From: a virus | Reading direction: 5' to 3' (one strand) | Length of the DNA stretch: 41,531 bases | Virus genome (UHGV): UHGV-0397187 | In this document: positions 1 to 41,531 of the stretch, piece after piece | Position numbering within the stretch: position 1 is the first letter of the stretch | Layout: each line of letters starts with the position of its first letter | Made by a program: the position numbers and the translations under genes | The notes under the pieces: model-generated | Seen by the model: the letters and a program-made list of their open reading frames with translations, nothing else | Database searches by the model: none | Told to the model about the DNA's origin: nothing

Positions 1-55
1 GGTATCTGATTATCTCCTGTGCCCACATCCCTTTTCGCCGCTTCTCCCAAACCAA
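1..55 (-). CDS. tail-fibre variable C-terminal segment, 5' fragment (no own start codon; continues left of the window)
   Basis: Minus-strand translation of 1-55 reads [20 protein letters not shown], identical to the residues that follow the crossover site in the tail fibre at 39614-40309; DNA is the reverse complement of about 39951-40005. Confidence 0.5.
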   Translation of the reverse strand, partial: MVWEKRRKGMWAQEIIRY

Positions 56-67
56 CGTTTATGAAAA
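42..67. other. hix/gix-like 26-bp invertase crossover site (copy at window start)
   Basis: ttctcccaaacc-aa-cgtttatgaaaa: left half-site identical to the sites at 39939-39964 and 41482-41507; matches the recalled Hin hixL pattern TTCTTGAAAACCAAGGTTTTTGATAA in the conserved half. Confidence 0.6.
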
Positions 68-121
68 TGCAGAAATAACGAGCAAATGGCGTCATTCCTG
101 CTTTTGTCAGGGTGATCTACC

Positions 122-414
122 ATGTTTATAGGCTATGTACGCGCATCAACAAATGACCAGGACACCGATTTACAACGCAATGCGTTGATCTGTGCAGGAT
201 ATGAGCTGATTTTTTGAGGGTAAATCATCAGCATGAGACTAATAATTTAGCGTCCAATTCTGGGCTTTTTGGTTGCACCCTCTCCGCCCAGAATTGCGCG
301 CCAATTGGCCCAGAAAAAAACGCGAAGTTACAAGTTCCTCGCCAGAAGGTGGCGATCATCTATGATGTTGGCATATCGACTTTGTATAAGAAGTTTCCGG
401 TCGGAGATAAATGA
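122..414 (+). pseudogene. pin: serine DNA invertase (Pin/Hin/Gin family) remnant with internal deletion
   Basis: 122-217 encodes MFIGYVRASTNDQDTDLQRNALICAGYELIF then a stop (invertase N-terminus with the catalytic-Ser motif); the 214-414 frame ends ...RQKVAIIYDVGISTLYKKFPV, resembling the invertase C-terminal HTH; the central catalytic domain is missing. Confidence 0.7.
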
Positions 415-574
415 AACCGTAGCACGTCGTATGCAAGAACGTGCCACGGCTGGCTGATGGACGTTCGATAGCGCGAGTTTGAATGAAAATCAGCCGGAGG
501 TGATTTTACATAATTGTTGCGGAATCATTCAATATAGGGATTGCTTATTTCTGCCTGGATTGGTCTGAAATAGT

Positions 575-829
575 CCCGAAATTTTCTCTAAAAAACTCGA
601 AAAAAATGGTAACTAATTGAATGCATTAATATGCAATGGTACGTGTTTGGGATTAAAAGATGAGCGTAATTTTGCTTAACAAATTAATTTAAAAAGGGTT
701 TCTTGTTTGTTGACGAAAACAGGAATCGTATTCGGTCTTTTTTTAATTGTATTTAAAATCAATCAGTTGTAAACGTCTCCCCGAAATTCCCCGAAATTTA
801 CTCGAATTTCTGTATTCCGGTCTTTTTTG
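575..829. promoter_or_regulatory. AT-rich repeat-rich region downstream of int 3' end; candidate attL with integrase arm-type sites
   Basis: Tandem ccccgaaatt x2 at 779-798, cccgaaatt at 575-583, tattcggtcttttttt at 729-745 repeated as tattccggtctttttt at 813-829; sits where lambda-type prophages carry attL. Confidence 0.3.
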
Positions 830-875
830 GTTATATCACAACCAAAATACATTTAACAATCCATTTACGTTAAAA

Positions 876-1952
876 TCAGAGCAGTAAGTACGTTTTTTCT
901 CTCTCATCAAGGTACATTTTTGTTGTCTTCTCCGATGTGTGGCCAAGTAGACGCTGAGCAAATTCTTCTCCACATGTTTCTTTGTACAATCGTCCAGCCA
1001 GACTTCTGATCTCGTGAAAAGTTGGTGGGTTTTCACTGAACTGGATACCTGTTAATTTTCTGGCTGCGACAAATTTTTTTGTCAGGCCATCCGGGTGAAT
1101 GCTGCCGTCAGGGCTGTTTTTTCTAATCCCGGCACTGATTAGATAATCTCCCCGGCTTACCAGGCGGCATCGTTCAACTACTGTACCAAGTCGTAAACCA
1201 GCGACAGGAAGGCTGAGTGACAGGGGGATAGCAATCATCATTCCTGTCTTAATTTGCCTGATGTGGAGACGATCATCATAAATCTCACTGAACCGCATAT
1301 TTGTTATGTCTTCGCGACGTTGTCCTGTTACAAGGGCTAAGTCCATAGCTAATGGGAACCATGTCGGAAGTTGATCTGCTGCCTCCCTGATGCAGTTGTA
1401 TGTCTTTAGTTTCAGCCGTTCTCTTGTAACTACTATTTTCGGTGCTCTTGTTGGCGTTACTGGATTTTGAGATATACGTCCTTCAACAATGGCCTCGCGG
1501 AACATATCAGATAACACAGAACGCATTGATCCTGCCATCGTGTTTTTCCCTCCTTCAATCCACAAATCAAGAAACTCGGCAATATGGCGAGTGGTTATTT
1601 CTGTCAGTAAAACTCCTCCTAATTTTTCTTTTATTGTCTCCAGTTGATTTACCCGAATTTTATAAGTATTTCTGGACACTTTTCTCCTTATAAGAATCGT
1701 TTTGTAACGTTCAATCCAGTCTGCCATAGTAAATGAGTCGAACCCTTTTAGTTTTTCAATTAAGGTAGCAGGAGAGTAGTTTTTGTATATATAATGATTT
1801 GCTTCAATTGCCTGCGCTACTGCATCTCTTCTTGAAATTTTACCTAGTGTAAATTCTTCTTTCGTCAGAGGGTTGCGCCAGTAATATGCTTTGTCCCTCC
1901 TTCGATATGTTAAGTTTTTAGGCAAATTGGGATCGTATTTTTTCCGCTGCAT
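876..1952 (-). CDS. int: lambda-family tyrosine integrase
   Basis: 358-aa ORF; N-terminus [28 protein letters not shown]...EFTLGK parallels lambda Int MGRRRSHERRDLPPNLYIRNNGYYCYRDPRTGKEFGLG; C-terminal [15 protein letters not shown]...LLGH motif also conserved. Confidence 0.9.
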
Positions 1953-2205
1953 GTTTTAACTTCTCCAGTAACGGACTGTCTCTCCCTTGTCGCCCATTAG
2001 GCTGATGGTGTGTTATATCGGTATCAACCTTATTTGGGTTGATATAGAAAGCTTCCGGAACCACCCTGTAACTCCTCCCGTGTAGTTCAGGTGCAGGATA
2101 AATGTTTCCATTCCTTGCCCATCGTCTCAGCGTTGATATTGATGGTGGGTTATCCGGATATCTGAGTTTTCCCCACGTTTTGAGTGTCACAAGATTCATT
2201 GCCAT
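1918..2205 (-). CDS. xis: excisionase (Xis-like), overlapping int start
   Basis: 95-aa ORF immediately upstream of and overlapping int, as in lambda xis-int; small basic protein; position-based call. Confidence 0.5.
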   Translation of the reverse strand: MAMNLVTLKTWGKLRYPDNPPSISTLRRWARNGNIYPAPELHGRSYRVVPEAFYINPNKVDTDITHHQPNGRQGRDSPLLEKLKHAAEKIRSQFA

Positions 2206-2305
2206 ACCTCTTACGATATGACCGCCAGTAAATATACAGAATACTGGCGGGTGTGGTTGATTTTTAATAATCAGCTATGAAGTTCTAATTTGTATATAAT
2301 GCAAC

Positions 2306-2494
2306 TCACGAGGACAGAAGTTTCTCGCAATTAAAATTTATCAGCTTTACTTTCTGCTCTCTGGACACGCCTGCTTCTTTTTTCCCTGAGAGCATTTTTT
2401 CGCATTCTGATTTCGTTAATTTAGATTTTGAATATCTTGTCCAGTTAGTAGGAGTGCCACCTTCTTTTTCAATAGTGGCAGTTATTTTATACAT
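2306..2494 (-). CDS. hypothetical small protein (position of Rac ydaC); start uncertain
   Basis: ORF 2306-2566 on minus strand; a later Met is chosen to limit overlap with the downstream lar-like gene. Confidence 0.35.
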   Translation of the reverse strand: MYKITATIEKEGGTPTNWTRYSKSKLTKSECEKMLSGKKEAGVSREQKVKLINFNCEKLLSS

Positions 2495-2693
2495 GAACAC
2501 CTCCATTATTATTTCCAGTAGTTCGTTTATTCCATCTTTCGAGTGCTTCTTTTTCACTTCCACCATAGCCAGTTCGGGATTCGCATCCGTTGCATTTTGC
2601 CCGGTAATATCCTGAAATTGCTTTCACCGTAACAGATGGACAACCACAAAACGGACATGGTTTAACATCGTCATATCTCATAATTTTTGTCAT
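2487..2693 (-). CDS. lar: Lar/RalR-family restriction-alleviation protein
   Basis: MTKIMRYDDVKPCPFCGCPSVTVKA...KCNGCESRTGY: small protein with paired Cys motifs typical of the Lar family; sits directly upstream of recT as in Rac. Confidence 0.7.
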   Translation of the reverse strand: MTKIMRYDDVKPCPFCGCPSVTVKAISGYYRAKCNGCESRTGYGGSEKEALERWNKRTTGNNNGGVHV

Positions 2694-2737
2694 AAAAACT
2701 GTCTCACGTTGGCGGTGCATTACACCGCCAGGCTGAA

Positions 2738-3547
2738 TTATTCTTCTGAATTATCGATTACACTGTATTCCCCGGTTAATACAGAGGAGTCTGCCGGATC
2801 GATTGTCAGTGGTTCCTTTTCATCCATTGATACTGCACGCTGGATTTCAATTGAGACAGGCAGGTATTTAAACAGGCGACGAATAGCCGTTTTTTTTGCC
2901 ATTTCTTCCCAGTGAGTTACCCATGGCCCGTTATTACCAGCCTTACTCTGGCTGCGCACCAGTTCAATCTGTTTGCGCGTCATAACTTCAAACTGAGTCC
3001 CTCCGTCTTTCAGTCTTGCGACAGCATAGACGTGGGTCACTGGTGCATCTTCGTTTTCTCCCGGGCGGTGTATTAACTTTTCATCAAGGCCAAATTCAAA
3101 ACTAAACTCGTCACCTTCACGGACAACACGGGCTGACAGGCTGGCGATTTGACCAGAACGGCGAGCCAGATCAATCATGCCGCGATAACCAATGATTAGC
3201 TGAACGTTCTTTTTACCGCTCTTTTCGTTTTTATTACCAAAAGGCAGTAAATATGCGTGGCCGAGGGCGCTACCTGGCTCAAGGCCGAGCTGTGAACACT
3301 GAACGATCGCACTGACAAAACTCATGGTGTCACAGTTTCCTAGCGCCGGAACCTTACGAATTTCTGTGGTGGCGATACGTATCATTCGTTCAGCCGTCAT
3401 ATGGCGTGGGAGAGCTGCTGCCAGTTGCTCTTTCATTGATGGCTGATTAATAAAGCTGATCACGTCGTTATTTTTTACTGCTGCTGGTGCACGGTTTCCC
3501 TGGGTTTTTTGCAGATCGGCTTTTGCGATAGGTGGTTGCTTAGTCAT
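2738..3547 (-). CDS. recT: RecT single-strand annealing recombinase
   Basis: From [32 protein letters not shown]... the translation matches my recollection of E. coli Rac RecT essentially throughout. Confidence 0.95.
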
Positions 3548-6173
3548 TTGCATACTCCTTAGCCCAGCGGGGCAGTGATAACGTTTTAATAGCTGGCCAT
3601 TCATCGGTATTCAGGCAGTCAGCCAGGGTCCTCAGATTGCGGTGATATTCCTGCTGGCCTGCCAGTTTTGCTTCTTCGCCCATCATGAAAATCTCAACCG
3701 GGTAACGTCCGCATTCAACAGTTGTGCTGGCAACCAGAAAAACGAAAGTTGGCAGCACGCCAAACTGTGCTTCATAACCGTCACTGTAGAATGCATCCTG
3801 AACGTGATAGCGGTAGTCGTAATAAGCCGTTTTGAATCGTTGAATATCCGCTGTGGTTTTCACGTCCATGATCCAGTGAAATTCAGGAATAATTTTGTCC
3901 GGACGGCACCGACACAAAATTCCTGTTTCCGGATCTTCCCAGTAAATTGATGATTCAGCGTGTCCGGCGCTTTCAACAAGCCATTGCCCCAGCGGCAAAG
4001 CCATAACGCTTTGATACATGAGTTCAATTTTCCGGCCTTCTTCCGCAGTGATAACCGTTTTTCCTGTGCTTGCGCATTCCATCAGAAACGCTTTCTCTTC
4101 TTCTTTTCCGGCGTTTGTACGGCGGTTAAATTCAGGTGCTACGATAAAGCGGTTACTGAATTCTTCCGGTTCAAGTACCCGGCAGTGGAAAGCGGTTCCT
4201 AAATCGAGCGTTTTTGTCTTTGTAGTGTCCACGGGGGCATTTTTACGCCACAAATACAGTGCCGGAGTATCAGCAATGTCATCGAGCTGAGACTTACTGA
4301 CACCGGGACCCGCGTGGTAATTCTCATTCGAAATTCCGTAATAAATACCTGGCTCTATGTCTTCTACGATTACGGGATCTGCGACTTCGCCAGTTTCATC
4401 ACTGCAATCGCGATGCGGATCGCTGCCAGCATTCTCATTGTGCGGATGTTCAGCGCCTTCCATTTCCTCCGGATCTTTTTCCTTAGCTTCAACCTGATTC
4501 TCTTCACCGAATGTTTCCTGGTATGTTGCGTCGCCCATCACCGCACCACAGTCAGGGCAGTTATCCCCGCCAGTCTGACCGCAGGCATTGCAGACTATTT
4601 CCGGTTCCTGTTGCACTACTGGCTCAGGTTGTTTCGCATCCGGGCTGATTTTTTCCGTTTCTGGCTGGTTCTGGTACACAGAATCGCGAGTCTGGATCCC
4701 CTTAACCCATTTCGGATCGTTCGGGTCGCTAATCCCTTCAACAAATTCTCCGCGAGAGGCAGCCAGTAATTTGTCTGCATCGACAGGATTTTTGGGCGGA
4801 ATGTTTTTCCGGGCTTCATGGAGTTCTGCCCGCAGTTTCTGATATTTCGCATCAACAGAATTTACCTGTGACTGAGCATCCAGCGACTGCGTGTCCTGAT
4901 GATGTTCAGTTGCATCCGGTTCCACTGTTTCAGCCGTTGCCTGTTCATCTGCCATTGCGCAAGATGGTTGCAGTTTTTCTTCATCATCCTGTTTTTCTTC
5001 TTCTGTTACACGCTGCGGCATCGGGGCAGAGGAACGACCGCAGGCAATATCCACGATTTCTGGATCAGGGTTGGCATGATCAGTTTCAGTCAGTACTTTG
5101 TTCAGATATTCAGTGACGTGTGCGGGGATAACCTCGATCCCAATTGGTGCTTCTTTTACGGACGCAACCACGATGGCGCGGGAATAATCCAGCCCACCAG
5201 GCATGGTGATGAATTTGTCGCGGAAAACAGAAAAGGGTGGTTTATTTTCAGCGATAATTTCCTCGACACGTTTAGCGTGTGCCGGATGAAGGTTATAAAT
5301 GTCCACGTCCATTGAACGAGCCAGTACGCCAGTGGCTACGTCGCGCGCCAGTGACGTCAGATCGTGAACGAAACCTTCGCCGCGATCGGTGAGGTTCCCG
5401 CCGCCAGCATTAGCGCCGGAAGCCGTGCGCGTGATGCGTGAAACACGATTTCCTTTCATCCACTCTTTTGTCAGCAGACCGCGATCGGTGTAGTCTGCGT
5501 CCAGGTATGCTTCGAAAAAAGCAGTCATCAGCCCCAGGCTTGAATTGCCTGGATTAGGGAAAACTCTGTCAGTATCACGCACCAGTTTGTGGAGATCGCG
5601 AATTTCCAGCGGGTCGAGCAGGCTGGTTTTGTGGGAAACAGCCAGGGCAGTAACAGCTGGTAGTTCTTCAGCTCGTGCAATGTGTAATGCCTGTAGTTCG
5701 TCGCGTGAAACGTGCGTTACCGGTTTTTCGCTGCCGTGTTGAGCAAGCCAGCGAATGGGCAGCTCCTGACCGGAAATCGGGAGTAGCATATTCTCCTCAA
5801 TCTCCGTCATGTCTTCGCCATTAACATTGGTATTGTCAGTGCTGGCTGGTTTGTCCTGCGCAGAGGATGAGGGCGCGATAAATACCATTGTGATGCCATC
5901 TTCCCCGCCTTTTTCGTAACGGTTGCAGAATTCCGTATCAAATACGCCTTCTGGTGGAAGGTCATCAACAACGGGCAAATTGACGCGAACAGGTTTTTTA
6001 AAGTCATCTTCATCGTAGCCAGCATCGTCAATCGCAACAGCACCACGGGAGATGGCAATGGATAATTTTTTCGCTTCAGCCCAGTAGAAACCGCCTTTAA
6101 TACCGAGACGTTTTCTTACTTTGTCATTTTTTGCTTCGTAATACAGTGGGTAAACTTGTTTATCGGTGCTCAT
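3540..6173 (-). CDS. recE: RecE exonuclease VIII
   Basis: 877-aa ORF; long stretches ([45 protein letters not shown]..., C-terminal ...[14 protein letters not shown]) match Rac RecE as recalled; N-terminal ~100 aa differ. Confidence 0.95.
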
Positions 6174-6243
6174 TGTTTTTTAACCTCAACTCAGATTAAA
6201 ATTAATGCGAGTGATGAATAAATGTCCCTGGTTCTTCACTCAG

Positions 6244-6273
6244 GCCTGCACAGTGTGCAGGCTTTCTTTTTTC
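6244..6273 (+). terminator. plus-strand hairpin plus T-run (intrinsic-terminator-like) in the racC-recE intergenic region
   Basis: gcctgcaca-g-tgtgcaggc followed by tttcttttttc; all surrounding genes are on the minus strand. Confidence 0.3.
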
Positions 6274-6300
6274 AGATTTCACCTTTTAATTTCATTGCAA

Positions 6301-6546
6301 TCAGAGTTGCCAGAAATTCGGCTTTTTTTCTGCGGGCAGATTCTTTCCTATGTGCACCAGACACATTTTTTTAACACCATCGTTAAGTGTTTTAACGTTG
6401 CCTGATGGACCGTCGATATCAACCACAGTGAATGGGGTTTCTTTATTTTCTGTCTTAATCACGTAGCCAATACGCTTTCCTTCCAGGGTAACTTCGTGAA
6501 CAATGTCATCAGTAGTAACAACAGTGGCTTCATAACTGGTAATCAT
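6301..6546 (-). CDS. racC: RacC-like protein
   Basis: MITSYEATVVTTDDIVHEV...; strong RBS (aaggagaaaaac) before this Met; position after recE as in Rac. Confidence 0.7.
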   Translation of the reverse strand: MITSYEATVVTTDDIVHEVTLEGKRIGYVIKTENKETPFTVVDIDGPSGNVKTLNDGVKKMCLVHIGKNLPAEKKPNFWQL

Positions 6547-6620
6547 GTTTTTCTCCTTAATTAAGGTTGAGCGAATCCCTGCCATTGCTGGCATAAATTC
6601 AGTTTCGGATAGTCAGTTAA

Positions 6621-6790
6621 TTAAAGTTCGTGTGCCATCTGGTCTTTTTCGGCACAGATTTCACTACAATATTTTTTCATTTCCGTCGTTGGTATAACTC
6701 CACGCATGAAATGAAGTGGTCTTGTAATGATTTTGCTTTCTTCAATTTCTTTATTGCAAAGGTGATAAGCACATTTTATTTTCTTAGTCA
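6621..6790 (-). CDS. ydaE: YdaE-like small zinc-binding protein (missed by the ORF track, under 60 aa)
   Basis: Minus-strand translation [56 protein letters not shown]; four Cys; resembles Rac YdaE. Confidence 0.7.
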
Positions 6791-7012
6791 TTACCATGAC
6801 TCCGCCTTTACAGGTAAACCATCACGACCGAGGAAGACTCTAATCATGCAGTCAGAAATGCATGTTTTTGTAGTCAGGCTACGAATATAAAGTTTTCGCT
6901 TTTTAATATTGTTTGCCGAGGCGATATATGTCCGACCTTCATGAAGAACATAATCGCCAGGGGTCACACACTGACGTGGTATTTCATCAGTTCCGAAGTG
7001 ATGAGCAATCAT
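6791..7012 (-). CDS. kilR: Kil protein (KilR-like cell-division inhibitor)
   Basis: [46 protein letters not shown]...; matches Rac KilR as recalled; GGAG RBS precedes this internal Met. Confidence 0.8.
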
Positions 7013-7407
7013 AATTATCTCCATTTTTACAAATGAACTTTGTTGATGCGGTGCCTGGTGCCTCCAGGTGACGTTAACCAGTTAACAATTAACGCCGGAT
7101 AATCCACCCATAACACTGATGCTTTTAACTGTGCCGCGTGCGCTTAGCCGCATTCACCGCATCACAAAATTCACTTTAAAAAGGGGCAGCAGGGCAGCCA
7201 CGGAGTAGAACTGATGCCGCCAAAGACTACACATAGCAATGTCGTTATTTACAACCGGAGGCGCACTCCCACCATTTAAATTTAACAGACAAGACCGACT
7301 CTTTATGAATACCGGAAATGCGCCTTCGTGTTGTGCGCCTGTCTTTTTACCACTTCAGGCTCGGTGGTATACTGGAGTTCTCACACAACCAGTAATAAGG
7401 TATTCCG

Positions 7408-7602
7408 ATGGATAATAAAGACAAAGCCTGGCTACTTGCTTTAGCTTTCAGCATCAGATCGCAGCGAGAAACAACTCATCAAGAATTTTTCTCGGAAATC
7501 GAGAATGCTGAGAATGAGTTTTTGTCACTACTCAATGAACGTGATGCTAAAAAAAGCGCCGATTCACTTAAGGCTTGGGCGAAACTAGGCTCTTCAAAAT
7601 AA
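7408..7602 (+). CDS. hypothetical protein (position of sieB in Rac, but much shorter)
   Basis: 64-aa ORF preceded by an extended -10 (tggtatact) at about 7360-7370. Confidence 0.4.
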   Translation: MDNKDKAWLLALAFSIRSQRETTHQEFFSEIENAENEFLSLLNERDAKKSADSLKAWAKLGSSK

Positions 7603-7786
7603 TTGCTTCTGTAGCGGCATGAACAACTGTTTTTGCCGCCTCTTCAACTTCCTTGTCTGGACGACCAGCCTTTACTTTTTCTGCAATGACCTCCAGCACA
7701 GTTGGAAGAACCTTGCTAATAAGCATGGCTGCCACATCTTTGCTGCACAATTGACCGTTAATAACAACCAGATCTTCACCAACCAT
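7568..7786 (-). CDS. hypothetical protein, convergent with the previous gene
   Basis: ORF 7568-7843; the internal Met at 7786 is preceded by an aagggga RBS. Confidence 0.4.
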   Translation of the reverse strand: MVGEDLVVINGQLCSKDVAAMLISKVLPTVLEVIAEKVKAGRPDKEVEEAAKTVVHAATEAIILKSLVSPKP

Positions 7787-7963
7787 CTTTTTTCCCCTTA
7801 ACGCCGGGTGGCGGAACGTTTTATCTACTGCGCTTTGTATCAATCAACAACTGCCGTCATGTTCGTATGCCTCAGGCTGGCTACTTAGCCCTGTTCAGTG
7901 GCTGGATAACTCGAGGTATTGTCCTGCCGTTCTCTGGTGGGGCGTTGTTTGGATATGCTTATT

Positions 7964-8001
7964 AAACACAATGTGTTTTCTTGTGTCAACACGAAATGTG
8001 T
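7964..8001. promoter_or_regulatory. operator-like palindromes downstream of repressor gene (OL-like)
   Basis: aacaca-a-tgtgtt at 7964-7976 and aacacg-aaa-tgtgtt at 7987-8001; same AACACA/TGTGTT half-sites as the site at 8564-8578. Confidence 0.5.
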
Positions 8002-8086
8002 TTTGTGGTGGGTGTCATATGATGATGGTACAAAAAAAGCCCGCTGATAGCGGGCTGATTGGCATATTACTGTGATAGCAAGATCA

Positions 8087-8506
8087 TTACTCCGGTGGGG
8101 GATTATCTTTAAGCCTGCCTCTCAAATATTTTTCTACATACTCATCGATTTCTTTTAGCCGGACTTCAAATAGCTCAATCATTCGTTGTTGTTCTGAGCC
8201 CGGTAGCTGGTTAAACAACTCAAGAAGTTTTCGTTGGGATTCATTTAACCACAATTCAGAAGATTCCTGTTCTCCAAAGAGGAGCTCAGGTGGAGATATG
8301 CCAAGAGCCTTTCCCAATACGACAGCGTCATGCACTCCAACATTTCTGCTGCCCGCCTCATAGTTACCTATACGCGATTGCGTCCATCCGCAGATTTCAG
8401 CAAGTTTTCCTTGAGATAAACCAAGCTTCTGCCTGCGCTCTTTAAGACGCATTGCAATTTTGTCATTGAGCCTACTAGCGGCAATTTTTTCGTTTTCTTT
8501 TTCCAT
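8087..8506 (-). CDS. prophage repressor, HTH (XRE-family, RacR/CI-like)
   Basis: RQKLGLSQGKLAEICGWTQSRIGNYEAGSRNVG is a classic HTH; divergent from a Cro-like gene across a 96-bp operator region. Confidence 0.8.
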   Translation of the reverse strand: MEKENEKIAASRLNDKIAMRLKERRQKLGLSQGKLAEICGWTQSRIGNYEAGSRNVGVHDAVVLGKALGISPPELLFGEQESSELWLNESQRKLLELFNQLPGSEQQRMIELFEVRLKEIDEYVEKYLRGRLKDNPPPE

Positions 8507-8517
8507 TGCATCCTTGT

Positions 8518-8578
8518 ATCACGAATCGTGATTTACATAAAACACAAAACAGCTTGACCATATAACACAAGATGTGTT
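8518..8578. promoter_or_regulatory. divergent promoter/operator region (OR-like) between repressor and cro-like gene
   Basis: Palindrome atcacga-a-tcgtgat at 8518-8532; palindrome aacaca-aga-tgtgtt at 8564-8578 lying between a ttgacc -35-like and taaaat -10-like element. Confidence 0.55.
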
Positions 8579-8602
8579 TAAAATTGTCATCGGAGGTTTT
8601 CA

Positions 8603-8845
8603 ATGAACAAAATTTCAACATATCGAAAACAGCTTGGGCTGTCTCAAAGACAACTCGCTGTTCAGTTAGGGTGGATACAAAGCCGACTGGCAAATTACGA
8701 AGCAAATTTTCGTACCCCTGGACTAGAGGAGTGCAGAAAAATTGTTTCTACCCTTAATCGGCTTGGCGCTCATTGTGGACTTGACGATGTATTCCCCCCA
8801 GACGGTAAGCATAGCGAAAACAGCATAGGAGCGGTTGATTCATGA
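8603..8845 (+). CDS. Cro/YdaS-like HTH regulator
   Basis: RKQLGLSQRQLAVQLGWIQSRLANYEAN: HTH paralogous to the repressor HTH; first gene of the rightward operon. Confidence 0.75.
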   Translation: MNKISTYRKQLGLSQRQLAVQLGWIQSRLANYEANFRTPGLEECRKIVSTLNRLGAHCGLDDVFPPDGKHSENSIGAVDS

Positions 8846-9264
8846 AAATCAGGCATGAGCACATCGAATCAGTGTTGTTAGCCCTGGCAGCCGAAAAAGG
8901 GCAGGCGTGGGTCGCTAACGCAATTACTGAAGAATATCTGCGCCAGGGGGGCGGCGAATTGCCCCTGGTACCAGGCAAGGACTGGAACAATCAGCAGAAT
9001 ATCTATCATCGTTGGTTGAAAGGTGAAACGAATGCGCAAAGGGAAAAAATTCAGAAACTGATCCCAGCAATTCTGGCAATCCTTCCGCGCGAGCTGCGTC
9101 ACCGACTCTGCATCTTCGATACCCTGGAACGCCGTGCATTACTGGCGGCGCAGGAAGCGTTGAGTACGGCAATTGATGCGCATGATGATGCAGTCCAGGC
9201 CGTTTACCGGAAAGCACATTTCAGCGGTGGTGGGTCGCCCGGCGATTCTGTCGTAGTGCATTGA
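8842..9264 (+). CDS. YdaT/CII-like regulatory protein
   Basis: 140-aa ORF directly after the cro-like gene, same size and position as Rac ydaT; family assignment by position and recollection only. Confidence 0.45.
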   Translation: MKIRHEHIESVLLALAAEKGQAWVANAITEEYLRQGGGELPLVPGKDWNNQQNIYHRWLKGETNAQREKIQKLIPAILAILPRELRHRLCIFDTLERRALLAAQEALSTAIDAHDDAVQAVYRKAHFSGGGSPGDSVVVH

Positions 9265-9309
9265 TTGAAATTAATCGTGCCGGATTGTTTTGTTCGGTAT
9301 CAGTTAAAT

Positions 9310-9727
9310 GTAACGCTGTGAGCGTTACAAGGTGAAAACAAATGGCTTCAAACTGGATAAAGCTCGAGGTTATTACGCCGGATAAGCCGGAAATATTCAG
9401 GCTTGCTGAGATTCTGAATATTGATCCAGATGCCGCATTAGGGAAGGTTATTCGCTTCTGGGCATGGGCGGATCAACAAATGATAGACGGTAATGCAGAT
9501 TGTAACGCTCGCGGCGTTACAAAAAGTGCAATAGATCGCATCACTTTTATGGCTGGTTTTGCTGATGCGTTAATTCAGGTTGGATGGCTGGTCGAAAATG
9601 ACGGTGGGCTTTCTCTACCTAACTTTGAACGTCATAACGGGAAAAGCTCTAAAAAACGGGCGGTTACAAACGAGCGAGTTACAAAAATACGCGAACTGAA
9701 ACGAAAAGGTAACGCTGGCAGCGTTAC
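9310..9727. repeat. iteron-like palindromes (candidate origin / initiator binding sites)
   Basis: gtaacgc-N5-gcgttac at 9310-9328, 9502-9520 and 9709-9727, plus half-sites (ggttacaaa, agttacaaa) near 9662-9690. Confidence 0.5.
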
Positions 9728-10136
9728 ACAAATGGATCAAAAAGCGTTACCAGAGGAAGAGGAAGAGGAAGAGGAAGATATAAATACTGATCTCCCCCTA
9801 AATCCCCCTCGCCAAAAACGAGCGTCTAAAAAATTTGAGCCGGAGGCTATTGAGCTGCCCGATTGGTTGCCGGAAACACTCTGGCATGAGTGGGTCCGGT
9901 TCAGGCAGGCATTGCGAAAACCGATTCGAACGGAGCAGGGCGCTAACGGGGCGATACGGGAGCTGGAAAAATTCCGCCAGCAGGGTTTTACACCTGAGCA
10001 GGTGATTCGACACAGTATCGCCAATGAATACCAGGGCCTGTTCGCGCCGAAAGGTGTTCGGCCTGAGACGTTGCTCCGACAGGTTAACACCGTCTCGTTG
10101 CCGGACAGTGCGATCCCGCCAGGCTTCAGGGGGTAA
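9342..10136 (+). CDS. replication initiation protein (O-like / YdaU-like)
   Basis: 264-aa ORF upstream of a DnaC-like loader; contains the iteron-like palindromes and an acidic (EEEEEEEED) linker. Confidence 0.55.
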   Translation: MASNWIKLEVITPDKPEIFRLAEILNIDPDAALGKVIRFWAWADQQMIDGNADCNARGVTKSAIDRITFMAGFADALIQVGWLVENDGGLSLPNFERHNGKSSKKRAVTNERVTKIRELKRKGNAGSVTQMDQKALPEEEEEEEEDINTDLPLNPPRQKRASKKFEPEAIELPDWLPETLWHEWVRFRQALRKPIRTEQGANGAIRELEKFRQQGFTPEQVIRHSIANEYQGLFAPKGVRPETLLRQVNTVSLPDSAIPPGFRG

Positions 10137-10142
10137 CAGGCC

Positions 10143-10889
10143 ATGAAAAATATTGCGACAGGAGGCGTTCTGGAGCGTATCCGCAGACTGACCCCACCAC
10201 ATGTAACCGCCCCATTCAGAACGGTTGCGGAGTGGCGCGAGTGGCAACTTGCTGAAGGCCAGAAACGTTGCGAGGAGATCAACCGCCTGAATCGTCAGTT
10301 GCGGGTGGAAAAAATCCTGAATCGCTCTGGCATCCAGCCGTTGCACCGCAAATGTTCGTTTGCGAATTACCAGGTGCAGAACGACGGTCAGCGATACGCG
10401 TTGAGTCAGGCGAAATCCATCGCTGATGAACTGATGACCGGGTGTACAAATTTTGCGTTCAGCGGAAAGCCTGGTACCGGGAAGAACCACTTAGCGGCAG
10501 CTATCGGGAATCGCCTGCTGAAAGACGGTCAGACAGTGATTGTGGTTACCGTGGCTGATGTTATGAGTGCCCTCCACGCCAGCTATGACGACGGGCAGTC
10601 AGGCGAGAAATTTTTGCGGGAACTGTGCGAAGTGGATCTGCTGGTTCTTGATGAAATTGGCATTCAGCGCGAGACGAAAAACGAGCAGGTGGTACTGCAC
10701 CAGATTATTGATCGACGGACAGCGTCGATGCGTAGCGTGGGTATGCTGACAAACCTGAACTATGAGGCCATGAAAACATTGCTCGGCGAGCGGATTATGG
10801 ATCGCATGACCATGAACGGCGGACGCTGGGTGAATTTTAACTGGGAGAGCTGGCGTCCGAATGTCGTCCAGCCAGGAATTGCGAAGTAA
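10143..10889 (+). CDS. DnaC-like helicase loader (IstB-type AAA+ ATPase)
   Basis: Walker [18 protein letters not shown] and Walker B LLVLDEIG motifs. Confidence 0.85.
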
Positions 10890-10911
10890 TTTTTACCGGG
10901 AGAAAAATTTA

Positions 10912-11673
10912 ATGGAGACTGTTTTTGATGCACTGAAAGCAATGGGAAAAGCCACATCCATAGAACTTGCTGCGCGACTTGATATCAGTCGTGAAGAAGT
11001 GCTGAACGAACTATGGGAACTGAAAAAAGCTGGTTTCGTTGATAAAAGCGCGTACACCTGGCGTGTGGCTGATAACAACGTTCAGCAGGAACAGCCAGCG
11101 CCAGAAGAACAGCCGGAAGAAACCACCACGGCGACAGTAGCGAAAATCTCAGAGTGCGATTTAACCGCGACGATTGAACAACGCGGACCACAAACGGCGG
11201 ATGAACTGGCTACGCTGTTCGGTACAACATCCCGCAAAGTGGCTTCAACGCTGGCAATGGCAATCAGCAAAGGTCGTCTGATTCGCGTAAATCAGGGCGG
11301 TAAATTTCGTTACTGCATACCGGGCGATAATTTACCAGCAGAGCCGAAAGCTGCATCGGTAGCGGAAACTGATGGTAAAGCCTTTCCTCAGCCTGCATGT
11401 GTTGCGTTACCAGTACAGGAGGCTGCAACACAGGAAGATATTAAAACAGAAACTGTGGCGGACATTGTGCAGTCGCTGCCATCGTTCACCGAAACGCGAG
11501 CGGATGACCTGATTTTACCATCGCTGCATATGGCAAACCGCGAACTGCGTCGGGCGAAAAGTCATGTCCAGAAGTGGGCGCGAGTCTGCGCCGCGCTGCG
11601 GGAGCTGAACAAGCACCGGGATATTGTTCGACAGATTACTGATTCTTCCCGCCGTGTTGTATCGGAAAAGTGA
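10912..11673 (+). CDS. winged-helix DNA-binding protein (DUF1627-like), start uncertain
   Basis: [45 protein letters not shown] is a winged-helix-like N-terminus; the ORF could start at 10861 instead. Confidence 0.5.
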
Positions 11674-11688
11674 TTGCCGGAGGCACTT

Positions 11689-12111
11689 ATGGCAAAAGTA
11701 TTTACACAAGAAGAGCGGGAAAAAATTAAAGGGCAGGTTGTTGAGCTAGTACGCCGGAGTGGGCGCGAGACGTTACGGCAACTGGAAGCCAAGACAGGTG
11801 CGACAAGATATCTGATGAGCGTTCTCGCCAGAGAGCTTGTTGCCAGTGGCGATGTATACAACTCTGGTTACGGGTTATTTCCGTCTGAACAGGCCCGTAA
11901 GGACTGGCAAAACGCCCGCAAAAAACTATCCAGGGCAAAGGTGAAAAAAACGGTTGTGGTTGATCCTGACCTTATCTGGTCATTACCAGACGGAGAAATA
12001 CGCCGCTACGACAGGCGTCTGAACATAATCTGTCGCGAGTGCCGGAAGAGCGAAGCTATGCAGCGTGTACTGGCTTTCTATCAGGGTAATTTTCAGGAGG
12101 CGGTACTGTGA
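11689..12111 (+). CDS. hypothetical protein
   Basis: ORF with ATG at 11689 preceded by ccggagg RBS (the track start at 11674 is a TTG). Confidence 0.5.
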   Translation: MAKVFTQEEREKIKGQVVELVRRSGRETLRQLEAKTGATRYLMSVLARELVASGDVYNSGYGLFPSEQARKDWQNARKKLSRAKVKKTVVVDPDLIWSLPDGEIRRYDRRLNIICRECRKSEAMQRVLAFYQGNFQEAVL

Positions 12112-12168
12112 GTGAAATTAGCTATCAGGCTTCAATTGCCGCTGGCATTCGCATCAAAGGAGAGGAGC

Positions 12169-12525
12169 ATGGAAATAAAACCAGAAGATGAGTTAAGTAA
12201 TATTGTTTTATTTCCGGTAAAAGAGGATGACCCACGTAATCAGGTTAATTTTCTTTATGAGCCATCGGAAAGACCATATTGTCATCACGCCTCTGTCCGG
12301 GTTGACGAAAAAGAGCGTCAGGTCCGCTGTAAAATCTGCGGTGCAGTTGTGGAGCCATTTGACCGGATGCTCTCTGTGGCGAAAAGAGAAACCAGACTGG
12401 CAGATGATGTAAGGCTATTGCGTCAGGAGGAACAGGAAAGGCGAAAAAATATAGAAAAGCTAATTCAGATTGAGCGTAACGCGAAAGCGCGGATAAGCAG
12501 GGTGACAAAATCAAGAACTGAATAA
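12169..12525 (+). CDS. hypothetical protein with zinc-ribbon-like Cys/His motif
   Basis: ATG at 12169 after aaaggagaggag RBS (the track start at 12112 is a GTG); CHH...CKIC motif. Confidence 0.5.
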   Translation: MEIKPEDELSNIVLFPVKEDDPRNQVNFLYEPSERPYCHHASVRVDEKERQVRCKICGAVVEPFDRMLSVAKRETRLADDVRLLRQEEQERRKNIEKLIQIERNAKARISRVTKSRTE

Positions 12526-12618
12526 TTTAAATTTAGCACTGTTAAAAATTTAATCCTTAACCGGAGGGATTTCTGCACCATCAGAACATCAGGAGTCCGC
12601 CCGAAAGGGCGGTAAGAA

Positions 12619-12837
12619 ATGACTACATTATTCAGAAAAGAATATCCGCGAAGAAGTAGAACGACAGAATTTTTGTTTCTCATTCTGTTTATCGTGTTGA
12701 TGACACCGATATCCCCGCTAATTTTTGTCTGGGCAATCGGGAAAATAATTGAGCCAGTTATTGAATTGTATAACGACGTGGTATGGGCGTCGTTCAACAC
12801 ACTGCACAATAAAATTAATCCGTATAAGGAAAGCTGA
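12619..12837 (+). CDS. small membrane protein
   Basis: FLFLILFIVLMTPISPLIFVWAIG is a hydrophobic stretch consistent with a transmembrane helix. Confidence 0.45.
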   Translation: MTTLFRKEYPRRSRTTEFLFLILFIVLMTPISPLIFVWAIGKIIEPVIELYNDVVWASFNTLHNKINPYKES

Positions 12838-12838
12838 T

Positions 12839-13270
12839 ATGACCACTATTACCACTATTACCAGAGAAAACGCGGAGATTAAATCATTCATCACTGGTTT
12901 CCTGAGCGACCCGGCGCACGATAACCAATCTTCAGACAGCCTGCTTGCCAATGTGTTTCGTATCGCGCTGGCTTCGCTGGAAGCAGAACCAGTTGCATGG
13001 ACTGATGATGAGGAACTGCGTGATGTCAAGCAGTATGGTCTCGGTGAGATATTTCAGTGCCCGCCAGATAAATACGCAGACTCGCGTCGTGTAATTCCGC
13101 TGTATCGTGTGCCGCCAGCTTCCATGGTGCAGGCACAGGGCATAGAGATTGCAATAAACGAACTGGTGGCTCTGTCCCCACGCTTGGATAAACAGGCGGT
13201 GGAAACTCTTTCTATGGCTGTGGAACATTTACGCAAACTGGTTAAGAAGCAGTTGCAGACTAAGGACTAA
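12839..13270 (+). CDS. paralogue 1 of a three-member family (conserved N-terminal motif, variable C-terminus)
   Basis: MTTITTITRENAEIKSFITGFL...FRIALASLEAEPVAW; shares MTT.T start and (I)ALASLEAE motif with the genes at 13274 and 14231. Confidence 0.6.
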   Translation: MTTITTITRENAEIKSFITGFLSDPAHDNQSSDSLLANVFRIALASLEAEPVAWTDDEELRDVKQYGLGEIFQCPPDKYADSRRVIPLYRVPPASMVQAQGIEIAINELVALSPRLDKQAVETLSMAVEHLRKLVKKQLQTKD

Positions 13271-13273
13271 CCC

Positions 13274-13717
13274 ATGACCACTATTACCAAAGAACGTATT
13301 GAATTGTTCATTAAAAATCCGCTTGAAAACGGGCTTGCTCGTAGCGAACAAATGGAAGTGGCACGGATCGCTTTGGCATCGCTGGAAGCAGAGGCAGTTA
13401 TGTTCTGTATATCAGGACAAAATGTAGATTCAGAAGAACATGTATCAACCAGCAAAGCGGTTGTTGATGCCTGGGTTGAAGAATGGAATCAGGTTGACGG
13501 AAGTCCTGGCGAACCACTGTACAAAACTATGCCACTCTACTATCACGCTGCCTTGCCAGCGCCGGTAGTGCCTGAAGGGCTGGTTAAAGCGGTGCGTTTT
13601 TATGAGCAGGTAAAAAATGAGAATCCGGCAGTCGAAACCGTAGCATGGAAAGACGCTGTTGACTGGGTTCTCGAAGAGGCTTGTCAGGCTGTAAACATTG
13701 GCATCAAAGGAGAGTGA
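13274..13717 (+). CDS. paralogue 2 of the three-member family
   Basis: MTTITKERIELFIKNPLENGLARSEQMEVARIALASLEAEAVMF. Confidence 0.6.
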   Translation: MTTITKERIELFIKNPLENGLARSEQMEVARIALASLEAEAVMFCISGQNVDSEEHVSTSKAVVDAWVEEWNQVDGSPGEPLYKTMPLYYHAALPAPVVPEGLVKAVRFYEQVKNENPAVETVAWKDAVDWVLEEACQAVNIGIKGE

Positions 13718-13718
13718 T

Positions 13719-14234
13719 ATGGCGTTAACACACCACGAACTCTGTCAGATTGCGTACAAGTTCCTTAAGCGCAACGGGTTCAAGGTTTGCTTTCATGACC
13801 GCTTTGTTGCTGTAACCAGTACCGGAGAACAGCCAGATGCTATGGGATTCAGAAATTCAGCATCATGCCTGATAGAGGCGAAGTGTTCTCGTGCTGACTT
13901 GTTGGCAGATAGAAAAAAGCGTTTCCGTAAAAATCCCTCACTTGGCATGGGCGACTGGCGATTCTTTATTAGTGAGCCGGAAATTATTTCAGTTGAGGAT
14001 TTACCTCCCGGCTGGGGATTACTTCACGTTGTTAACGGAAGAGTACGGAAAGTACATGGATGGCCCAGGGGTAATTGCTGTTGGGGTAATCCTGACGATA
14101 AGCCATTTACCGGGAATAAGCAGGTTGAATGCGATTACATGTTATCTGCATTAAGGCGCATGGAGCTAAGAGGACACCTTAATGAAATATATGACGGTGT
14201 AATTGTTAATAAGAAAGAAGGAAACGCAGCATGA
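13719..14234 (+). CDS. putative PD-(D/E)xK-type nuclease-like protein
   Basis: ATG at 13719 after aaaggagag RBS; GEQPDAMGF...LIEAKCSRADL gives a PD ... E-x-K arrangement; weak motif-level inference. Confidence 0.4.
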   Translation: MALTHHELCQIAYKFLKRNGFKVCFHDRFVAVTSTGEQPDAMGFRNSASCLIEAKCSRADLLADRKKRFRKNPSLGMGDWRFFISEPEIISVEDLPPGWGLLHVVNGRVRKVHGWPRGNCCWGNPDDKPFTGNKQVECDYMLSALRRMELRGHLNEIYDGVIVNKKEGNAA

Positions 14235-14608
14235 CCACTTTAACCGACAAAGAACTGATTAAAGAAATCAGAGAGCGAATCGGCAGCCTGGACGTCCGAG
14301 ACAATATTGAGCGTCGGGCTTATGAAATTGCTCTGGCATCACTGGAAGCAGAAGCGCCAAATTTGCCTGGTGGTTTCACCATTGAGGATGCGAAGGAGTT
14401 ACATGAAGACCTGGTACGCAGCCACATAAGCCAGGCTTTAAGTGGCGAGAAGATGAAAAAGAAAGATCGTGATGCTGATTTGCTCTGGATTCATGGCGTT
14501 ATAGTACAGGCAGCGTGGTTTGTGAAAGCCTCACTGGATGCGTTGCCTGAACCGCTGCGGGAGGAGAAGGGAGGAAGTCCAACTGAAGAAAGTGAAGCCG
14601 GACTGTAA
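14231..14608 (+). CDS. paralogue 3 of the three-member family
   Basis: MTTLTDKELIKEIRERIGSLDVRDNIERRAYEIALASLEAEAPNL. Confidence 0.6.
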   Translation: MTTLTDKELIKEIRERIGSLDVRDNIERRAYEIALASLEAEAPNLPGGFTIEDAKELHEDLVRSHISQALSGEKMKKKDRDADLLWIHGVIVQAAWFVKASLDALPEPLREEKGGSPTEESEAGL

Positions 14609-14946
14609 ATTACCGAGTAAGGCGATGGACTACCTGAAGCGAAACGGGCTGACAAGCGTGGAGGATATTTTACGATGACCTGGCCTGAGGCATTCACCAC
14701 GGTAGGAATTGCAATGGCGGTGGCGCTGGTGGTGTATTCGATTTGCCGCTGGGGATAAAAACGGTTTGCGGGAAAAGGAGAGTTAAGTAGAATTGCAGCG
14801 GGTGCTTGAGGCTATCTGCCTCGGGCATGAACACCAACGGCAGATAGATAAAAGCCCCACCCGACTATAAATCGAAGTGAGGCCCCTATATGCTCGTCAC
14901 ATATAGATTGCCTCTTACGGACCGAAAGGTCAAGGAGAAGCAGGCT

Positions 14947-15102
14947 ATGAAGCAGCAAAAGGCGATGTTAGTCGCCCTGATCGTCATCTGTTTAACCGTC
15001 ATAGTGACGGCACTGGTAACGAGGAAAGACCTCTGCGAGGTACGAATCCGAACCGGCCAGACGGAGGTCGCTGTCTTCACAGCTTACGAACCTGAGGAGT
15101 AA
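14947..15102 (+). CDS. hok: Hok/Gef-family type I toxin
   Basis: MKQQKAMLVALIVICLTVIVTALVTRKDLCEVRIRTGQTEVAVFTAYEPEE: hallmark Hok sequence; aaggag RBS; in-frame upstream extension from 14890. Confidence 0.9.
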   Translation: MKQQKAMLVALIVICLTVIVTALVTRKDLCEVRIRTGQTEVAVFTAYEPEE

Positions 15103-15171
15103 GAGACCCGGCGGGGGAGAAATCCCTCGCCACCTCTGATGTGTCAGGCATCCTCAACGCACCCGCACTTA

Positions 15172-15196
15172 ACCCGCTTCGGCGGGTTTTTTGTTG
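15172..15196 (+). terminator. intrinsic terminator after hok
   Basis: acccgc-ttcg-gcgggt followed by ttttttgtt. Confidence 0.75.
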
Positions 15197-15338
15197 CGCG
15201 CTGAATACGCAGGGTGAAAAATAACCATATATTTGATTATATACACAACAAAAAATAAAAGTCATTGCACCTGCACATTAAATAATCAAATATACGACGT
15301 GAAATAAATATTTTTCAGATTAATATTTTTGTCTCTAT

Positions 15339-15590
15339 GTGGATATAACCGTTTGTACTTATAAACCTGGAGGCATCGTGGAAAAAATAAAGAAACTATT
15401 TAGTAGCAAATATGCAGTCATACGTCGTGATGACCTGTCAGTTATAGTCGAAATGGATTACTTCCCTGAAACCAAAAAATCAATGATGTATCGTAATGGT
15501 CGAAAGGCAATTTTTTTACCGATGAGGGTAAGTGACATTATGGGAAATGATAAACTGCTGGATGAATTGCGAGTCAGAGCATCCTGTTAG
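15339..15590 (+). CDS. Rem-like small protein (Qin-type gene order hok-rem-DUF1367-Q)
   Basis: 83-aa ORF between hok and the DUF1367-like gene, same size and position as Qin rem; a GTG at 15377 with ggagg RBS is an alternative start. Confidence 0.45.
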   Translation: MDITVCTYKPGGIVEKIKKLFSSKYAVIRRDDLSVIVEMDYFPETKKSMMYRNGRKAIFLPMRVSDIMGNDKLLDELRVRASC

Positions 15591-15661
15591 TATTGGCATT
15601 AATTCTGGTATACTACATAACGGGCTGAACACCCATTCTACTGCGCCAGCGGAGAACTACG

Positions 15662-16261
15662 ATGGCGCATATACAACTGGTCAAACAAACCTCTTCTGGA
15701 TTACTTCTCCCGGCGACGCCGGAGAGTTGCGATTTTTTGCATCAAATCAAAATAGGTGAGTGGATACACGCAGACTTTAAGCGTGTGCGTAACTACGCAT
15801 TCCACAAGCGTTTTTTCAAACTCCTGCAACTGGGATTCGATTACTGGACTCCGATCGGTGGGGCGATCACGCCTCGCGAACGAAAACTGGTATCAGGCTT
15901 CGTTGATTACCTGTGCGAATCAGTAGGTCGGGAACACACTCCAGCCCTGAGTGATGCCGCAGAGCAATACCTTAATACAGTTGCGACATGCAGAACCCGG
16001 GATACGGCATTGCTAAAGTCGTTTGACGCTTTCCGCGAGTGGGTAACCATTCAGGCCGGATTTTACACCGAGCATATTTATCCTGATGGTAGTCGTGGGC
16101 GCAGGGCAAAATCTATCGCATTTGCGAACATGGACGAAACCGAGTTTCAGCAGGTTTATAAATCTGTACTGAATGTGCTGTGGAACTGGATCCTGTTCCG
16201 TAAATTTTCCTCTCCGGAGGAAGTCGAAAATGTTGCCGCACAGTTACTGGAGTTTGCGTAA
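15662..16261 (+). CDS. DUF1367-like phage protein (YdfU-like)
   Basis: 199-aa ORF immediately upstream of the YbcO-like and Q genes; family call from recollection and synteny. Confidence 0.5.
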   Translation: MAHIQLVKQTSSGLLLPATPESCDFLHQIKIGEWIHADFKRVRNYAFHKRFFKLLQLGFDYWTPIGGAITPRERKLVSGFVDYLCESVGREHTPALSDAAEQYLNTVATCRTRDTALLKSFDAFREWVTIQAGFYTEHIYPDGSRGRRAKSIAFANMDETEFQQVYKSVLNVLWNWILFRKFSSPEEVENVAAQLLEFA

Positions 16262-16551
16262 TGGTGGATTTACGTAAAGCGGCGCGGGGGCAGATGTGCA
16301 CCGTCAGAATTCCTGGCTACTGCAATCACAATCCCGAAACTTCTGTGCTGGCGCATTACAGGCTGGCGGGGATGTGCGGAACAGCGACAAAACCACACGA
16401 TATGCAGGCAGCGATTGCCTGCAGCTCATGCCACGATTTAATCGACGGGCGGGTAAAAACCAGCGATTACACCAAAGAAGAATTACGCCTGATGCATGCA
16501 GAAGGTGTTTTTCGCACACAAGAAATCTGGAGAAAGGAAGGTTATTTATGA
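16261..16551 (+). CDS. YbcO-like (DUF1364) zinc-binding putative nuclease
   Basis: MVDLRKAARGQMCTVRIPGYCNHNPETSVLAHYRL..CGTATKPHD...IACSSCHD parallels DLP12 YbcO as recalled. Confidence 0.7.
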   Translation: MVDLRKAARGQMCTVRIPGYCNHNPETSVLAHYRLAGMCGTATKPHDMQAAIACSSCHDLIDGRVKTSDYTKEELRLMHAEGVFRTQEIWRKEGYL

Positions 16552-17102
16552 TTTACCCAACAAATACAGGCAAAAGCGGGGAACACCTTCGTCTCACCAC
16601 GCTGGAAAGTGTCTGGATTCAGGGAAAACTGCGCATGTGGGGGCGCTGGTCGTATATTGGCGGCGGTAAGACGGGAAATATGTTTAACCAGTTGCTGACC
16701 TCTAAAAAGCTAACAAAAACGGCAATTAATGAGGCGCTCCGGAGGATGAAAAAAGCAGGTCTGGACAAACCTGAACTTGAGGCTTTTTTGCGGGATATGA
16801 TCAACGGCAAGCAAAAAAGCTGGCTGGTGCATTGTACTGATGCAGAGGCGTTATGCATTGATCGGGTGATTAGTGAAGTGCTGGCAGAACACCCAGGATT
16901 GATTTGTATCCTCCGGCAAAGATATGAAGGGCGGGGGATGAGTAAGCGCAAAATGGCTGAATTGCTGAATGATGCACACCCCGAGTGGTGTTTCCGGACG
17001 TGCTGCAGTCGGGTAGATGTATGGCTAAATCTTGCTGAATATATGCTCTATCTACCGATGCGTGATGCATTCTCTTCCGGGGATCTAAAAACCGTCTGTT
17101 GA
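16548..17102 (+). CDS. putative late-gene antiterminator (Q-like)
   Basis: 184-aa ORF whose stop overlaps the -35 of a strong promoter followed by a short-transcript terminator (PR'/tR' arrangement); lysis genes follow. Confidence 0.55.
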   Translation: MIYPTNTGKSGEHLRLTTLESVWIQGKLRMWGRWSYIGGGKTGNMFNQLLTSKKLTKTAINEALRRMKKAGLDKPELEAFLRDMINGKQKSWLVHCTDAEALCIDRVISEVLAEHPGLICILRQRYEGRGMSKRKMAELLNDAHPEWCFRTCCSRVDVWLNLAEYMLYLPMRDAFSSGDLKTVC

Positions 17103-17128
17103 CTCAATCTGTTATCCGGGGCTATATT
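17099..17128 (+). promoter_or_regulatory. late promoter PR'-like (sigma70)
   Basis: -35 ttgact (17099-17104), 18-bp spacer, -10 tatatt (17123-17128). Confidence 0.6.
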
Positions 17129-17189
17129 CCTCACGCGCCAGCAAAATCTGGCGTCGGGATTGGCGTCCCGGATAGAGACCGCGACAGAT

Positions 17190-17213
17190 ACACGCCGCGA
17201 GCGTGTTTTTTAT
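17190..17213 (+). terminator. tR'-like intrinsic terminator about 65 nt downstream of PR'
   Basis: acacgc-cgcga-gcgtgt followed by tttttatt. Confidence 0.6.
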
Positions 17214-17372
17214 TGTCGTATGCACGCGCACATCTGAATTATGGTGGGCTGTGTGGGGGCGGAGAGATCCGCGCCGGTCGGTTTCCCGGTTACGCCAACC
17301 CTGCACAGTTCACCACCAGATGATTGGCGTCGTCGGTGGTGAGTTATTAAGAAACCACCAGAGGGCGTCATT

Positions 17373-17930
17373 ATGACAACTCAAATTTCTGTTGAAACTC
17401 TCTCCCCGATCACCCATAACCAGATTCCTGTTATTACCACCGAACTTTTGGCGCAGCTTTACGGCACTGAGCCGGTGCGTATTCGCCAGAATCATCATGA
17501 GAACAAAGTACGCTTCGTTGAAGGGAAACACTTTTTCAAAGTTGTTGGTAATGACCTTAAAGAATTGCGGGTCGCTTTAAACTACTCACAAAATCCAGTT
17601 TCACCCAAAGCCCGCTCCCTCATCCTCTGGACAGAACGAGGCGCAGCACGCCACGCCAAAATGCTCGAAACCGATCAGGCATGGGATGTGTTCGAAAAAC
17701 TGGAAGACTGCTATTTCAGTCAAAAGGATCCGTCAACGCCAGTTTCATGCCAGAAAAGTTACGACACGCGAGTTCTCTGTTATCAGAGAGGCGGTGTCAC
17801 TGTTTCCACAATTCAGTTACGGGATGATGATATTGTTATTTCCCTTGAGTCATGGCTGGAACTGGCGAGAGCCAATGGTTGGTTTGTTGTTCGCAGAGAT
17901 CAACTGGTGGAAAGGTTGATGCAGCTTTAA
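17373..17930 (+). CDS. ORF6N-domain (antirepressor N-terminal-like) protein, moron
   Basis: ITTELLAQLYGTEPVRIRQNHHENKVRFVEGKHFFKV fits the ORF6N/KilA-N-like pattern; own terminator downstream. Confidence 0.5.
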   Translation: MTTQISVETLSPITHNQIPVITTELLAQLYGTEPVRIRQNHHENKVRFVEGKHFFKVVGNDLKELRVALNYSQNPVSPKARSLILWTERGAARHAKMLETDQAWDVFEKLEDCYFSQKDPSTPVSCQKSYDTRVLCYQRGGVTVSTIQLRDDDIVISLESWLELARANGWFVVRRDQLVERLMQL

Positions 17931-18025
17931 AAAAGTTCTTGCATTTTTGCACATAAACTGCTTCAATCCCGGTACGCTTCGCAAAGCTGTATCGCGAGGC
18001 GAACCAAGCGCATGAACTTTACCAG

Positions 18026-18054
18026 AACCCGCCATTGAGCGGGTTTTGTTGTTT
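18026..18054 (+). terminator. intrinsic terminator after the ORF6N-like gene
   Basis: aacccgc-cattga-gcgggtt followed by ttgttgttt. Confidence 0.7.
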
Positions 18055-18163
18055 CTGGTACTGGCGAACCTGATGTTTCATTTCTGGAGCGCGATTCCTG
18101 GCGGAATACCTGGAATCGAGACATTCTGGTAAAATTGTGTTCAGTACAGGATGTGGAGGTGAG

Positions 18164-18733
18164 ATGAGAGAACTACCTAAAGTTTATTTTTTAGGAGTAG
18201 ATGATGAGCTCGTCGATTATCTTGAAAAACAAGGGGAAGAGACGATACGAGAGATTCATCTTTCTAACAAAACCAATGTTGAGAATGGATACAAACTTCT
18301 GAACATTCAGATTGTTGGAATTGGCTCATCTTTTTTATTGCTGACACAGAAAACTAATTTCGATTTTCTCACCGCCGGAATTACCACATTTACATTGCTA
18401 TGGACATGGTGCGCCATTTACTTGGTATGTACTGGTTTATCTGTGAAGGTTAGGGGCCTGATCAATGCCCCTCCTGATCATCTATATCATGAAAAATATA
18501 AGGATATGGAGCCCTCGAGCTTTAAAATATTCGCTGATGCAGGATATTTAGGACCTGATAAGTTATTGCCGCTTATACGAAGGTATCGCCTTGTTGACTT
18601 GAGTGATACAGCAAGAGAGTTACTGTTGGAAAATGAGAAAATCCGCACGAGTCTCGATAAAGCAAGGATGTATACTATCCTTGCTCCGGTAGCGGCGATG
18701 TTTATCTCGGCTGTTTTTTTATATGTTCAATGA
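18164..18733 (+). CDS. AT-rich membrane protein of unknown function (moron)
   Basis: ATG at 18164 after ggaggtgag RBS; hydrophobic segments IVGIGSSFLLL, ITTFTLLWTWCAIYLVCTGL and C-terminal MYTILAPVAAMFISAVFLYV; visibly AT-rich codon usage. Confidence 0.6.
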   Translation: MRELPKVYFLGVDDELVDYLEKQGEETIREIHLSNKTNVENGYKLLNIQIVGIGSSFLLLTQKTNFDFLTAGITTFTLLWTWCAIYLVCTGLSVKVRGLINAPPDHLYHEKYKDMEPSSFKIFADAGYLGPDKLLPLIRRYRLVDLSDTARELLLENEKIRTSLDKARMYTILAPVAAMFISAVFLYVQ

Positions 18734-18863
18734 CTGAGTCGGCAGAATCTCCAACAAAAACACGACGTGTAGCAAAGTCTGCAGTACTTTGTGTTGGAGT
18801 TGGTTTTGGTGCCACGGGTTGCTGAGGTTTATTTTCACCTTGTGGCTTGTTTTTTTCAGACAT
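18702..18863 (-). CDS. small Pro/Gln-rich protein, convergent with and overlapping the membrane-protein gene
   Basis: MSEKNKPQGENKPQQPVAPKPTPTQSTADFATRRVFVGDSADSVIEHIKKQPR; aagagga RBS 7 nt upstream of the ATG on the minus strand. Confidence 0.4.
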   Translation of the reverse strand: MSEKNKPQGENKPQQPVAPKPTPTQSTADFATRRVFVGDSADSVIEHIKKQPR

Positions 18864-18957
18864 AAAAATCCTCTTTGTTTGAATTGTTACTTTTGGCGAT
18901 TTAACGATATCAAACACGAGTATATACCGCCAGAAGCTTAATCTGGCACTCCATCTG

Positions 18958-18985
18958 GCCCCGGCATGTCCCGGGGCTTTTTCGT
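18958..18985 (+). terminator. plus-strand intrinsic terminator closing the moron block
   Basis: gccccgg-catgtc-ccggggc followed by tttttcgttgtt. Confidence 0.6.
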
Positions 18986-19080
18986 TGTTAGGCTCCGGAA
19001 ACATCCTCGACTTCTTGTTAGCAAGCCTGAGAGCCTGAATCTTACACTTAGCACCATCCGAACTCTCGGAGGTGAGGCTT

Positions 19081-19422
19081 ATGAAAATGCACAATGCCCC
19101 TCATTCCTGGCCTGACTTACTGGAACTCTTACAAAGTTGGTGGCGTGGAGATACGCCGCTGGGTGCAGTGGTTATGTCAATTATTATGGCTGGTTTGCGC
19201 ATTGCCTATTTTGGCGGTGGCGGCGGCTGGAAACGAAAAACGCTTGAGATTCTGCTTTGTGGTGCTCTGACGCTGACCTTTGCATCCGCGCTTGAGTATG
19301 TCGGATGGCCTAAATCACTTTCTGTTGCCATTGGTGGTGGGGTGGGGCTGATTGGTGTTGATGCTATTCGTGGTGCGGCAATGAGGGTCATCGGTAACAA
19401 GTTCGGTGCCCATAAGGAGTAA
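19081..19422 (+). CDS. holin (lambda S-like, dual-start MKM motif)
   Basis: ATG at 19081 after ggaggtgagg RBS; MKMHN dual-start; hydrophobic segments; directly upstream of endolysin. Confidence 0.75.
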   Translation: MKMHNAPHSWPDLLELLQSWWRGDTPLGAVVMSIIMAGLRIAYFGGGGGWKRKTLEILLCGALTLTFASALEYVGWPKSLSVAIGGGVGLIGVDAIRGAAMRVIGNKFGAHKE

Positions 19423-19425
19423 TTA

Positions 19426-19902
19426 ATGCAGACACTTAATTCCCAGCGTAAAGCTTTCCTTGATATGGTGGCATGGTCAGAAGGAACAGATAACGGACGG
19501 CAGAAAACCAGAAATCACGGTTATGATGTTATTGTCGGTGGCGAACTGTTCACTGATTACTCCGATCACCCCCGCAAACTTGTCACGCTAAATCCGAAAC
19601 TCAAATCAACAGCCGCCGGACGTTACCAGCTTCTTTCACGCTGGTGGGATGCCTACCGCAAGCAACTTGGCCTGAAAGATTTTTCTCCAGAAAGTCAGGA
19701 TGCTGTAGCGCTGCAGCAGATTAAAGAGCGTGGCGCTTTACCGATGATTGACCGCGGCGATATTCGTCAGGCAATCGACCGTTGCAGCAATATCTGGGCT
19801 TCGTTGCCGGGCGCTGGTTACGGTCAGTATGAACATAGAATCGGTGACCTGATTGCCCGATTTAAAGAAGCTGGTGGGGTGGTAAATGAAGCTGAGATAT
19901 AA
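19426..19902 (+). CDS. R: endolysin, lambda R-type lytic transglycosylase
   Basis: NSQRKAFLDMVAWSEGTDNGRQKTRNHGYDVIVGGELFTDYSDHPRKLVTLNPKLKSTAAGRYQLLSRWWDAYRKQLGLKDF matches lambda R almost residue for residue as recalled. Confidence 0.95.
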   Translation: MQTLNSQRKAFLDMVAWSEGTDNGRQKTRNHGYDVIVGGELFTDYSDHPRKLVTLNPKLKSTAAGRYQLLSRWWDAYRKQLGLKDFSPESQDAVALQQIKERGALPMIDRGDIRQAIDRCSNIWASLPGAGYGQYEHRIGDLIARFKEAGGVVNEAEI

Positions 19903-20278
19903 GCTGGTTATTGTTGCCTTCTTTGTTACCGTCATCGGTTCTTTTATCTGGTCTGCCGGGCATTACTACAGCAAATATCAGCACGAAAAGGAGCGCGCTG
20001 ATGAGGCTGTACGAAATGCTGAATCTGCAACAGCCATTACCAGTAACGTCCTGCAATCACTGCAAATCATCAATACAGTTATAGAGGCTAACCAGCATGC
20101 AAAACAGCAGAGCGCACTGGAGTCACAGAGAACCCAGGAAGATATCAAAGTGGCTGTTGCGGATGATGATTGCGCTGTTCGTGTTGTTCCTTCTGGTGCA
20201 GTTAAGCGGTTGCACGAATACGCGAACGGTATACGTGTCGGTGCCGGTCATTCCGTTACCAGCAAGTCTGACGGCTGA
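19886..20278 (+). CDS. Rz: i-spanin (Rz-like)
   Basis: Start overlaps the endolysin stop; N-terminal TM helix LVIVAFFVTVIGSFIW, then charged periplasmic domain. Confidence 0.75.
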   Translation: MKLRYKLVIVAFFVTVIGSFIWSAGHYYSKYQHEKERADEAVRNAESATAITSNVLQSLQIINTVIEANQHAKQQSALESQRTQEDIKVAVADDDCAVRVVPSGAVKRLHEYANGIRVGAGHSVTSKSDG

Positions 20279-20441
20279 AACACCCCAGCCAGATTTACCC
20301 GACCCGTTTACGTGGGGAGCCAGCCTTAACCTGAATGTTGCGTTGTTGTCAGCGTTAGCACAGTGCAACAGGGATAAGGCTGATATCAGGACTTTTGAGA
20401 AAAACAGGGCAGCACAAACCAATGGCACGATTAAACGTTGA
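20163..20441 (+). CDS. Rz1: o-spanin (Rz1-like lipoprotein), overlapping and extending past Rz
   Basis: Other frame inside Rz; signal peptide with lipobox LSGC (MMIALFVLFLLVQLSGCTNT); Pro-rich mature region. Confidence 0.65.
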   Translation: MMIALFVLFLLVQLSGCTNTRTVYVSVPVIPLPASLTAETPQPDLPDPFTWGASLNLNVALLSALAQCNRDKADIRTFEKNRAAQTNGTIKR

Positions 20442-20607
20442 AGTTATCCCACCAGACAGCGAAACGATGAACGAGATTTTTGCAGAGATTGAACGTAAAT
20501 ATGCGCATCAGCCGATGACGCCAAAAGTTATCGATGAAATGCAACGCGAAGCGGCGCGCCTTGTAAGGCGAGTGACAAACACGAAGGTTACGTTTGTTCG
20601 GGACTGA
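20422..20607 (+). CDS. hypothetical small protein
   Basis: ORF with ATG at 20422 (the track start at 20395 is a TTG) between spanins and terminase. Confidence 0.35.
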   Translation: MARLNVEVIPPDSETMNEIFAEIERKYAHQPMTPKVIDEMQREAARLVRRVTNTKVTFVRD

Positions 20608-20664
20608 CATTACAGAAGCTCCTTTGATAAGGGGCTTCGATAATGTCACTAAGAGGAAAAATTC

Positions 20665-21414
20665 ATGGCAAAACCGGACTGGGAGGCCATCGAATCGGCA
20701 TACCGGGCCGGAGTCCTTAGCCTCCGTGATATAGGCGAGAAATACGGCGTTACAGAAGGGGCTATCAGGAAGAGGGCCAAAAAGCTTGGTTGGGTACGCA
20801 GTGGCGGTACGCAGGTTTGCAAAAATGGTACGCAAAAAAGAAAAGTGCGTACCAGCAGAAAGCCTGCCATTACTGGCCTTACACAAAAAGGTACGCAACC
20901 AAAAACAGAACCTACACTGGATACGAAACCGATACGCGGAATGCGTACCGATCCCCCGACTAACCCATTCCAACCCGGTAACCAGCAGGCATTAAAACAC
21001 GGTGGTTATGCCCGTCGCCTTCTGCTCAAAGATGAGGTGATAGAGGACGCTAAAGCGTTGACGCTCGAGGACGAATTATTTCGCCTTCGTGCTAACAACC
21101 TTGTCGCTGCAGAGAATATTGGTCGGTGGCTGGTGTCGCTGGAAGATGCTAATGGGGACCAGGAAAGGAAGATGCTGATGGAAAATATCAGCGCCGCCGA
21201 GAAAGCAATGATGCGCAATACAGTTCGTATTGAGTCCATCGTTGGCACGCTTGCGACGGTAGGAAAAATATTTGCTGATACAGCCTACCGCAAGGCCGCC
21301 ACTGATAAGGTGTCTCTGGAGGCTGATCGTCTTCGCCGTGATGCAGGTATTGATGATGGCAATGGAGAGCGTGACCTCAATGACTTCTACTCTGACATCC
21401 AAAGCGACGCTTAA
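20665..21414 (+). CDS. terminase small subunit (HTH-containing)
   Basis: N-terminal WEAIESAYRAGVLSLRDIGEKYGVTEGAIRKRAKKLGW HTH typical of small terminase subunits; aagagga RBS; directly precedes large terminase. Confidence 0.8.
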   Translation: MAKPDWEAIESAYRAGVLSLRDIGEKYGVTEGAIRKRAKKLGWVRSGGTQVCKNGTQKRKVRTSRKPAITGLTQKGTQPKTEPTLDTKPIRGMRTDPPTNPFQPGNQQALKHGGYARRLLLKDEVIEDAKALTLEDELFRLRANNLVAAENIGRWLVSLEDANGDQERKMLMENISAAEKAMMRNTVRIESIVGTLATVGKIFADTAYRKAATDKVSLEADRLRRDAGIDDGNGERDLNDFYSDIQSDA

Positions 21415-22783
21415 TCCGGCTTTACGTAGTTTCTGGACTACGCGGGCACGTAACAAAGTGCTTTATGGTGGCCGGTCATCGTCAAAATCATGGGATGCCG
21501 CTGGCATTGCCATATTTCTGTCGAATAAATACACCCTGCGTTTTTGTTGTGCCCGTCAGATCCAGAATAAAATCGAAGAGTCGGTTTATACCCTGCTCAA
21601 AATTCAGATAGACAGGTTTGGCCTGCGGCACCGTTTCCGGATTCTGAACAACAAAATCATTAACCGGGTTACTGGCTCGGAATTTGTTTTTTATGGATTA
21701 TGGCGCAACATCGAAGAAATTAAATCACTGGAGGGGATCGATGTGTTGTGGCTGGAAGAAGCCCACGCACTGACGGAATACCAGTGGAAAATTCTGGAGC
21801 CAACGATCCGTAAAGAGGGTTCGGAATGCTGGTTCATATTCAACCCCGGACTTGTTACTGATTTCGTCTGGCGCAACTTCGTTGTTGATCCGCCCGAAGG
21901 CACTCTCATCCGCAAAATTAACTATGACGAAAATCCGTTTCTGTCTGACACCATGCTTAAGGTTATCGACGCGGCGCGACGCCGTGATCCGGATGGTTTT
22001 AAACATGTGTATGAGGGCGTTCCGGAGTCTGATGATGATGCGGCAATCATCAAACTGTCCTGGATAGAAGCCGCAGTGGATGCGCACAAAACGTTAAATT
22101 TCGAACCCAGTGGAAGAAAGCGTATTGGCTTTGACGTGGCTGACAGTGGTACAGATAAGTGCGCTAACGTTTACCGTCACGGATCCGTTGTTTTCTGGGC
22201 CGACGAATGGAAGGCCAAAGAAGATGAATTACTGAAGAGCTGCCAGCGTACTTATCAGGCGGCGCTGGAGCGTGAAGCAGATATTGTTTACGACTCTATC
22301 GGTGTTGGTGCGTCTGCCGGTGCTAAATTCTCTGAAATTAACGCTGACCGGAAGAGCGAGAATGCATACGCGCGACGTGTGAATTACCAGAGGTTTAACG
22401 CTGGTGCTGGTGTGCATGAACCAGATGACGAATACAACGGCATCCCCAACAAAGACTTTTTCGCAAATCTTAAGGCTCAGGCATGGTGGCTGGTGGCTGA
22501 CCGTTTCAGAAATACGTTTAACGCCATTAACAACGGAGAACAGTATCCTGTGGATGAGCTGATCAGCATAGATTCTCGTTGTCCGTTGCTTGAAAAGCTG
22601 AAACTGGAACTGACAACACCTCATCGCGATTTTGACCGTAACGGACGTGTGATGGTCGAAAGTAAAAAAGACCTCGCAAAACGCGAGATACCGTCACCAA
22701 ACGTTGCTGACGCATTCATTATGGCCTTCGCGCCAATTGATACATCGCTGGATATCTGGGAACAGCTGGGGAGACAGGCCTGA
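21362..22783 (+). CDS. terminase large subunit (PBSX-type), start uncertain
   Basis: GGRSSSKSW Walker A-like motif; C-terminal nuclease-like region; ORF spans 21272-22783. Confidence 0.85.
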   Translation: MESVTSMTSTLTSKATLNPALRSFWTTRARNKVLYGGRSSSKSWDAAGIAIFLSNKYTLRFCCARQIQNKIEESVYTLLKIQIDRFGLRHRFRILNNKIINRVTGSEFVFYGLWRNIEEIKSLEGIDVLWLEEAHALTEYQWKILEPTIRKEGSECWFIFNPGLVTDFVWRNFVVDPPEGTLIRKINYDENPFLSDTMLKVIDAARRRDPDGFKHVYEGVPESDDDAAIIKLSWIEAAVDAHKTLNFEPSGRKRIGFDVADSGTDKCANVYRHGSVVFWADEWKAKEDELLKSCQRTYQAALEREADIVYDSIGVGASAGAKFSEINADRKSENAYARRVNYQRFNAGAGVHEPDDEYNGIPNKDFFANLKAQAWWLVADRFRNTFNAINNGEQYPVDELISIDSRCPLLEKLKLELTTPHRDFDRNGRVMVESKKDLAKREIPSPNVADAFIMAFAPIDTSLDIWEQLGRQA

Positions 22784-24249
22784 TGGCACGAAACAAACAA
22801 GCCCTGCGGCGAACTGCGCAGGCCACAGCTGATGGTTATGAGAATTTTATTGCCCGCGTAGGGATGCAGGCACCTAACCAGCACTCAGCATCCACCTACC
22901 GGGCTAATTTCACCAGTCGTAACCGCATGCTGGTGGAATGGTCCTATCGTTCATCTTGGATCATCGGCGAAGCGGTCGATGCTATCCCGGATGATATGAC
23001 CCGCAAAGGCATTCGCATCACTTCGGAAATTGATGCAAAAGATCGCGGCATTCTCGAATCACAACTTGATGAGTTGCAGATCTGGGATGCGCTGAACGAC
23101 GTGCTGAAATGGTCTCGCCTCTACGGCGGCGCGGTCGGCTTCATCATGATCGAGGGGCAGGCACCAATGACCCCGCTGCGGCTCGAAACCATTGGAGAAG
23201 GCAAGTTTAAGGGCATTCTCCCGCTCGACCGCTGGATGATTAACCCGGTGCTGACACGCCGCATTAAAGAGATGGGGCCGGACCTCGGCAAGCCTGAGTT
23301 TTACGACGTGGTGACCACCGCAACGGGCATTCCGGCCTGGCGCATCCATCACAGCCGCCTGATCCGCTTTGATGGCGTCACGCTGCCATTCCAGCAGAAG
23401 ATGACCGAAAACGAATGGGGAATGTCGGTTGTAGAGCGTATCTGGGATCGGCTTACTGCGTTCGACAGCGCCACTGTCGGCGCGGCGCAGCTGGTCTACA
23501 AAGCGCATTTGCGTACCTACAGCGTGGAGAAGCTACGCGAGCTTATCGCACTTGGTGGTCCTGCGTATGAAGCGCTGCTGAAGAACATCGACCTGATCCG
23601 CCAGTTCCAGAGCAATGAAGGCATGACGCTCATGGACTCGCGGGATAAGTTCGAAACCCACCAGTACAGCTTCAGTGGTCTGGATGACATTCTTTCGCAG
23701 TTCGCTGAGCAGATAAGCGGTGCCGTTGGTATCCCGCTGGTGCGACTGTTCGGTCAATCCCCGAAAGGCTTCTCTACTGGTGACGCAGACCTCGCCAACT
23801 ATTACGACCGGGTGAGCTCGTTGCAGGAACGCCGCTTACGGCTGCCGATGCGTCGGATACTGGACATCATGCATCGTTCGGAGCTTGGCAAGCCGCTGCC
23901 GGACGATTTCACGTTTGAGTTTAACCCGCTATGGCAAATGTCTGATGTCGATCGCTCAACGGTGGCGTTAAACACCACCAACGCAATCAGTACAGCGCTG
24001 GGTGATGGTCTGATGACACTGAAAGCCGCTATGACTGATTTGCGAGAAAATTCTGACGTAACCGGCATCGGGGCATCCATTACCGACGAGGACATCGAGA
24101 ATGCCGAAGATGAAGCGCCGCCCGGCATCGGCGAACCTGATGACGAACCGCAGGAACCGTCAGGCGGAAATCCGGTATCGAACCAGCCTACGCAGGATAG
24201 CGCGGGCGGTCGGGGATATCGTAAATGGTCGCTACGATGGTTCAAATGA
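22783..24249 (+). CDS. portal protein
   Basis: 488-aa ORF immediately after large terminase (ATGA overlap), before the head morphogenesis gene; acidic C-terminal tail. Confidence 0.75.
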   Translation: MARNKQALRRTAQATADGYENFIARVGMQAPNQHSASTYRANFTSRNRMLVEWSYRSSWIIGEAVDAIPDDMTRKGIRITSEIDAKDRGILESQLDELQIWDALNDVLKWSRLYGGAVGFIMIEGQAPMTPLRLETIGEGKFKGILPLDRWMINPVLTRRIKEMGPDLGKPEFYDVVTTATGIPAWRIHHSRLIRFDGVTLPFQQKMTENEWGMSVVERIWDRLTAFDSATVGAAQLVYKAHLRTYSVEKLRELIALGGPAYEALLKNIDLIRQFQSNEGMTLMDSRDKFETHQYSFSGLDDILSQFAEQISGAVGIPLVRLFGQSPKGFSTGDADLANYYDRVSSLQERRLRLPMRRILDIMHRSELGKPLPDDFTFEFNPLWQMSDVDRSTVALNTTNAISTALGDGLMTLKAAMTDLRENSDVTGIGASITDEDIENAEDEAPPGIGEPDDEPQEPSGGNPVSNQPTQDSAGGRGYRKWSLRWFK

Positions 24250-24874
24250 CAGTGTCACCGAAATAATGGATGCGCTGGAGCGCTACAGCGAAATCATCAC
24301 CCCATGGGCGACGAAGGTTGCTGAGAACTTTACCGCCGACATTGCGCGCCAGAATGAAAAGCAGTGGCGTCAGCACAGCAGGAACATCAGCGCAGAGCTG
24401 CGCAACATGGTCGACCGCGCCCCGGTAGGCCAGGTGATGAAATCCATCGTCGCCGAGCAAATTAAGTACATCAAGTCACTGCCTCTTGAGGCCGCCGATC
24501 GGGTGTATGACATTCAGAACAAGGCCATCGAGGCCGTTGTGTCTGGTGGCCGCGCTGAGCCATTCGCGAAAGAGATAGCTGCGTCCGGTGACGTGTCACG
24601 CTCACGAGCGAACCTTATCGCCCGTACTGAACTTGGACGTGCAACCGGCGCGCTGGATCAGGCGCGTGCGCTGTCAATTGGTTCGAATGGTTATATCTGG
24701 CGTACAGCCGAAGATGGTGACGTCAGGCATTCTCATCGGGAAATGGAAGGTAAATTTGTCGAATGGGGCAAACCTCCAACGCTTGATGGCATGACCGGTC
24801 ACGCTGGCGAGCTCCCGAATTGTCGCTGTTATAAAGAAATCGTTTTTCCCACCTCCCAATCTTATCCCGCCTGA
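24101..24874 (+). CDS. head morphogenesis protein (Mu F / SPP1 gp7-like), start uncertain
   Basis: ARTELGRATG...YIWRTAEDGDVRHSHREMEGKF resembles the Mu F-like minor head domain; the ORF overlaps the portal by about 150 nt, so the true start may be the Met at 24266. Confidence 0.6.
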   Translation: MPKMKRRPASANLMTNRRNRQAEIRYRTSLRRIARAVGDIVNGRYDGSNDSVTEIMDALERYSEIITPWATKVAENFTADIARQNEKQWRQHSRNISAELRNMVDRAPVGQVMKSIVAEQIKYIKSLPLEAADRVYDIQNKAIEAVVSGGRAEPFAKEIAASGDVSRSRANLIARTELGRATGALDQARALSIGSNGYIWRTAEDGDVRHSHREMEGKFVEWGKPPTLDGMTGHAGELPNCRCYKEIVFPTSQSYPA

Positions 24875-24888
24875 ATCGCAGGTAACAC

Positions 24889-26109
24889 ATGAAATATTTT
24901 TTCAATACCCGGCTGGGGGAAACCCGCTATCAGCTGGCTGACGGCTCGTTGCTGTGCAAAGACGTGCCGATAGGACGAACAGGTAAGCAGCTCTATGGTG
25001 CTGATGACCTGCCAAAACTGAAACCCGATAAGTTCGGTGAAATAGTCGTCACGCGTTCTCCTGAGCAGGTATTCCATCCCGCCACGCTTGCCTCATTCGA
25101 AGGAATGAGTATCACGGTGTTGCATCCCGAGGATGAAAACGGGGATGTGCGGCTGGTGAATCCAGAGAACTGGAAAGAGCTTGCTGTCGGGCATCTTCAG
25201 AATGTCCGGCGCGGGACGGGTATGCAGTCTGATTTGATGCTGGCTGACCTTATCGTCAAAGACGAAAGCGCCATTCAGCTTATCGATGATGGCCTGCGCG
25301 AAGTGTCGTGTGGCTATGACGCGGAGTACGAGCAGACCGAGCCAGGCAAAGCCGAGCAGGTCGATATTACCGGAAACCATGTGGCTCTTGTCCCTAAAGG
25401 CAGAGCCGGAAATCGTTGTGCAATTGGAGACAGAGACACAATGGCAAATCAAAAGAAAAACTGGTGGAACCGCATGCGTGCAGCCATCAAGACAGGAGAT
25501 GCCGACACCATGAACGAACTGGTGGAGTCGGCTCCCGCATCGGTTACAGGAGATGAGGGGGATTTGCCGCAGGGCGTTAATCTCAACATCAACCTGTCCC
25601 CGCAGCAACCGCTACCGGACAAAGCACCAGAGATGGGTGGAGGTCCAACCGGCGACAGTGATGATGACCTCAAAACATTACTGAAAGCCCTGCTGGCTAA
25701 GCTGGAAGGAAATGCGACGGGCGATAACGATAATAAGCCTGACGATAATCCGACCGGTGATGGCGAGGATGATGAAGAGGAAACCACGATTACTGGTGAC
25801 TCAGCCTGGCGTGCCGAAGTTATCGTTCCGGGTATCGATCTGAGCCGTAAGATGAAACCGACCGCGTTCAAACGCGAGGTTCTGGCTTCCGCAGATAAAA
25901 CGCTGGTTCGCCAGATAGTCGGTGATGCGGATATCCGCAAATTGCCGAAACAATCAGTCGACATGGCGTTTAATGCCGTGTCTGAGATTGCCAAAGGGCG
26001 AAACACCCGCGCCACCACCGGCGATGCACAGCGCCCAAATATGGGCATGACCAGTATCGCTTCCCTGAACAAACAAAACGCTGAATTCTGGGCAAACCGT
26101 AAAGGGTAA
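24889..26109 (+). CDS. capsid scaffolding / prohead protein (DUF2213-like)
   Basis: 406-aa ORF between head morphogenesis and capsid genes with a long acidic, low-complexity middle region. Confidence 0.5.
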   Translation: MKYFFNTRLGETRYQLADGSLLCKDVPIGRTGKQLYGADDLPKLKPDKFGEIVVTRSPEQVFHPATLASFEGMSITVLHPEDENGDVRLVNPENWKELAVGHLQNVRRGTGMQSDLMLADLIVKDESAIQLIDDGLREVSCGYDAEYEQTEPGKAEQVDITGNHVALVPKGRAGNRCAIGDRDTMANQKKNWWNRMRAAIKTGDADTMNELVESAPASVTGDEGDLPQGVNLNINLSPQQPLPDKAPEMGGGPTGDSDDDLKTLLKALLAKLEGNATGDNDNKPDDNPTGDGEDDEEETTITGDSAWRAEVIVPGIDLSRKMKPTAFKREVLASADKTLVRQIVGDADIRKLPKQSVDMAFNAVSEIAKGRNTRATTGDAQRPNMGMTSIASLNKQNAEFWANRKG

Positions 26110-26112
26110 AAA

Positions 26113-26619
26113 ATGAATAATGTATTTCTGTACCGGATGCCTGTTGGCATTGCCGGGGCTGTCTCTCGCCCGCAGGACTTAACCGTCGAACCGGTGGTCC
26201 TTAAATCCGATAACGCCTTTGCTGCCTATGGGCTGGCTGGTAAATACGATGATGACGGTTTTTTCGTGCCGCTGGCAGATGGTGATACCGCAGACAAGGT
26301 GAAGGGGATCTATGTGCGCCCTTATCCGACCACTTCGCAGCCGGACATGGTTCGCCAGGTGGGGAGTGGCAAGAACTTCCCTGGCGACGCCATGAAGCGT
26401 GGCTACGTGACCGTTAATCTCGGTTCTGATTTTGATGCCAGCACCATCAAAAAAGGCGACCCGGTATACGTTGTCGTCTCCACTGATGAATCCATCAAAG
26501 TGCCGCTGGGTGGATTCATGGCCACGTCAGTCAGTGGCAAAAACGTGGTGCTGACCAACGCTGAATTCACAGGTGCCGGTGATGCTAACGGCAATGCAGA
26601 AATTTCCTGGAAGATTTAA
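26113..26619 (+). CDS. capsid-associated structural protein (DUF2190-like)
   Basis: 168-aa ORF directly upstream of the major capsid gene. Confidence 0.45.
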   Translation: MNNVFLYRMPVGIAGAVSRPQDLTVEPVVLKSDNAFAAYGLAGKYDDDGFFVPLADGDTADKVKGIYVRPYPTTSQPDMVRQVGSGKNFPGDAMKRGYVTVNLGSDFDASTIKKGDPVYVVVSTDESIKVPLGGFMATSVSGKNVVLTNAEFTGAGDANGNAEISWKI

Positions 26620-26630
26620 GGAACAGACGA

Positions 26631-27572
26631 ATGATTACTTTTGATCAGGCAACCGTTGACAGCTCTGGTGCCTTTCTCATCGGGGAGCTGGAGCGACTCG
26701 ACCAGACGCTGAACCTGCCACTGGTGGGGTACACCTGGACCCGCGATATTCAGTTGCGTGAAGATGTCTCTATCGCAGATGACATTTCCAGCTGGACGAA
26801 TACCAGCTTCGCCGCTGCGGGTACTGGTGCAAATCCGAATGGCAAAAACTGGGTAGGCAAAGACTCAACCGCTATTGCTGGCGTAAACGTGGATATCGGC
26901 AAATCCGGTAACCCGCTGAACCTGTGGGGGATGGAACTTGGCTGGACGGTCATAGAATTGCAGGCTGCTCAGCAGGTCGGACGCCCGATCGATACGCAGA
27001 AGTATGACGGGATGCAACTGAAATGGCAGATGGATAACGATGAACAGGTATATGTTGGCGATTCCGCATTAAACCTGAAAGGCCTTGTTACCCTGGACGG
27101 CGTGCCTGTCAACAACGCTGCCAAAACGTGGGCAACCTCAACACCGGACGAAATCCGCGCAAGCATTAACCAGGTGCTGTCTGATGCGTGGGCCGCTTCT
27201 GGTTACTCTGTGGTCCCGCGTGATTTGCTGATCCCGCCTGAGCAGTTTGCTCTGTTGTCCAGCATCATCGTTTCATCTGCGGGTAACCAGTCCCTGTTGA
27301 CGTACCTTCAGACCAACACCATCAGCTATCACCAGAACGGTATTCCGCTGAATATCCGCGCGGTTAAATGGCTGAAAGGCCGTGGTGTGGGGAATAAGGA
27401 TCGCATGGTTGCGTACACCAACGATAAAAAATACGTCCGCTACCCGCTGGTTCCGCTTCAGAGCGTGCCGGTGCAGTATCGCGGTCTGTATCAGATCGTC
27501 ACTTACTACGGCAAGCTGGGTGCAGTCGAGCCAGTGTACAAAGAAACCATTTCGTACGTTGATGGCATTTAA
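26631..27572 (+). CDS. major capsid protein
   Basis: 313-aa ORF in the canonical position after scaffold; family recognition by recollection. Confidence 0.65.
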   Translation: MITFDQATVDSSGAFLIGELERLDQTLNLPLVGYTWTRDIQLREDVSIADDISSWTNTSFAAAGTGANPNGKNWVGKDSTAIAGVNVDIGKSGNPLNLWGMELGWTVIELQAAQQVGRPIDTQKYDGMQLKWQMDNDEQVYVGDSALNLKGLVTLDGVPVNNAAKTWATSTPDEIRASINQVLSDAWAASGYSVVPRDLLIPPEQFALLSSIIVSSAGNQSLLTYLQTNTISYHQNGIPLNIRAVKWLKGRGVGNKDRMVAYTNDKKYVRYPLVPLQSVPVQYRGLYQIVTYYGKLGAVEPVYKETISYVDGI

Positions 27573-27613
27573 CAGCCACATGGCCCCCTGGCGGGGCCAT
27601 TAAGGATGACCCG

Positions 27614-27835
27614 ATGGCAAAAAATAATGCAGTAATACACGTACATACCCCGTTTGTGCTCACGCTTCCCGACGGTTCACGGCGCGAGTTTGTTAAAGGC
27701 CGTCATGCTGTGGAGGAAGACGTTGCCACGCACTGGTTCACTCGTGCGCACGCGGAAGTATCCGTTGGCAAAGCCACAGACGCGCGTAACGAGGTAAAAA
27801 ATGCCAAAGAATCAAAGTCTGCCAGCGGTAAGTGA
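27614..27835 (+). CDS. hypothetical head-associated protein
   Basis: 73-aa ORF between capsid and head-tail genes. Confidence 0.35.
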
Positions 27836-28208
27836 TTTTCGCCGCGACTTCCCGCAGTTTGCTGACCCTGCCAAATATCCCGAAGCGCAAATCCAGTTTC
27901 GTCTGAATCTGGCCGATGAACTGCTGAGCGAAAACGTCACCGGCAAAAAGTTGTTTCCGTACTTTGCCGGGTTGTTCGTTGCGCACTACATGACGCTCTG
28001 GGCGGCAGACAGCCGGGCGATGCTGGCTGGTGGTTCGGGCGGTTCAACCAATGGTGTTCAGTCCTCAAAGTCCGTGGATAAGGTAAGCGTCAGTTATGAC
28101 ACCAGCGCGACGCTGAATCCTGATGCAGGTTTCTGGAATAACACCCGATATGGCGCTGAATTTTATCAGTTGATCACGATGTTCGGTGCAGGCGGTCGCC
28201 AGCTATGA
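27801..28208 (+). CDS. head-tail connector-type protein (DUF4054-like)
   Basis: 135-aa ORF in the head-completion block; tightly packed with neighbours. Confidence 0.45.
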
Positions 28209-38937: not shown

Positions 38938-39614
38938 GCAAATACACCGAACTGATCACGAACTACCACGCCACCAAACCTAAATTTCTTGCACATGTTG
39001 ATCTGATGACCCGGCCGCTTATTGATGTTGCGGCTGCCACCAGAGGGCTGATTACTGCATTTGATATTGACTCTGCGGTTGGTGTGCAACTTGACATTCT
39101 TGGATTGTGGATCGGACGTAGCCGTGTTGTCAGCCAGCCTATCTCAGGTGTCTATTTCAGCTGGGATACCGACGGGCTTGGATATGATCAGGGTGTATGG
39201 CAGGGGCCATACGATCCTGATTCCGGATACATGTACCTCAGCGATGAAACTTATCGTGTCATCCTTAAAGCGAAGATTGCGATTAATAACTGGGATGGAC
39301 GGAATGATTCGCTTCCGGCAATTCTTGACGCGGCGACAGCAGGATCCGGACTGCGAATGCAGATAGTCGATAACCAGGACATGACGATATCGGTCTGGGT
39401 CTTTCCTGATACTGATATTTCAGATGTATCGCGTGAGTTAATTGCTGCAATTAAACAGGGATATCTCACAGTAAAAGCCGCCGGGGTTTGGGCGGGTGGC
39501 ATTGAAACACCTTCGGTGGAAACTCCATCGGAAGGTTCAAAATTTTTTGGTTTTGATATGGATAACGAATTCATCAGTGGTTTTGATGTAGGGGCATGGG
39601 GAGTATTACTCTGA
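38934..39614 (+). CDS. baseplate/tail protein (gpI-like)
   Basis: 226-aa ORF immediately upstream of the tail fibre gene. Confidence 0.55.
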
Positions 39615-40309
39615 TGGCGAAAAATGACTTTAAAGCGTTTGCAACTGATCGGAATGCCAATGTTATGTCGCAGGAGGAATGGGAAGCGTTGCCTGCGCTT
39701 TTATCCGGATTTACAGCAGGGAAAGCATCCAGTGCGCAAGTCAATAAGGTTATTCGGCAGGCCAGCTTTATTGCTGCAGCTCTGGCCCAGTTTGTAAGTG
39801 ACAAAACGCAACGGGATGTGCTTGATAATGGTGATCTGCCCGGTTTTGTTGAATTGCTGGGATCGGGGTTTGCTGTTGAATACCTGAGCCGCAAGAATCC
39901 GTTTGGCGATATCAAATCGGATGGCACGGTGAAAACGGCTCTCGAAAACCTTGGTTTGGGAGAAGCGGCGAAAAGGGATGTGGGCACAGGAGATAATCAG
40001 ATACCGGATATGGGAGCATTCGCTTCTGGTTCGGGATGGTTCAGGCTACCAGGTGGATATATTGTTCAGTTTGGCACTTTTTCAGGAAACACGACCCGCT
40101 TTATCAGTGGACACTTCCCTATACCATTCCCTAATCAGCCGATGGTTTCAGTCAGTGTTATGTCTGATGCCGTTCAGTCAGACCCGTCGAATCCTGCCCC
40201 GCAGGTTTTGTCTGTAAATTTTGAACATATCAGTAATTCAGCGTGGCGTGTGGCAACCAGTGATATCTCACAGCAATACAGATTCAGTTATATTTCGATA
40301 GGACGGTAG
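39614..40309 (+). CDS. tail fibre protein with invertible C-terminal half
   Basis: ATG at 39614 overlaps the previous stop; the hix-like site lies inside the coding region at 39939-39964, splitting a constant N-terminus from a variable C-terminus. Confidence 0.8.
39939..39964. other. hix/gix-like 26-bp crossover site (left, inside tail fibre gene)
   Basis: ctctcgaaaacc-tt-ggtttgggagaa, exact reverse complement of 41482-41507. Confidence 0.8.
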
Positions 40310-40311
40310 AA

Positions 40312-40752
40312 ATGCAGAAATATATTTTCAGTGCCGATAAAAATGCGTTTTTCCCTGTGGAGCTTAAAATCGCTTATCAGGAATCCGGCGAATGGCCCGA
40401 TGATGGAATCGAAATTGACGACACTGTTGCCGCCGAATTTATGAAGGAAGCACCAGAAGGAAAATACAGAGGTGTCATCGACGGAATGCCTGCATGGATT
40501 GATATTCCACCGCCAACTCATGAGGAACAAATTGCCGCAGCCGAACTGGAAAAGCAGCAATTGATTAATCAGGTCAACGAATACATAAACAGTAAGCAAT
40601 GGCCTGGTAAAGCGGCGATTGGTCGCCTGAAAGGTGAGGAACTGGCGCAATATAATTTGTGGCTGGATTATCTGGACGCACTGGAGCTGGTCGATACTTC
40701 CGGTGCGCCAGATATTGAATGGCCTACGCCTCCGGTAACTCAGGCCAGCTAA
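40312..40752 (+). CDS. tfa: tail fibre assembly protein (Tfa)
   Basis: 146-aa ORF right after the fibre; C-terminal VDTSGAPDIEWP motif shared with Tfa'. Confidence 0.8.
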   Translation: MQKYIFSADKNAFFPVELKIAYQESGEWPDDGIEIDDTVAAEFMKEAPEGKYRGVIDGMPAWIDIPPPTHEEQIAAAELEKQQLINQVNEYINSKQWPGKAAIGRLKGEELAQYNLWLDYLDALELVDTSGAPDIEWPTPPVTQAS

Positions 40753-41119
40753 TCTCAGGAGCCGTCGAAGTGTCGACGGCTTTTACTTCTTTTTTGTAGT
40801 ACATCCAGGCGGATAGTTTTTCTTTATCTGTACTGCTAATATCACCAAGCATTAATTCCACTCGCCAGTCAGCTGTGACATTATCGGCATGAGAAAGTAA
40901 CTGCATTCGCTGATTTTCCGCACGTGCGACATAATCAATCACCGGGGATTTCAGTACCGGTAAACCATTTTCATCTGACGTAATTAATTTACCCCCTTCC
41001 TGCTGTCCGGCAATTAATTCATTGTATAAGTCTGTACTTATCTCAACAATGTCAGCAGGCATGTCGCTGTTTATACCATCGAAGAAAAAACCATTAGTCG
41101 ATTTTGAGAAATAAATCAT
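40724..41119 (-). CDS. alternative tail fibre assembly protein (Tfa')
   Basis: MIYFSKSTNGFFFDG...; C-terminus ...VDTSTAPEISWP parallels Tfa; convergent with Tfa and overlapping its 3' end. Confidence 0.75.
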   Translation of the reverse strand: MIYFSKSTNGFFFDGINSDMPADIVEISTDLYNELIAGQQEGGKLITSDENGLPVLKSPVIDYVARAENQRMQLLSHADNVTADWRVELMLGDISSTDKEKLSAWMYYKKEVKAVDTSTAPEISWPELPEA

Positions 41120-41127
41120 AGATATAC

Positions 41128-41531
41128 CTATACACCGATTGCTACCCAAAAACAGGACCTTTCATATTTGACAATTTCTCCCTGAGATATACCGCCAACA
41201 ATTATATAGAACTGTGATTTGCTGATATCAGAACAGTTCGCTATGCCCATTGCAGATATACCCGCCACCGACGTTGTATGTGGTACAGCCAACAGCGCAA
41301 GTGAACGATTTGGGAATGTTACCGGGTAAGTCACCGTATAGTTTGATGCTCCACTGACAATACCCCACTGAATAATCAGACCCGAAGGTAGTTTTTGAAA
41401 ACCCGTTGATGAAAGTGAACTGGCAAACGCCGCCATATCCGGAATTTGGTTTTGCCCGTTACCTACATTCCGTTTTGCCGCTTCTCCCAAACCAAGGTTT
41501 TCGAGAGCCGTTTTCACCGTGCCATCCGATT
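41128..41531 (-). CDS. alternative tail fibre C-terminal segment (no own start; expressed only after inversion)
   Basis: Minus-strand translation ...[41 protein letters not shown]... shares the constant-region junction with the fibre at 39614-40309, then diverges. Confidence 0.75.
41482..41507. other. hix/gix-like 26-bp crossover site (right)
   Basis: ttctcccaaacc-aa-ggttttcgagag; near-palindromic half-sites around a 2-bp core. Confidence 0.8.

What the first reader, a model, noticed from the sequence alone, without database searches (positions are those of the whole stretch)
12839..14608. Tandem array of three paralogues with conserved N-terminus and divergent C-termini, interleaved with a PD-(D/E)xK-like gene
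The genes at 12839, 13274 and 14231 all start MTT(I/L)T and share a (I)ALASLEAE motif about 35-45 residues in, then diverge completely. That pattern suggests a common interaction module fused to diversified specificity or effector domains. Between paralogues 2 and 3 sits a gene (13719-14234) with a PD...E-x-K nuclease-like motif. I cannot place the family. Conserved head with variable tail is typical of anti-defence or polymorphic effector families.
Basis: partly seen in the sequence, partly recalled or inferred. Interest (0 to 1): 0.75.

Follow-up and report, generated by a model that had tools for sequence, protein, structure and literature searches.

The report
Mosaic EaA-type prophage accessory genes
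Three neighbouring prophage genes share a short conserved N-terminal "head" already known from phage P22 EaA, and they belong to a large, heavily shuffled family of early lambdoid-phage accessory proteins of unknown function, so this is an ordinary new instance of a known kind.

Summary
Genes at 12839, 13274 and 14231 share a ~40-50 aa head (MTT(I/L)T ... IALASLEAE). A PD-(D/E)xK-fold gene sits between the second and third.

The family can be placed. The head is that of Salmonella phage P22 EaA and HK620 HkaE. Elsewhere it is fused to DUF551, to a dATP/dGTP pyrophosphohydrolase domain, or to unnamed bodies. Its bodies also occur behind Ead/Ea22-type heads.

The proteins are strings of small modules, head, middle and tail. 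The modules are joined by conserved linkers: LEAE(P/A)V, and PLY..PP.PVVPE. Mosaic breakpoints against other genomes fall on these linkers to within a few bases.

The three heads are distinct alleles. Each is closer to heads in other phages than to its neighbours, so the array was assembled by recombination, not local duplication.

Arrays of two or three head genes recur in the same slot (DUF977-DUF4014-[heads]-hok). The family also sits in the PL "ea" region of P22-like phages.

The interleaved gene is a divergent MmcB-like nuclease-fold protein. It also occurs without head genes in other genera.

Function remains unknown. No evidence for or against an anti-defence role was obtained. Verdict: a new member of a known mosaic family, of modest interest.

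The parts
12619..12837 (+). DUF4014 small membrane-protein gene; left landmark of the variable slot
   Evidence: phrog_1832 E=2e-45. Annotated DUF4014 in E. coli PEC148. Precedes head genes in many PR-type loci.
12839..13270 (+). P1, 143 aa: head (aa 1-50), middle module 'PVAW...VIPLYRVPP' (aa 51-~106), helical tail
   Evidence: The middle (aa 41-97) matches pieces of 'EaA protein' genes in other phages at 84%.
12838..12863 (+). 9-bp tandem repeat (2.9 copies) at the 5' end of P1, giving MTTITTIT instead of MTTIT
   Evidence: TRF; self-BLAST.
12962..12994 (+). Junction motif 1 of P1 (IALASLEAEPV)
   Evidence: 83% DNA identity to the P2 copy; invariant residues.
13274..13717 (+). P2, 147 aa: head (aa 1-40), middle (aa 41-~100), tail (aa ~101-147)
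   Evidence: BLASTP boundary histogram. Alignment A4 shows independent swapping of head, middle and tail. AF2 secondary structure shows pLDDT dips at 39-41 and 90-97.
13367..13399 (+). Junction motif 1 of P2 (IALASLEAEAV); recombination breakpoint
   Evidence: Identity to PEC148, P22 eaA and HK620 hkaE ends at 13392/13393. Identity to plasmid locus L002 starts at 13376. 81 of 257 HSP ends fall in 13390-13409.
13532..13576 (+). Junction 2 of P2 (PLYYHAALPAPVVPE), a proline-rich linker between middle and tail
   Evidence: Protein breakpoints cluster at aa ~101. DNA HSP starts (18) and ends (8) fall at 13570-13579. pLDDT is below 50 at residues 90-97.
13719..14234 (+). MmcB-like PD-(D/E)xK-fold gene, 171 aa; putative catalytic D40 (13836-13838), E53 (13875-13877), K55 (13881-13883)
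14231..14608 (+). P3, 125 aa: head (aa 1-41) joined directly to a C-terminal body (aa ~45-125)
   Evidence: Head is 83-95% identical to EaA-type heads in HK022, YYZ-2008 and Stx phages. Body aa 45-103 occurs separately in Stx phages at 93-97%.
14327..14353 (+). Junction motif 1 of P3 (IALASLEAE)
   Evidence: 85-86% DNA identity to the P1 and P2 copies. 100% identity with PEC148 resumes at 14362.
14890..15188 (+). hok/gef toxin gene and its terminator; right landmark of the slot
   Evidence: PF01848 E=1.7e-23. Terminator-like hairpin at 15171-15188. hok follows head genes in PR-type loci.

Best explanation
The three genes are co-resident members of a large mosaic family of early accessory proteins of enterobacterial lambdoid prophages. 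The family is defined by the N-terminal head first seen in P22 EaA and HK620 HkaE. Each protein is a string of small modules that probably fold independently. The head is about two helices and ends in IALASLEAE(P/A)V. Then come one or more middle modules that often end in PLY..PP.PVVPE, and then a tail.

Shown: the linkers are conserved at the amino-acid level, and mosaic breakpoints fall on them.

Inferred: the linkers give 11-18 nt of shared DNA in frame. Phage recombinases that tolerate divergence can use this to swap modules without breaking the reading frame. This prophage encodes RecE and RecT. The array arose this way. Relative to the nearly identical prophage in E. coli PEC148, a block 'P2 body - nuclease gene - P3 head' lies between two junction motifs. 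This converts one head-to-body gene into two genes plus the nuclease gene.

Inferred, low confidence: by analogy with lambda Ea22, the head acts as a common oligomerisation or partner-binding module. It would present varied, acidic small domains to host or phage targets early after infection or induction. Ea22 has an oligomerising N-terminal part and interchangeable C-terminal domains, and it biases the phage toward lysogeny.

The interleaved gene is a separate MmcB-like nuclease-fold gene of the nin region. It is physically linked to a head gene in E. coli-type phages but is not an obligate partner.
For: Family placement:
- tblastn of P2 hits P22 eaA, HK620 hkaE (DUF551) and many 'EaA protein' genes through residues 1-42/63 (annotations).
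- Head DNA is 89-91% identical to P22 and HK620.
- P3's head matches EaA-type genes of Stx phages and HK022.
- P22 EaA is head + PF04447 + DUF551.
- P2's body occurs behind PF13935 Ead_Ea22 heads, and P2's head plus middle occurs in front of DUF551.

Modularity:
- Protein breakpoints cluster at aa 32-43 and ~101 of P2.
- In A4, the P1-type and P3-type heads appear on P2's body, and P2's head and tail flank at least 7 different middles.
- The AF2 model shows helices, a strand/helix unit and helices, separated by low-confidence dips exactly at the two junctions.

Junctions as breakpoints:
- PEC148 is 99.9% identical up to 13393 and 100% identical from 14362. P22 and HK620 identity ends at 13392/3. 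L002 identity starts at 13376.
- 81 of 257 HSP ends fall at 13390-13409.
- Codon entropy jumps from under 1 bit to about 1.8 bits two codons after EPV.
- EaA-type and Ead/Ea22-type heads share only the last ~10 residues..L..LEAEPV.
- The residues after the motif are PV, PI or AV in 100 of 113 representatives.

Protein-level selection on the motif: first and second codon positions are invariant while third positions vary.

Recombinases: RecT and RecE are encoded at 2741-6173. Red and Rad52-like recombinases recombine diverged DNA through short identical patches (PMC2327257, PMC3945230). The short-boundary-sequence model is cited in PMC3029335.

Not a local duplication: the heads are only 41-52% identical to each other, but 83-95% identical to heads elsewhere.

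Recurrence: 42 loci are in the PR slot and 29 in the PL 'ea' region. One, two or three head ORFs per locus occur in 53, 27 and 5 loci.

Ea22 analogy: its mosaic organisation, tetramerisation and pro-lysogenic effect are described in PMC10834534 and PMC7093339. All three window proteins are acidic, pI 4.6-5.1.
Against: - No experiment or annotation assigns a function to the EaA head or to any of the three bodies. Pfam, NCBIfam, PADLOC and PDB sequence searches are empty.
- The P2 model is low confidence (pLDDT 61.5), so module boundaries rest mainly on comparative data.
- The locus sample was selected by similarity to the head. That guarantees similarity stops somewhere near its end; only the sharpness and reuse of the point are informative.
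- Breakpoints at domain linkers can also arise from random illegitimate recombination followed by selection for folded proteins. The data do not separate that from microhomology-guided exchange.
- The Ea22 analogy is indirect. The EaA head shows no detectable similarity to the Ea22 N-terminal or coiled-coil region beyond the junction motif.
Confidence: 0.65

Rival explanations
1. Polymorphic anti-defence (or host-takeover) effectors. A constant head would target or assemble the proteins, and diversified bodies would each neutralise a different host defence or competitor.
For: - Hundreds of different bodies sit on one head.
- The genes lie in early operons within hypervariable accessory slots.
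- The proteins are acidic.
- One family member, P22 EaA, carries a nucleotide pyrophosphohydrolase domain.
- Several copies per phage are common.
Against: No similarity to any characterised anti-defence protein was found, and no anti-defence library was available. The only functional data for a related mosaic protein, Ea22, concern the lysis-lysogeny balance (PMC7093339, PMC10834534). High diversity can result from relaxed constraint in non-essential regions.
Confidence: 0.2
2. A functional unit. The nuclease-fold protein would be the effector, and the head proteins its regulators or specificity subunits, for example in a prophage-encoded defence or toxin-antidote module.
For: In 8 of 9 loci that contain the nuclease-like gene, its stop overlaps the start of a head gene, as it does in the window. 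The nuclease gene plus P3 head travel as one DNA block.
Against: - 76 of 85 head loci lack the nuclease gene.
- In Providencia and Pectobacterium prophages it sits next to RusA or NinG with no head gene.
- No PADLOC match.
- Its closest relatives are MmcB-like repair proteins.
Confidence: 0.07
3. Local tandem duplication of one gene, followed by rapid divergence of the C-termini.
For: Three same-strand neighbours have similar starts.
Against: - The heads are 41-52% identical to each other.
- P2's head is 89-91% identical in DNA to P22 and HK620.
- P3's head is 93-95% identical in protein to heads in HK022 and YYZ-2008.
- The bodies are unrelated and are found elsewhere on other heads.
- PEC148 differs by a block replacement bounded by junction motifs.
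Confidence: 0.04

Closest known systems
Salmonella phage P22 EaA and coliphage HK620 HkaE (annotated 'EaA protein' / 'DUF551 domain-containing protein')
   Same: Same N-terminal head. P2 residues 1-42 are 88% identical in protein to HK620 HkaE. DNA is 89-91% identical to P22 and HK620 and ends at the LEAE motif. Same beads-on-a-string build with PLY..PP linkers. Early operon, function unknown.
   Different: EaA carries PF04447 and DUF551, and HkaE carries DUF551. None of the three window proteins has either domain. EaA and HkaE lie in the PL 'ea' region between abc2/ead and xis/int. The window genes lie in the PR operon between the replication genes and hok.
Lambda Ea22 / Ead-Ea22-like family (PF13935), mosaic variants in Stx phages
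   Same: Documented mosaic build with a shared N-terminal part and interchangeable C-terminal domains (PMC10834534). P2's middle and tail occur behind PF13935 heads at 89-95% identity. Those heads end in the same ..LEAE(P/A)V junction.
   Different: The window heads do not match PF13935. They share only about 10 residues with such heads. Ea22 has a long coiled coil and a pro-lysogenic phenotype, and nothing comparable is known here.
MmcB-like DNA repair proteins (PF06319; Caulobacter MmcB; PDB 3DNX)
   Different: The Pfam model does not detect it, and identity to 3dnx is only 24%. It has extra C-terminal helices, and its setting is a prophage nin region rather than an SOS regulon.
Short conserved boundary sequences in lambdoid mosaicism (Susskind & Botstein 1978; Clark et al. 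2001, as cited in PMC3029335)
   Same: Short conserved sequences sit at module boundaries, and exchange occurs there.
   Different: Here the boundaries lie inside genes, in frame. They encode conserved peptide linkers under amino-acid-level selection, rather than intergenic or gene-end sequences.

Membership tests
EaA-type head family (P22 EaA / HK620 HkaE N-terminus; phrog_660, phrog_5117, phrog_3323) | N-terminal ~40-50 residues homologous to the EaA/HkaE head, starting at residue 1 | tested here: met
   PHROG hits for all three. tblastn hits to P22 eaA and HK620 hkaE. P3's head matches EaA-annotated genes. The head profile finds the match at residues 1-42/49 in nearly all of 150 listed representatives.
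EaA-type head family | Head ends in the (I)AL(A)SLEAE(P/A)V junction, followed by an unrelated module | tested here: met
   Invariant in the three genes. Conserved in 57 unique DNA contexts, with an entropy jump after EPV.
Ead/Ea22-like (Pfam PF13935) | Match to the PF13935 model above its gathering score | tested here: not met
   No hit at E<=0.1 for P1, P2 or P3. hhalign of head sets aligns only the last 10 residues.
DUF551 (Pfam PF04448) | C-terminal DUF551 domain | tested here: not met
   No hit for P1, P2 or P3. DUF551 is present in 27 of 117 other head-bearing representatives.
PD-(D/E)xK nuclease superfamily (interleaved gene) | Restriction-endonuclease-like alpha/beta core with conserved D ... 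(D/E)-x-K | tested here: met
PD-(D/E)xK nuclease superfamily (interleaved gene) | Metal-dependent nuclease activity | not testable with these tools
   Needs purified protein and D40A/E53A/K55A controls.
MmcB-like (Pfam PF06319) | Match to the PF06319 model above its gathering score | tested here: not met
Known anti-phage defence systems (PADLOC-DB) | Match to any PADLOC model | tested here: not met
   No hits for the four proteins or their two upstream neighbours.
Anti-defence proteins | Homology to a characterised anti-defence protein, or rescue of phage on a defended host | not testable with these tools
   No anti-defence library was available, and no relevant PDB sequence match was found.

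The most novel reading that the evidence does not exclude
The LEAE(P/A)V and PLY..PP.PVVPE linkers may form a dedicated in-frame domain-shuffling grammar. Lambdoid phages would use it, with their own recombinases, to generate combinatorial accessory proteins. The shared heads of co-resident copies would hetero-oligomerise, so that one phage displays several effector bodies on one scaffold. This would be a polymorphic host-takeover or anti-defence hub, with array expansion happening by insertion of 'body-gene-head' cassettes between junction motifs.
Probability: 0.12. Interest if true: 0.65.

Novelty: new member of a known kind. Interest (0 to 1): 0.3.

Why it matters
The finding links an apparently orphan gene array to the EaA / Ea22 / DUF551 group. 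This is one of the most abundant uncharacterised gene sets in E. coli and Salmonella prophages, including Shiga-toxin phages: parts of the region match 3801 of 5426 complete E. coli genomes. It also gives a clean, base-level example of in-frame module exchange at conserved linkers, which bears on the old question of whether phage mosaicism uses short homologies or random joining plus selection. It reveals no new mechanism or function.

Tried and rejected
- **Family and structure searches.** Pfam, NCBIfam and PADLOC scans of the three proteins gave nothing. PDB sequence searches gave nothing.
- **P2 model.** AF2 confidence was too low (pLDDT 61.5) to justify a fold search, so only its secondary-structure segmentation was used.
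- **AlphaFold DB search.** The afdb50 library was unavailable.
- **First profile search with the head.** It listed only short, partial proteins. It was useful for names but not for architectures.
- **Capsid-targeting idea.** I considered that the head might be a capsid-targeting or protease-cleaved leader like the T4 internal-protein leader, because LEAE resembles an L-x-E cleavage site (from my own knowledge). I rejected this. The genes are early, and the head occurs in phages with unrelated head-assembly modules: P22-like, Stx and Rac-like.
- **ClpX degron idea.** An N-terminal ClpX recognition signal was considered, but the sequence does not fit the known pattern and it could not be tested.
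- **Concerted evolution.** Gene conversion among the three copies was rejected because the heads are only 41-52% identical.
- **Internal regulation.** There are no above-chance promoter or terminator signals inside the array.
Full report
**1. What is there**

The window is an enterobacterial lambdoid prophage of the Rac type.
- The left arm carries an integrase, RecT and RecE.
- Then come a repressor region, YdaT, a DnaC-like ATPase, DUF1627 and DUF977.
- Further right are a hok toxin gene, DUF1367, YbcO and a Q-like DUF1133 gene, followed by lysis and structural genes.

Between DUF977 and hok lies a tightly packed run on the + strand:
- a zinc-ribbon ORF (12112-12525);
- DUF4014 (12619-12837);
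- P1 (12839-13270, 143 aa);
- P2 (13274-13717, 147 aa);
- a 171-aa gene (13719-14234);
- P3 (14231-14608, 125 aa).

Gaps are 1-3 nt, or an ATGA overlap. No promoter-like or terminator-like signal above chance lies inside the run. A hairpin terminator follows hok.

**2. The observation**

The three proteins share M-T-T-(I/L)-T and an invariant IALASLEAE.
- Pairwise BLASTP is only moderately significant: 3e-6, 0.002 and 0.006.
- Independent PHROG profiles cover the whole head in all three. phrog_660 gives 1.5e-21, 6e-37 and 8.5e-13, and phrog_5117, phrog_3323 and phrog_60 also hit.
- No other copy of the head is in the window.

Beyond the motif the sequences are unrelated, apart from a PLY..PP element in P1 and P2.

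**3. Placing the family**

Pfam and NCBIfam have no model for these proteins. tblastn against phage genomes does place them.
- P2's first 42-63 residues match P22 EaA, HK620 HkaE (annotated DUF551) and many 'EaA protein' genes (annotations).
- P3's head matches EaA-type genes in Stx phages, HK022 and P27.
- P1's middle matches pieces of 'EaA protein' genes.
- P22 EaA itself is head + dATP/dGTP pyrophosphohydrolase (PF04447) + DUF551.

A full-length search with P2 gave 3425 relatives. In some, P2's middle and tail follow an Ead/Ea22 head (PF13935). In others, P2's head and middle precede DUF551.

The mosaic nature of Ea22 in Stx phages is already published, including a DUF551 variant. So are its oligomerisation (tetramer) and its pro-lysogenic effect (PMC10834534, PMC7093339, PMC8614690).

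An exhaustive HMMER search with the head profile found 447 representatives of 50%-identity clusters at E<=1e-3, and 246 at E<=1e-10.
- The head is almost always at residues 1-42/49.
- Protein lengths range from 48 to 457 aa.
- Of 117 representatives of 100 aa or more, 27 carry DUF551, 2 carry PF04447 and 88 carry nothing known.

The exact motif occurs in Escherichia, Shigella, Enterobacter, Citrobacter, Trabulsiella and Edwardsiella.

**4. Anatomy: beads on a string**

BLASTP boundaries of P2 against its relatives cluster at residues 32-43 and at about 101.

Alignment A4 shows the modules swapping independently:
- P1's head on P2's body (P0123);
- P3-type heads on P2's body (P0126, P0129, P0132);
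- P2's head and tail flanking at least seven unrelated middles.

Modules can also be repeated or stacked (P0196, P0231).

The AF2 model of P2 is low confidence (pLDDT 61.5), but its segmentation fits this picture:
- helices at 6-14 and 23-38;
- a confidence dip at 39-41;
- a strand-strand-helix-strand unit at 42-89;
- a dip at 90-97;
- helices at 101-115 and 123-145.

The family consensus shows the recurring linkers LEAEPV, LY.APP.PV.P and AAML...N.P..PD.W. All three window proteins are acidic, with pI 4.6-5.1.

**5. The junctions are recombination joints**

BLASTN of the region against related loci gives base-level breakpoints.
- The E. coli PEC148 prophage is 99.9% identical from 11501 to 13393, the last base of the LEAE codons of P2. 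It is 100% identical again from 14362, three codons after LEAE of P3. In between it has a different 330-bp segment.
- P22 eaA identity (89%) ends at 13393, and HK620 hkaE identity (91%) ends at 13392.
- A phage-plasmid locus (L002) with an Ead/Ea22-type head starts matching at 13376.

The 18 nt at 13376-13393 (GCATCGCTGGAAGCAGAG) are therefore shared by otherwise different heads and bodies.

Across 85 loci, 81 of 257 HSP ends fall in 13390-13409. HSP starts pile up at 13570-13579 (the PVVPE linker) and at 14360-14369.

Codon-wise entropy over 57 unique sequences shows two things.
- IALASLEAEPV is fixed at first and second codon positions but varies at third positions. The peptide, not just the DNA, is under selection.
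- Diversity jumps to near-random two codons after EPV.

EaA-type and Ead/Ea22-type heads resemble each other only in the last ten residues. After the motif come PV, PI or AV in 100 of 113 representatives.

This matches the 'short conserved boundary sequence' model of lambdoid mosaicism (cited in PMC3029335), here operating in frame inside genes. It also fits the ability of Red and Rad52-like recombinases to recombine diverged DNA through short identical patches (PMC2327257, PMC3945230). The prophage encodes RecE and RecT.

One caveat applies. The loci were selected through the head, so some boundary near its end is expected. Selection for intact domains after random joining could produce the same pattern.

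**6. Origin of the array**

The three heads are 41-52% identical to each other. Each is 83-95% identical to heads in other phages. The copies are therefore separately acquired alleles, not local duplicates.

Compared with PEC148, the window carries the block 'P2 body - nuclease gene - P3 head' between two junction motifs. This turns a single 231-aa gene (P2 head ... P3 body) into two genes plus the nuclease gene, or the reverse.

**7. Context and recurrence**

Of 85 loci:
- 42 carry the head genes in the same PR slot (DUF977 / zinc-ribbon / DUF4014 - heads - hok);
- 29 carry them in the PL 'ea' region (abc2 - eaE - ead ... xis - int);
- 14 were ambiguous or lacked landmarks.

With a broader head profile, 53, 27 and 5 loci have one, two and three head ORFs respectively. 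Some of these are 55-aa head-only ORFs.

The exact window arrangement is absent from 5426 complete E. coli genomes at 80% coverage or more. Parts of it occur in 3801 of them.

**8. The interleaved gene**

It has 308 homologues across Enterobacterales and no Pfam assignment.
- D27, E37, D40, E53 and K55 are invariant.
- The AF2 model is good (pLDDT 87, pTM 0.81).
- 3dnx is also the top, though non-significant, sequence-profile hit, aligning the D..IE.K.SR.DF.AD motif. It belongs to PF06319, MmcB-like.
- BFVD matches include phage 'MmcB-like DNA repair' proteins.
- MmcB is described as a PD-(D/E)XK endonuclease linked to mitomycin C and cross-link tolerance (PMC9578287).

In 8 of 9 loci where this gene is present, its stop overlaps the start of a head gene. 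However, 76 of 85 head loci lack it. In Providencia and Pectobacterium it sits beside RusA or NinG with no head gene. I treat it as an independent nin-region nuclease-fold gene that hitch-hikes with a head in E. coli-type phages.

**9. Function**

Nothing here or in the literature I could read assigns a function to the EaA head or to these bodies.

My best inference is by analogy with Ea22. The head is a common assembly or partner-binding module, and the bodies are interchangeable small acidic domains acting on host or phage targets early in infection or induction. I rate this at about 0.3.

The anti-defence reading stays open at about 0.2. A nuclease-centred functional unit is unlikely.

**10. 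Verdict**

But the family is a known, named, functionally uncharacterised mosaic group, and the 'paralogues' are recombination-assembled alleles. This is a new member of a known kind, of modest interest. The linker-precise breakpoints are the most useful by-product.

Noticed in passing
window 12838-12863: A 9-bp tandem repeat (TATTACCAC, 2.9 copies) at the 5' end of P1 adds three residues, giving MTTITTIT. The identical sequence is present in E. coli PEC148, where RefSeq annotates the start 9 nt downstream of the ATG.
   Followed up: partly
window 14675-14758 (and 14538-14678): Between P3 and hok lies a 27-codon ORF for a hydrophobic peptide (MTWPEAFTTVGIAMAVALVVYSICRWG). Its ATG overlaps the stop of a preceding short ORF (ATGA). 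The block 14580-14850 is conserved in many related loci.
   Followed up: no
window 14890-15188: A Hok/Gef toxin gene (PF01848) with a strong hairpin terminator at 15171-15188. Two promoter-like sites lie on the minus strand at 15236-15318. No sok/antisense RNA was tested for.
   Followed up: no
window 12112-12525: A conserved zinc-ribbon ORF (phrog_1621, E=9e-53; weak TFIIB-type Zn-ribbon hit) precedes DUF4014 in many PR-slot loci. Its function is unknown.
   Followed up: no
window 12619-12837: The DUF4014 small membrane protein matches phrog_1832, whose PHROG label is 'released from the phage upon host infection'. That is an odd label for an early-operon gene.
   Followed up: no
L010, L014, L020, L025, L026 (about 6001-6165 in L010): 55-aa 'head-only' ORFs (head plus 13 residues) recur, and similar 55-aa proteins are widespread (P0018, 65 member sequences on 30 contigs). 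They may be recombination remnants or functional mini-proteins.
   Followed up: partly
L088, L089, L102: Metagenome bins labelled Segatella copri and Collinsella sp. contain short contigs with enterobacterial EaA-type heads at 89-90% identity in L088 and L089 (46% in L102). This looks like binning contamination.
   Followed up: no
L002 (plasmid pPRO_A-1504-6M-A_3) and hits H3-H15: P2's body, the nuclease-like gene and a P3-like gene occur on ~52-64 kb circular E. coli plasmids. In the one inspected (L002) they lie beside mobilisation, HicAB and XF1762-family genes. The family is therefore not confined to integrated prophages.
   Followed up: partly
window 12500-14900: Parts of the region match 3801 of 5426 complete E. 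coli genomes, up to 12 places per genome, but no genome has 80% or more of it in one place.
   Followed up: partly

What the first reader, a model, noticed from the sequence alone, without database searches (positions are those of the whole stretch)
14610..15196. Hok-family type I toxin locus with in-frame upstream extension and small hydrophobic upstream ORFs
A typical Hok sequence with strong RBS and terminator sits in the nin-like region. The reading frame is open from 14890, a mok-like upstream start but in the same frame. Two short ORFs precede it: MDYLKRNGLTSVEDILR (14626-14679) and the hydrophobic 27-aa MTWPEAFTTVGIAMAVALVVYSICRWG (14676-14759). An antisense Sok-like RNA is expected but cannot be located by eye.
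Basis: partly seen in the sequence, partly recalled or inferred. Interest (0 to 1): 0.5.

Follow-up and report, generated by a model that had tools for sequence, protein, structure and literature searches.

The report
Intact prophage hok/mok/sok toxin–antitoxin cassette
This is an ordinary, apparently intact copy of the well-known hok/mok/sok RNA-controlled toxin–antitoxin cassette in an E. coli lambdoid prophage; the "in-frame extension" is the usual mok leader of this subfamily, and the two upstream small ORFs are not part of the cassette.

Summary
Window 14765-15196 holds a complete hok/mok/sok type I toxin-antitoxin cassette of the hokC(gef)/hokW/hokD subfamily. Hok (14947-15102) matches Pfam HOK_GEF at 1.7e-23. 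The mRNA leader (14800-14949) matches Rfam RF01794 at 104 bits.

The 397-nt mRNA folds with its 5' end (tac) paired to a 3' box (fbi), z = -8.7. The in-frame ORF from 14890 is mok. It is also in frame in annotated K-12 mokC, in 933W mokW and in 64 of 74 distinct phage loci, so it is not a peculiarity.

I placed the missing Sok RNA by homology to annotated sokC and sokW. It lies on the minus strand at 14898->~14844, with -35 TTGACC, a 17-nt spacer and -10 CAATCT. Its expression was not tested.

The 17-aa ORF (true coordinates 14625-14678) is an out-of-frame relic of the C-terminus of an ea22-like gene. The 27-aa ORF (14675-14758) looks like a real, unannotated small membrane protein under purifying selection. 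It also occurs in phages without hok, so it is a neighbour and not a component.

The closest phage homologue, hokW-sokW, has already been characterised experimentally. Verdict: already known, low interest. The only mildly new items are the unannotated 27-aa gene family and the recurrence of small hydrophobic ORFs just upstream of hok.

The parts
14765..14793 (+). Putative hok promoter. The -10 is TAGAAT at 14788-14793, 6 nt before the +1 at 14800. The -35 is weak: TTTGCG at 14765-14770, or TTGCGG at 14766-14771.
   Evidence: Read from the sequence. The position is fixed by the 5' end of the Rfam RF01794 match. The -10 is conserved in 933W and in nearly all of 53 leader variants. It is below the threshold of the consensus scan.
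14800..15196 (+). Full-length hok (mok-hok) mRNA, 397 nt, from the conserved GGGUGCUUGAGG 5' end to the intrinsic terminator.
   Evidence: Rfam match starts at 14800. Terminator at 15171-15188 plus T-run. MFE is -166.9 kcal/mol with z = -8.7 against shuffles. Homology among loci ends at the T-run.
14800..14811 (+). tac element, the 5'-terminal GGGUGCUUGAGG.
   Evidence: It pairs with 15152-15164 in the full-length MFE fold. It pairs with 14852-14858 (ucb) when the 5' domain is folded alone, and in the Rfam consensus structure. It is invariant in 72 of 74 loci.
14850..14858 (+). ucb / anti-SD box, AAAAGCCCC.
   Evidence: In the full-length fold 14854-14860 pairs with 14877-14883, which contains the mok SD. 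In the 5'-domain fold and in the Rfam consensus it pairs with tac instead.
14844..14898 (-). Predicted Sok antisense RNA, about 55 nt: GACGAGCAUAUAGGGGCCUCACUUCGAUUUAUAGUCGGGUGGGGCUUUUAUCUAU. It has a 9-nt free 5' tail, a long hairpin and a U-rich tail. It covers ucb, the mok SD and the mok AUG.
   Evidence: The ends were transferred from annotated K-12 sokC (16952-17010) and 933W sokW through alignment. The fold architecture matches sokC and sokW, z = -4.7. Expression was not tested.
14905..14933 (-). Predicted sok promoter: -35 TTGACC (14933..14928), 17-nt spacer, -10 CAATCT (14910..14905), with the TSS 7 nt downstream at 14898.
   Evidence: The architecture is the same as upstream of annotated sokC (TTGACC-17-CACTCT) and sokW (TTGCCT-17-TAACCT). 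The consensus scan does not report it, but it also misses the sokC and sokW promoters.
14879..14882 (+). mok Shine-Dalgarno sequence GAGG, 7 nt before the mok ATG.
   Evidence: Read from the sequence. It is sequestered by ucb in the full-length fold.
14890..15102 (+). mok reading frame, 70 aa. It is in frame with hok, so its product is an N-terminally extended Hok.
   Evidence: ORF list. Homologous to annotated mokC and mokW, which are both in frame. All 72 complete loci keep a mok ORF that reaches the hok start codon.
14932..14937 (+). hok Shine-Dalgarno sequence AAGGAG.
   Evidence: Read from the sequence. It is partly paired in the full-length fold, 14935-14938 with 14913-14916.
14947..15102 (+). 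hok toxin gene, 51 aa: MKQQKAMLVALIVICLTVIVTALVTRKDLCEVRIRTGQTEVAVFTAYEPEE.
   Evidence: Pfam HOK_GEF 1.7e-23. PHROG 251 1.9e-32. An identical protein is annotated as HokD (WP_000813269.1) in RefSeq.
15102..15137 (+). 3' UTR stem-loop, with core 15110-15118 paired to 15123-15131. It corresponds to the hairpin that ends the processed, active mRNA in R1.
   Evidence: Fold helices. The role is inferred from the R1 model (PMC9841398).
15152..15164 (+). fbi element, CCUCAA(C)GCACCC, complementary to tac.
   Evidence: 12 bp with one bulge in the MFE fold. Across loci the bulged base varies while paired bases stay fixed or change to G-U.
15171..15196 (+). Intrinsic terminator of hok mRNA, which is also the right-hand edge of the cassette.
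   Evidence: Terminator scan. Homology among 74 loci breaks immediately after the T-run.
14675..14758 (+). NOT part of the cassette. Conserved 27-aa small membrane-protein ORF (MTWPEAFTTVGIAMAVALVVYSICRWG), with SD GGAGG at 14660-14664.
   Evidence: Length, start and stop are conserved in 16 DNA variants. pN/pS is 0-0.47 with pS up to 0.78. It is present without hok in BP-4795, TH18 and PhiR12_4. There is no Pfam or PHROG family, and only a sub-threshold NCBIfam hit (KdpF, E = 0.024, below cut-off).
14578..14678 (+). NOT part of the cassette. Out-of-frame relic of the C-terminal tail of an ea22-like (phrog_660) gene.
   Evidence: PHROG 660 positions 161-193 of 193, E = 2.2e-14. The same tail, KPDCKLP..AM.YL.RNGL.SVEDILR, ends full-length 101-171-aa proteins in other loci. 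The mosaic joint with the 125-aa ORF is described.

Best explanation
Window 14765-15196 is a complete hok/mok/sok type I toxin-antitoxin cassette of the hokC(gef)/hokW/hokD subfamily. It sits in the early-right (nin-like) operon of an E. coli lambdoid prophage. The mechanism below is shown for homologues and inferred here.

1. **Inert full-length mRNA.** A weak constitutive promoter makes a stable 397-nt mRNA. Its 5' end (tac) pairs with a 3' box (fbi). The mok SD is held by an upstream anti-SD box (ucb), and the mok AUG and hok SD lie in local helices. The full-length RNA is therefore neither translated nor bound by Sok.
2. **Activation.** Slow 3' trimming removes fbi. tac then pairs with ucb, and the mok translation-initiation region opens.
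3. **Silencing by Sok.** A short unstable antisense RNA (~55 nt, minus strand 14898->14844) is made from a promoter lying inside the mok leader. It pairs over the ucb, mok SD and mok AUG region, blocks mok translation and marks the duplex for RNase III.
4. **Toxin production.** When Sok supply stops, ribosomes translate mok. Here mok is in frame, so they make a 70-aa extended Hok. This translation also opens the hok start, giving the 51-aa membrane toxin. Sok supply could stop on loss of the element or on prophage induction.

The likely biological roles are prophage maintenance or addiction, help with lysis after induction, and/or exclusion of other phages.
For: **Shown here**
- Pfam HOK_GEF at 1.7e-23 and PHROG 251 'MokW-like host killing' at 1.9e-32.
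- The Rfam RF01794 covariance model matches the full leader at 103.9 bits against a gathering score of 59.
- The full-length MFE fold closes the molecule by 12 bp between 14800-14811 and 15152-15164, z = -8.7.
- In that fold, ucb pairs with the mok SD. The 5' domain folded alone pairs tac with ucb, as in the Rfam consensus.
- The cassette is 89% identical over 461 nt to 933W mokW/hokW/sokW. It is collinear with K-12 mokC/hokC/sokC, including the sok promoter architecture and the Sok ends.
- The predicted Sok folds like the annotated sokC and sokW.
- All 72 complete loci out of 74 keep a mok ORF reaching the hok start. 64 are in frame and use two alternative peptide sequences related by compensating +1/-1 indels. 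The other 8 have a 19-codon mok ending in ATGA on the hok start.
- The fbi bulge position varies while the paired positions do not.

**From the literature**
- hokW is toxic, sokW acts from its own promoter, and the system aids Sp5 release after mitomycin C (PMC8621323).
- The R1 folding and translation-coupling model, including the finding that mok must be translated only up to the hok start (PMC9841398).
- mokC/sokC RNase III dsRNA in K-12 (PMC7373196).
- hok enrichment in prophages (bioRxiv 10.1101/2025.08.07.668861).
Against: - No expression or toxicity data exist for this copy.
- The inferred sok -10 (CAATCT) and hok -35 are poor consensus matches, and the generic promoter scan did not report them. 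The same scan also misses the annotated sokC promoter and the experimentally mutated sokW promoter.
- The MFE fold of an arbitrarily 3'-truncated mRNA (14800-15155) did not produce the textbook open form. The 5' end found another 3' partner. The true processing site is unknown.
- Chromosomal hokA, hokB and hokC loci were reported not to mediate post-segregational killing, as cited in the 2025 preprint. Sequence intactness therefore does not prove activity.
Confidence: 0.9

Rival explanations
1. The locus is intact in sequence but functionally silent. It would be a domesticated or decaying chromosomal hok copy, like the K-12 hok loci, in which Sok or hok is not expressed or Hok is never released.
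For: - Both promoters are weak by consensus.
- Literature cited in bioRxiv 10.1101/2025.08.07.668861 reports that chromosomal hokA, hokB and hokC loci did not give post-segregational killing.
- K-12 hokC and hokD are visibly disrupted, by IS186 downstream and by loss of the leader respectively.
Against: - Unlike K-12 hokC and hokD, this copy keeps every element: promoter, tac, ucb, mok SD and ATG, hok SD and ATG, sok promoter and hairpin, 3' stem-loop, fbi and terminator.
- The non-coding tac and fbi boxes are invariant across 70 or more distinct loci.
- The mok frame is preserved through compensating indels. This argues for ongoing selection.
- The phage homologue hokW-sokW is functional (PMC8621323).
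Confidence: 0.08
2. The in-frame extension marks a distinct variant in which the 70-aa Mok-Hok fusion, and not the 51-aa Hok, is the relevant toxin or a second isoform with its own function.
For: - Because mok is in frame, any ribosome starting at 14890 must make the 70-aa protein, which contains the whole Hok domain.
- In-frame mok is the majority state, 64 of 74 loci.
- The extension is basic, so by inference it would be compatible with a cytoplasmic N-terminus.
Against: - The extension's amino-acid sequence is not conserved. Two unrelated peptides, RLASYVPKGKEKQA and RLPLTDRKVKEKQA, arise from frame-restoring indels.
- 8 loci end mok at the hok ATG, and R1 mok is out of frame by the numbering in PMC9841398. 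Translation through the region appears to be what is conserved, not the product.
- In R1, mok translation past the hok start is dispensable (PMC9841398).
Confidence: 0.15
3. The upstream small ORFs (17 aa and 27 aa) are components of the hok system, for example extra leader peptides or a membrane partner or immunity peptide.
For: - The 27-aa ORF ends 41 nt before the hok +1 here and in 933W.
- In four of the larger upstream-context classes (63 of 80 loci, not de-duplicated), some small hydrophobic ORF ends 40-90 nt upstream of the hok start site.
Against: - Both ORFs lie upstream of the hok transcription start, outside the RNA modelled by Rfam.
- The 17-aa ORF is an out-of-frame relic of an ea22-like C-terminus.
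- The 27-aa ORF occurs in BP-4795, TH18 and PhiR12_4 with no hok within 1.5 kb.
- Many hok loci lack the 27-aa ORF.
- The upstream ORF families are unrelated to each other, and hydrophobic short ORFs also turn up in wrong frames.
Confidence: 0.04

Closest known systems
hokW/mokW/sokW of Stx phage 933W and Sakai prophage Sp5 (AF125520; Takada et al. 2021, PMC8621323)
   Same: - It is phage-borne.
- It is 89% identical over the cassette.
- It has the same hok promoter -10, tac, ucb, fbi and 3' stem-loop.
- Its 70-aa mok is in frame.
- Hok differs at 5 residues.
- The same 27-aa ORF lies immediately upstream.
   Different: - The window has a 21-nt shorter Sok hairpin.
- The mok leader peptide differs (RLPLTDRKVKEKQA against RLASYVPKGKEKQA) because of paired +1/-1 indels.
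- The sok promoter hexamers differ: TTGACC/CAATCT against TTGCCT/TAACCT.
- The window has a proper intrinsic terminator right after fbi.
- The window cassette is in the nin-like early-right region, whereas hokW lies near the right end of the 933W record. By my reading that places it beside the DUF551/ea22-type early-left genes, but this was not checked.
hokC (gef)/mokC/sokC of E. coli K-12 (b4412, b0018, b4413)
   Same: - mok is in frame (69 aa), with a near-identical leader peptide (...PLTDRKVKEK..).
- The sok promoter architecture is the same: TTGACC, 17 nt, then CA(A/C)TCT.
- The Sok start position and fold are the same.
   Different: - In K-12 hokC, IS186 is inserted just downstream, so fbi and the terminator are missing. 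The window copy is complete.
- The Hok proteins differ at several residues.
- hokC is chromosomal and not in a prophage.
hokD (relF) of the Qin cryptic prophage, E. coli K-12
   Same: - The Hok protein is nearly identical (one change, I9V), which is why RefSeq names this gene hokD.
- The location is the same kind: a lambdoid prophage, upstream of DUF1367 and Q-like genes.
   Different: K-12 hokD has lost everything upstream of the hok SD (tac, ucb, mok, sok) to the relBE insertion. It also lacks the last part of the 3' UTR. The window copy retains all of these.
hok/mok/sok of plasmid R1 (parB)
   Same: - The overall design and lengths match: an mRNA of roughly the same length (397 nt here), mok beginning 57-58 nt before hok, tac/fbi end-pairing, and ucb against the mok SD.
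- Sok is made from a promoter inside the mok leader (PMC9841398).
   Different: - About 44% Hok identity (PMC8621323).
- R1 mok is +1 out of frame by the numbering in PMC9841398, although an IncFII plasmid variant is in frame.
- The tac/fbi sequences differ (GGCGCUU/AAGCGCC) with matching changes on both sides.
- The role in R1 is plasmid addiction.

Membership tests
hok/mok/sok type I toxin-antitoxin (Hok/Gef family) | A Hok toxin ORF of about 50 aa with an N-terminal transmembrane helix and a conserved periplasmic part. | tested here: met
   Pfam HOK_GEF 82.3 bits, E = 1.7e-23, covering profile positions 1-42 of 42. PHROG 251. The NCBIfam Hok models hit at 3.8e-13 but below their curated cut-offs, which are tuned to other subfamilies.
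hok/mok/sok type I toxin-antitoxin (Hok/Gef family) | An overlapping leader ORF (mok) with its own SD, starting about 57 nt upstream and reaching at least the hok start. | tested here: met
   ATG at 14890 with GAGG 7 nt upstream. It is in frame and gives 70 aa. It is homologous to annotated mokC and mokW. The ORF is retained in 72 of 72 complete loci.
hok/mok/sok type I toxin-antitoxin (Hok/Gef family) | A conserved hok mRNA leader sequence and structure. | tested here: met
   Rfam RF01794 covers model positions 1-157 in full, at 103.9 bits against a gathering score of 59.
hok/mok/sok type I toxin-antitoxin (Hok/Gef family) | Long-range 5'-3' end pairing (tac/fbi) that closes the full-length mRNA. 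| tested here: met
   12 bp between 14800-14811 and 15152-15164 in the MFE and centroid folds, z = -8.7. Conservation pattern. The R1-type plasmid locus shows the equivalent pairing with different bases.
hok/mok/sok type I toxin-antitoxin (Hok/Gef family) | Alternative pairing of ucb with either the mok SD (closed form) or tac (open form). | tested here: met
   The closed form appears in the full-length fold. The tac/ucb stem appears in the 5'-domain fold and in the Rfam consensus. A fold of one arbitrary 3'-truncated RNA did not switch, so the processing-triggered switch itself is inferred.
hok/mok/sok type I toxin-antitoxin (Hok/Gef family) | A cis-encoded antisense Sok RNA with its promoter inside the mok leader and a terminator hairpin, covering the mok translation-initiation region. 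| tested here: inconclusive
   The sequence elements are present and collinear with annotated sokC and sokW (TTGACC-17-CAATCT; hairpin plus U-run). The generic promoter scan is negative both here and on the known sokC and sokW promoters. Transcription is not testable with these tools.
hok/mok/sok type I toxin-antitoxin (Hok/Gef family) | Hok is toxic, and Sok neutralises it in cis or in trans. | not testable with these tools
   Shown for the homologue hokW-sokW (PMC8621323). RelF/HokD toxicity rests on prior literature.

The most novel reading that the evidence does not exclude
The 27-aa ORF (14675-14758) would belong to an unannotated, widely spread family of lambdoid-phage small membrane proteins with the pattern M-x-WP-[ED]-A ... 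YS-x-[CF]-RWG.

Such small hydrophobic proteins recur directly upstream of hok promoters. At least three unrelated families appear in four of the larger upstream-context classes, covering 63 of 80 loci examined. In the novel reading this is because they act together with or against Hok at the membrane, or because they provide the read-through entry by which early-operon transcription switches hok on at induction.

I rate the gene being real at about 0.8. The probability given here is for a functional link to hok.
Probability: 0.05. Interest if true: 0.45.

Novelty: already known. Interest (0 to 1): 0.1.

Why it matters
It matters little for discovery. hok/mok/sok is the textbook type I toxin-antitoxin system. 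Prophage copies are known to be common, and the nearest phage homologue has been studied at the bench.

The practical value is in annotation.
- RefSeq labels only "hokD" here. The full cassette can now be annotated: mok, Sok RNA, tac/fbi and both promoters.
- The locus is a complete counterpart of the truncated K-12 hokD.
- The population data give a clean natural experiment. They show that selection keeps mok translation running up to the hok start whatever the frame or peptide sequence.

The unannotated 27-aa membrane-protein gene is a small addition to the list of overlooked phage micro-proteins.

Tried and rejected
- **Consensus promoter scan.** The scan over 14400-15500 found no minus-strand promoter in 14800-14950 and no hok promoter. 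I do not count this as evidence, because the same scan misses the annotated sokC promoter and the experimentally mutated sokW promoter.
- **Truncated-mRNA fold.** Folding 14800-15155 to see the open form gave a different 5'-3' pairing. The real processing site is unknown, so I drew no conclusion.
- **tac/fbi covariation within the subfamily.** Both boxes are essentially invariant, so only conservation and the bulge pattern could be used. Cross-family comparison with an R1-type plasmid locus supplied the compensatory picture.
- **Database searches with the 27-aa peptide.** Pfam and PHROGs gave no match, and NCBIfam gave only a sub-threshold KdpF hit (E = 0.024, below cut-off). tblastn and blastn against phages and E. 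coli genomes worked instead.
- **A single frameshifted gene.** I considered that the 125-aa ORF plus the 17-aa ORF are one frameshifted gene. I rejected this in favour of a mosaic joint. The C-terminal domain ending at 14608 is shared with a 231-aa RefSeq protein that ends at the same stop. Tail homology to phrog_660 begins only around 14580, in another frame.
- **A novel in-frame mok.** Rejected.
- **Literature search for 'orf69 gef'.** It returned nothing relevant.
Full report
**What is in the sequence.**

Window 14947-15102 (+) encodes a 51-aa protein, MKQQKAMLVALIVICLTVIVTALVTRKDLCEVRIRTGQTEVAVFTAYEPEE. It matches Pfam HOK_GEF over the whole profile at E = 1.7e-23 and PHROG 251 "MokW-like host killing" at 1.9e-32.

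An AAGGAG Shine-Dalgarno sequence lies 9 nt upstream. An intrinsic terminator (stem 15171-15188 plus T-run) lies downstream. The frame is open and in phase from an ATG at 14890, giving 70 aa.

Rfam's RF01794 is named "sok" but models the sense-strand hok leader. It matches 14800-14949 end to end at 103.9 bits against a gathering score of 59.

**Context.**

The window is an E. coli lambdoid prophage. Identical or near-identical DNA is found in E. coli chromosomes, where RefSeq annotates only "hokD" at this spot.

The cassette lies on the same strand as the surrounding early-right genes. These run from replication genes (ydaV-type) and several DUF genes, through hok, to DUF1367, DUF1364, DUF1133 (Q-like), and then holin and lysozyme. 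"nin-like region" is a fair description.

4737 of 5426 complete E. coli genomes have a match to the 601-nt query. A recent survey reports hok enrichment in prophages (bioRxiv 10.1101/2025.08.07.668861).

**The in-frame extension is mok, and in-frame is the norm here.**

- Phage 933W carries annotated mokW (213 nt), hokW (156 nt, same stop) and sokW.
- K-12 carries annotated mokC (210 nt), hokC (153 nt, same stop) and sokC.
- In both cases the start-to-start difference is 57 nt, so mok is in frame.

I collected 80 phage loci encoding close Hok relatives, which gave 74 distinct sequences.

| Class | Loci | mok arrangement |
|---|---|---|
| In frame | 64 | mok ATG 57 nt upstream of hok |
| ATGA-coupled | 8 | 19-codon mok whose TGA overlaps the hok ATG |
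| Truncated | 2 | K-12 hokD type, no leader |

The in-frame loci use two unrelated leader peptides. One is ...RLASYVPKGKEKQA. The other, found in the window and in hokC, is ...RLPLTDRKVKEKQA. They are related by a +1 and a -1 indel 23 nt apart, which together restore the frame.

An IncFII plasmid locus whose Hok is identical to my remembered R1 Hok sequence is also in frame. The R1 numbering in PMC9841398 places the mok AUG at 116-118 and the hok AUG at 174-176. That is 58 nt, so R1 mok is out of frame.

What is conserved is translation from the mok start up to the hok start, not the frame or the peptide. This matches the R1 mutational result that mok must be translated only as far as the hok initiation region (PMC9841398).

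**RNA architecture.**

The 397-nt RNA 14800-15196 has an MFE of -166.9 kcal/mol, z = -8.7 against shuffles. In that fold:
- the 5' GGGUGCUUGAGG (14800-14811) pairs with CCUCAA(C)GCACCC (15152-15164), 12 bp with one bulge;
- the mok SD region (14877-14883) pairs with 14854-14860;
- the mok AUG sits in a 7-bp hairpin (14886-14892 with 14900-14906);
- the hok SD is partly paired.

Folded alone, the 5' domain pairs GGG-UGCUU with AAGC-CCC (14852-14858). This is the tac/ucb stem of the Rfam consensus.

These are the closed and open conformers of the R1 model (PMC9841398). Across loci tac is invariant. In fbi the bulged base varies while paired bases stay constant or give G-U. A strong 3' stem-loop (core 15110-15118 with 15123-15131) precedes fbi. 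An arbitrary 3'-truncated RNA did not refold to the open form in the MFE prediction. The processing-triggered switch is therefore inferred, not shown.

**Locating Sok.**

Aligning the window with K-12 hokC and 933W hokW and transferring the annotated sokC (16952-17010) and sokW ends gives a minus-strand RNA from 14898 to about 14844. This RNA is 55 nt long.

The promoter upstream is TTGACC (14933..14928), a 17-nt spacer, then CAATCT (14910..14905), 6 nt before the start.
- sokC has TTGACC-17-CACTCT.
- sokW has TTGCCT-17-TAACCT.

All three RNAs fold alike, with a 9-14-nt free 5' tail, a long hairpin and a U-rich tail, z about -4.5. The window's hairpin is 21 nt shorter than sokW's. The RNA covers ucb, the mok SD and the mok AUG.

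The generic promoter scan reports nothing there. It equally misses the sokC promoter and the sokW promoter. The sokW promoter was validated by mutation (PMC8621323). sokC/mokC duplexes are seen in K-12 (PMC7373196). Sok expression from this copy remains untested.

**Integrity.**

K-12 hokC has IS186 in place of fbi and the terminator. K-12 hokD has lost the whole leader. This copy has every element. I therefore rate "intact hok/mok/sok cassette" at 0.9 and "silent or decaying" at about 0.08.

Functional expectations come from hokW-sokW. HokW is toxic and goes to the inner membrane. sokW counteracts it, partly through RNase III and Hfq. After mitomycin C, sokW disappears, HokW appears in a RecA-dependent way, and phage release doubles (PMC8621323).

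The cassette here is co-oriented with the early operon, and no terminator lies between 14608 and 14800. Read-through from the induced early promoter could therefore both supply hok-containing transcripts and interfere with the convergent sok promoter. This is my inference and is untested.

**The upstream ORFs.**

*The 17-aa ORF.* It is the end of a 46-aa open frame (14538-14678). Residues 14-46 of that frame match the last 33 positions of PHROG 660 at E = 2.2e-14. The preceding 125-aa ORF (14231-14608) matches the N-terminus of the same and related ea22-like PHROGs.

In other loci the same tail (..KPDCKLP.KAM.YL.RNGL.SVEDILR*) ends intact 101-171-aa proteins. The 125-aa ORF's own C-terminal domain is shared with a 231-aa RefSeq protein that stops at the same place. 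So 14578-14678 is a recombination relic left out of frame, not a gene.

*The 27-aa ORF (MTWPEAFTTVGIAMAVALVVYSICRWG).* It looks real, for these reasons:
- 16 DNA variants keep the length, the start (usually ATGA-overlapping whichever gene precedes it) and the stop;
- a GGAGG precedes it;
- pN/pS against the window copy is 0-0.47, with pS up to 0.78;
- it is found in 90 phage records and in 1613 of 5426 E. coli genomes;
- no gene call for it was found in the four annotated regions I inspected: 933W, BP-4795, TH18 and PhiR12_4.

It occurs without hok in BP-4795, TH18 and PhiR12_4, and many hok loci lack it. It is therefore a neighbour and not a component.

Other hok loci carry different small hydrophobic ORFs just upstream. 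I record this as unexplained, because wrong-frame hydrophobic ORFs also appear in the same scan.

**Comparison and verdict.**

The locus works like the hok/mok/sok family and meets every sequence-testable membership criterion. Sok transcription and toxicity could not be tested.

- It is closest to hokW-sokW in DNA.
- It is closest to mokC/sokC in leader peptide and sok promoter.
- It is closest to HokD in protein, with one substitution.

It is best described as the complete form of the cassette whose truncated remnant is K-12 hokD. Nothing about it lies outside what is already described, so I rate novelty as already known and interest at about 0.1.

Noticed in passing
window 14675-14758 (+), SD at 14660-14664: This is a conserved 27-aa small membrane-protein ORF with the pattern M-x-WP-[ED]-A...YS-x-[CF]-RWG. 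It is under purifying selection (pN/pS 0-0.47). It is present in 1613 of 5426 E. coli genomes and in 90 phage records. No gene call for it was found in the annotated regions inspected, and it has no Pfam or PHROG family. It usually overlaps the stop of the preceding ea22, DUF551 or EaA-type gene by ATGA.
   Followed up: partly
L004 1200-1289; L020 about 100-230 nt upstream of the hok +1; L012 about 90-310 nt upstream of the hok +1: Other hok loci carry unrelated small hydrophobic ORFs directly upstream of the hok promoter. Examples are (M)LVLKCALAIAAVMAIYCLAVVLMDRLSD, MSDDISLAMEGALAVVAVVGVYCLVVFLMDRLGN, and a 2-TM ORF of about 60 aa ending FLGVFMAVMCIEYWR. Whether this recurrence means anything was not established.
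   Followed up: partly
window 14231-14678: There is a mosaic joint here. The 125-aa ORF has an ea22-like N-terminus and a different C-terminal domain ending at 14608. It is followed by an out-of-frame relic (~14578-14678) of a phrog_660 C-terminal tail. The window and the otherwise identical strain PEC148 diverge upstream of 14362.
   Followed up: yes
window 15085-15088: Hok Tyr47 is encoded by TAC followed by G. [quoted passage not shown] Whether it is edited here is unknown.
   Followed up: no
L088 (IncFII plasmid NZ_CP128973.1) 343-559: A plasmid hok locus whose Hok protein is identical to my remembered R1 Hok sequence has mok in frame (57 nt, 71 aa). The published R1 numbering implies 58 nt, which is out of frame. 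The mok frame therefore flips even among near-identical plasmid loci.
   Followed up: partly
L012, L022, L031, L034, L048, L053, L063, L067 (56 nt upstream of the hok ATG): These are natural hok variants in which mok is a 19-codon ORF. Its TGA stop overlaps the hok ATG (ATGA), which is a termination-reinitiation style of coupling.
   Followed up: yes
window 2310-2488 (+): Rfam RalA (antitoxin RNA of the RalR/RalA type I system of Rac-like prophages) matches at 219 bits over the full model. This is a second RNA-antitoxin system in the same prophage.
   Followed up: no
window 7184-7235 (-): Rfam DicF sRNA matches at 55 bits over the full model.
   Followed up: no
window 17122-17320 (+): Rfam isrK (78 bits), C4 antisense RNA (67 bits) and the c4-a1b1 target element (53 bits) lie in tandem just upstream of an ORF6N-domain gene. 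This is a P1/P7-type antirepressor control module downstream of the Q-like gene.
   Followed up: no
window 15197-15340: A very AT-rich spacer follows the hok terminator. It has two promoter-like sites on the minus strand (15265-15236 and 15318-15289). An 83-aa ORF (15339-15590, PHROG 1813, unknown function) comes next. Homology among hok loci breaks exactly at the terminator, so the hok cassette behaves as an insertable module.
   Followed up: no

What the first reader, a model, noticed from the sequence alone, without database searches (positions are those of the whole stretch)
15229..15303. Perfect 12-bp inverted repeat pair in the AT-rich rem upstream region
atatttgattat (15229-15240) and its exact reverse complement ataatcaaatat (15292-15303) lie 51 bp apart between the hok terminator and the rem-like gene. 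This may be a regulator binding-site pair, though AT-rich DNA lowers the significance.
Basis: seen in the sequence. Interest (0 to 1): 0.3.

Follow-up and report, generated by a model that had tools for sequence, protein, structure and literature searches.

The report
Lineage-specific inverted repeat upstream of prophage gene
A real 13-bp inverted repeat lies in the AT-rich control region of a small unknown prophage gene, but related prophages do not preserve it, so it is most likely an incidental feature of an ordinary promoter region, not a regulator-binding pair.

Summary
The repeat exists, but arm 2 was misplaced by 10 bp. The true arms are TATATTTGATTAT (15228-15240) and ATAATCAAATATA (15282-15294): 13 bp, perfect, 41 bp apart. 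It is unlikely by chance locally (P≈0.001 in the 150-bp AT-rich stretch) but only borderline across the window (P≈0.05).

Evolution does not support a functional unit. In 58 near-identical copies, 20 carry an uncompensated T>C in arm 2. The arms are no more conserved than their neighbours. Complementarity falls from 13/13 to 9, 7 and 4/13 in more distant relatives, and covariation is no better than slid controls. One lineage does show a compensatory change (12/12).

The downstream gene is not rem-like. It is a 70-aa phrog_1813 protein of unknown function (GTG 15378) that occupies the slot held by rem in K-12. Other lineages of this gene carry LexA boxes upstream instead of this block.

Best reading: the repeat is an incidental, clade-specific symmetry inside the AT-rich, terminator-insulated promoter region of a moron-like cassette. 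Arm 1 overlaps the -10 of a candidate leftward promoter, and arm 2 lies just upstream of a candidate rightward promoter. An operator pair remains possible (~25%). Interest is low.

The parts
15228..15240 (.). Inverted-repeat arm 1, TATATTTGATTAT
   Evidence: The right half (GATTAT[A]) is the conserved part across lineages.
15282..15294 (.).
   Evidence: 15283 T>C is found in 20 of 58 close copies. The arm is also a 10/13 direct repeat of 15221-15233 (read; one search lists 15221-15233 as a 3-mismatch match).
15241..15281 (.). 41-bp spacer between the arms, containing the conserved AAAAGTCATTG block
15171..15194 (+). hok mRNA intrinsic terminator (7-bp stem, T-run); left boundary of the AT-rich block
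   Evidence: The same terminator-then-block layout appears in L089 and L095.
15196..15377 (.). AT-rich (24-30% GC) non-coding block that travels with the downstream ORF
   Evidence: for composition. The block is alignable in five lineages and sits behind different upstream genes.
15236..15265 (-). Candidate leftward sigma-70 promoter: -35 ATGACT (15265-15260), 18-bp spacer, -10 TATAAT (15241-15236). The -10 overlaps arm 1.
   Evidence: It matches 10 of 12 consensus positions. It is the top PWM hit on either strand at the homologous place in most lineages that carry the block (tied with a plus-strand hit in L003 and L089). The score is not above shuffles (P=0.35), and the conservation excess is not significant (p=0.11).
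15299..15326 (+). Candidate rightward promoter for the ORF: -35 GTGAAA (15299-15304), 16-bp spacer, -10 TAATAT (15321-15326). Arm 2 lies about -52 to -40 from the inferred start.
   Evidence: The ATATT core of the -10 is an invariant run in the 13-sequence alignment. Homologous candidates score 7.2 bits in L089 and 8.9 in L003, but only 4.1-4.4 in the window type. This is an inference.
15369..15590 (+). GGAGG Shine-Dalgarno (15369-15373) and a 70-aa ORF (GTG 15378 to stop 15590), phrog_1813, function unknown
   Evidence: RefSeq annotates the same 213-nt CDS. It is not Rem.
14947..15102 (+). hok toxin CDS (Hok/Gef family); the upstream neighbour
   Evidence: The Rfam sok hit is at 14800-14949.
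15622..15634 (+). GGGCTGAACACCC: the start of sequence shared again with K-12 downstream of rem; right boundary of the exchangeable cassette

Best explanation
The 13-bp inverted repeat is a clade-specific, probably incidental symmetry. It lies inside the AT-rich 5' control block of a small, self-contained moron-like cassette made of a terminator, an AT-rich block and a 70-aa phrog_1813 gene. The cassette occupies the prophage slot between hok and the DUF1367/YbcO/Q genes, where K-12 Qin carries rem. The block most likely holds the cassette's own promoter(s). A candidate leftward promoter has its TATAAT -10 inside arm 1. A candidate rightward promoter for the ORF begins 5 bp to the right of arm 2. 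Both arms are dense in -10-like hexamers (TATATT, TATAAT/AATAAT), which AT-rich, horizontally acquired DNA produces readily. Arm 2 is also a direct repeat of the sequence overlapping arm 1, and the distant lineage has a clear direct repeat at the same two places. The symmetry is therefore best explained by an old local duplication in low-complexity DNA, not by selection for a palindromic binding pair. Shown: the repeat, its statistics, its lack of conservation, the cassette boundaries, and the non-homology to Rem. Inferred: the promoters, the duplication origin, and the absence of a dedicated binding protein.
For: Only borderline after window-wide correction (P=0.047). Among 58 near-identical copies, 3 of 26 arm positions vary against 30 of 156 in the rest of the block, and 20 of 58 carry an uncompensated 15283 T>C. 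Watson-Crick complementarity per lineage is 13/13 for the window type, 11-12 for its variants, 12 for L089, 9 for L002, 6 for L003, and 4-7 for the group at 55% protein identity. The covariation score of 0.127 is no better than the slid controls (+3: 0.132). The conserved half of arm 1 (GATTAT) pairs with the variable half of arm 2, where 1 of 5 positions is invariant. Some relatives have lost arm 1 through a deletion of about 60 bp between direct repeats (L076, L078, L083). Others have lost the whole block through IS1 events, and still keep an intact ORF. The motif is not enriched elsewhere in the window (15 matches against 13.1 expected). It is unlike the immunity-region palindromes. Candidate promoters overlap or abut the arms. 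The cassette is exchangeable: K-12 has rem with an unrelated upstream region between the same junctions.
Against: The local probability of such a repeat is about 0.001. It is the longest short-range perfect inverted repeat in the window. The L089/L090 lineage keeps a 12/12 repeat through changes on both arms (15239 A>G with 15283 T>C). The arm centres are 54 bp apart, about 5 helical turns, which would suit looping. The candidate promoters are not statistically supported on their own: the PWM score is not above shuffles (P=0.35), and the conservation excess is p=0.11.
Confidence: 0.55

Rival explanations
1. The two arms are paired operator sites for an unidentified DNA-binding regulator. Bound proteins at the two sites, 54 bp centre to centre, would contact each other by looping. 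Binding at arm 1 would occlude the leftward -10, and binding at arm 2, just upstream of the rightward -35, would modulate transcription of the 70-aa gene. In this lineage the pair would replace the LexA control seen in sister lineages.
For: Local P is about 0.001. The L089/L090 lineage shows a compensatory double change. The arms overlap or abut the candidate promoters. Three other lineages of the same gene family have canonical LexA boxes (CTGT-N8-ACAG) in their upstream regions, so the gene is typically under dedicated repressor control. Genes in this slot can be regulated antirepressors: Rem (bioRxiv 10.1101/2023.04.14.536235) and the terminator-LexA box-gene layout of Gifsy phages (PMC3121763).
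Against: The arms evolve at the neutral rate of the block. One third of close copies have a mismatch, and the L002 lineage, which is about 92% identical over the block plus ORF, has only 9/13. There is no covariation above slid controls. There are no further copies in the prophage. The arms do not resemble the operators of the resident short HTH repressor and Cro. Thirteen-bp arms 41 bp apart are not the geometry of a single dimer operator.
Confidence: 0.25
2. The repeat forms an RNA hairpin in a transcript that spans both arms. The minus strand is more likely, where the hairpin would be followed by UGGUUAUUUUU. It would act as a weak terminator or a processing or stability element.
For: The minus-strand RNA folds to -22.7 kcal/mol (z=-2.4, 1 of 200 shuffles as good), against -13.7 (z=-1.5) for the plus strand. 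The common 15283 T>C and the L089 15228 T>C both give G-U pairs on the minus strand. The L089 state completes an A-U to G-U to G-C series.
Against: The stem is almost pure A-U with a 41-nt loop. No Rfam family matches. Both candidate minus-strand promoters start inside or downstream of the arms, so no predicted transcript contains both. 15234 T>A and 15282 A>G break the minus-strand pairing. Covariation is not above controls.
Confidence: 0.07
3. The arms are the terminal inverted repeats of a tiny (67-bp) mobile or miniature element, or the footprint of one.
For: Perfect 13-bp termini. The AT-rich block is a proven insertion target for IS1.
Against: There is no target-site duplication at the flanks. 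There are no other copies in the window. In 5426 E. coli genomes the AT-rich block plus ORF matched a single place per genome in all but one of the 175 genomes that carry it. The interior is homologous across lineages in which the termini have diverged.
Confidence: 0.03

Closest known systems
Terminator-insulated, separately regulated small genes in the nin/Q-proximal region of lambdoid prophages: the Gifsy LexA box-dinI-antirepressor units (PMC3121763) and rem of Qin (bioRxiv 10.1101/2023.04.14.536235)
   Same: The position is the same: downstream of the replication genes and upstream of Q, directly after an intrinsic terminator. The unit is a small ORF (70 aa) with its own upstream non-coding region. 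The resident repressor is a short (139 aa) HTH_3 protein of the DicA/GfoR type with no S24 peptidase domain. Sister lineages of the ORF carry LexA boxes.
   Different: The ORF is not homologous to Rem. Its function is unknown and the structure model is of low confidence (pLDDT 59). The window lineage has no LexA box and has instead an AT-rich block with the inverted repeat. Antirepressor activity is untested.
Prophage morons: AT-rich, horizontally acquired cassettes with their own promoter and terminator
   Same: GC drops to 24-40% across the block and ORF against about 50% in the flanks. The boundaries are sharp. Alternative cassettes occupy the same junctions (rem in K-12). The gene family is narrow, limited to E. 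coli and Shigella.
   Different: No promoter or transcript has been shown here. The cassette relies on the upstream gene's terminator, and no terminator of its own was found downstream.
Paired or looping operators, such as split inverted sites bound by repressors
   Same: There are two identical 13-bp sites in inverted orientation about 5 helical turns apart in a promoter region.
   Different: There is no cognate protein, no conservation of symmetry among relatives, and no additional sites.

Membership tests
Rem (PF27490 / phrog_340) for the downstream gene ('rem-like') | Sequence homology to K-12 Rem | tested here: not met
   BLASTP finds no alignment at E<=100. The ORF is phrog_1813 and Rem is phrog_340. 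hhalign of the two family alignments gives probability 0.3%.
Rem (PF27490 / phrog_340) for the downstream gene ('rem-like') | Position between hok and the Q-proximal genes | tested here: met
   K-12 has hokD-rem-...-ydfT(Q). The window has hok, the 70-aa ORF, DUF1367, YbcO and DUF1133. The shared junction is GGGCTGAACnCCC.
Rem (PF27490 / phrog_340) for the downstream gene ('rem-like') | Antirepressor activity against a DicA-type repressor | not testable with these tools
   This needs expression of the ORF in a reporter strain carrying the 139-aa repressor (8087-8506) and its operators.
Transcription-factor operator pair | Two symmetric sites beyond chance expectation | tested here: inconclusive
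   Local P=0.001. Window-wide P=0.047 for 13 bp or more and 0.15 for 12 bp or more.
Transcription-factor operator pair | Sites conserved, or co-varying, relative to flanking non-coding DNA in relatives | tested here: not met
   3 of 26 arm positions vary against 30 of 156 flanking positions. Arms invariant in five lineages: 12 of 26 against 29 of 89 elsewhere, p=0.25. The covariation score equals the slid controls. L089 shows a single compensatory case.
Transcription-factor operator pair | Further copies at other controlled promoters, or similarity to known operators of the element | tested here: not met
   15 matches with up to 3 mismatches against 13.1 expected. The immunity-region palindromes TCACGAaTCGTGA and AACACAagaTGTGTT are unrelated.
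LexA (SOS) box | CTGT-N8-ACAG palindrome in the promoter region | tested here: not met
   There is no perfect box anywhere in the window and none with 1 mismatch in 15196-15377. Boxes are present upstream of ORF relatives L086-88, L092 and L093.
Intrinsic terminator / structured RNA | G+C-rich stem with a short loop followed by a U-tract, or a match to an RNA family | tested here: not met
   The stem has one G-C pair and the loop is 41 nt. The terminator scan finds only the hok terminator. Rfam gives nothing credible.
Sigma-70 promoter (leftward candidate overlapping arm 1) | -35/-10 match better than composition-matched chance and conserved in place | tested here: inconclusive
   It matches 10 of 12 positions and is the top hit at the homologous place in most lineages with the block (tied with a plus-strand hit in L003 and L089). 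A maximum score this high occurs in 35% of shuffles of the window block and in 3-5% for the distant group. Hexamer invariance is 7 of 12 against 34 of 103, p=0.11.
MITE / IS terminal inverted repeats | Target-site duplication and multiple genomic copies | tested here: not met
   The flanks ...AACCA| and |CGACG are not duplicated. The block matched a single locus per genome in all but one of 175 carrier genomes.

The most novel reading that the evidence does not exclude
The inverted repeat is the operator pair of an unknown, non-LexA regulator. That regulator would control a divergent promoter pair in front of a new family of small prophage proteins (phrog_1813) sitting in the antirepressor slot. 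In this lineage the SOS (LexA) input seen in sister lineages would have been swapped for a different signal, giving an alternative, non-SOS trigger for a prophage with a non-cleavable DicA-type repressor.
Probability: 0.1. Interest if true: 0.45.

Novelty: new member of a known kind. Interest (0 to 1): 0.15.

Why it matters
As a repeat, it matters little. It is a clade-specific symmetry in AT-rich promoter DNA with no comparative support for function. The useful by-products are these. The rem-like label is wrong. The gene is an uncharacterised small-protein family occupying the slot that holds the DicA antirepressor Rem in K-12. Sister lineages of that family sit behind canonical LexA boxes. 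The family is therefore a reasonable candidate for a regulated accessory gene, possibly an antirepressor, in prophages with short, non-cleavable repressors. If the window-type block proved to be a non-SOS control region, it would show how the regulatory input of such cassettes is exchanged.

Tried and rejected
- Rfam, at gathering and permissive thresholds, finds nothing in the AT-rich block.
- A search for further copies of the arm motif in the window shows no enrichment.
- A LexA-box search of the window finds none.
- The arms are unrelated to the immunity-region operators.
- A leaderless 19-aa peptide starting at the inferred leftward start (ATG 15228-15226, minus strand) was rejected. The reading frame is not conserved in L089 or the distant group (read).
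- By-eye comparisons with recalled consensus sequences gave these results. The arms carry IHF-like WATCAA cores and a partial Fur-box resemblance. There is a DnaA-box-like 8/9 match at 15239-15247, and its inverted partner is at 15338-15346. None is conserved in relatives. These were not tested with matrices.
- Homology of the ORF to Rem was rejected.
- Neither Pfam, NCBIfam nor PDB sequence search gives a meaningful hit for the ORF.
- The AlphaFold model has mean pLDDT 58.8, too low for a fold search, so none was run.
- The genome-contig scan found only E. coli and Shigella.
- Conservation of the leftward promoter looked convincing by eye but did not reach significance.

Full report
**Observation.** ATATTTGATTAT is at 15229-15240, as reported. 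Its reverse complement is at 15282-15293, not 15292-15303, so the arms are 41 bp apart, not 51. The perfect repeat is 13 bp: TATATTTGATTAT 15228-15240 and ATAATCAAATATA 15282-15294. It extends to 16 nt at 94% complementarity.

- **Local chance.** In 2000 dinucleotide-preserving shuffles of the 150-bp AT-rich stretch (27% GC), a perfect inverted repeat of at least 12 bp appeared in 0.1%.
- **Window-wide chance.** It is the only perfect inverted repeat of at least 12 bp with a loop of at most 100 bp. Block shuffles that keep local composition give at least one repeat of 13 bp or more in 4.7% of cases, and of 12 bp or more in 15%.
- **Net.** The repeat is locally striking but only borderline once the search space is counted.

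**Context.** The window is a lambdoid prophage carrying RalA, DicF, sok, isrK and C4 RNAs.
- The repeat lies in a 24-30% GC non-coding block (15196-15377).
- Upstream are hok (14947-15102) and its intrinsic terminator (15171-15188 plus a T-run).
- Downstream is an ORF. Its likely start is GTG 15378, preceded by GGAGG at 15369-15373, giving 70 aa. RefSeq annotates the same 213-nt CDS.
- DUF1367, YbcO and a DUF1133/Q-like gene follow.

**The gene is not rem-like.** In K-12 Qin, rem sits at the equivalent position after hokD. The two proteins are nevertheless unrelated.
- BLASTP finds no alignment.
- The ORF is phrog_1813 and Rem is phrog_340.
- hhalign of the two family alignments gives 0.3% probability.
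- The two upstream regions are also unrelated. Similarity between the window and K-12 stops after the hok terminator and resumes at GGGCTGAACnCCC (15622-15634).

The AT-rich block plus ORF is therefore an exchangeable cassette. It is present in 175 of 5426 complete E. coli genomes. It also occurs behind other upstream genes: an ATP-binding protein in L002, a peptidase S8 gene in L089, and a P-loop NTPase with a retained hok 3' remnant in L095.

**Comparative test of the repeat.** I gathered 80 IMG/VR loci plus E. coli, NCBI, ENA and Logan loci that encode relatives of the ORF.

Close copies (58 window-type copies):
- 33 of 182 block positions vary.
- The arms hold 3 of these in 26 positions, against 30 in 156 elsewhere, so the arms are not protected.
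- The commonest arm change, 15283 T>C, is in 20 of 58 copies and is never compensated at 15239 within this clade.
- 15234 T>A and 15282 A>G are also uncompensated.

Across lineages, Watson-Crick complementarity of the 13 pairs is as follows:

| Lineage | Complementary pairs of 13 |
|---|---|
| Window type | 13 |
| Window-type variants | 11-12 |
| L089/L090 | 12 |
| L002 group | 9 |
| L003 | 6 |
| L074-L080 (55% protein identity) | 4-7 |

- On an 18-sequence alignment, the covariation score (0.127) is matched by the slid controls (+3: 0.132; +2: 0.092).
- The conserved part of arm 1 is its right half, GATTAT(A). Its pairing partner in arm 2 (15282-15286) is variable, with 1 of 5 positions invariant.
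- Some relatives lack arm 1 through a deletion of about 60 bp between direct repeats (L076, L078, L083).
- Others have an IS1 inserted between the arms (L091, with a 9-bp duplication GAAATAAAA). Others have lost the whole block to an IS1-associated deletion (L005, L006, L008, L013, L014). All keep an intact ORF.
- The single point in favour is L089/L090. There, 15239 A>G and 15283 T>C together keep ATATTTGATTGT / ACAATCAAATAT perfectly complementary. That block is much more diverged from the window than the L002 block (by eye), and the arm-2 allele is a common polymorphism, so one coincident change is not strong evidence.

**What the arms overlap.**
- The simple promoter scan gives one strong match in the region, on the minus strand: ATGACT (15265-15260), 18 bp, TATAAT (15241-15236). 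It matches 10 of 12 positions, and its -10 lies inside the extended arm 1.
- A position-weight scan puts the same promoter at the homologous place as the best or joint-best hit on either strand in every lineage that has the block. It reads TACAAT in L089, TGGACA-18-TCTAAT in L003, and ATGACA-18-TATAAT in the distant group.
- The controls temper this. A score that high occurs in 35% of shuffles of the window block, and in 3-5% for the distant group. Hexamer invariance across five lineages is 7 of 12 against 34 of 103 elsewhere, p=0.11. It remains a candidate only.
- A rightward candidate is GTGAAA (15299-15304), 16 bp, TAATAT (15321-15326). The ATATT core of its -10 is an invariant run in the 13-sequence alignment. 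Homologous versions score better in L089 and L003 (ATGAAA or GTGAAA, 17 bp, TATATT). It would place arm 2 at about -52 to -40.
- Both arms are packed with -10-like hexamers.
- Arm 2 is also a direct repeat (10/13) of 15221-15233, which overlaps arm 1.
- The distant lineage has an obvious direct repeat (GTCAAAAAATARCCA) at the same two places.
- An old local duplication in a quasi-palindromic AT-rich sequence is therefore a sufficient origin for the symmetry.

**Other tests.**
- The motif is not enriched elsewhere in the prophage (15 matches against 13.1 expected).
- It is unlike the palindromes between the 139-aa HTH_3 repressor gene and the cro-like gene (TCACGAaTCGTGA 8519-8531; AACACAagaTGTGTT 8564-8578).
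- There is no LexA box in the window.
- As RNA, the plus strand folds unremarkably (z=-1.5). The minus strand folds somewhat better (z=-2.4). The stem is almost all A-U with a 41-nt loop, and no predicted transcript spans both arms.
- Rfam has nothing in the block.

**Regulatory setting.**
- Rem of K-12 is an antirepressor of DicA (bioRxiv 10.1101/2023.04.14.536235).
- Gifsy antirepressor units are LexA-controlled. They sit downstream of the replication genes, directly after terminator-like palindromes (PMC3121763).
- The resident repressor here is a short DicA-type HTH protein.
- Three other lineages of the phrog_1813 gene have canonical LexA boxes in otherwise different upstream regions: TACTGTATATAATTACAGTG in L086-88, TACTGTAATTATGTACAGTT in L092, and GCTGTATGCATGTACAGTA in L093.
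- This suggests the gene family is normally under dedicated control. It keeps alive the idea that the window-type block carries a different operator.
- That is context, not evidence that the repeat is the operator.
- The prophage also has a P1-type C4/isrK-ORF6N module (17122-17930). This is a more obvious antirepressor candidate.

**Verdict.**

| Reading | Confidence |
|---|---|
| Incidental, clade-specific symmetry within the promoter-bearing AT-rich leader of a moron-like cassette | ~0.55 |
| Operator pair for an unknown regulator | ~0.25 |
| RNA hairpin | ~0.07 |
| Mobile-element termini | ~0.03 |

Interest is low.

Noticed in passing
L086:1144-1163, L092 about 40-60 nt upstream of 948, L093 about 190 nt upstream of 1201: Relatives of the 70-aa ORF (52-77% identity) with different upstream regions carry canonical LexA boxes (CTGT-N8-ACAG). 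They read TACTGTATATAATTACAGTG, TACTGTAATTATGTACAGTT and GCTGTATGCATGTACAGTA. This suggests phrog_1813 genes are SOS-controlled in those lineages. The window type has no such box.
   Followed up: partly
window 15378-15590: The 'rem-like' ORF is a 70-aa protein of phrog_1813, found only in E. coli and Shigella. It has no Pfam or PDB match and is unrelated to Rem. The 83-aa reading from GTG 15339 is probably too long, because GGAGG at 15369-15373 serves GTG 15378.
   Followed up: yes
L091:310-1077; L013/L014/L008:682-1449; also L005 and L006: IS1 has hit this AT-rich block at least twice independently. L091 has a simple insertion between the two arms with a 9-bp duplication, GAAATAAAA. Five other loci have an IS1-associated deletion that joins sequence matching window ~12.17-12.2 kb (ATGGAAATAAAACCAGAAGATGAGTT) to about 15330, removing hok and the block.
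   Followed up: partly
L076, L078, L083 (upstream of 1501): A deletion of about 60 bp between two GTCAAAAAATARCCA direct repeats removes the equivalent of arm 1 and the spacer in three members of the distant group. The ORF is left intact.
   Followed up: partly
window 15111-15192: The hok mRNA 3' end and terminator give a sub-threshold Rfam match to isrK over the full model (30.5 bits, E=1e-4, gathering score 50). A true isrK lies at 17135-17211. The two may share ancestry in their 3' parts.
   Followed up: no
window 17122-17930: There is a P1 immI-like module: c4-a1b1 targets, isrK and C4 antisense RNA, followed by an ORF6N-domain (Ant-like) protein. This is a likely antirepressor system of this prophage, downstream of the Q-like gene.
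   Followed up: partly
window 8087-8845: The immunity region has a short (139 aa) HTH_3 repressor without a peptidase S24 domain (DicA/GfoR type), divergent from an 80-aa Cro-like HTH protein. Two different perfect palindromes lie between them: TCACGAaTCGTGA (8519-8531) and AACACAagaTGTGTT (8564-8578).
   Followed up: partly
L094 (PP818812.1 11144-16554): A GenBank record named 'Actinobacillus phage vB_Apl-pPE4' is 97.8% identical to this E. coli prophage region and has the same hok, 70-aa ORF, DUF1367 gene order. The host assignment of that record looks doubtful.
   Followed up: no
L095:2391-2500 (NZ_CP126934.1): In APEC E19057 the hok coding region is replaced by a P-loop NTPase gene on the opposite strand. 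The last ~80 nt of the hok 3' UTR, including the terminator, are retained in front of an identical AT-rich block.
   Followed up: no
window 14800-14949: The Rfam sok (RF01794) match is reported on the + strand, the same strand as hok/mok, although Sok is antisense to the hok leader. This is probably a matter of how the family model is oriented.
   Followed up: no
window 15239-15247 and 15338-15346: Two DnaA-box-like 8/9 matches in inverted orientation, ATATACACA and TGTGGATAT, lie about 90 bp apart in the block. They are not conserved in L089 or L002.
   Followed up: partly

What the first reader, a model, noticed from the sequence alone, without database searches (positions are those of the whole stretch)
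17099..17213. PR'-like promoter with tR'-like terminator directly after the Q-like gene
A near-consensus sigma70 promoter (TTGACT, 18 bp, TATATT) overlaps the Q stop codon and is followed about 65 nt later by an intrinsic terminator. This is the layout of a short constitutive late leader transcript released by Q antitermination, and it supports the Q assignment.
Basis: partly seen in the sequence, partly recalled or inferred. Interest (0 to 1): 0.4.

Follow-up and report, generated by a model that had tools for sequence, protein, structure and literature searches.

The report
IsrK small-RNA unit, not Q's late promoter
The promoter and terminator right after the Q-like gene are real, but they make the known phage small RNA IsrK, which heads an antisense-RNA/antirepressor cassette inserted between Q and the late promoter that normally follows this kind of Q, now about 830 bases downstream.

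Summary
TTGACT (17099-17104, overlapping the Q stop TGA 17100-17102), an 18-nt spacer, TATATT (17123-17128) and a terminator hairpin (17190-17206 plus T-run) are all present.

The interval is a full-length Rfam IsrK (17135-17211, 78 bits). It overlaps the "c4-a1b1" motif and is followed by a C4 antisense RNA (17237-17320) and an ORF6N antirepressor gene (17373-17930). This is the Gifsy-1 antQ-isrK-orf45-anrP layout.

The same promoter and leader follow an unrelated Q family (PF06323) in Gifsy-1. In Stx phages they lie 2.5 kb upstream of Q, and they also occur in phages without a lambdoid Q. The unit therefore does not track the Q type.

The unit that does track DUF1133-type Q genes lies at 17939-18056, after ant. 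It has a -35, an extended -10, a conserved -10-like TAnGCT at the start site and a strong terminator. It abuts Q in 61 cassette-less close relatives. A profile built only from distant homologues hits the window there alone (E 1e-12).

Three-way compensatory covariation (b1/b'/b2) supports an IsrK-C4-ant RNA switch. This is a new member of a known kind, of modest interest.

The parts
16548..17102 (+). Q-like gene (184 aa, DUF1133). A distant relative of the phage 21 Q antiterminator.
   Evidence: PF06576 scores 354 bits and PF06530 scores 27.5 bits against a cut-off of 26. A 30-sequence family profile hits only Q21 structures 6P18/6JNX in the PDB, E 7.5e-9. hhalign against the 933W-type Q gives E 1.9e-4 at 48% probability.
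17099..17128 (+). P-isrK promoter: -35 TTGACT (17099-17104), 18-nt spacer, -10 TATATT (17123-17128). The predicted start is 17135.
   Evidence: Found by the scan. The same hexamers and spacing occur in Gifsy-1 (TTGACA...TATATT), VT2-Sakai (TTGACG...TATATT) and other copies. The orthologous promoter is active in Salmonella (PMC4825925).
17135..17211 (+). IsrK-family small RNA. Hairpin 1 is 17135-17154, with the invariant loop GCAAAAUC. Hairpin 2 is 17155-17170 and presents b1 (UUGGCGU, 17160-17166). The terminator hairpin is 17190-17206 plus the T-run.
   Evidence: Rfam RF01394 at 78 bits, model positions 1-77 of 77. Fold. Covariation in hairpin 1. RF03163 c4-a1b1 covers 17122-17174 at 52.9 bits.
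17237..17320 (+). C4-type antisense RNA (the counterpart of Gifsy-1 STnc1160/'orf45'). The a' loop GGUUUC is at 17280-17285 and b' ACGCCAA is at 17292-17298.
   Evidence: Rfam RF01695 at 66.7 bits against a gathering score of 45. b' is perfectly complementary to b1 and b2 in every variant.
17324..17365 (+). C4 target sites in the ant leader. b2 UUGGCGU is at 17324-17330, in the loop of the hairpin CACCACC/GGUGGUG. a2 GAAACC is at 17351-17356, directly 5' of the Shine-Dalgarno AGAGGG (17360-17365).
   Evidence: Sequence reading and fold. Five b types and five a'/a2 types change in a compensatory way.
17373..17930 (+). Antirepressor-like gene, the AnrP/Ant counterpart.
   Evidence: PF10543 ORF6N at 72.9 bits. 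Gifsy-1 AnrP has the same domain. An antirepressor-type gene follows the cassette in four of the five further phage contexts fetched, in VT2-Sakai and in Gifsy-1; in PA2 the following gene is an unnamed hypothetical protein.
17939..18056 (+). Candidate true late promoter unit of this Q ('unit B'). It has a -35-like TTGCAT (17939-17944) and an extended -10 TGcTTCAAT (17959-17967). A conserved -10-like TACGCT (17973-17978) lies at about -1 to +5 and is the candidate sigma-dependent pause element. GCAAAGCTG (17981-17989) follows. The strong terminator is at 18023-18048 plus the T-run.
   Evidence: It is homologous to the sequence that abuts Q in the cassette-less relatives L002 and L003 and in 61 related loci. 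A conserved layout follows Q in homologues of 33-65% identity. A profile built from distant loci only gives a single strong window hit at 17950-18048, E 1e-12. TAnGCT is the most conserved block. The promoters are near-consensus in L007 and L008. The terminator folds at -16.1 kcal/mol.
19072..20278 (+). Lysis genes (holin, lysozyme, Rz) downstream of unit B. These are the presumed late operon.
   Evidence: PF05106 holin at 95.9 bits. ORFs. Relatives show the same order Q, unit B, (tRNAs or other inserted genes), lysis genes.

Best explanation
**What it is.** The promoter and terminator at 17099-17213 are P-isrK and the IsrK small-RNA gene. They form the 5' module of a self-contained cassette: promoter, IsrK, leaky terminator, C4-type antisense RNA, antirepressor gene. 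Cassettes of this kind are known from P1/P7 immI, P4 CI and Gifsy-1 isrK-orf45-anrP.

**How it works (inferred from sequence, covariation and the Gifsy-1 experiments).**
1. Most transcripts from P-isrK stop at the weak terminator and give the 77-nt IsrK.
2. Some transcripts read through into C4 and ant.
3. The C4 segment pairs through b' with b2 and through a' with a2, next to the ant ribosome-binding site. This keeps ant untranslated.
4. IsrK carries b1, an exact copy of b2, in a hairpin loop. It competes for b', so excess IsrK frees the ant leader.
5. The antirepressor then inactivates the prophage repressor, which leads to early transcription and Q synthesis.

**What it is not.** This unit is not where the neighbouring Q loads. 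The cassette sits between the DUF1133-type Q gene and that Q family's own late promoter, pause element and terminator, which are at 17939-18056. By analogy with Gifsy-1, read-through transcripts from P-isrK (about 920 nt) should end at that downstream terminator.
For: **Identity**
- Rfam IsrK, c4-a1b1 and C4 all score above their gathering thresholds, and an ORF6N gene follows.
- Gifsy-1 has the same order of parts.

**Mechanism**
- Five b1/b'/b2 specificity types each give 7 perfect Watson-Crick pairs in both b1:b' and b2:b'.
- Five a'/a2 types give 6-9 pairs, next to or over the ant Shine-Dalgarno sequence.
- The published compensatory mutants G28A/C162U and G31A/C159U are exactly b1:b' pairs, at window 17162/17296 and 17165/17293 (PMC4825925 Table 1D).
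- IsrK supplied in trans raised anrP translation about 140-fold.

**Independence from Q**
- The cassette is 99% identical in the VT2-Sakai nin region, 2.5 kb upstream of a PF06530 Q.
- It follows a PF06323 Q in Gifsy-1.
- It occurs in 281 phage records, including phiV10 and APSE-2.

**The cognate unit lies elsewhere**
- Of the 28 loci with isrK 33-34 nt after Q, 25 have unit B 827-883 nt downstream.
- 61 loci without the cassette have unit B at -4 to +11 from the Q stop.
- A conserved layout follows Q homologues of 33-65% identity.
- A profile from distant loci gives a single strong hit at 17950-18048 and none at 17099-17213.

**Independent replicate.** In Gifsy-1 the isrJ unit follows anrP, while in cassette-less phages it abuts PF06323 Q genes.
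Against: - No transcript, pause or Q-dependence data exist for this window. Every functional step is transferred from Gifsy-1 or inferred.
- In this window unit B has weak core hexamers (TTGCAT / TTCAAT) and relies on a TGn extended -10 motif, so the promoter scan did not call it.
- The DNA-binding site for DUF1133 Q is unknown, so its absence from P-isrK is shown only indirectly, by lack of co-variation and lack of profile similarity.
- The cassette sits exactly at the Q/late-promoter junction in two unrelated Q families. This could reflect functional coupling with Q rather than a neutral insertion.
- Overexpressed Gifsy-1 AntQ interferes with termination globally (PMC4825925), so some effect of Q on isrK read-through is not excluded.
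- The a1 loop does not covary with a', so part of the classical C4 a1/b1 model is not confirmed here.
Confidence: 0.75

Rival explanations
1. One reading: 17099-17213 is the PR'/tR' pair of this prophage. Q loads on RNA polymerase paused just after this promoter and carries it through the terminator into ant and the late genes.
For: The unit lies directly after Q, with the -35 over the stop codon, exactly where the cognate promoter sits in cassette-less relatives. It is a near-consensus promoter followed by a terminator. A -10-like CAAAAT lies at +8 to +13 in an invariant loop. PMC7547250 calls IsrK antitermination-regulated. IsrK supplied in trans raised the long Gifsy-1 transcript about 8-fold.
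Against: The same promoter and leader serve next to a PF06323 Q, next to a DUF1133 Q, and far from a PF06530 Q. The Q families are reported to share no sequence similarity and each loads at its own site (10.1101/651190). The unit has no similarity to the unit conserved after DUF1133 Q genes. It has no TAnnnT at +1 to +7. Its terminator is weak (-7.6 kcal/mol) and leaky even without Q. C4 and ant follow it, not late genes.
Confidence: 0.08
2. Dual use: both units respond to Q. The cassette has adopted the Q-proximal slot so that Q, once made, also boosts read-through into C4 and ant. This would be a positive feedback on induction, while unit B remains the main late promoter.
For: The cassette has been placed at the Q/late-promoter junction repeatedly: 28 DUF1133 loci and Gifsy-1. 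The hairpin-1 loop is invariant without a pairing partner. AntQ overexpression relaxes termination broadly (PMC4825925 abstract).
Against: The cassette works without an adjacent Q in most phages that carry it. No shared sequence between P-isrK and unit B could serve as a common Q binding site.
Confidence: 0.12
3. A chance co-occurrence of promoter-like and terminator-like motifs with no function.
For: Consensus promoter-like sites are not enriched in the window, and about 0.6 promoter-plus-terminator pairs are expected by chance.
Against: There is a full-length Rfam match at E 3.5e-15. The unit is conserved in 281 phage records and shows covariation. The orthologue has been characterised experimentally (PMC4825925).
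Confidence: 0.01

Closest known systems
Gifsy-1 isrK locus of Salmonella (antQ - isrK - orf45/STnc1160 - anrP - isrJ; Hershko-Shalev et al. 2016, PMC4825925)
   Same: The order of parts and the promoter are the same (TTGACx, 18 nt, TATATT). The IsrK is near-identical, with the same b1/b'/b2 sequence (UUGGCGU), and a C4-like RNA and an ORF6N antirepressor follow. The cassette again sits between a Q gene and a second short promoter-terminator unit.
   Different: The neighbouring Q is a different family: DUF1133/Q21-like here, PF06323/Q82-like in Gifsy-1. The downstream unit is unit B here and isrJ there. The a'/a2 pair differs (GGUUUC/GAAACC versus UCGGUGAU/AUCACCGG). The small ORF over C4 ends 30 nt before ant here instead of overlapping its start codon.
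P1/P7 immI operon (c4 antisense RNA - icd - ant; Citron and Schuster 1990, cited through PMC8198154) and the P4 CI RNA / seqA / seqC system
   Same: An antisense RNA is made from the same transcript as its targets. Two short complementary segments lie upstream (a1b1) and downstream (a2b2) of the RNA. The downstream targets sit at the translation start region of an antirepressor operon. Specificity types differ by a few compensatory bases.
   Different: Here the upstream target copy is released as a separate terminated small RNA, IsrK. Only b1, not a1, shows convincing complementarity. No icd-like gene is present. RNase P processing and Rho-dependent polarity were not tested.
Lambda PR' - 6S RNA - tR', and the 933W PR' - StxS short RNA (PMC7547250)
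   Same: A constitutive promoter lies just after Q, produces a short terminated RNA, and its read-through is regulated.
   Different: Q loading requires a Q-family-specific binding site and a -10-like pause element near +1, followed by late genes. The isrK unit lacks these, while unit B (17939-18056) has that geometry.
Phage 21 Q (PDB 6P18, 6JNX; PF06530)
   Same: The DUF1133 profile matches Q21 over residues 57-155 at E 7.5e-9, and shares the N-terminal W..G.L..WG.W motif.
   Different: The single-sequence match is marginal (E 0.02). The Pfam score is barely above the cut-off. No binding site, pause site or activity has been determined for any DUF1133 protein.

Membership tests
IsrK small RNA (Rfam RF01394) | Covariance-model score at or above the gathering threshold, over the full length | tested here: met
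   78 bits against 50, model positions 1-77 of 77, window 17135-17211.
IsrK small RNA (Rfam RF01394) | Two 5' hairpins plus an intrinsic terminator, kept by compensatory changes | tested here: met
   Fold. In 11 variants, 4 pairs of hairpin 1 change on both sides and stay paired. Terminator sequences differ but remain hairpins followed by a T-run.
IsrK small RNA (Rfam RF01394) | Own promoter; lies upstream of a C4-like RNA and an antirepressor gene | tested here: met
IsrK small RNA (Rfam RF01394) | Accumulates as a roughly 77-nt RNA and activates antirepressor translation in trans | not testable with these tools
   Shown only for the Gifsy-1 orthologue (PMC4825925).
C4-type antisense RNA / antirepressor immunity module (P1 immI type; Rfam RF01695 and RF03163) | C4 covariance-model match, and an a1b1 motif match upstream of it | tested here: met
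   RF01695 at 66.7 bits against 45. RF03163 at 52.9 bits against 46.7.
C4-type antisense RNA / antirepressor immunity module (P1 immI type; Rfam RF01695 and RF03163) | Segments a' and b' are complementary to a2 and b2 at the start of the antirepressor message, with covariation | tested here: met
   b':b2 gives 7 perfect pairs in all 15 variants (5 types). a':a2 gives 6-9 pairs (5 types) next to or over the Shine-Dalgarno sequence.
C4-type antisense RNA / antirepressor immunity module (P1 immI type; Rfam RF01695 and RF03163) | The upstream copies a1 and b1 are also complementary to a' and b' | tested here: inconclusive
   b1:b' gives 7 perfect pairs and covaries. a1:a' gives only 4-5 pairs including G-U, and a1 is invariant while a' varies.
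C4-type antisense RNA / antirepressor immunity module (P1 immI type; Rfam RF01695 and RF03163) | C4 is processed out of the precursor transcript, and repression acts through translation block and polarity | not testable with these tools
   A processed STnc1160 is reported for Gifsy-1 only.
Lambdoid Q-dependent late cassette (PR' - pause element - tR'), applied to 17099-17213 | A sigma70 promoter immediately downstream of the Q gene, followed by an intrinsic terminator | tested here: met
Lambdoid Q-dependent late cassette (PR' - pause element - tR'), applied to 17099-17213 | A -10-like sigma-dependent pause element in the initial transcribed region | tested here: inconclusive
   No TAnnnT at +1 to +7 (the sequence is GCGCCAG). 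The only candidate is CAAAAT at +8 to +13 in the hairpin-1 loop. Pausing itself cannot be tested here.
Lambdoid Q-dependent late cassette (PR' - pause element - tR'), applied to 17099-17213 | The promoter-proximal sequence is specific to, and travels with, the cognate Q family | tested here: not met
   The same sequence lies next to DUF1133 and PF06323 Q genes, and away from a PF06530 Q. The profile of the DUF1133-linked unit does not match it.
Lambdoid Q-dependent late cassette (PR' - pause element - tR'), applied to 17099-17213 | The terminator is followed by the late (lysis and structural) genes | tested here: not met
   It is followed by C4, ant and then a second promoter-terminator unit. 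The holin gene starts only at 19072.
Lambdoid Q-dependent late cassette (PR' - pause element - tR'), applied to 17099-17213 | Q-dependent read-through | not testable with these tools
   Needs reporter fusions or in vitro transcription.
Lambdoid Q-dependent late cassette, applied to unit B (17939-18056) | Co-occurs with the Q family, with a promoter, a -10-like element near +1, a terminator and then late genes | tested here: met
   Lysis genes lie downstream. Function itself was not tested.
Q21-type antiterminator (PF06530), applied to ORF 16548-17102 | Sequence homology to Q21/Q933W | tested here: met
   PF06530 at 27.5 bits against a cut-off of 26, and 40 bits for relative L005. The family profile hits Q21 PDB chains at E 7.5e-9. 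The hhalign result is weaker, at 48% probability.

The most novel reading that the evidence does not exclude
The IsrK/C4/antirepressor cassette may be repeatedly and specifically placed between a Q gene and that Q's own late promoter. This is seen for two unrelated Q families: DUF1133 here, and PF06323 in Gifsy-1, where IsrJ would then be the late-promoter short RNA. The placement would wire induction and late transcription together. Early transcripts that run through Q would override the weak isrK terminator and boost ant. The invariant hairpin-1 loop (GCAAAAUC, containing the -10-like CAAAAT at +8 to +13) would act as a sigma70-dependent pause or factor-loading signal rather than as a C4 target.
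Probability: 0.12. Interest if true: 0.55.

Novelty: new member of a known kind. Interest (0 to 1): 0.3.

Why it matters
For annotation, a promoter and terminator found right after a Q gene should not automatically be called PR'/tR'. Here, and in 127 of 5426 complete E. coli genomes, that slot holds an IsrK/C4/antirepressor switch that RefSeq leaves unannotated.

The comparison also yields three testable by-products:
- A conserved candidate late promoter, pause element and terminator for the uncharacterised DUF1133 branch of Q21-like antiterminators.
- The suggestion that the Salmonella small RNA IsrJ is the late-promoter short transcript of a Q82-type Q.
- A set of five natural specificity types (b1/b'/b2) that could explain hetero-immunity between co-resident prophages carrying such cassettes.

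Tried and rejected
- **tRNA scan of the window:** none found, so the structured region after the terminator is not a tRNA.
- **Rfam on 17850-19100 at E up to 10:** no family matches unit B, only sub-threshold noise. There is no isrJ homologue in the window.
- **ORF 17099-17323 (74 aa) spanning the finding:** no Pfam hit, so it was treated as spurious.
- **Single-sequence search of Q against the PDB:** only marginal (E 0.02). It was replaced by a 30-sequence profile search.
- **Direct comparison of P-isrK or unit B with the VT2-Sakai/933W late promoter region:** no recognisable similarity, so this was not pursued.
- **Search for a Q21-like direct repeat of 8-bp subsites:**
  - TTGCAttt/TTGCAcat occurs in the window's unit B, but it is not conserved in relatives.
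  - CTGTTGAC/CTGTTATC occurs in P-isrK, but its first copy lies outside the stretch shared with VT2-Sakai.
  - Both were judged uninformative (sequence reading).
- **Taking TAnGCT as the promoter -10 itself:** rejected, because no -35 lies at 16-18 nt upstream in any group, whereas near-consensus promoters lie 5-7 nt upstream in the Providencia and Edwardsiella loci.
- **blastn classification of distant loci:** this failed below about 70% Q identity, so it was replaced by motif reading and an nhmmer profile.
- **Structure prediction of Q:** not run, because the profile-to-PDB result answered the question.

Full report
**1. The observation**

The sequence shows TTGACT at 17099-17104, an 18-nt spacer and TATATT at 17123-17128. 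The upstream ORF, in the correct frame, is 16548-17102, and its TGA stop (17100-17102) lies inside the -35 hexamer. A hairpin ACACGC/GCGTGT at 17190-17206 is followed by a T-run.

On consensus grounds alone this is not remarkable. Promoter-like sites are no more frequent than in shuffled sequence. In my own scan of the whole window, two promoter-plus-terminator pairs were found, against a mean of 0.57 in shuffles. Homology is what makes the unit real, as section 2 shows.

**2. What the interval is**

Rfam places a full-length IsrK (RF01394, 78 bits against a gathering score of 50) at 17135-17211. That is exactly from 7 nt after the -10 to the end of the T-run. Three other matches fit around it:
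- The 'c4-a1b1' motif (RF03163) overlaps it at 17122-17174.
- A C4 antisense RNA (RF01695, 66.7 bits) follows at 17237-17320.
- The next gene (17373-17930) has an ORF6N antirepressor-type domain.

This is the order described for Salmonella prophage Gifsy-1: antQ, isrK, orf45 (the stable RNA STnc1160), anrP, isrJ (PMC4825925). I confirmed that order on the Gifsy-1 record.

In Gifsy-1 the isrK promoter is active, and the 77-nt RNA and a read-through mRNA of about 910 nt are both seen. IsrK supplied in trans raises anrP translation about 140-fold. Those authors also noted the resemblance to P4 seqA/CI.

**3. How the cassette works**

I aligned 15 distinct versions of the cassette.

- *b sites.* The loop of IsrK hairpin 2 (b1; window 17160-17166, UUGGCGU) is identical to a site downstream of C4 (b2; 17324-17330). 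Both are perfectly complementary (7 Watson-Crick pairs) to a C4 segment (b'; 17292-17298). Five sequence types exist: UUGGCGU, UUAGGAA, UUAGCAC, UUGGAAC and UUGGUCU. In each type all three sites have changed together.
- *a sites.* The C4 a' loop (17280-17285) pairs with a2 (17351-17356), next to the ant Shine-Dalgarno sequence. This pair also has five co-varying types.
- *Published mutants.* The Gifsy-1 compensatory mutants G28A/C162U and G31A/C159U are b1:b' pairs.
- *Structure.* IsrK hairpin 1 is kept by both-sided changes at four pairs.

From this I infer the following. C4 masks the ant translation start through b2 and a2. IsrK, the abundant terminated product, carries a decoy copy of b2 and titrates C4, which switches ant on. 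This is the P1/P7 immI logic with the upstream target released as a separate RNA.

One part of the classical model is not confirmed. The a1 loop GCAAAAUC is invariant and pairs only weakly with a'.

**4. Is it nevertheless the late promoter for the neighbouring Q?**

Four lines of evidence say no.

(a) *The cassette is independent of Q.*
- Window 17112-17400 is 99% identical to the nin region of VT2-Sakai. There it lies between a ninE-like gene and ant/roi, 2.5 kb upstream of a PF06530 Q whose own late region follows it.
- In Gifsy-1 the cassette follows a PF06323 (Q82-family) Q.
- It occurs in 281 phage records, including phiV10 and APSE-2, where no Q gene is annotated in the stretches examined. 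An antirepressor-type gene follows it in most of the records examined.
- The -35, the spacing and the -10 travel with the cassette.
- The Q families share no sequence similarity, and each loads at its own binding and pause elements (10.1101/651190). One leader cannot be the cognate site for all of them.

(b) *The Q here is a DUF1133 protein.*
- PF06576 scores 354 bits, with a marginal PF06530 match.
- A 30-member family profile hits only Q21 structures in the PDB (E 7.5e-9).
- It is therefore a plausible distant Q21-type antiterminator.

(c) *A different unit travels with DUF1133 Q genes.* I collected 124 loci encoding relatives and classified what follows Q.
- 61 close relatives lack isrK. 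In them a different sequence ('unit B') starts -4 to +11 from the Q stop.
- 28 loci, including the window, have isrK at +33/34. In 25 of these, unit B follows ant at +827 to +883.
- In the window, unit B is 17939-18056, directly after the ant stop.
- In Q homologues of only 33-65% identity (Klebsiella, Enterobacter, Serratia, Xenorhabdus, Proteus, Providencia, Erwinia/Pantoea, Edwardsiella), the post-Q region has the same plan:
  - a -35, often over the stop codon;
  - a -10 or TGn-extended -10;
  - 5-7 nt later, a nearly invariant TAnGCT;
  - GCRAAGCTG;
  - a strong AACCCGCC...GCGGGTTTT terminator.
- The promoters are near-consensus in the Providencia and Edwardsiella phages (TTGACT-16-TATAGT and TTGACA-16-TAGTAT).
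- An nhmmer profile built only from loci with Q below 70% identity gives one strong hit in the whole window, at 17950-18048 (E 1e-12). It gives none at the isrK unit.
- The TAnGCT block lies at about -1 to +5. That is the geometry of a sigma-dependent pause element in lambda PR' (from my knowledge of lambda; not tested here).
- Lysis genes follow unit B in the window and in relatives.

(d) *An independent replicate.* The Gifsy-1 isrJ promoter-RNA-terminator unit follows anrP. In cassette-less Klebsiella and Enterobacter phages it abuts PF06323 Q genes. In both Q families, therefore, the cassette is wedged between Q and the Q-linked short transcription unit.

**5. What remains open**

- No expression data exist for this window.
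- Unit B's core hexamers are weak here.
- The DUF1133 binding site is unknown.
- One paper refers to IsrK as antitermination-regulated, and AntQ overexpression relaxes termination generally.
- The recurrent placement at the Q/late-promoter junction and the unexplained invariance of the hairpin-1 loop leave room for functional coupling with Q. I give about 0.1-0.2 to any Q effect on this unit.

**6. Verdict**

It is wrong about the system: it is IsrK of a C4/antirepressor cassette, a new member of a known kind.

The likely PR'/tR' equivalent for this Q is at 17939-18056. Interest is modest (0.3). It comes mainly from three things: the annotation lesson, the consensus late-promoter unit for DUF1133 Qs, and the reading of IsrJ as a late-promoter RNA, for which I found no statement in the held library.

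Noticed in passing
L065 326-402 and 3588-3664; L013 290-367 and 3586-3662: Some related prophages carry two IsrK cassettes, one about 2.7 kb upstream of Q and one directly after Q. In L013 the two copies have different b1 loops (UUUGCAC versus UUGGUCU), which suggests two non-cross-reacting switches in one prophage.
   Followed up: partly
window 17141-17148 (IsrK hairpin-1 loop): The loop GCAAAAUC is invariant in every variant examined, although its supposed partner, the C4 a' loop, varies and pairs with a2 instead. It contains CAAAAT, which keeps the two key -10 bases, at +8 to +13. The constraint is unexplained.
   Followed up: partly
L010 (Gifsy-1) 33520-33395, minus strand: The isrJ promoter, RNA and terminator abut PF06323 Q genes in cassette-less Klebsiella and Enterobacter phages. 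IsrJ therefore looks like the late-promoter short RNA of a Q82-type Q. No paper in the held library says so.
   Followed up: partly
window 2310-2488 (+), 7184-7235 (-), 14800-14949 (+): There are Rfam matches to RalA (the RalR antitoxin RNA), DicF and sok, with a hok-like ORF at 14890-15102. The window is a Rac/Qin-like lambdoid prophage that carries several regulatory RNAs.
   Followed up: no
window 18137-18733 (+), 18702-19094 (-), 18957-18978 (+): An ORF with no Pfam match lies between unit B and the holin gene, and relatives have it too. A minus-strand ORF and a strong terminator-like hairpin (-16.4 kcal/mol) lie just upstream of the holin gene.
   Followed up: no
window 40627-40656 (+): This is the only other + strand promoter-like site scoring 10/12. 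It also has a terminator-like hairpin about 100 nt downstream.
   Followed up: no
L009 (PP818812 'Actinobacillus phage vB_Apl-pPE4'); L017 ('Candidatus Nanosynbacter' MAG contig): Both records carry Q genes 91-99% identical to the E. coli-type Q here, and L009 has the whole isrK layout. Their host labels look doubtful and may reflect contamination or misassignment.
   Followed up: no
L011, L012 (E. coli ECMA0423, Shigella flexneri SFBU1023): These loci have Q followed by the isrK cassette, but no unit B within 3 kb downstream, unlike the other 25 loci of this class. The cause could be a deletion or a different late region.
   Followed up: no
window 16993-17102 (3' end of Q): The last 35 or so codons of this 184-aa Q variant differ from those of the 176/177-aa variant found in cassette-less relatives. 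They resemble the C-terminus of the Klebsiella-type homologues instead. A recombination junction inside Q therefore accompanies the cassette.
   Followed up: partly

What the first reader, a model, noticed from the sequence alone, without database searches (positions are those of the whole stretch)
17373..18985. Three-gene moron block between the late promoter and the lysis cassette
The slot between PR'/tR' (17099-17213) and the holin (19081) is where lambdoid phages carry cargo such as stx. Here it holds three things: an ORF6N-like protein (17373-17930) with its own terminator; a visibly AT-rich gene for a membrane protein with three hydrophobic segments and a roughly 80-aa soluble loop (18164-18733); and a convergent, overlapping small Pro/Gln-rich ORF with a strong RBS (18702-18863). 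A plus-strand terminator at 18958-18985 closes the block. I recognise neither the membrane protein nor the small ORF. The deviant composition suggests horizontal acquisition. The arrangement fits a lysogen-expressed exclusion, abortive-infection or toxin/antidote module, but the function is inference only.
Basis: partly seen in the sequence, partly recalled or inferred. Interest (0 to 1): 0.8.

Follow-up and report, generated by a model that had tools for sequence, protein, structure and literature searches.

The report
Conserved convergent membrane-protein/micro-protein prophage cassette
Just upstream of the lysis genes, this lambda-like prophage carries a widely conserved but uncharacterised gene pair, a three-helix membrane protein and a 53-residue protein read from the opposite strand, at a site where related prophages carry anti-phage defence genes; the third gene in the reported block belongs to a separate, already known antirepressor unit.

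Summary

**Antirepressor unit (17099-17930), already known.**
- It is an isrK / C4-antisense / orf45 / AnrP-type antirepressor unit. Rfam matches isrK, C4 and c4-a1b1 above their gathering scores.
- The likelier late promoter and terminator are 17939-17967 and 18023-18056. Sibling prophages without the ORF6N gene have this stretch directly after Q.

**Cargo pair, new family.**
- The pair is the membrane gene (18164-18733, +) and the small ORF (18702-18863, -).
- The small ORF is a real coding gene: pN/pS is 0.52 in frame against about 1 in the shifted frames.
- It stays convergent, abutting or overlapping the membrane gene's 3' end, across Enterobacterales, in Gilliamella, and in all six 20-34%-identical relatives inspected.
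- In four of those relatives it lies next to the prophage repressor gene.
- Neither protein matches Pfam, NCBIfam or PADLOC, and the membrane-protein model has no informative structural neighbour.
- A conserved 27-nt element upstream of the small ORF heads other cargo elsewhere, including a PD-T4-10-like toxin-antitoxin defence system.

**Best reading (confidence about 0.45):** a membrane effector plus a lysogen-expressed antidote or regulator, acting in phage exclusion or abortive infection. Function is untested.

The parts
17099..17128 (+). Sigma-70 promoter (TTGACT, 18 nt, TATATT) of the isrK/C4 unit.
   Evidence: Promoter scan, 10 of 12 matches. The Rfam isrK match starts at 17135. VT2-Sakai has the equivalent promoter (TTGACG, 18 nt, TATATT) in its nin region.
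17135..17211 (+). isrK-type Hfq-binding sRNA with its own terminator, overlapping the c4-a1b1 target element (17122-17174).
   Evidence: Rfam isrK: 78 bits, gathering score 50, E = 2e-16. Rfam c4-a1b1: 52.9 bits, gathering score 46.7. Terminator at 17190-17206.
17237..17320 (+). C4-type antisense RNA, of the P1/P7 immI kind.
   Evidence: Rfam C4: 66.7 bits, gathering score 45, E = 3.4e-12. Its ACGCCAA and CACCACC stretches are complementary to UUGGCGU and GGUGGUG at about 17328-17347, upstream of the ORF6N ribosome-binding site (read from the sequence).
17373..17930 (+). ORF6N-domain antirepressor, AnrP/Ant-like, 185 aa. Its ATG overlaps the stop codon of an upstream small frame (ATGA), as orf45-anrP does in Gifsy-1.
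   Evidence: Pfam ORF6N 2.7e-20. phrog_2379 anti-repressor 2.6e-94 over the full length. The frame 17203-17376 ends at the ATGA. Gifsy-1 layout from PMC4825925.
17939..17978 (+). Candidate true late promoter PR': -35 TTGCAT 17939-17944, -10 TTCAAT 17962-17967, and a -10-like TACGCT at 17973-17978 that could act as a pause element.
   Evidence: In prophages without the ORF6N unit, the stretch homologous to 17938-18163 directly follows the stop codon of an 86%-identical Q. The hexamers were read from the sequence. The scan tool did not call this promoter, so the assignment is inferred.
18023..18056 (+). Intrinsic terminator, probably tR' of the late promoter.
   Evidence: Terminator scan: 10-pair stem followed by a T run. 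In nearly every lineage a terminator precedes the membrane gene.
18127..18135 (+). Extended -10 (TGgTAAAAT) about 30 nt upstream of the membrane gene's ATG; probably that gene's own promoter.
   Evidence: TAAAAT, or a one-base variant, is kept at the same distance from the ATG in most lineages although the flanks differ. No -35 is conserved, so promoter function is inferred.
18164..18733 (+). 189-aa inner-membrane protein (phrog_11870) with three long helices. Predicted topology is N-terminus in, C-terminus out, with both soluble parts cytoplasmic.
   Evidence: ORF and ribosome-binding site. AlphaFold2 mean pLDDT 83.5, helices 14-62, 68-91 and 134-188. Hydropathy and charge distribution. Family of 104 cluster representatives, 160-200 aa. 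No hit in Pfam, NCBIfam or PADLOC.
18702..18863 (-). 53-aa hydrophilic micro-protein (phrog_14506): Pro/Gln/Lys-rich N-terminal half, conserved motif F..R.FVGDSA, basic C-terminus. It overlaps the membrane gene's 3' end by 32 nt.
   Evidence: Found by a strict motif in 91 of 98 loci, and in variant form in most of the other seven. pN/pS is 0.52 in frame against 0.97 and 1.12 in the shifted frames; differences by codon position are 0.40, 0.31 and 0.55. Also present in all six distant loci inspected. AlphaFold2 single-sequence model: residues 1-26 unstructured, two short helices in the C-terminal half.
18884..18913 (-). Conserved non-coding element, GTTACTTTTGGCGATTTAACGATATCA on the + strand at 18886-18912. 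On the minus strand it reads TTGATA, 18 nt, TAACAA. It is the probable promoter or operator of the small ORF and belongs to the backbone of a cargo hotspot.
   Evidence: Conserved across genera. It occurs once in the window, against 0 expected. 79 viral contigs carry it, and about a third of the occurrences head unrelated minus-strand cargo. It fails the sigma-70 scan thresholds.
18929..18947 (+). Conserved stem-loop: GCCAGA, 7-nt loop, TCTGGC.
   Evidence: Compensatory changes in 3 of its 6 pairs. Over the whole three-hairpin model, 91.7% of cells are paired, against 30-48% when the partners are slid, and 0 of 500 shuffles reach the observed score.
18957..18985 (+). Plus-strand intrinsic terminator that closes the cassette, just upstream of the holin gene (19081-19422).
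   Evidence: Terminator scan: 8 pairs, 7 of them G-C, followed by a T run. Compensatory changes in 6 of its 7 pairs. Holin: Pfam Phage_holin_3_1, 1.9e-27.

Best explanation
The genes at 18164-18733 and 18702-18863 form one two-gene prophage cassette, carried in a cargo hotspot between the late terminator and the holin. I propose that it serves phage-versus-phage conflict, as exclusion or abortive infection, and is built like a toxin/antidote pair.

Shown:
- Both genes are under selection.
- They are always kept together, convergent, with 3' ends that abut or overlap.
- The cassette is mobile cargo.
- The same slot and the same upstream element carry a PD-T4-10-like toxin-antitoxin defence system elsewhere.

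Inferred:
- The 189-aa protein is an inner-membrane effector. It probably oligomerises through the invariant GIGSS face of its weakly hydrophobic first helix, and it harms membrane integrity or blocks DNA entry.
- The small, largely disordered protein is made in the lysogen, from the conserved minus-strand element here and from the repressor operon in distant relatives.
- The small gene holds the effector in check in two ways: convergent transcription and antisense pairing across the shared 3' end, and perhaps direct binding.
- When expression of the small gene falls, the balance tips towards the membrane protein. That could happen when an invading phage shuts off host expression, or when Q-driven late transcription from the opposite direction overruns the small gene's promoter.
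For: 1. Linkage. The small ORF accompanies the membrane gene in 91 of 98 loci by a strict motif, and in most of the other seven in variant form. It overlaps the membrane gene's 3' end by 20-35 nt and has a ribosome-binding site. The same arrangement, abutting or overlapping, holds in all six distant relatives inspected (20-34% identity) and in Gilliamella.
2. Coding. pN/pS is 0.52 in frame against 0.97 and 1.12 out of frame.
3. Cargo behaviour. GC is 0.39-0.41 against 0.49 for the window. Sibling prophages with the same Q, ORF6N gene and holin carry a different convergent pair in the same place. The pair is in 223 of 5426 complete E. coli genomes.
4. Hotspot. The conserved 27-nt element heads at least six other cargo types. 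One is PD-T4-10-like (B 8.9e-08, A 1.1e-04), and PD-T4-10 is an experimentally validated toxin-antitoxin abortive-infection system (PMC9519451).
5. Lysogen link. In L183, L185 and L190 the small gene is on the same strand as a Peptidase_S24 (cI-type) repressor gene and downstream of it. In L189 the pair adjoins a repressor-like gene that faces ydaS/ydaT.
6. Membrane effector. The AlphaFold2 model is confident (pLDDT 83.5) and shows three long helices; the GIGSS motif in TM1 is invariant or nearly so.
7. Own signals. A conserved -10 (TAAAAT) lies upstream of the membrane gene and a plus-strand terminator lies downstream.
Against: - There is no functional, expression or toxicity data of any kind.
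- Neither the window protein nor the profile of close relatives matches any PADLOC, Pfam or NCBIfam model.
- Only 1 of 58 distant family members hit PycTM and 1 hit a CBASS 2TM effector. I could not identify those members, and transmembrane composition could explain the hits.
- Convergent orientation is not the usual toxin-antitoxin layout.
- Natural variants keep an intact membrane gene with a frameshifted small ORF (L044, L122, L169). An ST361 lineage has a 1-nt deletion in the overlap that changes both C-termini. This argues against a strictly essential protein antidote, unless these are homopolymer sequencing errors or carry compensating changes.
- The minus-strand element is a poor sigma-70 match, and the scan tool called no promoter there.
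- Sharing a slot with a defence system is guilt by association.
Confidence: 0.45

Rival explanations
1. The membrane protein is a late-phase helper for the carrier phage. As the first gene after tR', it is made on Q antitermination and serves the phage's own lytic cycle, for example by excluding superinfecting DNA during lytic growth or by tuning holin triggering. The small gene only silences it during lysogeny.
For: - In the close-relative loci whose neighbouring genes were inspected, the membrane gene is on the late strand, directly after a terminator that follows Q and directly before the holin. This holds with different Q families and different holins.
- In Pantoea no separate -10 is visible between the terminator and the gene.
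- Convergent late transcription would naturally switch the small gene off.
Against: - Six of the seven distant relatives whose surroundings were read show no Q or lysis gene nearby, and four of them lie beside the repressor in the immunity region (L184 is too short to judge). The function is therefore not tied to the lysis cassette.
- The same holin and backbone carry other cargo.
- Only 5 of 50,697 phage records have the gene.
- It matches no holin or antiholin family.
- Most lineages keep a -10 of their own upstream of the gene.
Confidence: 0.2
2. The pair is lysogenic-conversion cargo unrelated to phage conflict. It changes host envelope physiology (stress tolerance, transport, colonisation) for the benefit of the lysogen, as the porin gene nmpC does in the same kind of slot.
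For: - The Q-holin slot is known to carry such cargo. nmpC lies on the minus strand between quuD and essD in DLP12, and stx lies downstream of Q in VT2-Sakai.
- The product is a membrane protein.
- Carrier strains come from varied hosts.
Against: - A fixed convergent partnership with a disordered micro-protein, and the link to repressor operons, are not explained by this reading.
- There is no similarity to transporters, porins or envelope enzymes.
- The other identifiable cargo at this element is a defence system.
Confidence: 0.12
3. This is a type-I-like arrangement. The minus-strand transcript acts mainly as an antisense RNA against the 3' end of the membrane-protein mRNA, and the encoded peptide is incidental or secondary.
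For: - The 3' ends overlap by 20-35 nt in 91 of 98 loci and by 4-63 nt in five of the six distant loci; in L191 the two genes abut.
- This geometry matches 3'-overlapping type I systems known from Bacillus prophages (txpA/RatA, bsrG/SR4; from my own knowledge).
Against: - Purifying selection acts on the reading frame, with a conserved motif, start codon and ribosome-binding site.
- At 189 aa the membrane protein is far larger than type I toxins.
- The overlap is short, and it is absent in L191.
Confidence: 0.08

Closest known systems
Gifsy-1 antQ-isrK-orf45-anrP locus, and phage P1/P7 immI (c4-icd-ant)
   Same: This applies to 17099-17930 only.
- A Q-like gene lies upstream.
- An isrK-type sRNA with its own promoter and terminator is present.
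- C4 antisense RNA and its a1/b1 targets are present.
- A small upstream frame ends in ATGA at the antirepressor's start codon.
- The antirepressor is of the ORF6N/Ant type (PMC4825925).
   Different: - The C-terminal half of the protein differs from the Stx-phage Ant: DNA identity stops at 17720.
- No isrJ match was found downstream.
- Regulation was not tested here.
Cargo of the lambdoid Q-to-holin slot (stx in Stx phages, nmpC/lc porin in DLP12/PA-2)
   Same: - The position is between the late terminator and the holin.
- Base composition is deviant.
- The cargo is replaceable between sibling phages.
- It has its own signals.
- One gene is on the minus strand, as nmpC is.
   Different: - The products are unrelated.
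- Here the cargo is a convergent overlapping pair.
- The minus-strand gene is headed by a conserved 27-nt backbone element that DLP12 lacks.
PD-T4-10 toxin-antitoxin abortive-infection system (Vassallo et al. 2022, PMC9519451)
   Same: - It is two-gene cargo with no predicted function.
- A PD-T4-10-like pair occupies the same slot behind the same element in a sibling prophage.
   Different: - There is no sequence similarity to either window protein.
- The PD-T4-10 genes are co-directional, overlapping and soluble. The window pair is convergent, and one partner is a membrane protein.
Lambda RexA/RexB and the P22/lambda SieA and SieB exclusion proteins
   Same: - These are prophage-expressed membrane proteins that exclude or abort other phages.
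- rexAB lies in the repressor operon, as the small gene does in distant relatives of this pair. The rex and sie facts are from my own knowledge and PMC10883804, which I saw only as a title and abstract.
   Different: - There is no detectable sequence or fold similarity.
- The partner here is a 26-67-aa disordered protein, not a RexA-like sensor.
- The two genes converge rather than forming one operon.
Type I toxin-antitoxin systems with 3'-overlapping convergent transcripts (txpA/RatA, bsrG/SR4)
   Same: - A membrane-targeted product sits opposite a convergent transcript that overlaps its 3' end, within a prophage.
   Different: - The 'toxin' is 189 aa rather than under 60 aa.
- The convergent gene is protein-coding and under purifying selection.

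Membership tests
isrK/C4-controlled antirepressor unit (Gifsy-1 isrK-orf45-anrP; P1 immI) | isrK sRNA and C4 antisense RNA, with a1/b1 targets, upstream of the antirepressor gene | tested here: met
   Rfam isrK 78 bits (gathering score 50), C4 66.7 (45), c4-a1b1 52.9 (46.7) at 17122-17320.
isrK/C4-controlled antirepressor unit (Gifsy-1 isrK-orf45-anrP; P1 immI) | Antirepressor-type protein whose start is coupled to a small upstream ORF (ATGA overlap) | tested here: met
   Pfam ORF6N 2.7e-20; phrog_2379 anti-repressor 2.6e-94; the frame 17203-17376 ends in the ATGA at 17373. Gifsy-1 description from PMC4825925.
isrK/C4-controlled antirepressor unit (Gifsy-1 isrK-orf45-anrP; P1 immI) | sRNA-dependent control of antirepressor translation, and inactivation of the repressor | not testable with these tools
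   Needs reporter fusions and repressor-binding assays.
Moron or cargo of the lambdoid late-operon leader | Lies between Q/PR'-tR' and the lysis genes, and is absent from or replaced in sibling phages | tested here: met
   True for 18164-18863. It follows a terminator downstream of Q and precedes the holin in the loci whose neighbouring genes were inspected. It is replaced by another pair in L102 and L103.
Moron or cargo of the lambdoid late-operon leader | Own promoter and terminator | tested here: inconclusive
   The terminator at 18957-18985 is found and covaries. A conserved -10 (TAAAAT) lies upstream of the membrane gene, and a conserved element lies upstream of the small ORF. Neither passes the sigma-70 scan, and there are no transcript data.
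Moron or cargo of the lambdoid late-operon leader | Base composition differs from the backbone | tested here: met
   GC is 0.391 and 0.414, against 0.486 for the window.
Type II toxin-antitoxin system | Co-directional two-gene operon with a DNA-binding antitoxin and a soluble toxin of a known superfamily | tested here: not met
   The genes converge. No toxin or antitoxin domain is found in Pfam, NCBIfam or PADLOC.
Type II toxin-antitoxin system | Toxicity of one partner is neutralised by the other | not testable with these tools
   Needs expression experiments.
Type I toxin-antitoxin system | Hydrophobic toxin under 60 aa, with a non-coding antisense RNA antitoxin | tested here: not met
   The membrane protein is 189 aa. 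The convergent gene is coding, with pN/pS of 0.52 against about 1 out of frame. Only the 3'-overlap geometry matches.
Holin, antiholin or lysis accessory protein | Belongs to a holin or lysis family, or co-varies with the lysis cassette | tested here: not met
   No holin family hit. The same holin occurs with other cargo. Six of the seven distant relatives whose surroundings were read have no lysis gene nearby, and four lie beside the repressor.
Known anti-phage defence systems (PADLOC-DB v2.0.0) | Match to a model of a known or candidate defence protein | tested here: not met
   No hit for either protein at E up to 1. Among 58 distant family members, 1 hit PycTM (1.5e-08) and 1 hit a CBASS 2TM effector (4e-05); the members were not identified.
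Superinfection-exclusion membrane proteins (P22 SieA, HK97 gp15, T4 Imm) | Sequence or fold relationship to a characterised exclusion protein | tested here: not met
Superinfection-exclusion membrane proteins (P22 SieA, HK97 gp15, T4 Imm) | Expressed from the prophage, and blocks DNA entry of other phages | not testable with these tools
   Needs lysogen expression data and infection assays.

The most novel reading that the evidence does not exclude
The pair is the founding example of a new, widespread class of prophage defence or exclusion module. A disordered micro-protein, driven by a lysogenic promoter, and a convergently overlapping three-helix membrane effector together form a switch that senses loss of lysogenic gene expression. 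The trigger could be shut-off by an invading phage or prophage induction, and the response is membrane damage or a block to DNA entry. The conserved 27-nt element would then mark a previously unrecognised defence-cargo hotspot in lambdoid prophages, comparable to the P2 and P4 hotspots.
Probability: 0.3. Interest if true: 0.75.

Novelty: new variant of a known kind. Interest (0 to 1): 0.55.

Why it matters
**If the pair is a defence or exclusion module:**
- It adds a new protein family. It has no Pfam, NCBIfam or PADLOC model, and its PHROGs are of unknown function.
- It adds an unusual architecture to the catalogue of prophage-borne immunity: convergent genes with overlapping 3' ends, one of them a protein-coding micro-gene.
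- About 4% of complete E. coli genomes carry it, as do many other Enterobacterales.

**The 27-nt element** gives a simple sequence handle for mining a cargo hotspot in lambdoid prophages. That hotspot already holds a PD-T4-10-like system and several unknown cargoes.

**For annotation:**
- An isrK/C4 antirepressor unit next to Q can be mistaken for PR'/tR'.
- The automatic 71-aa call for the small gene is probably 18 codons too long.

Tried and rejected
**Searches that found nothing useful**
- Pfam, NCBIfam, PADLOC and PHROG scans of both proteins gave only PHROGs of unknown function.
- Pfam, PADLOC and PHROG scans of 58 distant family members gave no family. Two isolated PADLOC hits could not be traced to a member in 20 proteins rechecked.
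- Profile searches against PDB sequences gave only chance-level hits, such as GpsB at E = 0.087.
- Foldseek against viral models found nothing. The afdb50 library was not available.
- A search for homologues of the small protein found only hypothetical proteins.
- Literature searches by accession number, PHROG id and topic found no paper on either protein.

**Things I could not do**
- I could not compare the region with the Pas sRNAs, which lie directly upstream of holins in Stx-like prophages (bioRxiv 10.64898/2026.05.13.724894). The sequences are not given in that text.

**Readings considered and rejected**
- The conserved element as a coding N-terminal extension, as in the 71-aa automatic annotation. 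Rejected because its frame relative to the cargo differs between loci, it shows no wobble pattern, and only the 53-aa start has a conserved ribosome-binding site.
- The DLP12 nmpC promoter region as a copy of the element. Rejected: no match with up to 3 mismatches.
- 17099-17213 as PR'/tR'. Rejected.
Full report
**1. What is in the sequence**

The window is a lambdoid prophage of the E. coli type. The region reads, in order:
- DUF1367 and DUF1364 genes;
- a DUF1133-type Q antiterminator at 16548-17102 (Pfam 1.2e-106);
- the region of the finding;
- a lambda-family holin at 19081, followed by a gene at 19426-19902 that RefSeq annotates as a glycoside hydrolase (family 24) in sibling prophages, and lysis-protein genes after it.

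The membrane gene and the small ORF are AT-rich: GC is 0.391 and 0.414, against 0.486 for the window.

**2. The first third of the block is a separate, known unit**

An Rfam scan of 16900-19200 gives three matches above their gathering scores:

| Family | Coordinates | Bits (gathering score) |
|---|---|---|
| isrK | 17135-17211 | 78 (50) |
| c4-a1b1 | 17122-17174 | 52.9 (46.7) |
| C4 antisense RNA | 17237-17320 | 66.7 (45) |

- The ORF6N gene (17373-17930; phrog_2379 "anti-repressor", 2.6e-94) starts at an ATGA that ends an upstream small frame.
- This is the Gifsy-1 layout, antQ-isrK-orf45-anrP, described in PMC4825925. It is also the P1 immI logic.
- The same DNA (17112-17720, 97-98% identical) lies in the nin region of Stx phages, upstream of their ant gene and far from their Q. 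There it has its own -35 hexamer.
- It is therefore a self-contained module and not a late promoter.

**3. Where the late promoter probably is**

- Many E. coli prophages lack the ORF6N unit (L001, L003, L187, and the genomes listed).
- In these, the stop codon of an 86%-identical Q is followed directly by the stretch homologous to window 17938-18163.
- That stretch holds TTGCAT, 17 nt, TTCAAT (17939-17967), then a -10-like TACGCT, then the terminator at 18023-18056.
- I take this to be PR'/tR'. This is an inference: the promoter scan did not call it.
- On this reading only the membrane gene and the small ORF lie in the cargo slot between tR' and the holin.

**4. The membrane protein**

- It has 189 residues and a strong ribosome-binding site.
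- AlphaFold2, run with a 46-sequence alignment, gives mean pLDDT 83.5 and three long helices: 14-62, 68-91 and 134-188.
- The second and third hydrophobic segments are strongly hydrophobic. The first, LLNIQIVGIGSSFLLLTQ, is weaker and carries a GIGSS motif that is invariant or nearly so.
- Charge distribution suggests that the N-terminus and the 75-residue loop are cytoplasmic.
- A word-index search found 104 proteins. All those with a named source come from Enterobacterales, most are 189 aa long, and all are annotated hypothetical.
- A profile search of 1.84 billion representatives also found 104 clusters, reaching 160-200-aa relatives at 16-42% identity with the same architecture.

**5. The small ORF is a real gene and an obligate partner**

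- Ninety-eight loci encode a near full-length membrane protein. In 91 of them a strict motif finds a convergent ATG-initiated ORF with a ribosome-binding site whose stop overlaps the membrane gene's 3' end by 20-35 nt.
- Most of the other seven carry it in variant form. One has an IS insertion at the site, and one or two have frameshifts.
- The peptides share this pattern: MS..NKP, then a Pro/Gln/Lys-rich tract, then DF..xR.FVGDSA, then a basic tail.
- Pairwise differences by codon position are 0.40, 0.31 and 0.55. pN/pS is 0.52 in frame, against 0.97 and 1.12 in the shifted frames.
- The 53-aa start is supported. The 71-aa automatic annotation runs into a conserved non-coding element whose frame relative to the ORF is not kept in other genera.
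- AlphaFold2 on the single sequence shows residues 1-26 unstructured and two short helices in the C-terminal half.
- The partnership holds far out in the family. Gilliamella, at 32% identity, has a 26-aa version.
- All six distant loci inspected (L183, L184, L185, L189, L190, L191) have a 28-67-aa Pro/Gln/Lys-rich basic ORF that converges on the membrane gene's end. L191's peptide still reads VFVGDS.

**6. Context**

- In the close relatives whose neighbouring genes were inspected, the pair sits between Q and its terminator on one side and the holin on the other. This holds with different Q families (DUF1133 or Phage_antitermQ) and different lysis genes.
- In four of the six distant loci it sits in the immunity region instead.
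  - In L183, L185 and L190 the small gene is co-directional with, and downstream of, a Peptidase_S24 cI-type repressor gene.
  - In L189 the pair adjoins a repressor-like gene that faces ydaS/ydaT.
- This is the strongest hint that the small gene is expressed in the lysogen. It also shows that the pair is not tied to the lysis cassette.

**7. A conserved element and a cargo hotspot**

- Just upstream of the small ORF on the minus strand lies a 27-nt element, GTTACTTTTGGCGATTTAACGATATCA at 18886-18912. It is conserved across genera whose coding DNA has diverged to about 50% protein identity.
- Read on the minus strand it is TTGATA, 18 nt, TAACAA. This is a plausible but poor sigma-70 promoter, and it contains a dyad that covaries (GTTA/TAAC changing to GTTG/CAAC).
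- Scanning viral contigs for the element gave 79 stretches. About two thirds of the occurrences head the small ORF.
- The rest head unrelated minus-strand cargo that starts at the same distance:
  - a 92-aa protein with its own convergent 76-aa partner, in siblings L102 and L103 that share this window's Q, ORF6N gene and holin;
  - a 179-aa protein;
  - proteins of 148 and 165 aa;
  - a three-gene operon whose last two genes match PD-T4-10_A (1.1e-04) and PD-T4-10_B (8.9e-08).
- PD-T4-10 is an experimentally validated toxin-antitoxin abortive-infection system (PMC9519451).
- The site therefore behaves as a cargo hotspot with a backbone promoter or operator.
- Minus-strand cargo in the Q-holin slot has a precedent in nmpC of DLP12, but DLP12 lacks the element.

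**8. Other signals**

- Upstream of the membrane gene a -10 hexamer is kept about 30 nt from the ATG in most lineages. It is TAAAAT, and in E. coli the extended form TGgTAAAAT at 18127-18135. No -35 is conserved.
- Downstream of the element, a stem-loop (18929-18947) and the terminator (18957-18985) both show compensatory changes. Over the whole model 91.7% of cells are paired, against 30-48% when the partners are slid, and 0 of 500 shuffles reach the observed score.
- The cassette thus looks like this: tR', then a -10, then the membrane gene, which meets the small ORF coming from the conserved element, then the stem-loop and terminator, then the holin.

**9. Interpretation**

The evidence shows a selected, mobile, obligately paired module with these features:
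- a membrane protein and a disordered micro-protein;
- transcripts that must collide and overlap;
- a location at sites where prophages keep lysogen-expressed conflict genes.

I commit, at about 0.45, to a toxin/antidote-like exclusion or abortive-infection module. In it the micro-protein, and its transcription, restrain the membrane effector during lysogeny.

The main rival, at about 0.2, is a late-phase function for the carrier phage, with the small gene acting only as a lysogenic silencer.

Evidence against a strict protein antidote comes from natural variants. Some keep an intact membrane gene with a frameshifted small ORF, and an ST361 lineage has a 1-nt deletion in the overlap. Both changes fall in A7/T7 runs and may be sequencing errors.

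No expression or phenotype data exist, and I found no paper on either protein.

**10. Verdict**

- The ORF6N part is already known biology, and the late promoter was misplaced.
- The membrane-protein and micro-protein pair is a well-supported, uncharacterised two-gene family in a cargo hotspot. It is a good candidate for experiment, but it is not a demonstrated new mechanism.
- It is present in 223 of 5426 complete E. coli genomes and in only 5 of 50,697 phage records.

Noticed in passing
window 17122-17320: isrK sRNA, c4-a1b1 targets and C4 antisense RNA all score above their Rfam gathering thresholds, between Q and the ORF6N gene. This is a P1-immI / Gifsy-1 isrK-type control unit. The same segment lies in the nin region of Stx phages.
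   Followed up: yes
window 17939-18056: Probable true PR' (TTGCAT, 17 nt, TTCAAT, then a -10-like TACGCT) and tR'. In siblings without the ORF6N unit this stretch directly follows Q. A related stretch (82% identical) lies upstream of tRNA genes and holins in the LT-IIb prophage record KU052038.
   Followed up: partly
window 18886-18912; loci L102-L182: A 27-nt conserved element heads at least seven different minus-strand cargo types in lambdoid prophages, including a PD-T4-10-like toxin-antitoxin defence system with a leading 67-aa zinc-ribbon gene (L110). It appears to mark a cargo hotspot that I did not find described in the papers searched.
   Followed up: partly
window 18915-18985 (+): A covarying stem-loop followed by a terminator lies just upstream of the holin. 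On the plus strand this resembles the 3' part of an Hfq-type sRNA or of a 3'UTR-derived RNA.
   Followed up: partly
L102 1992-2486, L103 1998-2492, L124: Sibling prophages carry a different convergent, 3'-overlapping pair in the same slot: a plus-strand gene of 76-84 aa and a minus-strand gene of 92-99 aa. Neither has a significant Pfam or PADLOC match. A convergent pair may be a recurring design at this site.
   Followed up: no
window 18702-18733 and 18846-18856; L044, L122, L169, L187: The small ORF has an A7 run near each end. Natural variants have 1-nt changes in these runs: a frameshift after codon 4 with an intact membrane gene, and a deletion in the overlap, found in seven ST361-related genomes, that alters both C-termini. 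These could be real variation, phase variation or homopolymer sequencing errors.
   Followed up: partly
window 18864-18917: RefSeq annotates the small gene as 71 aa (WP_071779784). The extra 18 codons are a translation of the conserved non-coding element, and comparative data support the 53-aa start at 18863.
   Followed up: yes
alignment A3 (distant relatives of the membrane protein): One of 58 distant family members matches the Pycsar effector model PycTM (1.5e-08) and one matches a CBASS 2TM effector model (4e-05). The members were not identified among 20 rechecked. This may point to a shared membrane-effector module, or it may reflect transmembrane composition.
   Followed up: partly
window about 14890-15540: GC falls to 0.31-0.39 at 15100-15600. 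By offset from the near-identical sibling L002, a hokD-type type I toxin gene should lie at about 14893-15048 and a small hypothetical gene at about 15324-15536. Another sibling, L003, carries a gene annotated 'beta family protein' upstream of the corresponding nin-region genes.
   Followed up: no
L005 (PP818812.1, 'Actinobacillus phage vB_Apl-pPE4'): This record has the same Q, isrK, ORF6N gene, terminator and membrane-gene/small-gene layout. Its DNA is 89% identical to the E. coli window over Q-ORF6N, which is unexpected for a phage listed with a Pasteurellaceae host. A TerB-domain gene follows the pair.
   Followed up: no

What the first reader, a model, noticed from the sequence alone, without database searches (positions are those of the whole stretch)
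19886..20441. Overlapped rather than embedded spanin pair
The lipoprotein o-spanin frame (lipobox LSGC) begins inside Rz but runs about 160 nt beyond the Rz stop, unlike the fully embedded lambda Rz1. The exact o-spanin start is uncertain.
Basis: partly seen in the sequence, partly recalled or inferred. Interest (0 to 1): 0.35.

Follow-up and report, generated by a model that had tools for sequence, protein, structure and literature searches.

The report
Ordinary overlapped phage spanin gene pair
This is the last part of a prophage's cell-bursting gene cassette: two overlapping genes whose products bridge the inner and outer membranes. The layout is real, but it is the commonest known arrangement and is already catalogued for the closely related phages SfV, SfIV and Mu.

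Summary
Rz (19886-20278, 130 aa, N-terminal membrane helix) is overlapped in the +1 frame by a lipoprotein gene with lipobox LSGC (Cys codon 20211-20213). That gene ends at 20441, 163 nt past the Rz stop.

The part beyond the Rz stop is truly coding. Among 77 distinct homologous sequences, variability there peaks at the third codon position of the Rz1 frame. It encodes the conserved C-terminal helix and the conserved second cysteine. No shorter embedded lipoprotein frame exists.

The product matches Pfam LysC (67 bits; cut-off 27). It is 49% identical to the phage Mu o-spanin frame. The DNA is 89% identical to the phage SfV S-R-Rz-Rz1 cassette.

Kongari et al. 2018 list SfV and SfIV as "overlapped", the largest class (228 of 528 two-component spanins). 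A 99.8% identical copy is annotated as lysC in RefSeq, and 670 of 5426 complete E. coli genomes match.

On the uncertain start, comparative data favour ATG 20097, giving a 114-aa precursor with a 38-aa signal peptide. That ATG is kept in 79/79 distinct sequences and has an upstream GAGG, and Rz wobble variation collapses exactly there. The mature lipoprotein (76 aa) is the same whichever start is used.

Verdict: real, ordinary, already known.

The parts
19087..19422 (+). Holin S, lambda family. The ORF is open from GTG 19072. ATGs at 19081 and 19087 give an M-K-M dual-start-like N-terminus.
   Evidence: PF05106 E 2e-27, TIGR01594 holin_lambda 139 bits (cut-off 55), phrog_126. PGAP start in the 99.8%-identical E. 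coli record corresponds to 19087.
19426..19902 (+). Endolysin R, 158 aa. It overlaps the Rz start by 17 nt.
   Evidence: phrog_90 endolysin E 5e-63. Annotated as a glycoside hydrolase family 24/104 protein in E. coli records.
19886..20278 (+). i-spanin Rz, 130 aa. Transmembrane helix at residues 7-25 (nt 19904-19960), helical periplasmic domain, and a single periplasmic Cys96 (nt 20171-20173).
   Evidence: phrog_214 Rz-like spanin E 1e-43. Best 19-aa hydropathy window is 7-25 with KD 2.22, and Cys96. 24% identical to Mu gp23, E 7e-10. AF2 predicts helices 2-91 and 104-115 at low confidence, pLDDT 59. Cys96 is invariant in 77 sequences.
20084..20087 (+). GAGG Shine-Dalgarno-like element, 9 nt upstream of ATG 20097.
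   Evidence: Anti-SD duplex is -5.8 kcal/mol, against -2.3 and -3.3 for ATGs 20163 and 20166. A purine-rich GAG-core motif (GAGG or GGAG) is kept in most of the 79 distinct homologues. The Rz codon GAG at 20084 has a wobble entropy of only 0.17 bits while neighbouring codons have 1.0-1.6.
20097..20441 (+). o-spanin Rz1/LysC precursor, long form, 114 aa (favoured start). Signal peptide is residues 1-38: a basic n-region of 22 aa, h-region MMIALFVLFLLVQ, and lipobox LSGC.
   Evidence: ATG conserved 79/79 while the Rz codon across it varies CAT/TAT/AAT/GAT and is never NAC. Rz wobble variability collapses from 1.28 to 0.38 bits at this point. Same start annotated in SfV, SfIV and E. coli APEC E19057.
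20163..20168 (+). Two alternative proximal ATG starts (20163, 20166). They would give 92- or 91-aa precursors with no charged n-region.
   Evidence: ATG 20166 kept in 78/79 and ATG 20163 in 71/79 (GTG in 6). Used by PGAP in other E. coli prophages, giving 85-aa lysC. Weak SD.
20202..20213 (+). Lipobox L-S-G-C. The Cys codon 20211-20213 becomes residue 1 of the mature lipoprotein. Thr at +2 is not Asp, the inner-membrane retention residue.
   Evidence: (G38 and C39 invariant).
20211..20441 (+). Mature o-spanin, 76 aa: a Pro-rich unstructured linker (7 Pro in the first 35 residues), then a C-terminal helix with the conserved motif ALAQCNRDK. The second Cys is at nt 20364-20366. Residues encoded from 20279 onwards lie outside Rz.
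   Evidence: PF23793 LysC 67.3 bits. Alignment invariants. 49% identical to the Mu o-spanin frame, E 2e-19. AF2 predicts coil at 37-72 and helix at 73-111, with pLDDT about 90 at 81-100. Coding periodicity beyond the Rz stop.
20422..20607 (+). Downstream 61-aa ORF of unknown function that overlaps the Rz1 3' end by 20 nt. It is not part of the spanin but it delimits the cassette.
   Evidence: phrog_12811 E 9e-39 over its full length. Annotated as a hypothetical protein in E. coli APEC E19057.

Best explanation
Window 19886-20441 holds the spanin genes of a lambdoid/Mu-mosaic E. coli prophage. They are the last two genes of an S-R-Rz-Rz1 lysis cassette, in the 'overlapped' architecture.

Shown here:
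- Rz is a 130-aa protein with one N-terminal transmembrane helix and a largely helical remainder.
- Rz1 is read in the +1 frame. It starts inside Rz, carries a lipoprotein signal (LSGC, with Thr at +2), and continues 163 nt past the Rz stop.
- The overlap encodes only the Rz1 signal peptide and a proline-rich unstructured linker.
- The conserved C-terminal helix with the invariant QCN cysteine is encoded entirely downstream of Rz.

Inferred from the lambda Rz/Rz1 and T4 PseT.3/PseT.2 work summarised in PMC6139136:
- Rz sits in the inner membrane as a type II protein.
- Rz1 is lipidated, cleaved at Cys and sorted to the outer membrane.
- The two bind through their periplasmic ends to span the periplasm. 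Homodimers are probably locked by disulfides at Rz Cys96 and/or mature Rz1 Cys52.
- Once holin and endolysin have removed the peptidoglycan, the complex fuses the inner and outer membranes and releases the virions.

Sub-claim on the start: translation of Rz1 most likely begins at ATG 20097. This gives a 114-aa precursor with an unusually long 38-aa signal peptide that has a basic n-region. My confidence in this sub-claim is about 0.65-0.7. The 76-aa mature product is the same whichever start is used.
For: Identity of the genes:
- Family hits: PF23793 LysC 67 bits; phrog_456 and phrog_214; lambda-family holin and endolysin immediately upstream.
- 89% nucleotide identity to the annotated S-R-Rz-Rz1 of SfV. 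SfIV and SfII are annotated the same way.
- Catalogue entry 'ovl' for SfV and SfIV, and the o-spanin family grouping Mu/D108/SfIV/SfV/APSE (PMC6139136).

Architecture:
- Conserved in 100 loci, and in more distant Mu-like relatives with 103-202 nt extensions.
- Codon-position variability switches from the Rz frame to dual constraint, and then to the Rz1 frame, at the expected boundaries.
- Transmembrane helix, lipobox, Cys and Pro features.
- Secondary-structure predictions.

Start at 20097:
- The ATG is kept 79/79 although the Rz residue there changes among H, Y, N and D. Those four residues are the set whose codons can end in -AT, and the synonymous -AC codons never occur.
- All seven NAY codons upstream of it in Rz have wobble entropy of at least 0.81 bits, against 0.00 at this one.
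- It has the best SD of the candidates.
- Mu-like relatives and the P2 and lambda o-spanins all have basic n-regions, which the proximal start would lack.
Against: - No experiment here shows expression, lipidation or lysis function.
- Rz falls below the Pfam DUF2570 gathering score in my scan (20.8 against 26.6) and far below the TIGR03495 LysB cut-off.
- The Rz structure model is of low confidence, pLDDT 59.
- Against the start sub-claim: the proximal ATG 20166 is also almost perfectly conserved (78/79). PGAP chooses it in several relatives. A 38-aa lipoprotein signal peptide is longer than usual. The conservation between 20097 and 20162 could in principle reflect an RNA-level constraint rather than translation.
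- The homologues are phylogenetically related, so counts of sequences are not counts of independent events.
Confidence: 0.92

Rival explanations
1. The architecture is the same, but the o-spanin is translated from the proximal ATGs (20163 or 20166). This gives a 92- or 91-aa precursor with a short signal peptide, MMIALFVLFLLVQLSGC. The upstream ATG and the conserved stretch 20097-20162 would then reflect Rz protein constraints or an mRNA element.
For: - ATG 20166 is kept in 78/79 and ATG 20163 in 71/79 distinct sequences.
- PGAP and other gene callers use this start for many relatives, giving 84-92-aa entries.
- A signal peptide of 16-17 aa is closer to the usual lipoprotein length.
- The Pfam LysC model begins near this point.
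Against: - The n-region would have no basic residue, unlike the lambda, P2 and Mu-like o-spanins.
- The Shine-Dalgarno match is poor, -2.3 and -3.3 kcal/mol.
- One homologue (L015) has lost both proximal ATGs, reading GTG-ACG, yet keeps the upstream ATG.
- Suppression of Rz synonymous variation begins at 20097, 66 nt upstream, not near 20163.
Confidence: 0.28
2. The true o-spanin is a shorter frame fully embedded in Rz, as in lambda, and the 163-nt tail is untranslated or a fortuitous open frame.
For: None was found. Lambda Rz1 is embedded.
Against: - There is only one lipobox with a hydrophobic h-region. The VTSC frame at 20043 is not hydrophobic and stops at 20084.
- The tail shows third-position periodicity in the Rz1 frame: 1.10 against 0.46 and 0.26 bits.
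- Its amino-acid conservation is 0.86 in the Rz1 frame against 0.65 in the Rz frame.
- It contains most of the invariant residues and the Pfam LysC match.
- No homologue among 100 has a stop at or before the Rz stop.
Confidence: 0.01
3. The genes are intact in sequence but functionally irrelevant, as remnants in a defective prophage that are never expressed or no longer support lysis.
For: - The window is a mosaic prophage with a Rac-like early region (RalA, DicF, sok).
- The window matches mostly prophage-derived records.
Against: - The whole S-R-Rz-Rz1 cassette and the downstream terminase and head genes are open.
- Strong purifying selection is visible in both frames across 77 sequences.
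- Related induced phages carry the same genes, for example SfV, SfIV and the vB_EcoM series.
Confidence: 0.05

Closest known systems
Shigella phage SfV Rz/Rz1, and SfIV and SfII
   Same: 89% (SfV) and 86-87% (SfIV, SfII) nucleotide identity across S-R-Rz and most of Rz1. Rz is 130 aa in all. The lipobox Cys is 68 nt before the end of the Rz stop, and Rz1 extends 157-160 nt beyond it. SfV and SfIV are listed as 'ovl' in the spanin catalogue.
   Different: The last ~20-25 residues of Rz1 differ (EKNRAAQTNGTIKR here, EMRRNALLAAVR in SfV). The megablast match ends near window 20338. What follows also differs: a 61-aa ORF and terminase genes here, an HNH endonuclease gene in SfV and SfIV.
Phage Mu gp23 (i-spanin) and the unannotated overlapping o-spanin frame
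   Same: Overlapped architecture in the same +1 frame. The o-spanins are 49% identical (E 2e-19) and share TWGASL...ALGQCNRDKA. The i-spanins are 24% identical (E 7e-10) and share the D-x-C..R.VP motif. They fall in the same o-spanin family in PMC6139136.
   Different: Mu's extension is longer (202 nt) and its signal peptide is about 28 aa with an MMQKKK n-region. Mu's lysis region has a different endolysin and no lambda-type holin directly upstream.
Phage P2 LysB/LysC, the paradigm of the overlapped class and namesake of Pfam PF23793
   Same: lysC starts inside lysB and runs 145 nt past its stop. The window's Rz1 passes the Pfam LysC threshold and aligns with P2 LysC from the signal peptide through to the conserved ALA.C motif (28% identity, E 7e-4).
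   Different: The sequence relationship is only distant. Rz shows no significant similarity to LysB (E 0.17; TIGR03495 17.8 bits against a cut-off of 92.75). The P2 cassette also contains lysA.
Phage lambda Rz/Rz1, the experimentally characterised prototype
   Same: Same position after S and R, same topology signals (Rz transmembrane helix, Rz1 lipobox), same +1 frame relationship, and periplasmic cysteines in both proteins. This is the model for the mechanism.
   Different: Lambda Rz1 (60 aa) is fully embedded in Rz and lacks a C-terminal helix. It has a penta-proline stretch that is absent here. Similarity is confined to the signal peptide, and Rz similarity is marginal.

Membership tests
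Two-component spanin (i-spanin + o-spanin) | The i-spanin has a single N-terminal transmembrane domain and a mostly helical periplasmic domain. | tested here: met
   Residues 7-25, LVIVAFFVTVIGSFIWSAG, have mean KD 2.22. AF2 predicts helices 2-91 and 104-115 at low confidence. phrog_214 Rz-like spanin, E 1e-43.
Two-component spanin (i-spanin + o-spanin) | The o-spanin has a lipoprotein signal (hydrophobic region plus lipobox Cys) and no inner-membrane retention residue (Asp) at +2. | tested here: met
   MMIALFVLFLLVQ-LSGC followed by Thr at +2. Gly-Cys is invariant in the 26 aligned homologues. No dedicated lipoprotein predictor (LipoP, SignalP) was available.
Two-component spanin (i-spanin + o-spanin) | Located in or next to the lysis cassette, with holin and endolysin. 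| tested here: met
   Holin 19087-19422 and endolysin 19426-19902 lie directly upstream.
Two-component spanin (i-spanin + o-spanin) | At least one periplasmic cysteine available for a homotypic intermolecular disulfide (507 of 528 systems have one; PMC6139136). | tested here: met
   Rz Cys96 and Rz1 Cys90 (mature Cys52). Rz Cys96 is invariant in the 77 distinct DNA sequences, and Rz1 Cys90 is invariant in the 26 aligned proteins. Disulfide formation itself was not tested.
Two-component spanin (i-spanin + o-spanin) | Function: needed for outer-membrane disruption, and complements lambda Rz-am Rz1-am. | not testable with these tools
   This requires a lysis assay.
'Overlapped' spanin architecture (Summer 2007; Kongari 2018) | The o-spanin gene starts inside the i-spanin gene and extends beyond its stop codon. 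| tested here: met
   Start at 20097 or 20163/20166, Rz stop at 20276-20278, Rz1 stop at 20439-20441. The extension is shown to be coding. The definition comes from PMC6139136.
Pfam PF23793 LysC (Rz1-like lysis system protein LysC) | Score at or above the gathering threshold (27 bits). | tested here: met
   67.3 bits, E 1e-18, covering model positions 3-68 of 69.
SfV/Mu o-spanin family of Kongari et al. 2018 | Significant sequence similarity to family members across the periplasmic domain. | tested here: met
   49% identity to the Mu o-spanin frame, E 2e-19. 89% nucleotide identity to SfV. Family list read.
Pfam PF10828 DUF2570 (for Rz) | Score at or above the gathering threshold (26.6 bits). 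| tested here: inconclusive
   20.8 bits in my scan, which is below the threshold. However, homologues 92-99% identical carry a precomputed PF10828.15 hit and the NCBI name 'DUF2570 domain-containing protein'.
NCBIfam TIGR03495 phage_LysB (P2 LysB equivalog) | Score at or above 92.75 bits. | tested here: not met
   17.8 bits. BLASTP against P2 LysB gives E 0.17. Rz is not a LysB equivalog, though it has the same role.
Lambda Rz1 (embedded o-spanin family) | The gene lies wholly inside Rz, and the mature protein is short and proline-rich with a penta-proline stretch. | tested here: not met
   The gene extends 163 nt past Rz. Similarity to lambda Rz1 is confined to the signal peptide. There is no PPPPP stretch.

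The most novel reading that the evidence does not exclude
The o-spanin may have two conserved in-frame starts: ATG 20097 (79/79) and ATG 20166 (78/79). That would be a 'dual-start' arrangement yielding two prolipoprotein precursors. One would carry a 22-aa basic N-terminal extension that is itself under purifying selection. Such a pair could tune the rate of export and maturation of the o-spanin, and so the timing of outer-membrane disruption. Alternatively, the extension could act on its own before cleavage. My data show both ATGs and the extension are conserved, but cannot say which start is used or whether the extension does anything beyond targeting.
Probability: 0.12. Interest if true: 0.3.

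Novelty: already known. Interest (0 to 1): 0.07.

Why it matters
It matters little for discovery. This gene pair, its architecture and its family are already in the spanin catalogue, and a 99.8% identical sequence is annotated in RefSeq.

Its practical value is for annotation.
- Overlapping spanin genes are often missed or given the wrong start. In the 99.8% identical E. coli record, PGAP calls lysC but omits Rz altogether. In the RefSeq Mu record the o-spanin is not annotated.
- The comparative evidence assembled here gives a principled way to set the o-spanin start for the whole SfV-like family. That evidence is an ATG preserved through non-synonymous Rz changes, together with a change-point in wobble variability.
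- It also illustrates neatly that the overlap is confined to the disordered, tolerant part of the o-spanin.

Tried and rejected
- NCBIfam scan of Rz1: no hit for either the long or the short form. The PGAP name 'LysC' must therefore come from another rule.
- PDB sequence search: nothing for Rz, and only a chance hit (E 0.62) for Rz1. No fold search was run, because the models are largely single helices or coil and of modest confidence.
- Alternative embedded lipoprotein frame: rejected.
- TTG 20157 as a start: rejected. Its nearest purine-rich tract lies too far upstream by my reading of the sequence (about 15 nt), and its anti-SD duplex is only -3.3 kcal/mol.
- Motif coverage: my first motif regex missed the more distant loci L021-L035. 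A looser search recovered 9 of 17, counting Mu, all of them overlapped. L023-L026, L029, L034 and L035 were partial or divergent matches and were not pursued, and P2 LysC did not fit the 'QCN' motif.
- Catalogue figures for the SfIV o-spanin: the coordinates (38759-39058) and the length (93 aa) are mutually inconsistent in the supplementary tables. I did not use them to decide the start.
- Rz structure prediction: the Rz homologues returned were all at least 92% identical, so the alignment used was shallow.

Full report
**What is there.**
ORF listing and the raw sequence show Rz at 19886-20278 (130 aa). Its start overlaps the end of the endolysin gene by 17 nt. A second frame, +1 relative to Rz, is open from 20085 to the stop at 20439-20441. 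It has ATGs at 20097, 20163 and 20166 and encodes ...MMIALFVLFLLVQLSGC|TNTRTVYV.... The lipobox Cys codon is 20211-20213. The frame continues 163 nt beyond the Rz stop.

**Context.**
- Directly upstream are a lambda-family holin (PF05106 E 2e-27; TIGR01594 139 bits) and an endolysin (phrog_90 E 5e-63).
- Rz matches phrog_214 'Rz-like spanin' at E 1e-43.
- The lipoprotein matches Pfam PF23793 'Rz1-like lysis system protein LysC' at 67.3 bits (cut-off 27) and phrog_456 at E 1e-28.
- Downstream, a 61-aa ORF (phrog_12811, unknown function) overlaps the Rz1 end by 20 nt. Then come a 249-aa ORF (20665-21414; annotated 'hypothetical protein' in the 99.8%-identical E. coli record and 'terminase small subunit' in related phage records) and the large terminase subunit.

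This is a canonical S-R-Rz-Rz1 lysis cassette.

**Is the extension real coding sequence?**
I collected 100 related loci: 29 from species-representative genomes, 80 from viral contigs, plus annotated phages and E. coli records. They give 79 distinct sequences.
- In every locus the lipobox Cys codon starts 68 nt before the end of the Rz stop.
- In every locus the lipoprotein frame runs 136-163 nt further.
- More distant Mu-like relatives have 103-202 nt extensions.

Position-by-position variability in 77 ungapped sequences shows three regimes.

| Segment | Pattern of variability (bits) |
|---|---|
| Upstream of 20097 | Concentrated at Rz codon position 3: 1.28, against 0.83 and 0.58 at positions 1 and 2 |
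| 20097 to the Rz stop | Overall variability halves and the Rz wobble signal disappears (0.31-0.41) |
| Beyond the Rz stop | Concentrated at Rz1 position 3: 1.10, against 0.46 and 0.26 |

Two further points follow.
- In the part where mature Rz1 overlaps the Rz C-terminus, Rz1 is the better-conserved protein (0.90 against 0.72 majority-residue fraction). Rz absorbs the changes there.
- The extension encodes the invariant block SL.LN...L..AL.QCN.DK. AlphaFold places this in a confidently predicted helix, residues 73-111, with pLDDT about 90 at 81-100.

The segment encoded inside Rz is the signal peptide plus a proline-rich coil. The only other lipobox-like tetrapeptide (VTSC at 20043) has no hydrophobic core, and its frame ends at 20084. 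The 'shorter embedded frame' alternative is therefore excluded.

**The start codon.**
Public annotations disagree: 112-114 aa in SfV, SfIV and E. coli APEC E19057; 85 aa in other E. coli records; longer in SfII. Five lines favour ATG 20097.
1. The ATG is present in 79/79 distinct sequences. The Rz codon that spans it varies among CAT, TAT, AAT and GAT (His, Tyr, Asn, Asp). The synonymous NAC forms never occur, and the next codon is always GCN with a freely varying third base.
2. All seven other NAY codons of Rz upstream of it have wobble entropy of at least 0.81 bits, against 0.00 at this one.
3. The collapse of Rz synonymous variation begins right at this ATG, 66 nt before the proximal ATGs.
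4. A GAGG lies 9 nt upstream. Its anti-SD duplex is -5.8 kcal/mol, against -2.3 and -3.3 for the proximal ATGs. It is itself protected from wobble change.
5. The proximal start would leave a signal peptide with no basic n-region. The lambda, P2 and all Mu-like o-spanins have one. One homologue (L015) has lost both proximal ATGs but keeps the upstream one.

Against this, ATG 20166 is also kept in 78/79, and a 38-aa lipoprotein signal is long. I put about 0.65-0.7 on 20097 as the main start. Signal peptidase II cuts before the same Cys either way, so the mature 76-aa lipoprotein is unaffected.

**How it most likely works.**
- Shown: the topology signals (Rz transmembrane helix 7-25; Rz1 lipobox with Thr at +2), the helical character of Rz (AF2, low confidence), one periplasmic Cys in each protein that is invariant across homologues, and placement after holin and endolysin.
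- Inferred from the lambda and T4 systems as summarised in PMC6139136: Rz in the inner membrane and lipidated Rz1 in the outer membrane bind through their periplasmic domains. They are stabilised by homotypic disulfides. After peptidoglycan removal they fuse the two membranes.

**Comparison with known systems.**
- The DNA is 89% identical to phage SfV over S-R-Rz and most of Rz1, and 86-87% to SfIV and SfII. All have the same gene layout annotated.
- Kongari et al. 2018 list SfV and SfIV as 'ovl'. They place their o-spanins in one family with Mu, D108, ENT47670, APSE-1 and APSE-2.
- I confirmed the Mu link directly. The unannotated +1 frame over Mu gp23 encodes an LLTGC lipoprotein 49% identical to the window's Rz1 (E 2e-19), and gp23 is 24% identical to Rz (E 7e-10).
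- P2 LysB/LysC, the textbook overlapped pair (145-nt extension), is only distantly related: LysC 28% identity, E 7e-4; LysB not significant; TIGR03495 not met.
- Lambda Rz1 is embedded and shares only signal-peptide similarity.
- Overlapped is the most common architecture: 228 of 528 two-component spanins, against 182 embedded and 118 separated.

**Prevalence.**
The 556-nt region matches 670 of 5426 complete E. coli genomes, 330 of them over at least 80% of its length. One match is 99.8% identical, and there PGAP annotates 'lysC: Rz1-like lysis system protein LysC' (114 aa). Rz homologues at 92-99% identity are seen on more than 1000 contigs.

**Verdict.**
The feature is ordinary and already catalogued. 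The only modest addition is the comparative evidence on the o-spanin start, together with the finding that the overlap is limited to the signal peptide and disordered linker. Interest is low.

Noticed in passing
window 19072-19095: The holin ORF begins ...M-K-M-H-N..., with ATGs at 19081 and 19087. This is the same Met-Lys-Met dual-start pattern as lambda S107/S105. The SfIV paper (PMC3851460) states that SfI, SfII, SfIV and SfV holins lack a dual-start motif, so this relative may differ from them in lysis timing control.
   Followed up: no
L004 (E. coli APEC E19057, NZ_CP126934.1) 1201-1756, equivalent to window 19886-20441: In a 99.8% identical RefSeq record, PGAP annotates lysC (114 aa) but has no CDS for the 130-aa Rz i-spanin. 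This is an annotation gap caused by the overlap.
   Followed up: partly
L118 (phage Mu NC_000929) 1592-2068: The RefSeq Mu record annotates gp23 as an Rz-like spanin but not the overlapping o-spanin frame (LLTGC lipobox, 202 nt beyond the gp23 stop). That frame is 49% identical to the window's Rz1.
   Followed up: yes
L010, L011, L012, L018 (Raoultella and Klebsiella prophages), Rz N-termini: These Rz homologues start MSRLTAIISAV.ICL.VCLGWL..HYH, which resembles the lambda Rz N-terminus, joined to the SfV-like C-terminal half. This suggests a mosaic junction inside the i-spanin gene, upstream of the overlap.
   Followed up: no
window about 20338-20441: Similarity to SfV ends inside the Rz1 C-terminal tail. 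Homologues fall into several tail-length classes, the commonest being 163-nt and 142-nt extensions, with different last residues. A recombination boundary therefore lies within the o-spanin 3' end.
   Followed up: partly
window 20422-20607: A 61-aa ORF (phrog_12811, unknown function) starts 20 nt before the Rz1 stop. It lies between the lysis cassette and the 249-aa ORF at 20665-21414 that precedes the large terminase gene, the position where SfV and SfIV carry an HNH endonuclease gene.
   Followed up: no
window 2310-2488, 7184-7235, 14800-14949, 17122-17320: Rfam gathering-level hits: RalA antitoxin sRNA, DicF, sok, and a c4-a1b1/isrK/C4 antisense RNA cluster just upstream of the late region. 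The window is a Rac-like lambdoid early region joined to an SfV/Mu-like late region.
   Followed up: no
L013 (CACSKA010000001.1, labelled Chryseobacterium sp. 18061): A 73%-identical enterobacterial-type spanin pair sits in an assembly labelled Chryseobacterium. All other hits are Enterobacterales, so contamination or mislabelling is likely.
   Followed up: no

What the first reader, a model, noticed from the sequence alone, without database searches (positions are those of the whole stretch)
39939..41507. Hin/Gin-type invertible tail-fibre host-range switch
Perfect inverted 26-bp sites at 39939-39964 and 41482-41507 have a half-site, 2-bp core, half-site architecture resembling hixL. The left site lies inside the fibre ORF at the constant/variable junction (...[11 protein letters not shown]|). 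The segment carries Tfa in the expressed orientation and Tfa' plus an alternative C-terminus (start-less ORF 41128-41531) in the silent orientation. The cognate invertase is expected just beyond the window end.
Basis: partly seen in the sequence, partly recalled or inferred. Interest (0 to 1): 0.6.

Follow-up and report, generated by a model that had tools for sequence, protein, structure and literature searches.

The report
Pin-type invertible phage tail-fibre switch
This is an ordinary, well-known kind of flip-switch that lets an E. coli phage swap the tip of its tail fibre; the "perfect" repeat and the missing enzyme are explained by how the contig was assembled, and the phage's own flipping enzyme gene is broken.

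Summary
The inverted repeat is real, and the locus is an e14/Mu-type (Pin/Gin) invertible tail-fibre segment. Three details of the finding are wrong.

1. The window is a whole k=55 assembly contig of an excised circular phage, opened inside the switch. Its first 55 nt are the reverse complement of 39951-40005. Its last 55 nt are the reverse complement of 39915-39969.

2. The "right site" (41482-41507) is the left site read backwards with the alternative fibre end attached, i.e. the flipped-state junction. The native partner site is at 42-67. Both native sites are identical to the e14 P-segment sites.

3. The invertase gene is at the window start (122-414), not beyond the end, and it is dead. 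It keeps 31 codons, then the 118-nt right end of a Mu-like transposable phage, then the last 26 codons.

The contig ends, and an independent k=31 assembly that breaks exactly at the crossover core, show both orientations in the sample. Near-identical genomes are clean flip isomers. The crossover sites and both Fis-enhancer cores survive, so flipping is probably done in trans by another prophage's Pin, as published for e14. This is a known kind of system and of low-to-moderate interest.

The parts
39596..40309 (+). Tail-fibre gene in the state shown (237 aa): constant part Sc (39596-39950) fused to variable part SvA (39953-40309)
   Evidence: ORF. Pfam Gp53-like_C at aa 150-237. It follows the baseplate genes Baseplate_J and DUF2612/wedge. 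Annotated as a gp53-like tail protein in relatives.
39939..39964 (+). Left crossover site (pixL-like): CTCTCGAAAACC TT GGTTTGGGAGAA, core TT at 39951-39952, encoding LENLGLGE
   Evidence: Identical to the site inside e14 stfP. Present in L001, L002 and L010-L018. Flip-isomer breakpoints fall inside it.
40312..40752 (+). TfaA, tail-fibre assembly chaperone for SvA
   Evidence: Pfam Caudo_TAP, E=1.4e-34.
40757..40784 (+). Terminator-like hairpin (12-pair stem plus T-run) just after the TfaA stop, inside the 3' end of the inverted tfaB
   Evidence: This is a pattern match only.
40724..41119 (-). TfaB, chaperone of the alternative cassette, convergent with tfaA and overlapping it by 29 nt
   Evidence: Pfam Caudo_TAP, E=1.8e-23. 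Its exact protein occurs on contigs L003 and L004.
41128..41493 (-). SvB, the alternative fibre C-terminus. After inversion it fuses in frame to Sc and gives a 240-aa fibre.
   Evidence: Pfam Gp53-like_C, E=2.2e-15. In-silico flip gives an intact ORF.
41482..41507 (-). Hybrid junction: inner half and core of the segment joined to the LEFT site's outer half. This is the flipped-state Sc-L-SvB junction read backwards, not a native right site.
   Evidence: Outer half GGTTTTCGAGAG is L-type. All finished loci have CGTTTA[T/A]GAAAA on the pin side. It is followed by rc of Sc 39915-39938.
41477..41531 (.). Terminal 55-mer of the contig, exactly rc(39915-39969): a de Bruijn branch vertex where Sc-L continues into SvA or SvB
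1..55 (.). Initial 55-mer of the contig, exactly rc(39951-40005): SvA joined to the pin-side site (flipped-state right junction)
42..67 (+). Native right (pin-proximal) crossover site: TTCTCCCAAACC AA CGTTTATGAAAA, core AA at 54-55
   Evidence: Identical to the site upstream of e14 pinE and of L001/L002 pin.
1..95 (-). Pin-side short ORF start (ATG at 95-93) reading MTPFARYFCIFINV-GLGE across the right site into the pin-proximal cassette
   Evidence: Conserved in e14, L001, L002, L005, L011, L012 and L018. Annotated as a CDS in finished genomes. The e14 equivalent (StfE/StfE2) is reported as expressed in PMC12529663.
122..217 (+). 5' remnant of the invertase gene (31 codons then a stop). Homology to pin ends at 214.
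   Evidence: Alignment with pinE. tblastn aa 1-31. Pfam Resolvase positions 2-27 of 145 only, below the cut-off.
144..206 (.). Putative Fis-dependent recombinational enhancer: cores CATCAACAAATGACC (144-158) and GTGCAGGATATGAGC (192-206), 48 bp centre to centre, proximal core about 96 bp from the right-site centre
   Evidence: Homology to the gin/pinE 5' region. The distal core fits G..YR..W..YR..C. Geometry matches the ~100 bp reported for hin in PMC3798978. Inferred, not tested.
215..332 (+). Right terminus of a Mu-like transposable prophage (...GAAAAAAACGCGAAGTTACA) embedded in the pin gene
   Evidence: The same sequence ends prophages inserted in hyfB (L143), in eutC (L144) and at other loci. 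All diverge right after TTACA.
334..414 (+). 3' remnant of the invertase gene (last 26 codons, part of the HTH, and the stop)
   Evidence: tblastn aa 159-184. Pfam HTH_7 positions 23-43 of 45, below the cut-off. Alignment.
714..745 (.). attP core: the overlap of the matches to the two prophage-host junctions. It shows the window is the excised circular form.
   Evidence: The L020 int-side match starts at 714 and the L001 pin-side match ends at 745.
876..1952 (-). Tyrosine integrase (context; not the inversion enzyme)
   Evidence: Pfam Phage_integrase, Phage_int_M and Arm-DNA-bind_1.

Best explanation
The locus is an e14/Mu-type invertible tail-fibre segment in a temperate E. coli myovirus that has a Rac-like early region. 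The segment is about 1.54 kb and lies between the cores at 39951-39952 and 54-55. It is bounded by two 26-bp sites for a Pin/Gin-family serine invertase.

The left site lies inside the fibre gene. One orientation therefore expresses Sc-SvA with its chaperone TfaA. The other expresses Sc-SvB (240 aa) with TfaB, changing receptor specificity.

The window is a complete k=55 de Bruijn contig of the excised circular phage. The assembler could not close it because reads of both orientations were present. The contig therefore starts with the SvA/pin-side junction and ends with the SvB/Sc junction. That ending creates the apparent perfect repeat.

The phage's own invertase gene (122-414) is inactivated. 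Only 31 N-terminal and 26 C-terminal codons remain, separated by the right end of a Mu-like transposable phage. The two crossover sites and the enhancer-bearing 5' end are intact.

What is shown: the sites, the cassettes, the pseudogene, the coexistence of both junction types, and flip isomers in relatives. What is inferred: present-day inversion is catalysed in trans by a Pin-type invertase of another prophage in the host, with Fis bound at the retained enhancer.
For: Sites: L (39939-39964) and R (42-67) are identical to the e14 P-segment sites.

Cassettes: Gp53-like_C twice and Caudo_TAP twice. The flipped fibre is an intact 240-aa ORF.

Contig ends: both are exact 55-mers that occur reverse-complemented inside the window, and 56-mers fail.

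Independent k=31 assembly of run ERR8081429:
- Contig L003 equals window 39951-41495, core to core.
- Contig L021 equals window 37-4952 at 100% identity. It runs unbranched through pin remnant, Mu-like end, attP and int, but stops exactly where SvA and SvB diverge.
- A third assembly (L004) also ends at the core, 41495.
- A single orientation shares only 19 bp between the two junctions, too short to break either graph (sequence).

Flip isomers:
- L011 vs L012: flanks 99.9-100% identical, interior inverted at 99.84%, breakpoints inside the sites.
- L001 vs L002.
- L005 vs L007, in the invertase-less Mu-like lineage with the same insertion flank, at 99.95-99.97%.

Pseudogene. No other invertase is present in the window.

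Enhancer cores retained: and PMC3798978.

Trans precedent: PinQ, PinR and PinE all invert the e14 P segment at TTGGTTTGGGAGAAGG (PMC12529663).
Against: - No reads were available, so coexistence of both orientations rests on assembly-graph signatures.
- The sample could contain two strains or prophage copies fixed in opposite orientations rather than a switching population.
- No trans-acting invertase was identified, because the host genome is not in the window.
- The enhancer assignment is by homology and consensus only. The proximal core deviates from the Fis consensus at one end.
- Searching finished E. coli genomes for a flipped version of the invertase-less Mu-like locus L143 found none, but only 3 genomes carry that cassette pair.
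- The source contig itself was not found in the three collections.
Confidence: 0.8

Rival explanations
1. One reading: a simple segment bounded by the two perfect 26-bp sites at 39939 and 41482, with an intact cognate invertase just downstream of 41531.
For: The repeat is perfect. Relatives such as L001, L010 and L018 do have an intact pinE right after their segment.
Against: - Beyond 41507 the sequence is reverse-complemented fibre constant region, not pin leader.
- The outer half is L-type, unlike every finished locus.
- The window ends exactly 55 nt into the shared k-mer.
- The native site and the pin locus sit at 42-414, linked through attP to the integrase.
- That pin is a pseudogene.
Confidence: 0.03
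2. A frozen relic. The segment no longer inverts in this phage because its invertase is dead. The alternative junctions in the assemblies come from a mixture of strains or co-resident related prophages fixed in different orientations.
For: - The pin pseudogene.
- The cassettes and sites are shared at 95-99% identity with many prophages and with Peduoviridae phages, so cross-talk in a mixed sample is possible.
- No flipped copy of L143 was found among finished genomes.
Against: - The k=31 contig L021 passes unbranched through the unique path pin remnant/Mu-like end/attP/int, yet branches exactly at the SvA/SvB divergence.
- L003 is flanked at both cores by both alternatives.
- L005, an isolate-genome contig of the invertase-less Mu-like lineage, carries two pin-side junctions and is the flip isomer of L007 at about 99.96% identity.
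- Trans inversion at these exact sites is experimentally documented.
Confidence: 0.14
3. A true inverted duplication or a multi-site, shufflon-like system (Min/p15B style) with three or more functional sites in one molecule.
For: Three copies of the 14-bp core plus inner half occur in the window.
Against: - Two of the three copies lie inside terminal 55-mers that duplicate internal sequence exactly.
- Finished relatives have exactly two sites.
- Once the terminal overlaps are removed, the circular genome holds only two sites.
Confidence: 0.03

Closest known systems
e14 P segment / PinE of E. coli K-12 (stfP-tfaP / tfaE-stfE-pinE)
   Same: - Both 26-bp crossover sites are identical.
- The junction is at the same peptide (...ALENLGLGE) in a short (about 210-240 aa) fibre.
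- The tfa genes are convergent and overlapping.
- The pin leader and the in-frame MMPFA... start on the pin side are the same.
- The 5' pin/enhancer region is homologous.
   Different: e14 is a defective prophage with an intact pinE. Here the phage is complete and excised (attP present), the variable cassettes are different, and pin is destroyed.
Phage Mu G segment / Gin
   Same: The architecture is Sc-[site]-Sv-U / U'-Sv'-[site]-invertase. The enhancer region in the 5' end of the invertase gene is homologous.
   Different: The Mu gix sequences differ (TTATCCAAAACCTCGGTTTACAGGAA). The Mu segment is 3 kb, the S fibre is 504 aa, and gin is intact, followed by com/mom.
Trans inversion of the e14 P segment by PinQ/PinR (Kirigo et al. 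2025, PMC12529663)
   Same: The crossover sequence is the same (TTGGTTTGGGAGAAG). An invertase encoded by one prophage flips a fibre segment in another. The pin-side chimeric short fibre protein is proposed to be expressed.
   Different: In K-12 the cis invertase PinE is intact and the trans enzymes are additional. Here a trans enzyme would be obligatory. No anti-phage role was tested here.
Salmonella Hin/hix flagellar switch
   Same: The 26-bp site has a 12-2-12 layout and matches hixL at 19-20 of 26. The two Fis cores are 48 bp apart and about 100 bp from the proximal site.
   Different: Hin flips a promoter for fljBA, not fibre-gene cassettes. The hixL sequence used for comparison was recalled from memory.
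Invertible fibre segments of Peduoviridae (P2-like) phages 500465-2 and Cartapus
   Same: They carry the same SvA-TfaA cassette (98.9% identity) and the same TfaB-SvB cassette (96.5% identity), next to their own DNA invertase. Homology with the window starts inside the 26-bp site.
   Different: The constant fibre part and baseplate are unrelated, and the invertase is intact.

Membership tests
Gin/Pin/Cin/Hin-type invertible segment (e14 P-segment subtype) | Two 26-bp crossover sites in inverted orientation, each with 12-bp half-sites around a 2-bp core | tested here: met
   The sites are 39939-39964 and 42-67, with reverse-complementary cores (TT/AA). Both are identical to the e14 sites.
Gin/Pin/Cin/Hin-type invertible segment (e14 P-segment subtype) | One site lies inside the tail-fibre gene, so inversion swaps the C-terminus | tested here: met
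   The site encodes LENLGLGE within ORF 39596-40309. The in-silico flip gives an intact 240-aa fibre.
Gin/Pin/Cin/Hin-type invertible segment (e14 P-segment subtype) | Two alternative fibre C-termini, each with its own assembly chaperone, in opposite orientation | tested here: met
   Pfam Gp53-like_C twice and Caudo_TAP twice.
Gin/Pin/Cin/Hin-type invertible segment (e14 P-segment subtype) | Adjacent functional serine invertase gene (Resolvase catalytic domain plus HTH_7) | tested here: not met
   Only aa 1-31 and 159-184 remain. Both Pfam matches are below the cut-off and cover 26 of 145 and 21 of 45 profile positions. There is no other invertase in the window. Relatives have the intact 184-aa gene.
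Gin/Pin/Cin/Hin-type invertible segment (e14 P-segment subtype) | Fis-dependent enhancer in cis, within the 5' end of the invertase gene, about 100 bp from the proximal site | tested here: inconclusive
   The homologous region is retained. Two 15-bp Fis-like cores lie at 144-158 and 192-206, 48 bp apart and about 96 bp from the site centre. Fis binding and enhancer activity cannot be tested here.
Gin/Pin/Cin/Hin-type invertible segment (e14 P-segment subtype) | The segment is found in both orientations, with exchange at the core | tested here: met
   Contig-end k-mers. k=31 contigs break at the core. Flip isomers are L011/L012, L001/L002 and L005/L007. Read-level confirmation was not possible.
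Multiple-inversion systems (Min of p15B, shufflons) | More than two crossover sites in one molecule, giving several cassettes | tested here: not met
   The third site copy is a terminal-k-mer duplicate. Finished relatives have two sites.

The most novel reading that the evidence does not exclude
An 'orphan' switch. A viable, excising phage, and a whole lineage of Mu-like prophages whose right end lies immediately after the first 31 invertase codons, have lost the invertase. They keep the two crossover sites and the enhancer-bearing 5' stub. They would rely on Pin invertases of co-resident prophages to switch host range. The stub would then be maintained as a cis-acting enhancer, not as a decaying gene.
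Probability: 0.4. Interest if true: 0.5.

Novelty: new member of a known kind. Interest (0 to 1): 0.3.

Why it matters
As a switch it adds nothing new. Pin/Gin-type fibre inversion has been known since the 1980s, and this prophage family is annotated in thousands of E. coli genomes.

Two points have some value. First, it is a clear worked example of how an invertible segment shapes a short-read contig. The terminal k-mers mimic a perfect inverted repeat and hide the true partner site and enzyme at the other end of the contig. Anyone scanning contigs for inverted repeats should expect this. Second, the invertase-less state with intact sites and enhancer occurs here and in a Mu-like lineage. Together with evidence that the segment still flips, this fits the recent finding that Pin enzymes act across prophages. 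It suggests that phage host-range switching can depend on the resident prophage community.

Tried and rejected
- Exact-protein look-up of the 237-aa fibre found nothing on record. Assemblies probably break inside this gene.
- The source contig was sought with an exact 51-mer across the Mu-like-end/pin-3' junction. It was absent from viral, genome and metagenome collections.
- The window's cassette combination and its pin allele are absent, at 80% coverage or more, from 5,426 complete E. coli genomes.
- I tested whether the invertase-less Mu-like locus of strain 2824 (L143) exists flipped in finished genomes. None was found, but only 3 genomes carry it in the native orientation, so the test is uninformative.
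- I surveyed pin truncation points at loci with the same right site. Of 105 assessable loci, 26 have a disrupted pin. All 3' truncations but one keep at least 107 nt, against 93 nt in the window's allele. With about 10 distinct endpoints this is only weakly non-random (roughly p = 0.08 under a uniform model), and L069 has no pin homology at all. I do not rely on it.
- I considered N15-like telomeres or terminal inverted repeats. I rejected this because each end matches an internal sequence, not the other end.
- I considered a direct terminal repeat from circularisation. None is present.
- The promoter scan found nothing convincing for pin or for the pin-side short ORF.
Full report
**1. The observation**

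Positions 39939-39964 (CTCTCGAAAACC TT GGTTTGGGAGAA) and 41482-41507 are perfect reverse complements. No match was seen in 100 shuffles. The site has a 12-2-12 layout, its half-sites match at 9 of 12 positions, and it matches hixL (recalled from memory) at 19-20 of 26. It lies in the 237-aa fibre ORF 39596-40309 and encodes LENLGLGE.

The perfect match is really 55 bp (39915-39969 = rc 41477-41531) and stops exactly at the window end. Inside the segment the arms continue at lower identity, because SvA and SvB share their first ~20 codons.

**2. A third site, and what the window is**

The core plus inner half (TTGGTTTGGGAGAA) occurs three times: at 39951, at 41482 (minus strand) and at 42 (minus strand). 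The copy at 42-67 reads TTCTCCCAAACC AA CGTTTATGAAAA. It is identical to the invertase-proximal site in E. coli LWY24 (L001) and in phage vB_EcoM-606R2 (L002).

The window's first 55 nt are exactly rc(39951-40005), and a 56-nt match fails. The same holds for the last 55 nt against 39915-39969. Each end stops exactly 55 nt from a point where two alternative sequences diverge:
- At the start, the divergence is between the L-type and R-type outer halves.
- At the end, the divergence is between SvA and SvB.

This is the signature of a k=55 de Bruijn contig ending at branch vertices.

The window also joins the integrase (876-1952, minus strand) to the pin locus through an attP core at about 714-745. 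In chromosomes these two ends are separated and flanked by host genes: pphA on the pin side and yebY/copD on the int side. The window is therefore the excised circular phage genome, opened inside the switch.

**3. What the "right site" is**

Every finished or long locus examined (L001, L002, L010-L012, L014, L016, L018) has an L-type outer half (GGTTTTCGAGAG) only on the fibre side. The pin side always has CGTTTA[T/A]GAAAA.

The window's 41482-41507 has the L-type outer half, followed by 24 nt of reverse-complemented constant fibre sequence. It is therefore the Sc-L-SvB junction of the flipped state, read backwards. The window start is likewise the SvA-R-pin junction of the flipped state, while 39915-40005 is the Sc-L-SvA junction of the unflipped state.

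In a single orientation the two junctions share only 19 bp (TTGGTTTGGGAGAAGCGGC). Neither a k=55 nor a k=31 graph would branch on that. The branches therefore require reads of both orientations.

**4. Independent assemblies**

Logan run ERR8081429 gives two relevant contigs:
- L003 equals window 39951-41495 at 100% identity, that is, from core to core.
- L021 equals window 37-4952 at 100% identity. It ends at position 37, so its last 31-mer starts where SvA and SvB diverge.

Logan uses k=31 (my knowledge), and the break points fit that value. L021 runs unbranched through the pin remnant, the Mu-like end, attP and int. That sample therefore holds one copy of this unique path, joined to both cassettes. 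An ENA metagenome scaffold (L004) also ends at the core, 41495.

**5. Comparative proof of inversion at these sites**

- L011 and L012, two NCBI E. coli genomes, have flanks 99.9-100% identical. Their interior (6013-7889) is inverted at 99.84% identity, and the breakpoints lie inside the 26-bp sites.
- L001 and L002 show the same pattern.
- In L002 the window's own SvA-TfaA cassette sits inverted next to the invertase at 98.5% identity, and the homology breaks at 39946-39965.

**6. Parts**

Pfam results:

| Part | Pfam match |
|---|---|
| SvA and SvB | Gp53-like_C |
| TfaA and TfaB | Caudo_TAP |
| Upstream genes | Baseplate_J and DUF2612 (wedge) |

Flipping in silico gives an intact 240-aa Sc-SvB fibre. 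A 12-pair terminator-like hairpin follows tfaA.

The pin-proximal copy is not start-less. A conserved ATG in the pin leader (window 95-93, minus strand) reads MTPFARYFCIFINV-GLGE into the cassette. The same holds in e14 and in six other loci. PGAP annotates such ORFs as genes.

**7. The invertase**

The pin locus is at 122-414. Compared with the intact 555-nt pinE of L001 (Resolvase plus HTH_7), the window keeps nt 1-93 followed by a stop, and the last ~78 nt. About 390 nt of catalytic core are missing. No other invertase is encoded in the window.

The intervening 118 nt (215-332) are not random. The block from the R site through pin nt 1-93 to ...GAAAAAAACGCGAAGTTACA is conserved in prophages with Mu-like baseplate and fibre genes. 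These prophages are inserted in hyfB (strain 2824), in eutC (EPEC E2348/69), near mhpT and elsewhere. All of them diverge immediately after TTACA. That block is the right terminus of a Mu-like transposable phage.

The window's pin is therefore a relic. The likely route is transposition of such a phage into pin, followed by recombination between the homologous fibre segments. That route is inferred. About 20 of 5,426 complete E. coli genomes carry this terminus. That lineage natively lacks an invertase next to its segment.

**8. Can it still flip?**

The 5' stub retains the region homologous to the gin/pinE/hin enhancer. Two Fis-like 15-bp cores lie at 144-158 and 192-206. They are 48 bp apart, and the proximal core is about 96 bp from the site centre. 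This matches the ~100 bp geometry described for hin, with ATTTA/TAATG-type tracts between the Fis sites (PMC3798978).

Kirigo et al. 2025 (PMC12529663) show that PinQ, PinR and PinE all invert the e14 P segment at TTGGTTTGGGAGAAGG. The window's sites are identical to the e14 sites.

In the invertase-less Mu-like lineage, L005 and L007 have the same insertion flank and are 99.95-99.97% identical, yet they are flip isomers. The L005 contig itself carries two pin-side junctions.

Trans inversion is therefore the best reading, but it remains an inference. Two further tests added little. Searching finished genomes for the flipped L143 locus was uninformative because only 3 genomes carry it. The truncation-point survey gives only weak support.

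**9. Comparison with known systems**

The closest system is the e14 P segment with PinE (identical sites, same junction peptide, same leader). Next is the Mu G segment with Gin (same architecture, different site sequence and size).

The cassettes themselves are shared at 96-99% identity with Peduoviridae phages that have their own invertase, and the homology starts inside the site. This is the classic mosaicism of fibre cassettes.

The one defining feature not met is a functional cis invertase. So the locus works like a P/G segment, but in this genome it is an invertase-less variant.

**10. Verdict**

This is a real feature of a known kind. Its site pairing, its "start-less" claim and its prediction of where the invertase lies are wrong, for reasons that come from contig topology. 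Interest is low to moderate (0.3). The most novel reading still open is obligate dependence on resident prophage invertases, with the 5' stub kept as an enhancer.

Noticed in passing
window 215-332 (with 42-214): The sequence that interrupts pin is the right terminus of a Mu-like transposable prophage family. That family is found inserted in hyfB, in eutC, near mhpT and at other sites in E. coli genomes. These prophages natively end right after the first 31 invertase codons, so they have an invertible fibre segment with no adjacent invertase.
   Followed up: yes
window 714-745, with int at 876-1952 (-) and a Pfam Exc-family excisionase (called on relative L020) corresponding to about window 1918-2199 (-): An attP core joins the two prophage ends, so the contig is the excised circular form. 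The chromosomal integration site in relatives lies between pphA and yebY/copD.
   Followed up: partly
window 2310-2488 (+), overlapping ORFs 2306-2566 and 2487-2720 (-): Rfam RalA sRNA (219 bits), the antitoxin of the RalR/RalA type I toxin-antitoxin system of Rac. A Lar-like restriction-alleviation ORF and RecE (3540-6173) and RecT (2738-3604) lie next to it. The early region is Rac-like.
   Followed up: no
window 14800-14949 (+): Rfam sok antitoxin RNA (104 bits), which implies a hok/sok-type toxin-antitoxin module inside the phage.
   Followed up: no
window 17122-17320 (+) and 7184-7235 (-): Rfam isrK, C4 antisense RNA and its a1/b1 targets, which together resemble a P1/P7-type antirepressor control module. 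A DicF sRNA copy lies at 7184-7235.
   Followed up: no
window 35893-36524 (+): Two small ORFs lie between the tail and baseplate genes. One is a signal-peptide protein with TNTGTTY repeats (84 aa) and the other is a 113-aa protein. The equivalent position holds different genes in each relative (L010-L019), so it looks like a moron hot-spot.
   Followed up: no
L013, L015, L017, L019 (relatives with a 100% identical DUF2612 baseplate protein): The fibre module of this prophage family is highly plastic. Some members have an 807-aa Peptidase_S74 fibre and no switch. Some have a fibre plus an acyltransferase. One (L015) has a 179-aa fibre followed directly by pin, as if the segment had been deleted.
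   Followed up: partly
IMG/VR loci L026, L048, L089, L126, L063, L123, L046, L051: Many public viral contigs end 25 or 54 nt past this same crossover site, or 3-4 nt before it. Some (L005, L048) carry the pin-side site at both ends of the segment. Invertible segments systematically break short-read assemblies and create spurious perfect inverted repeats.
   Followed up: partly
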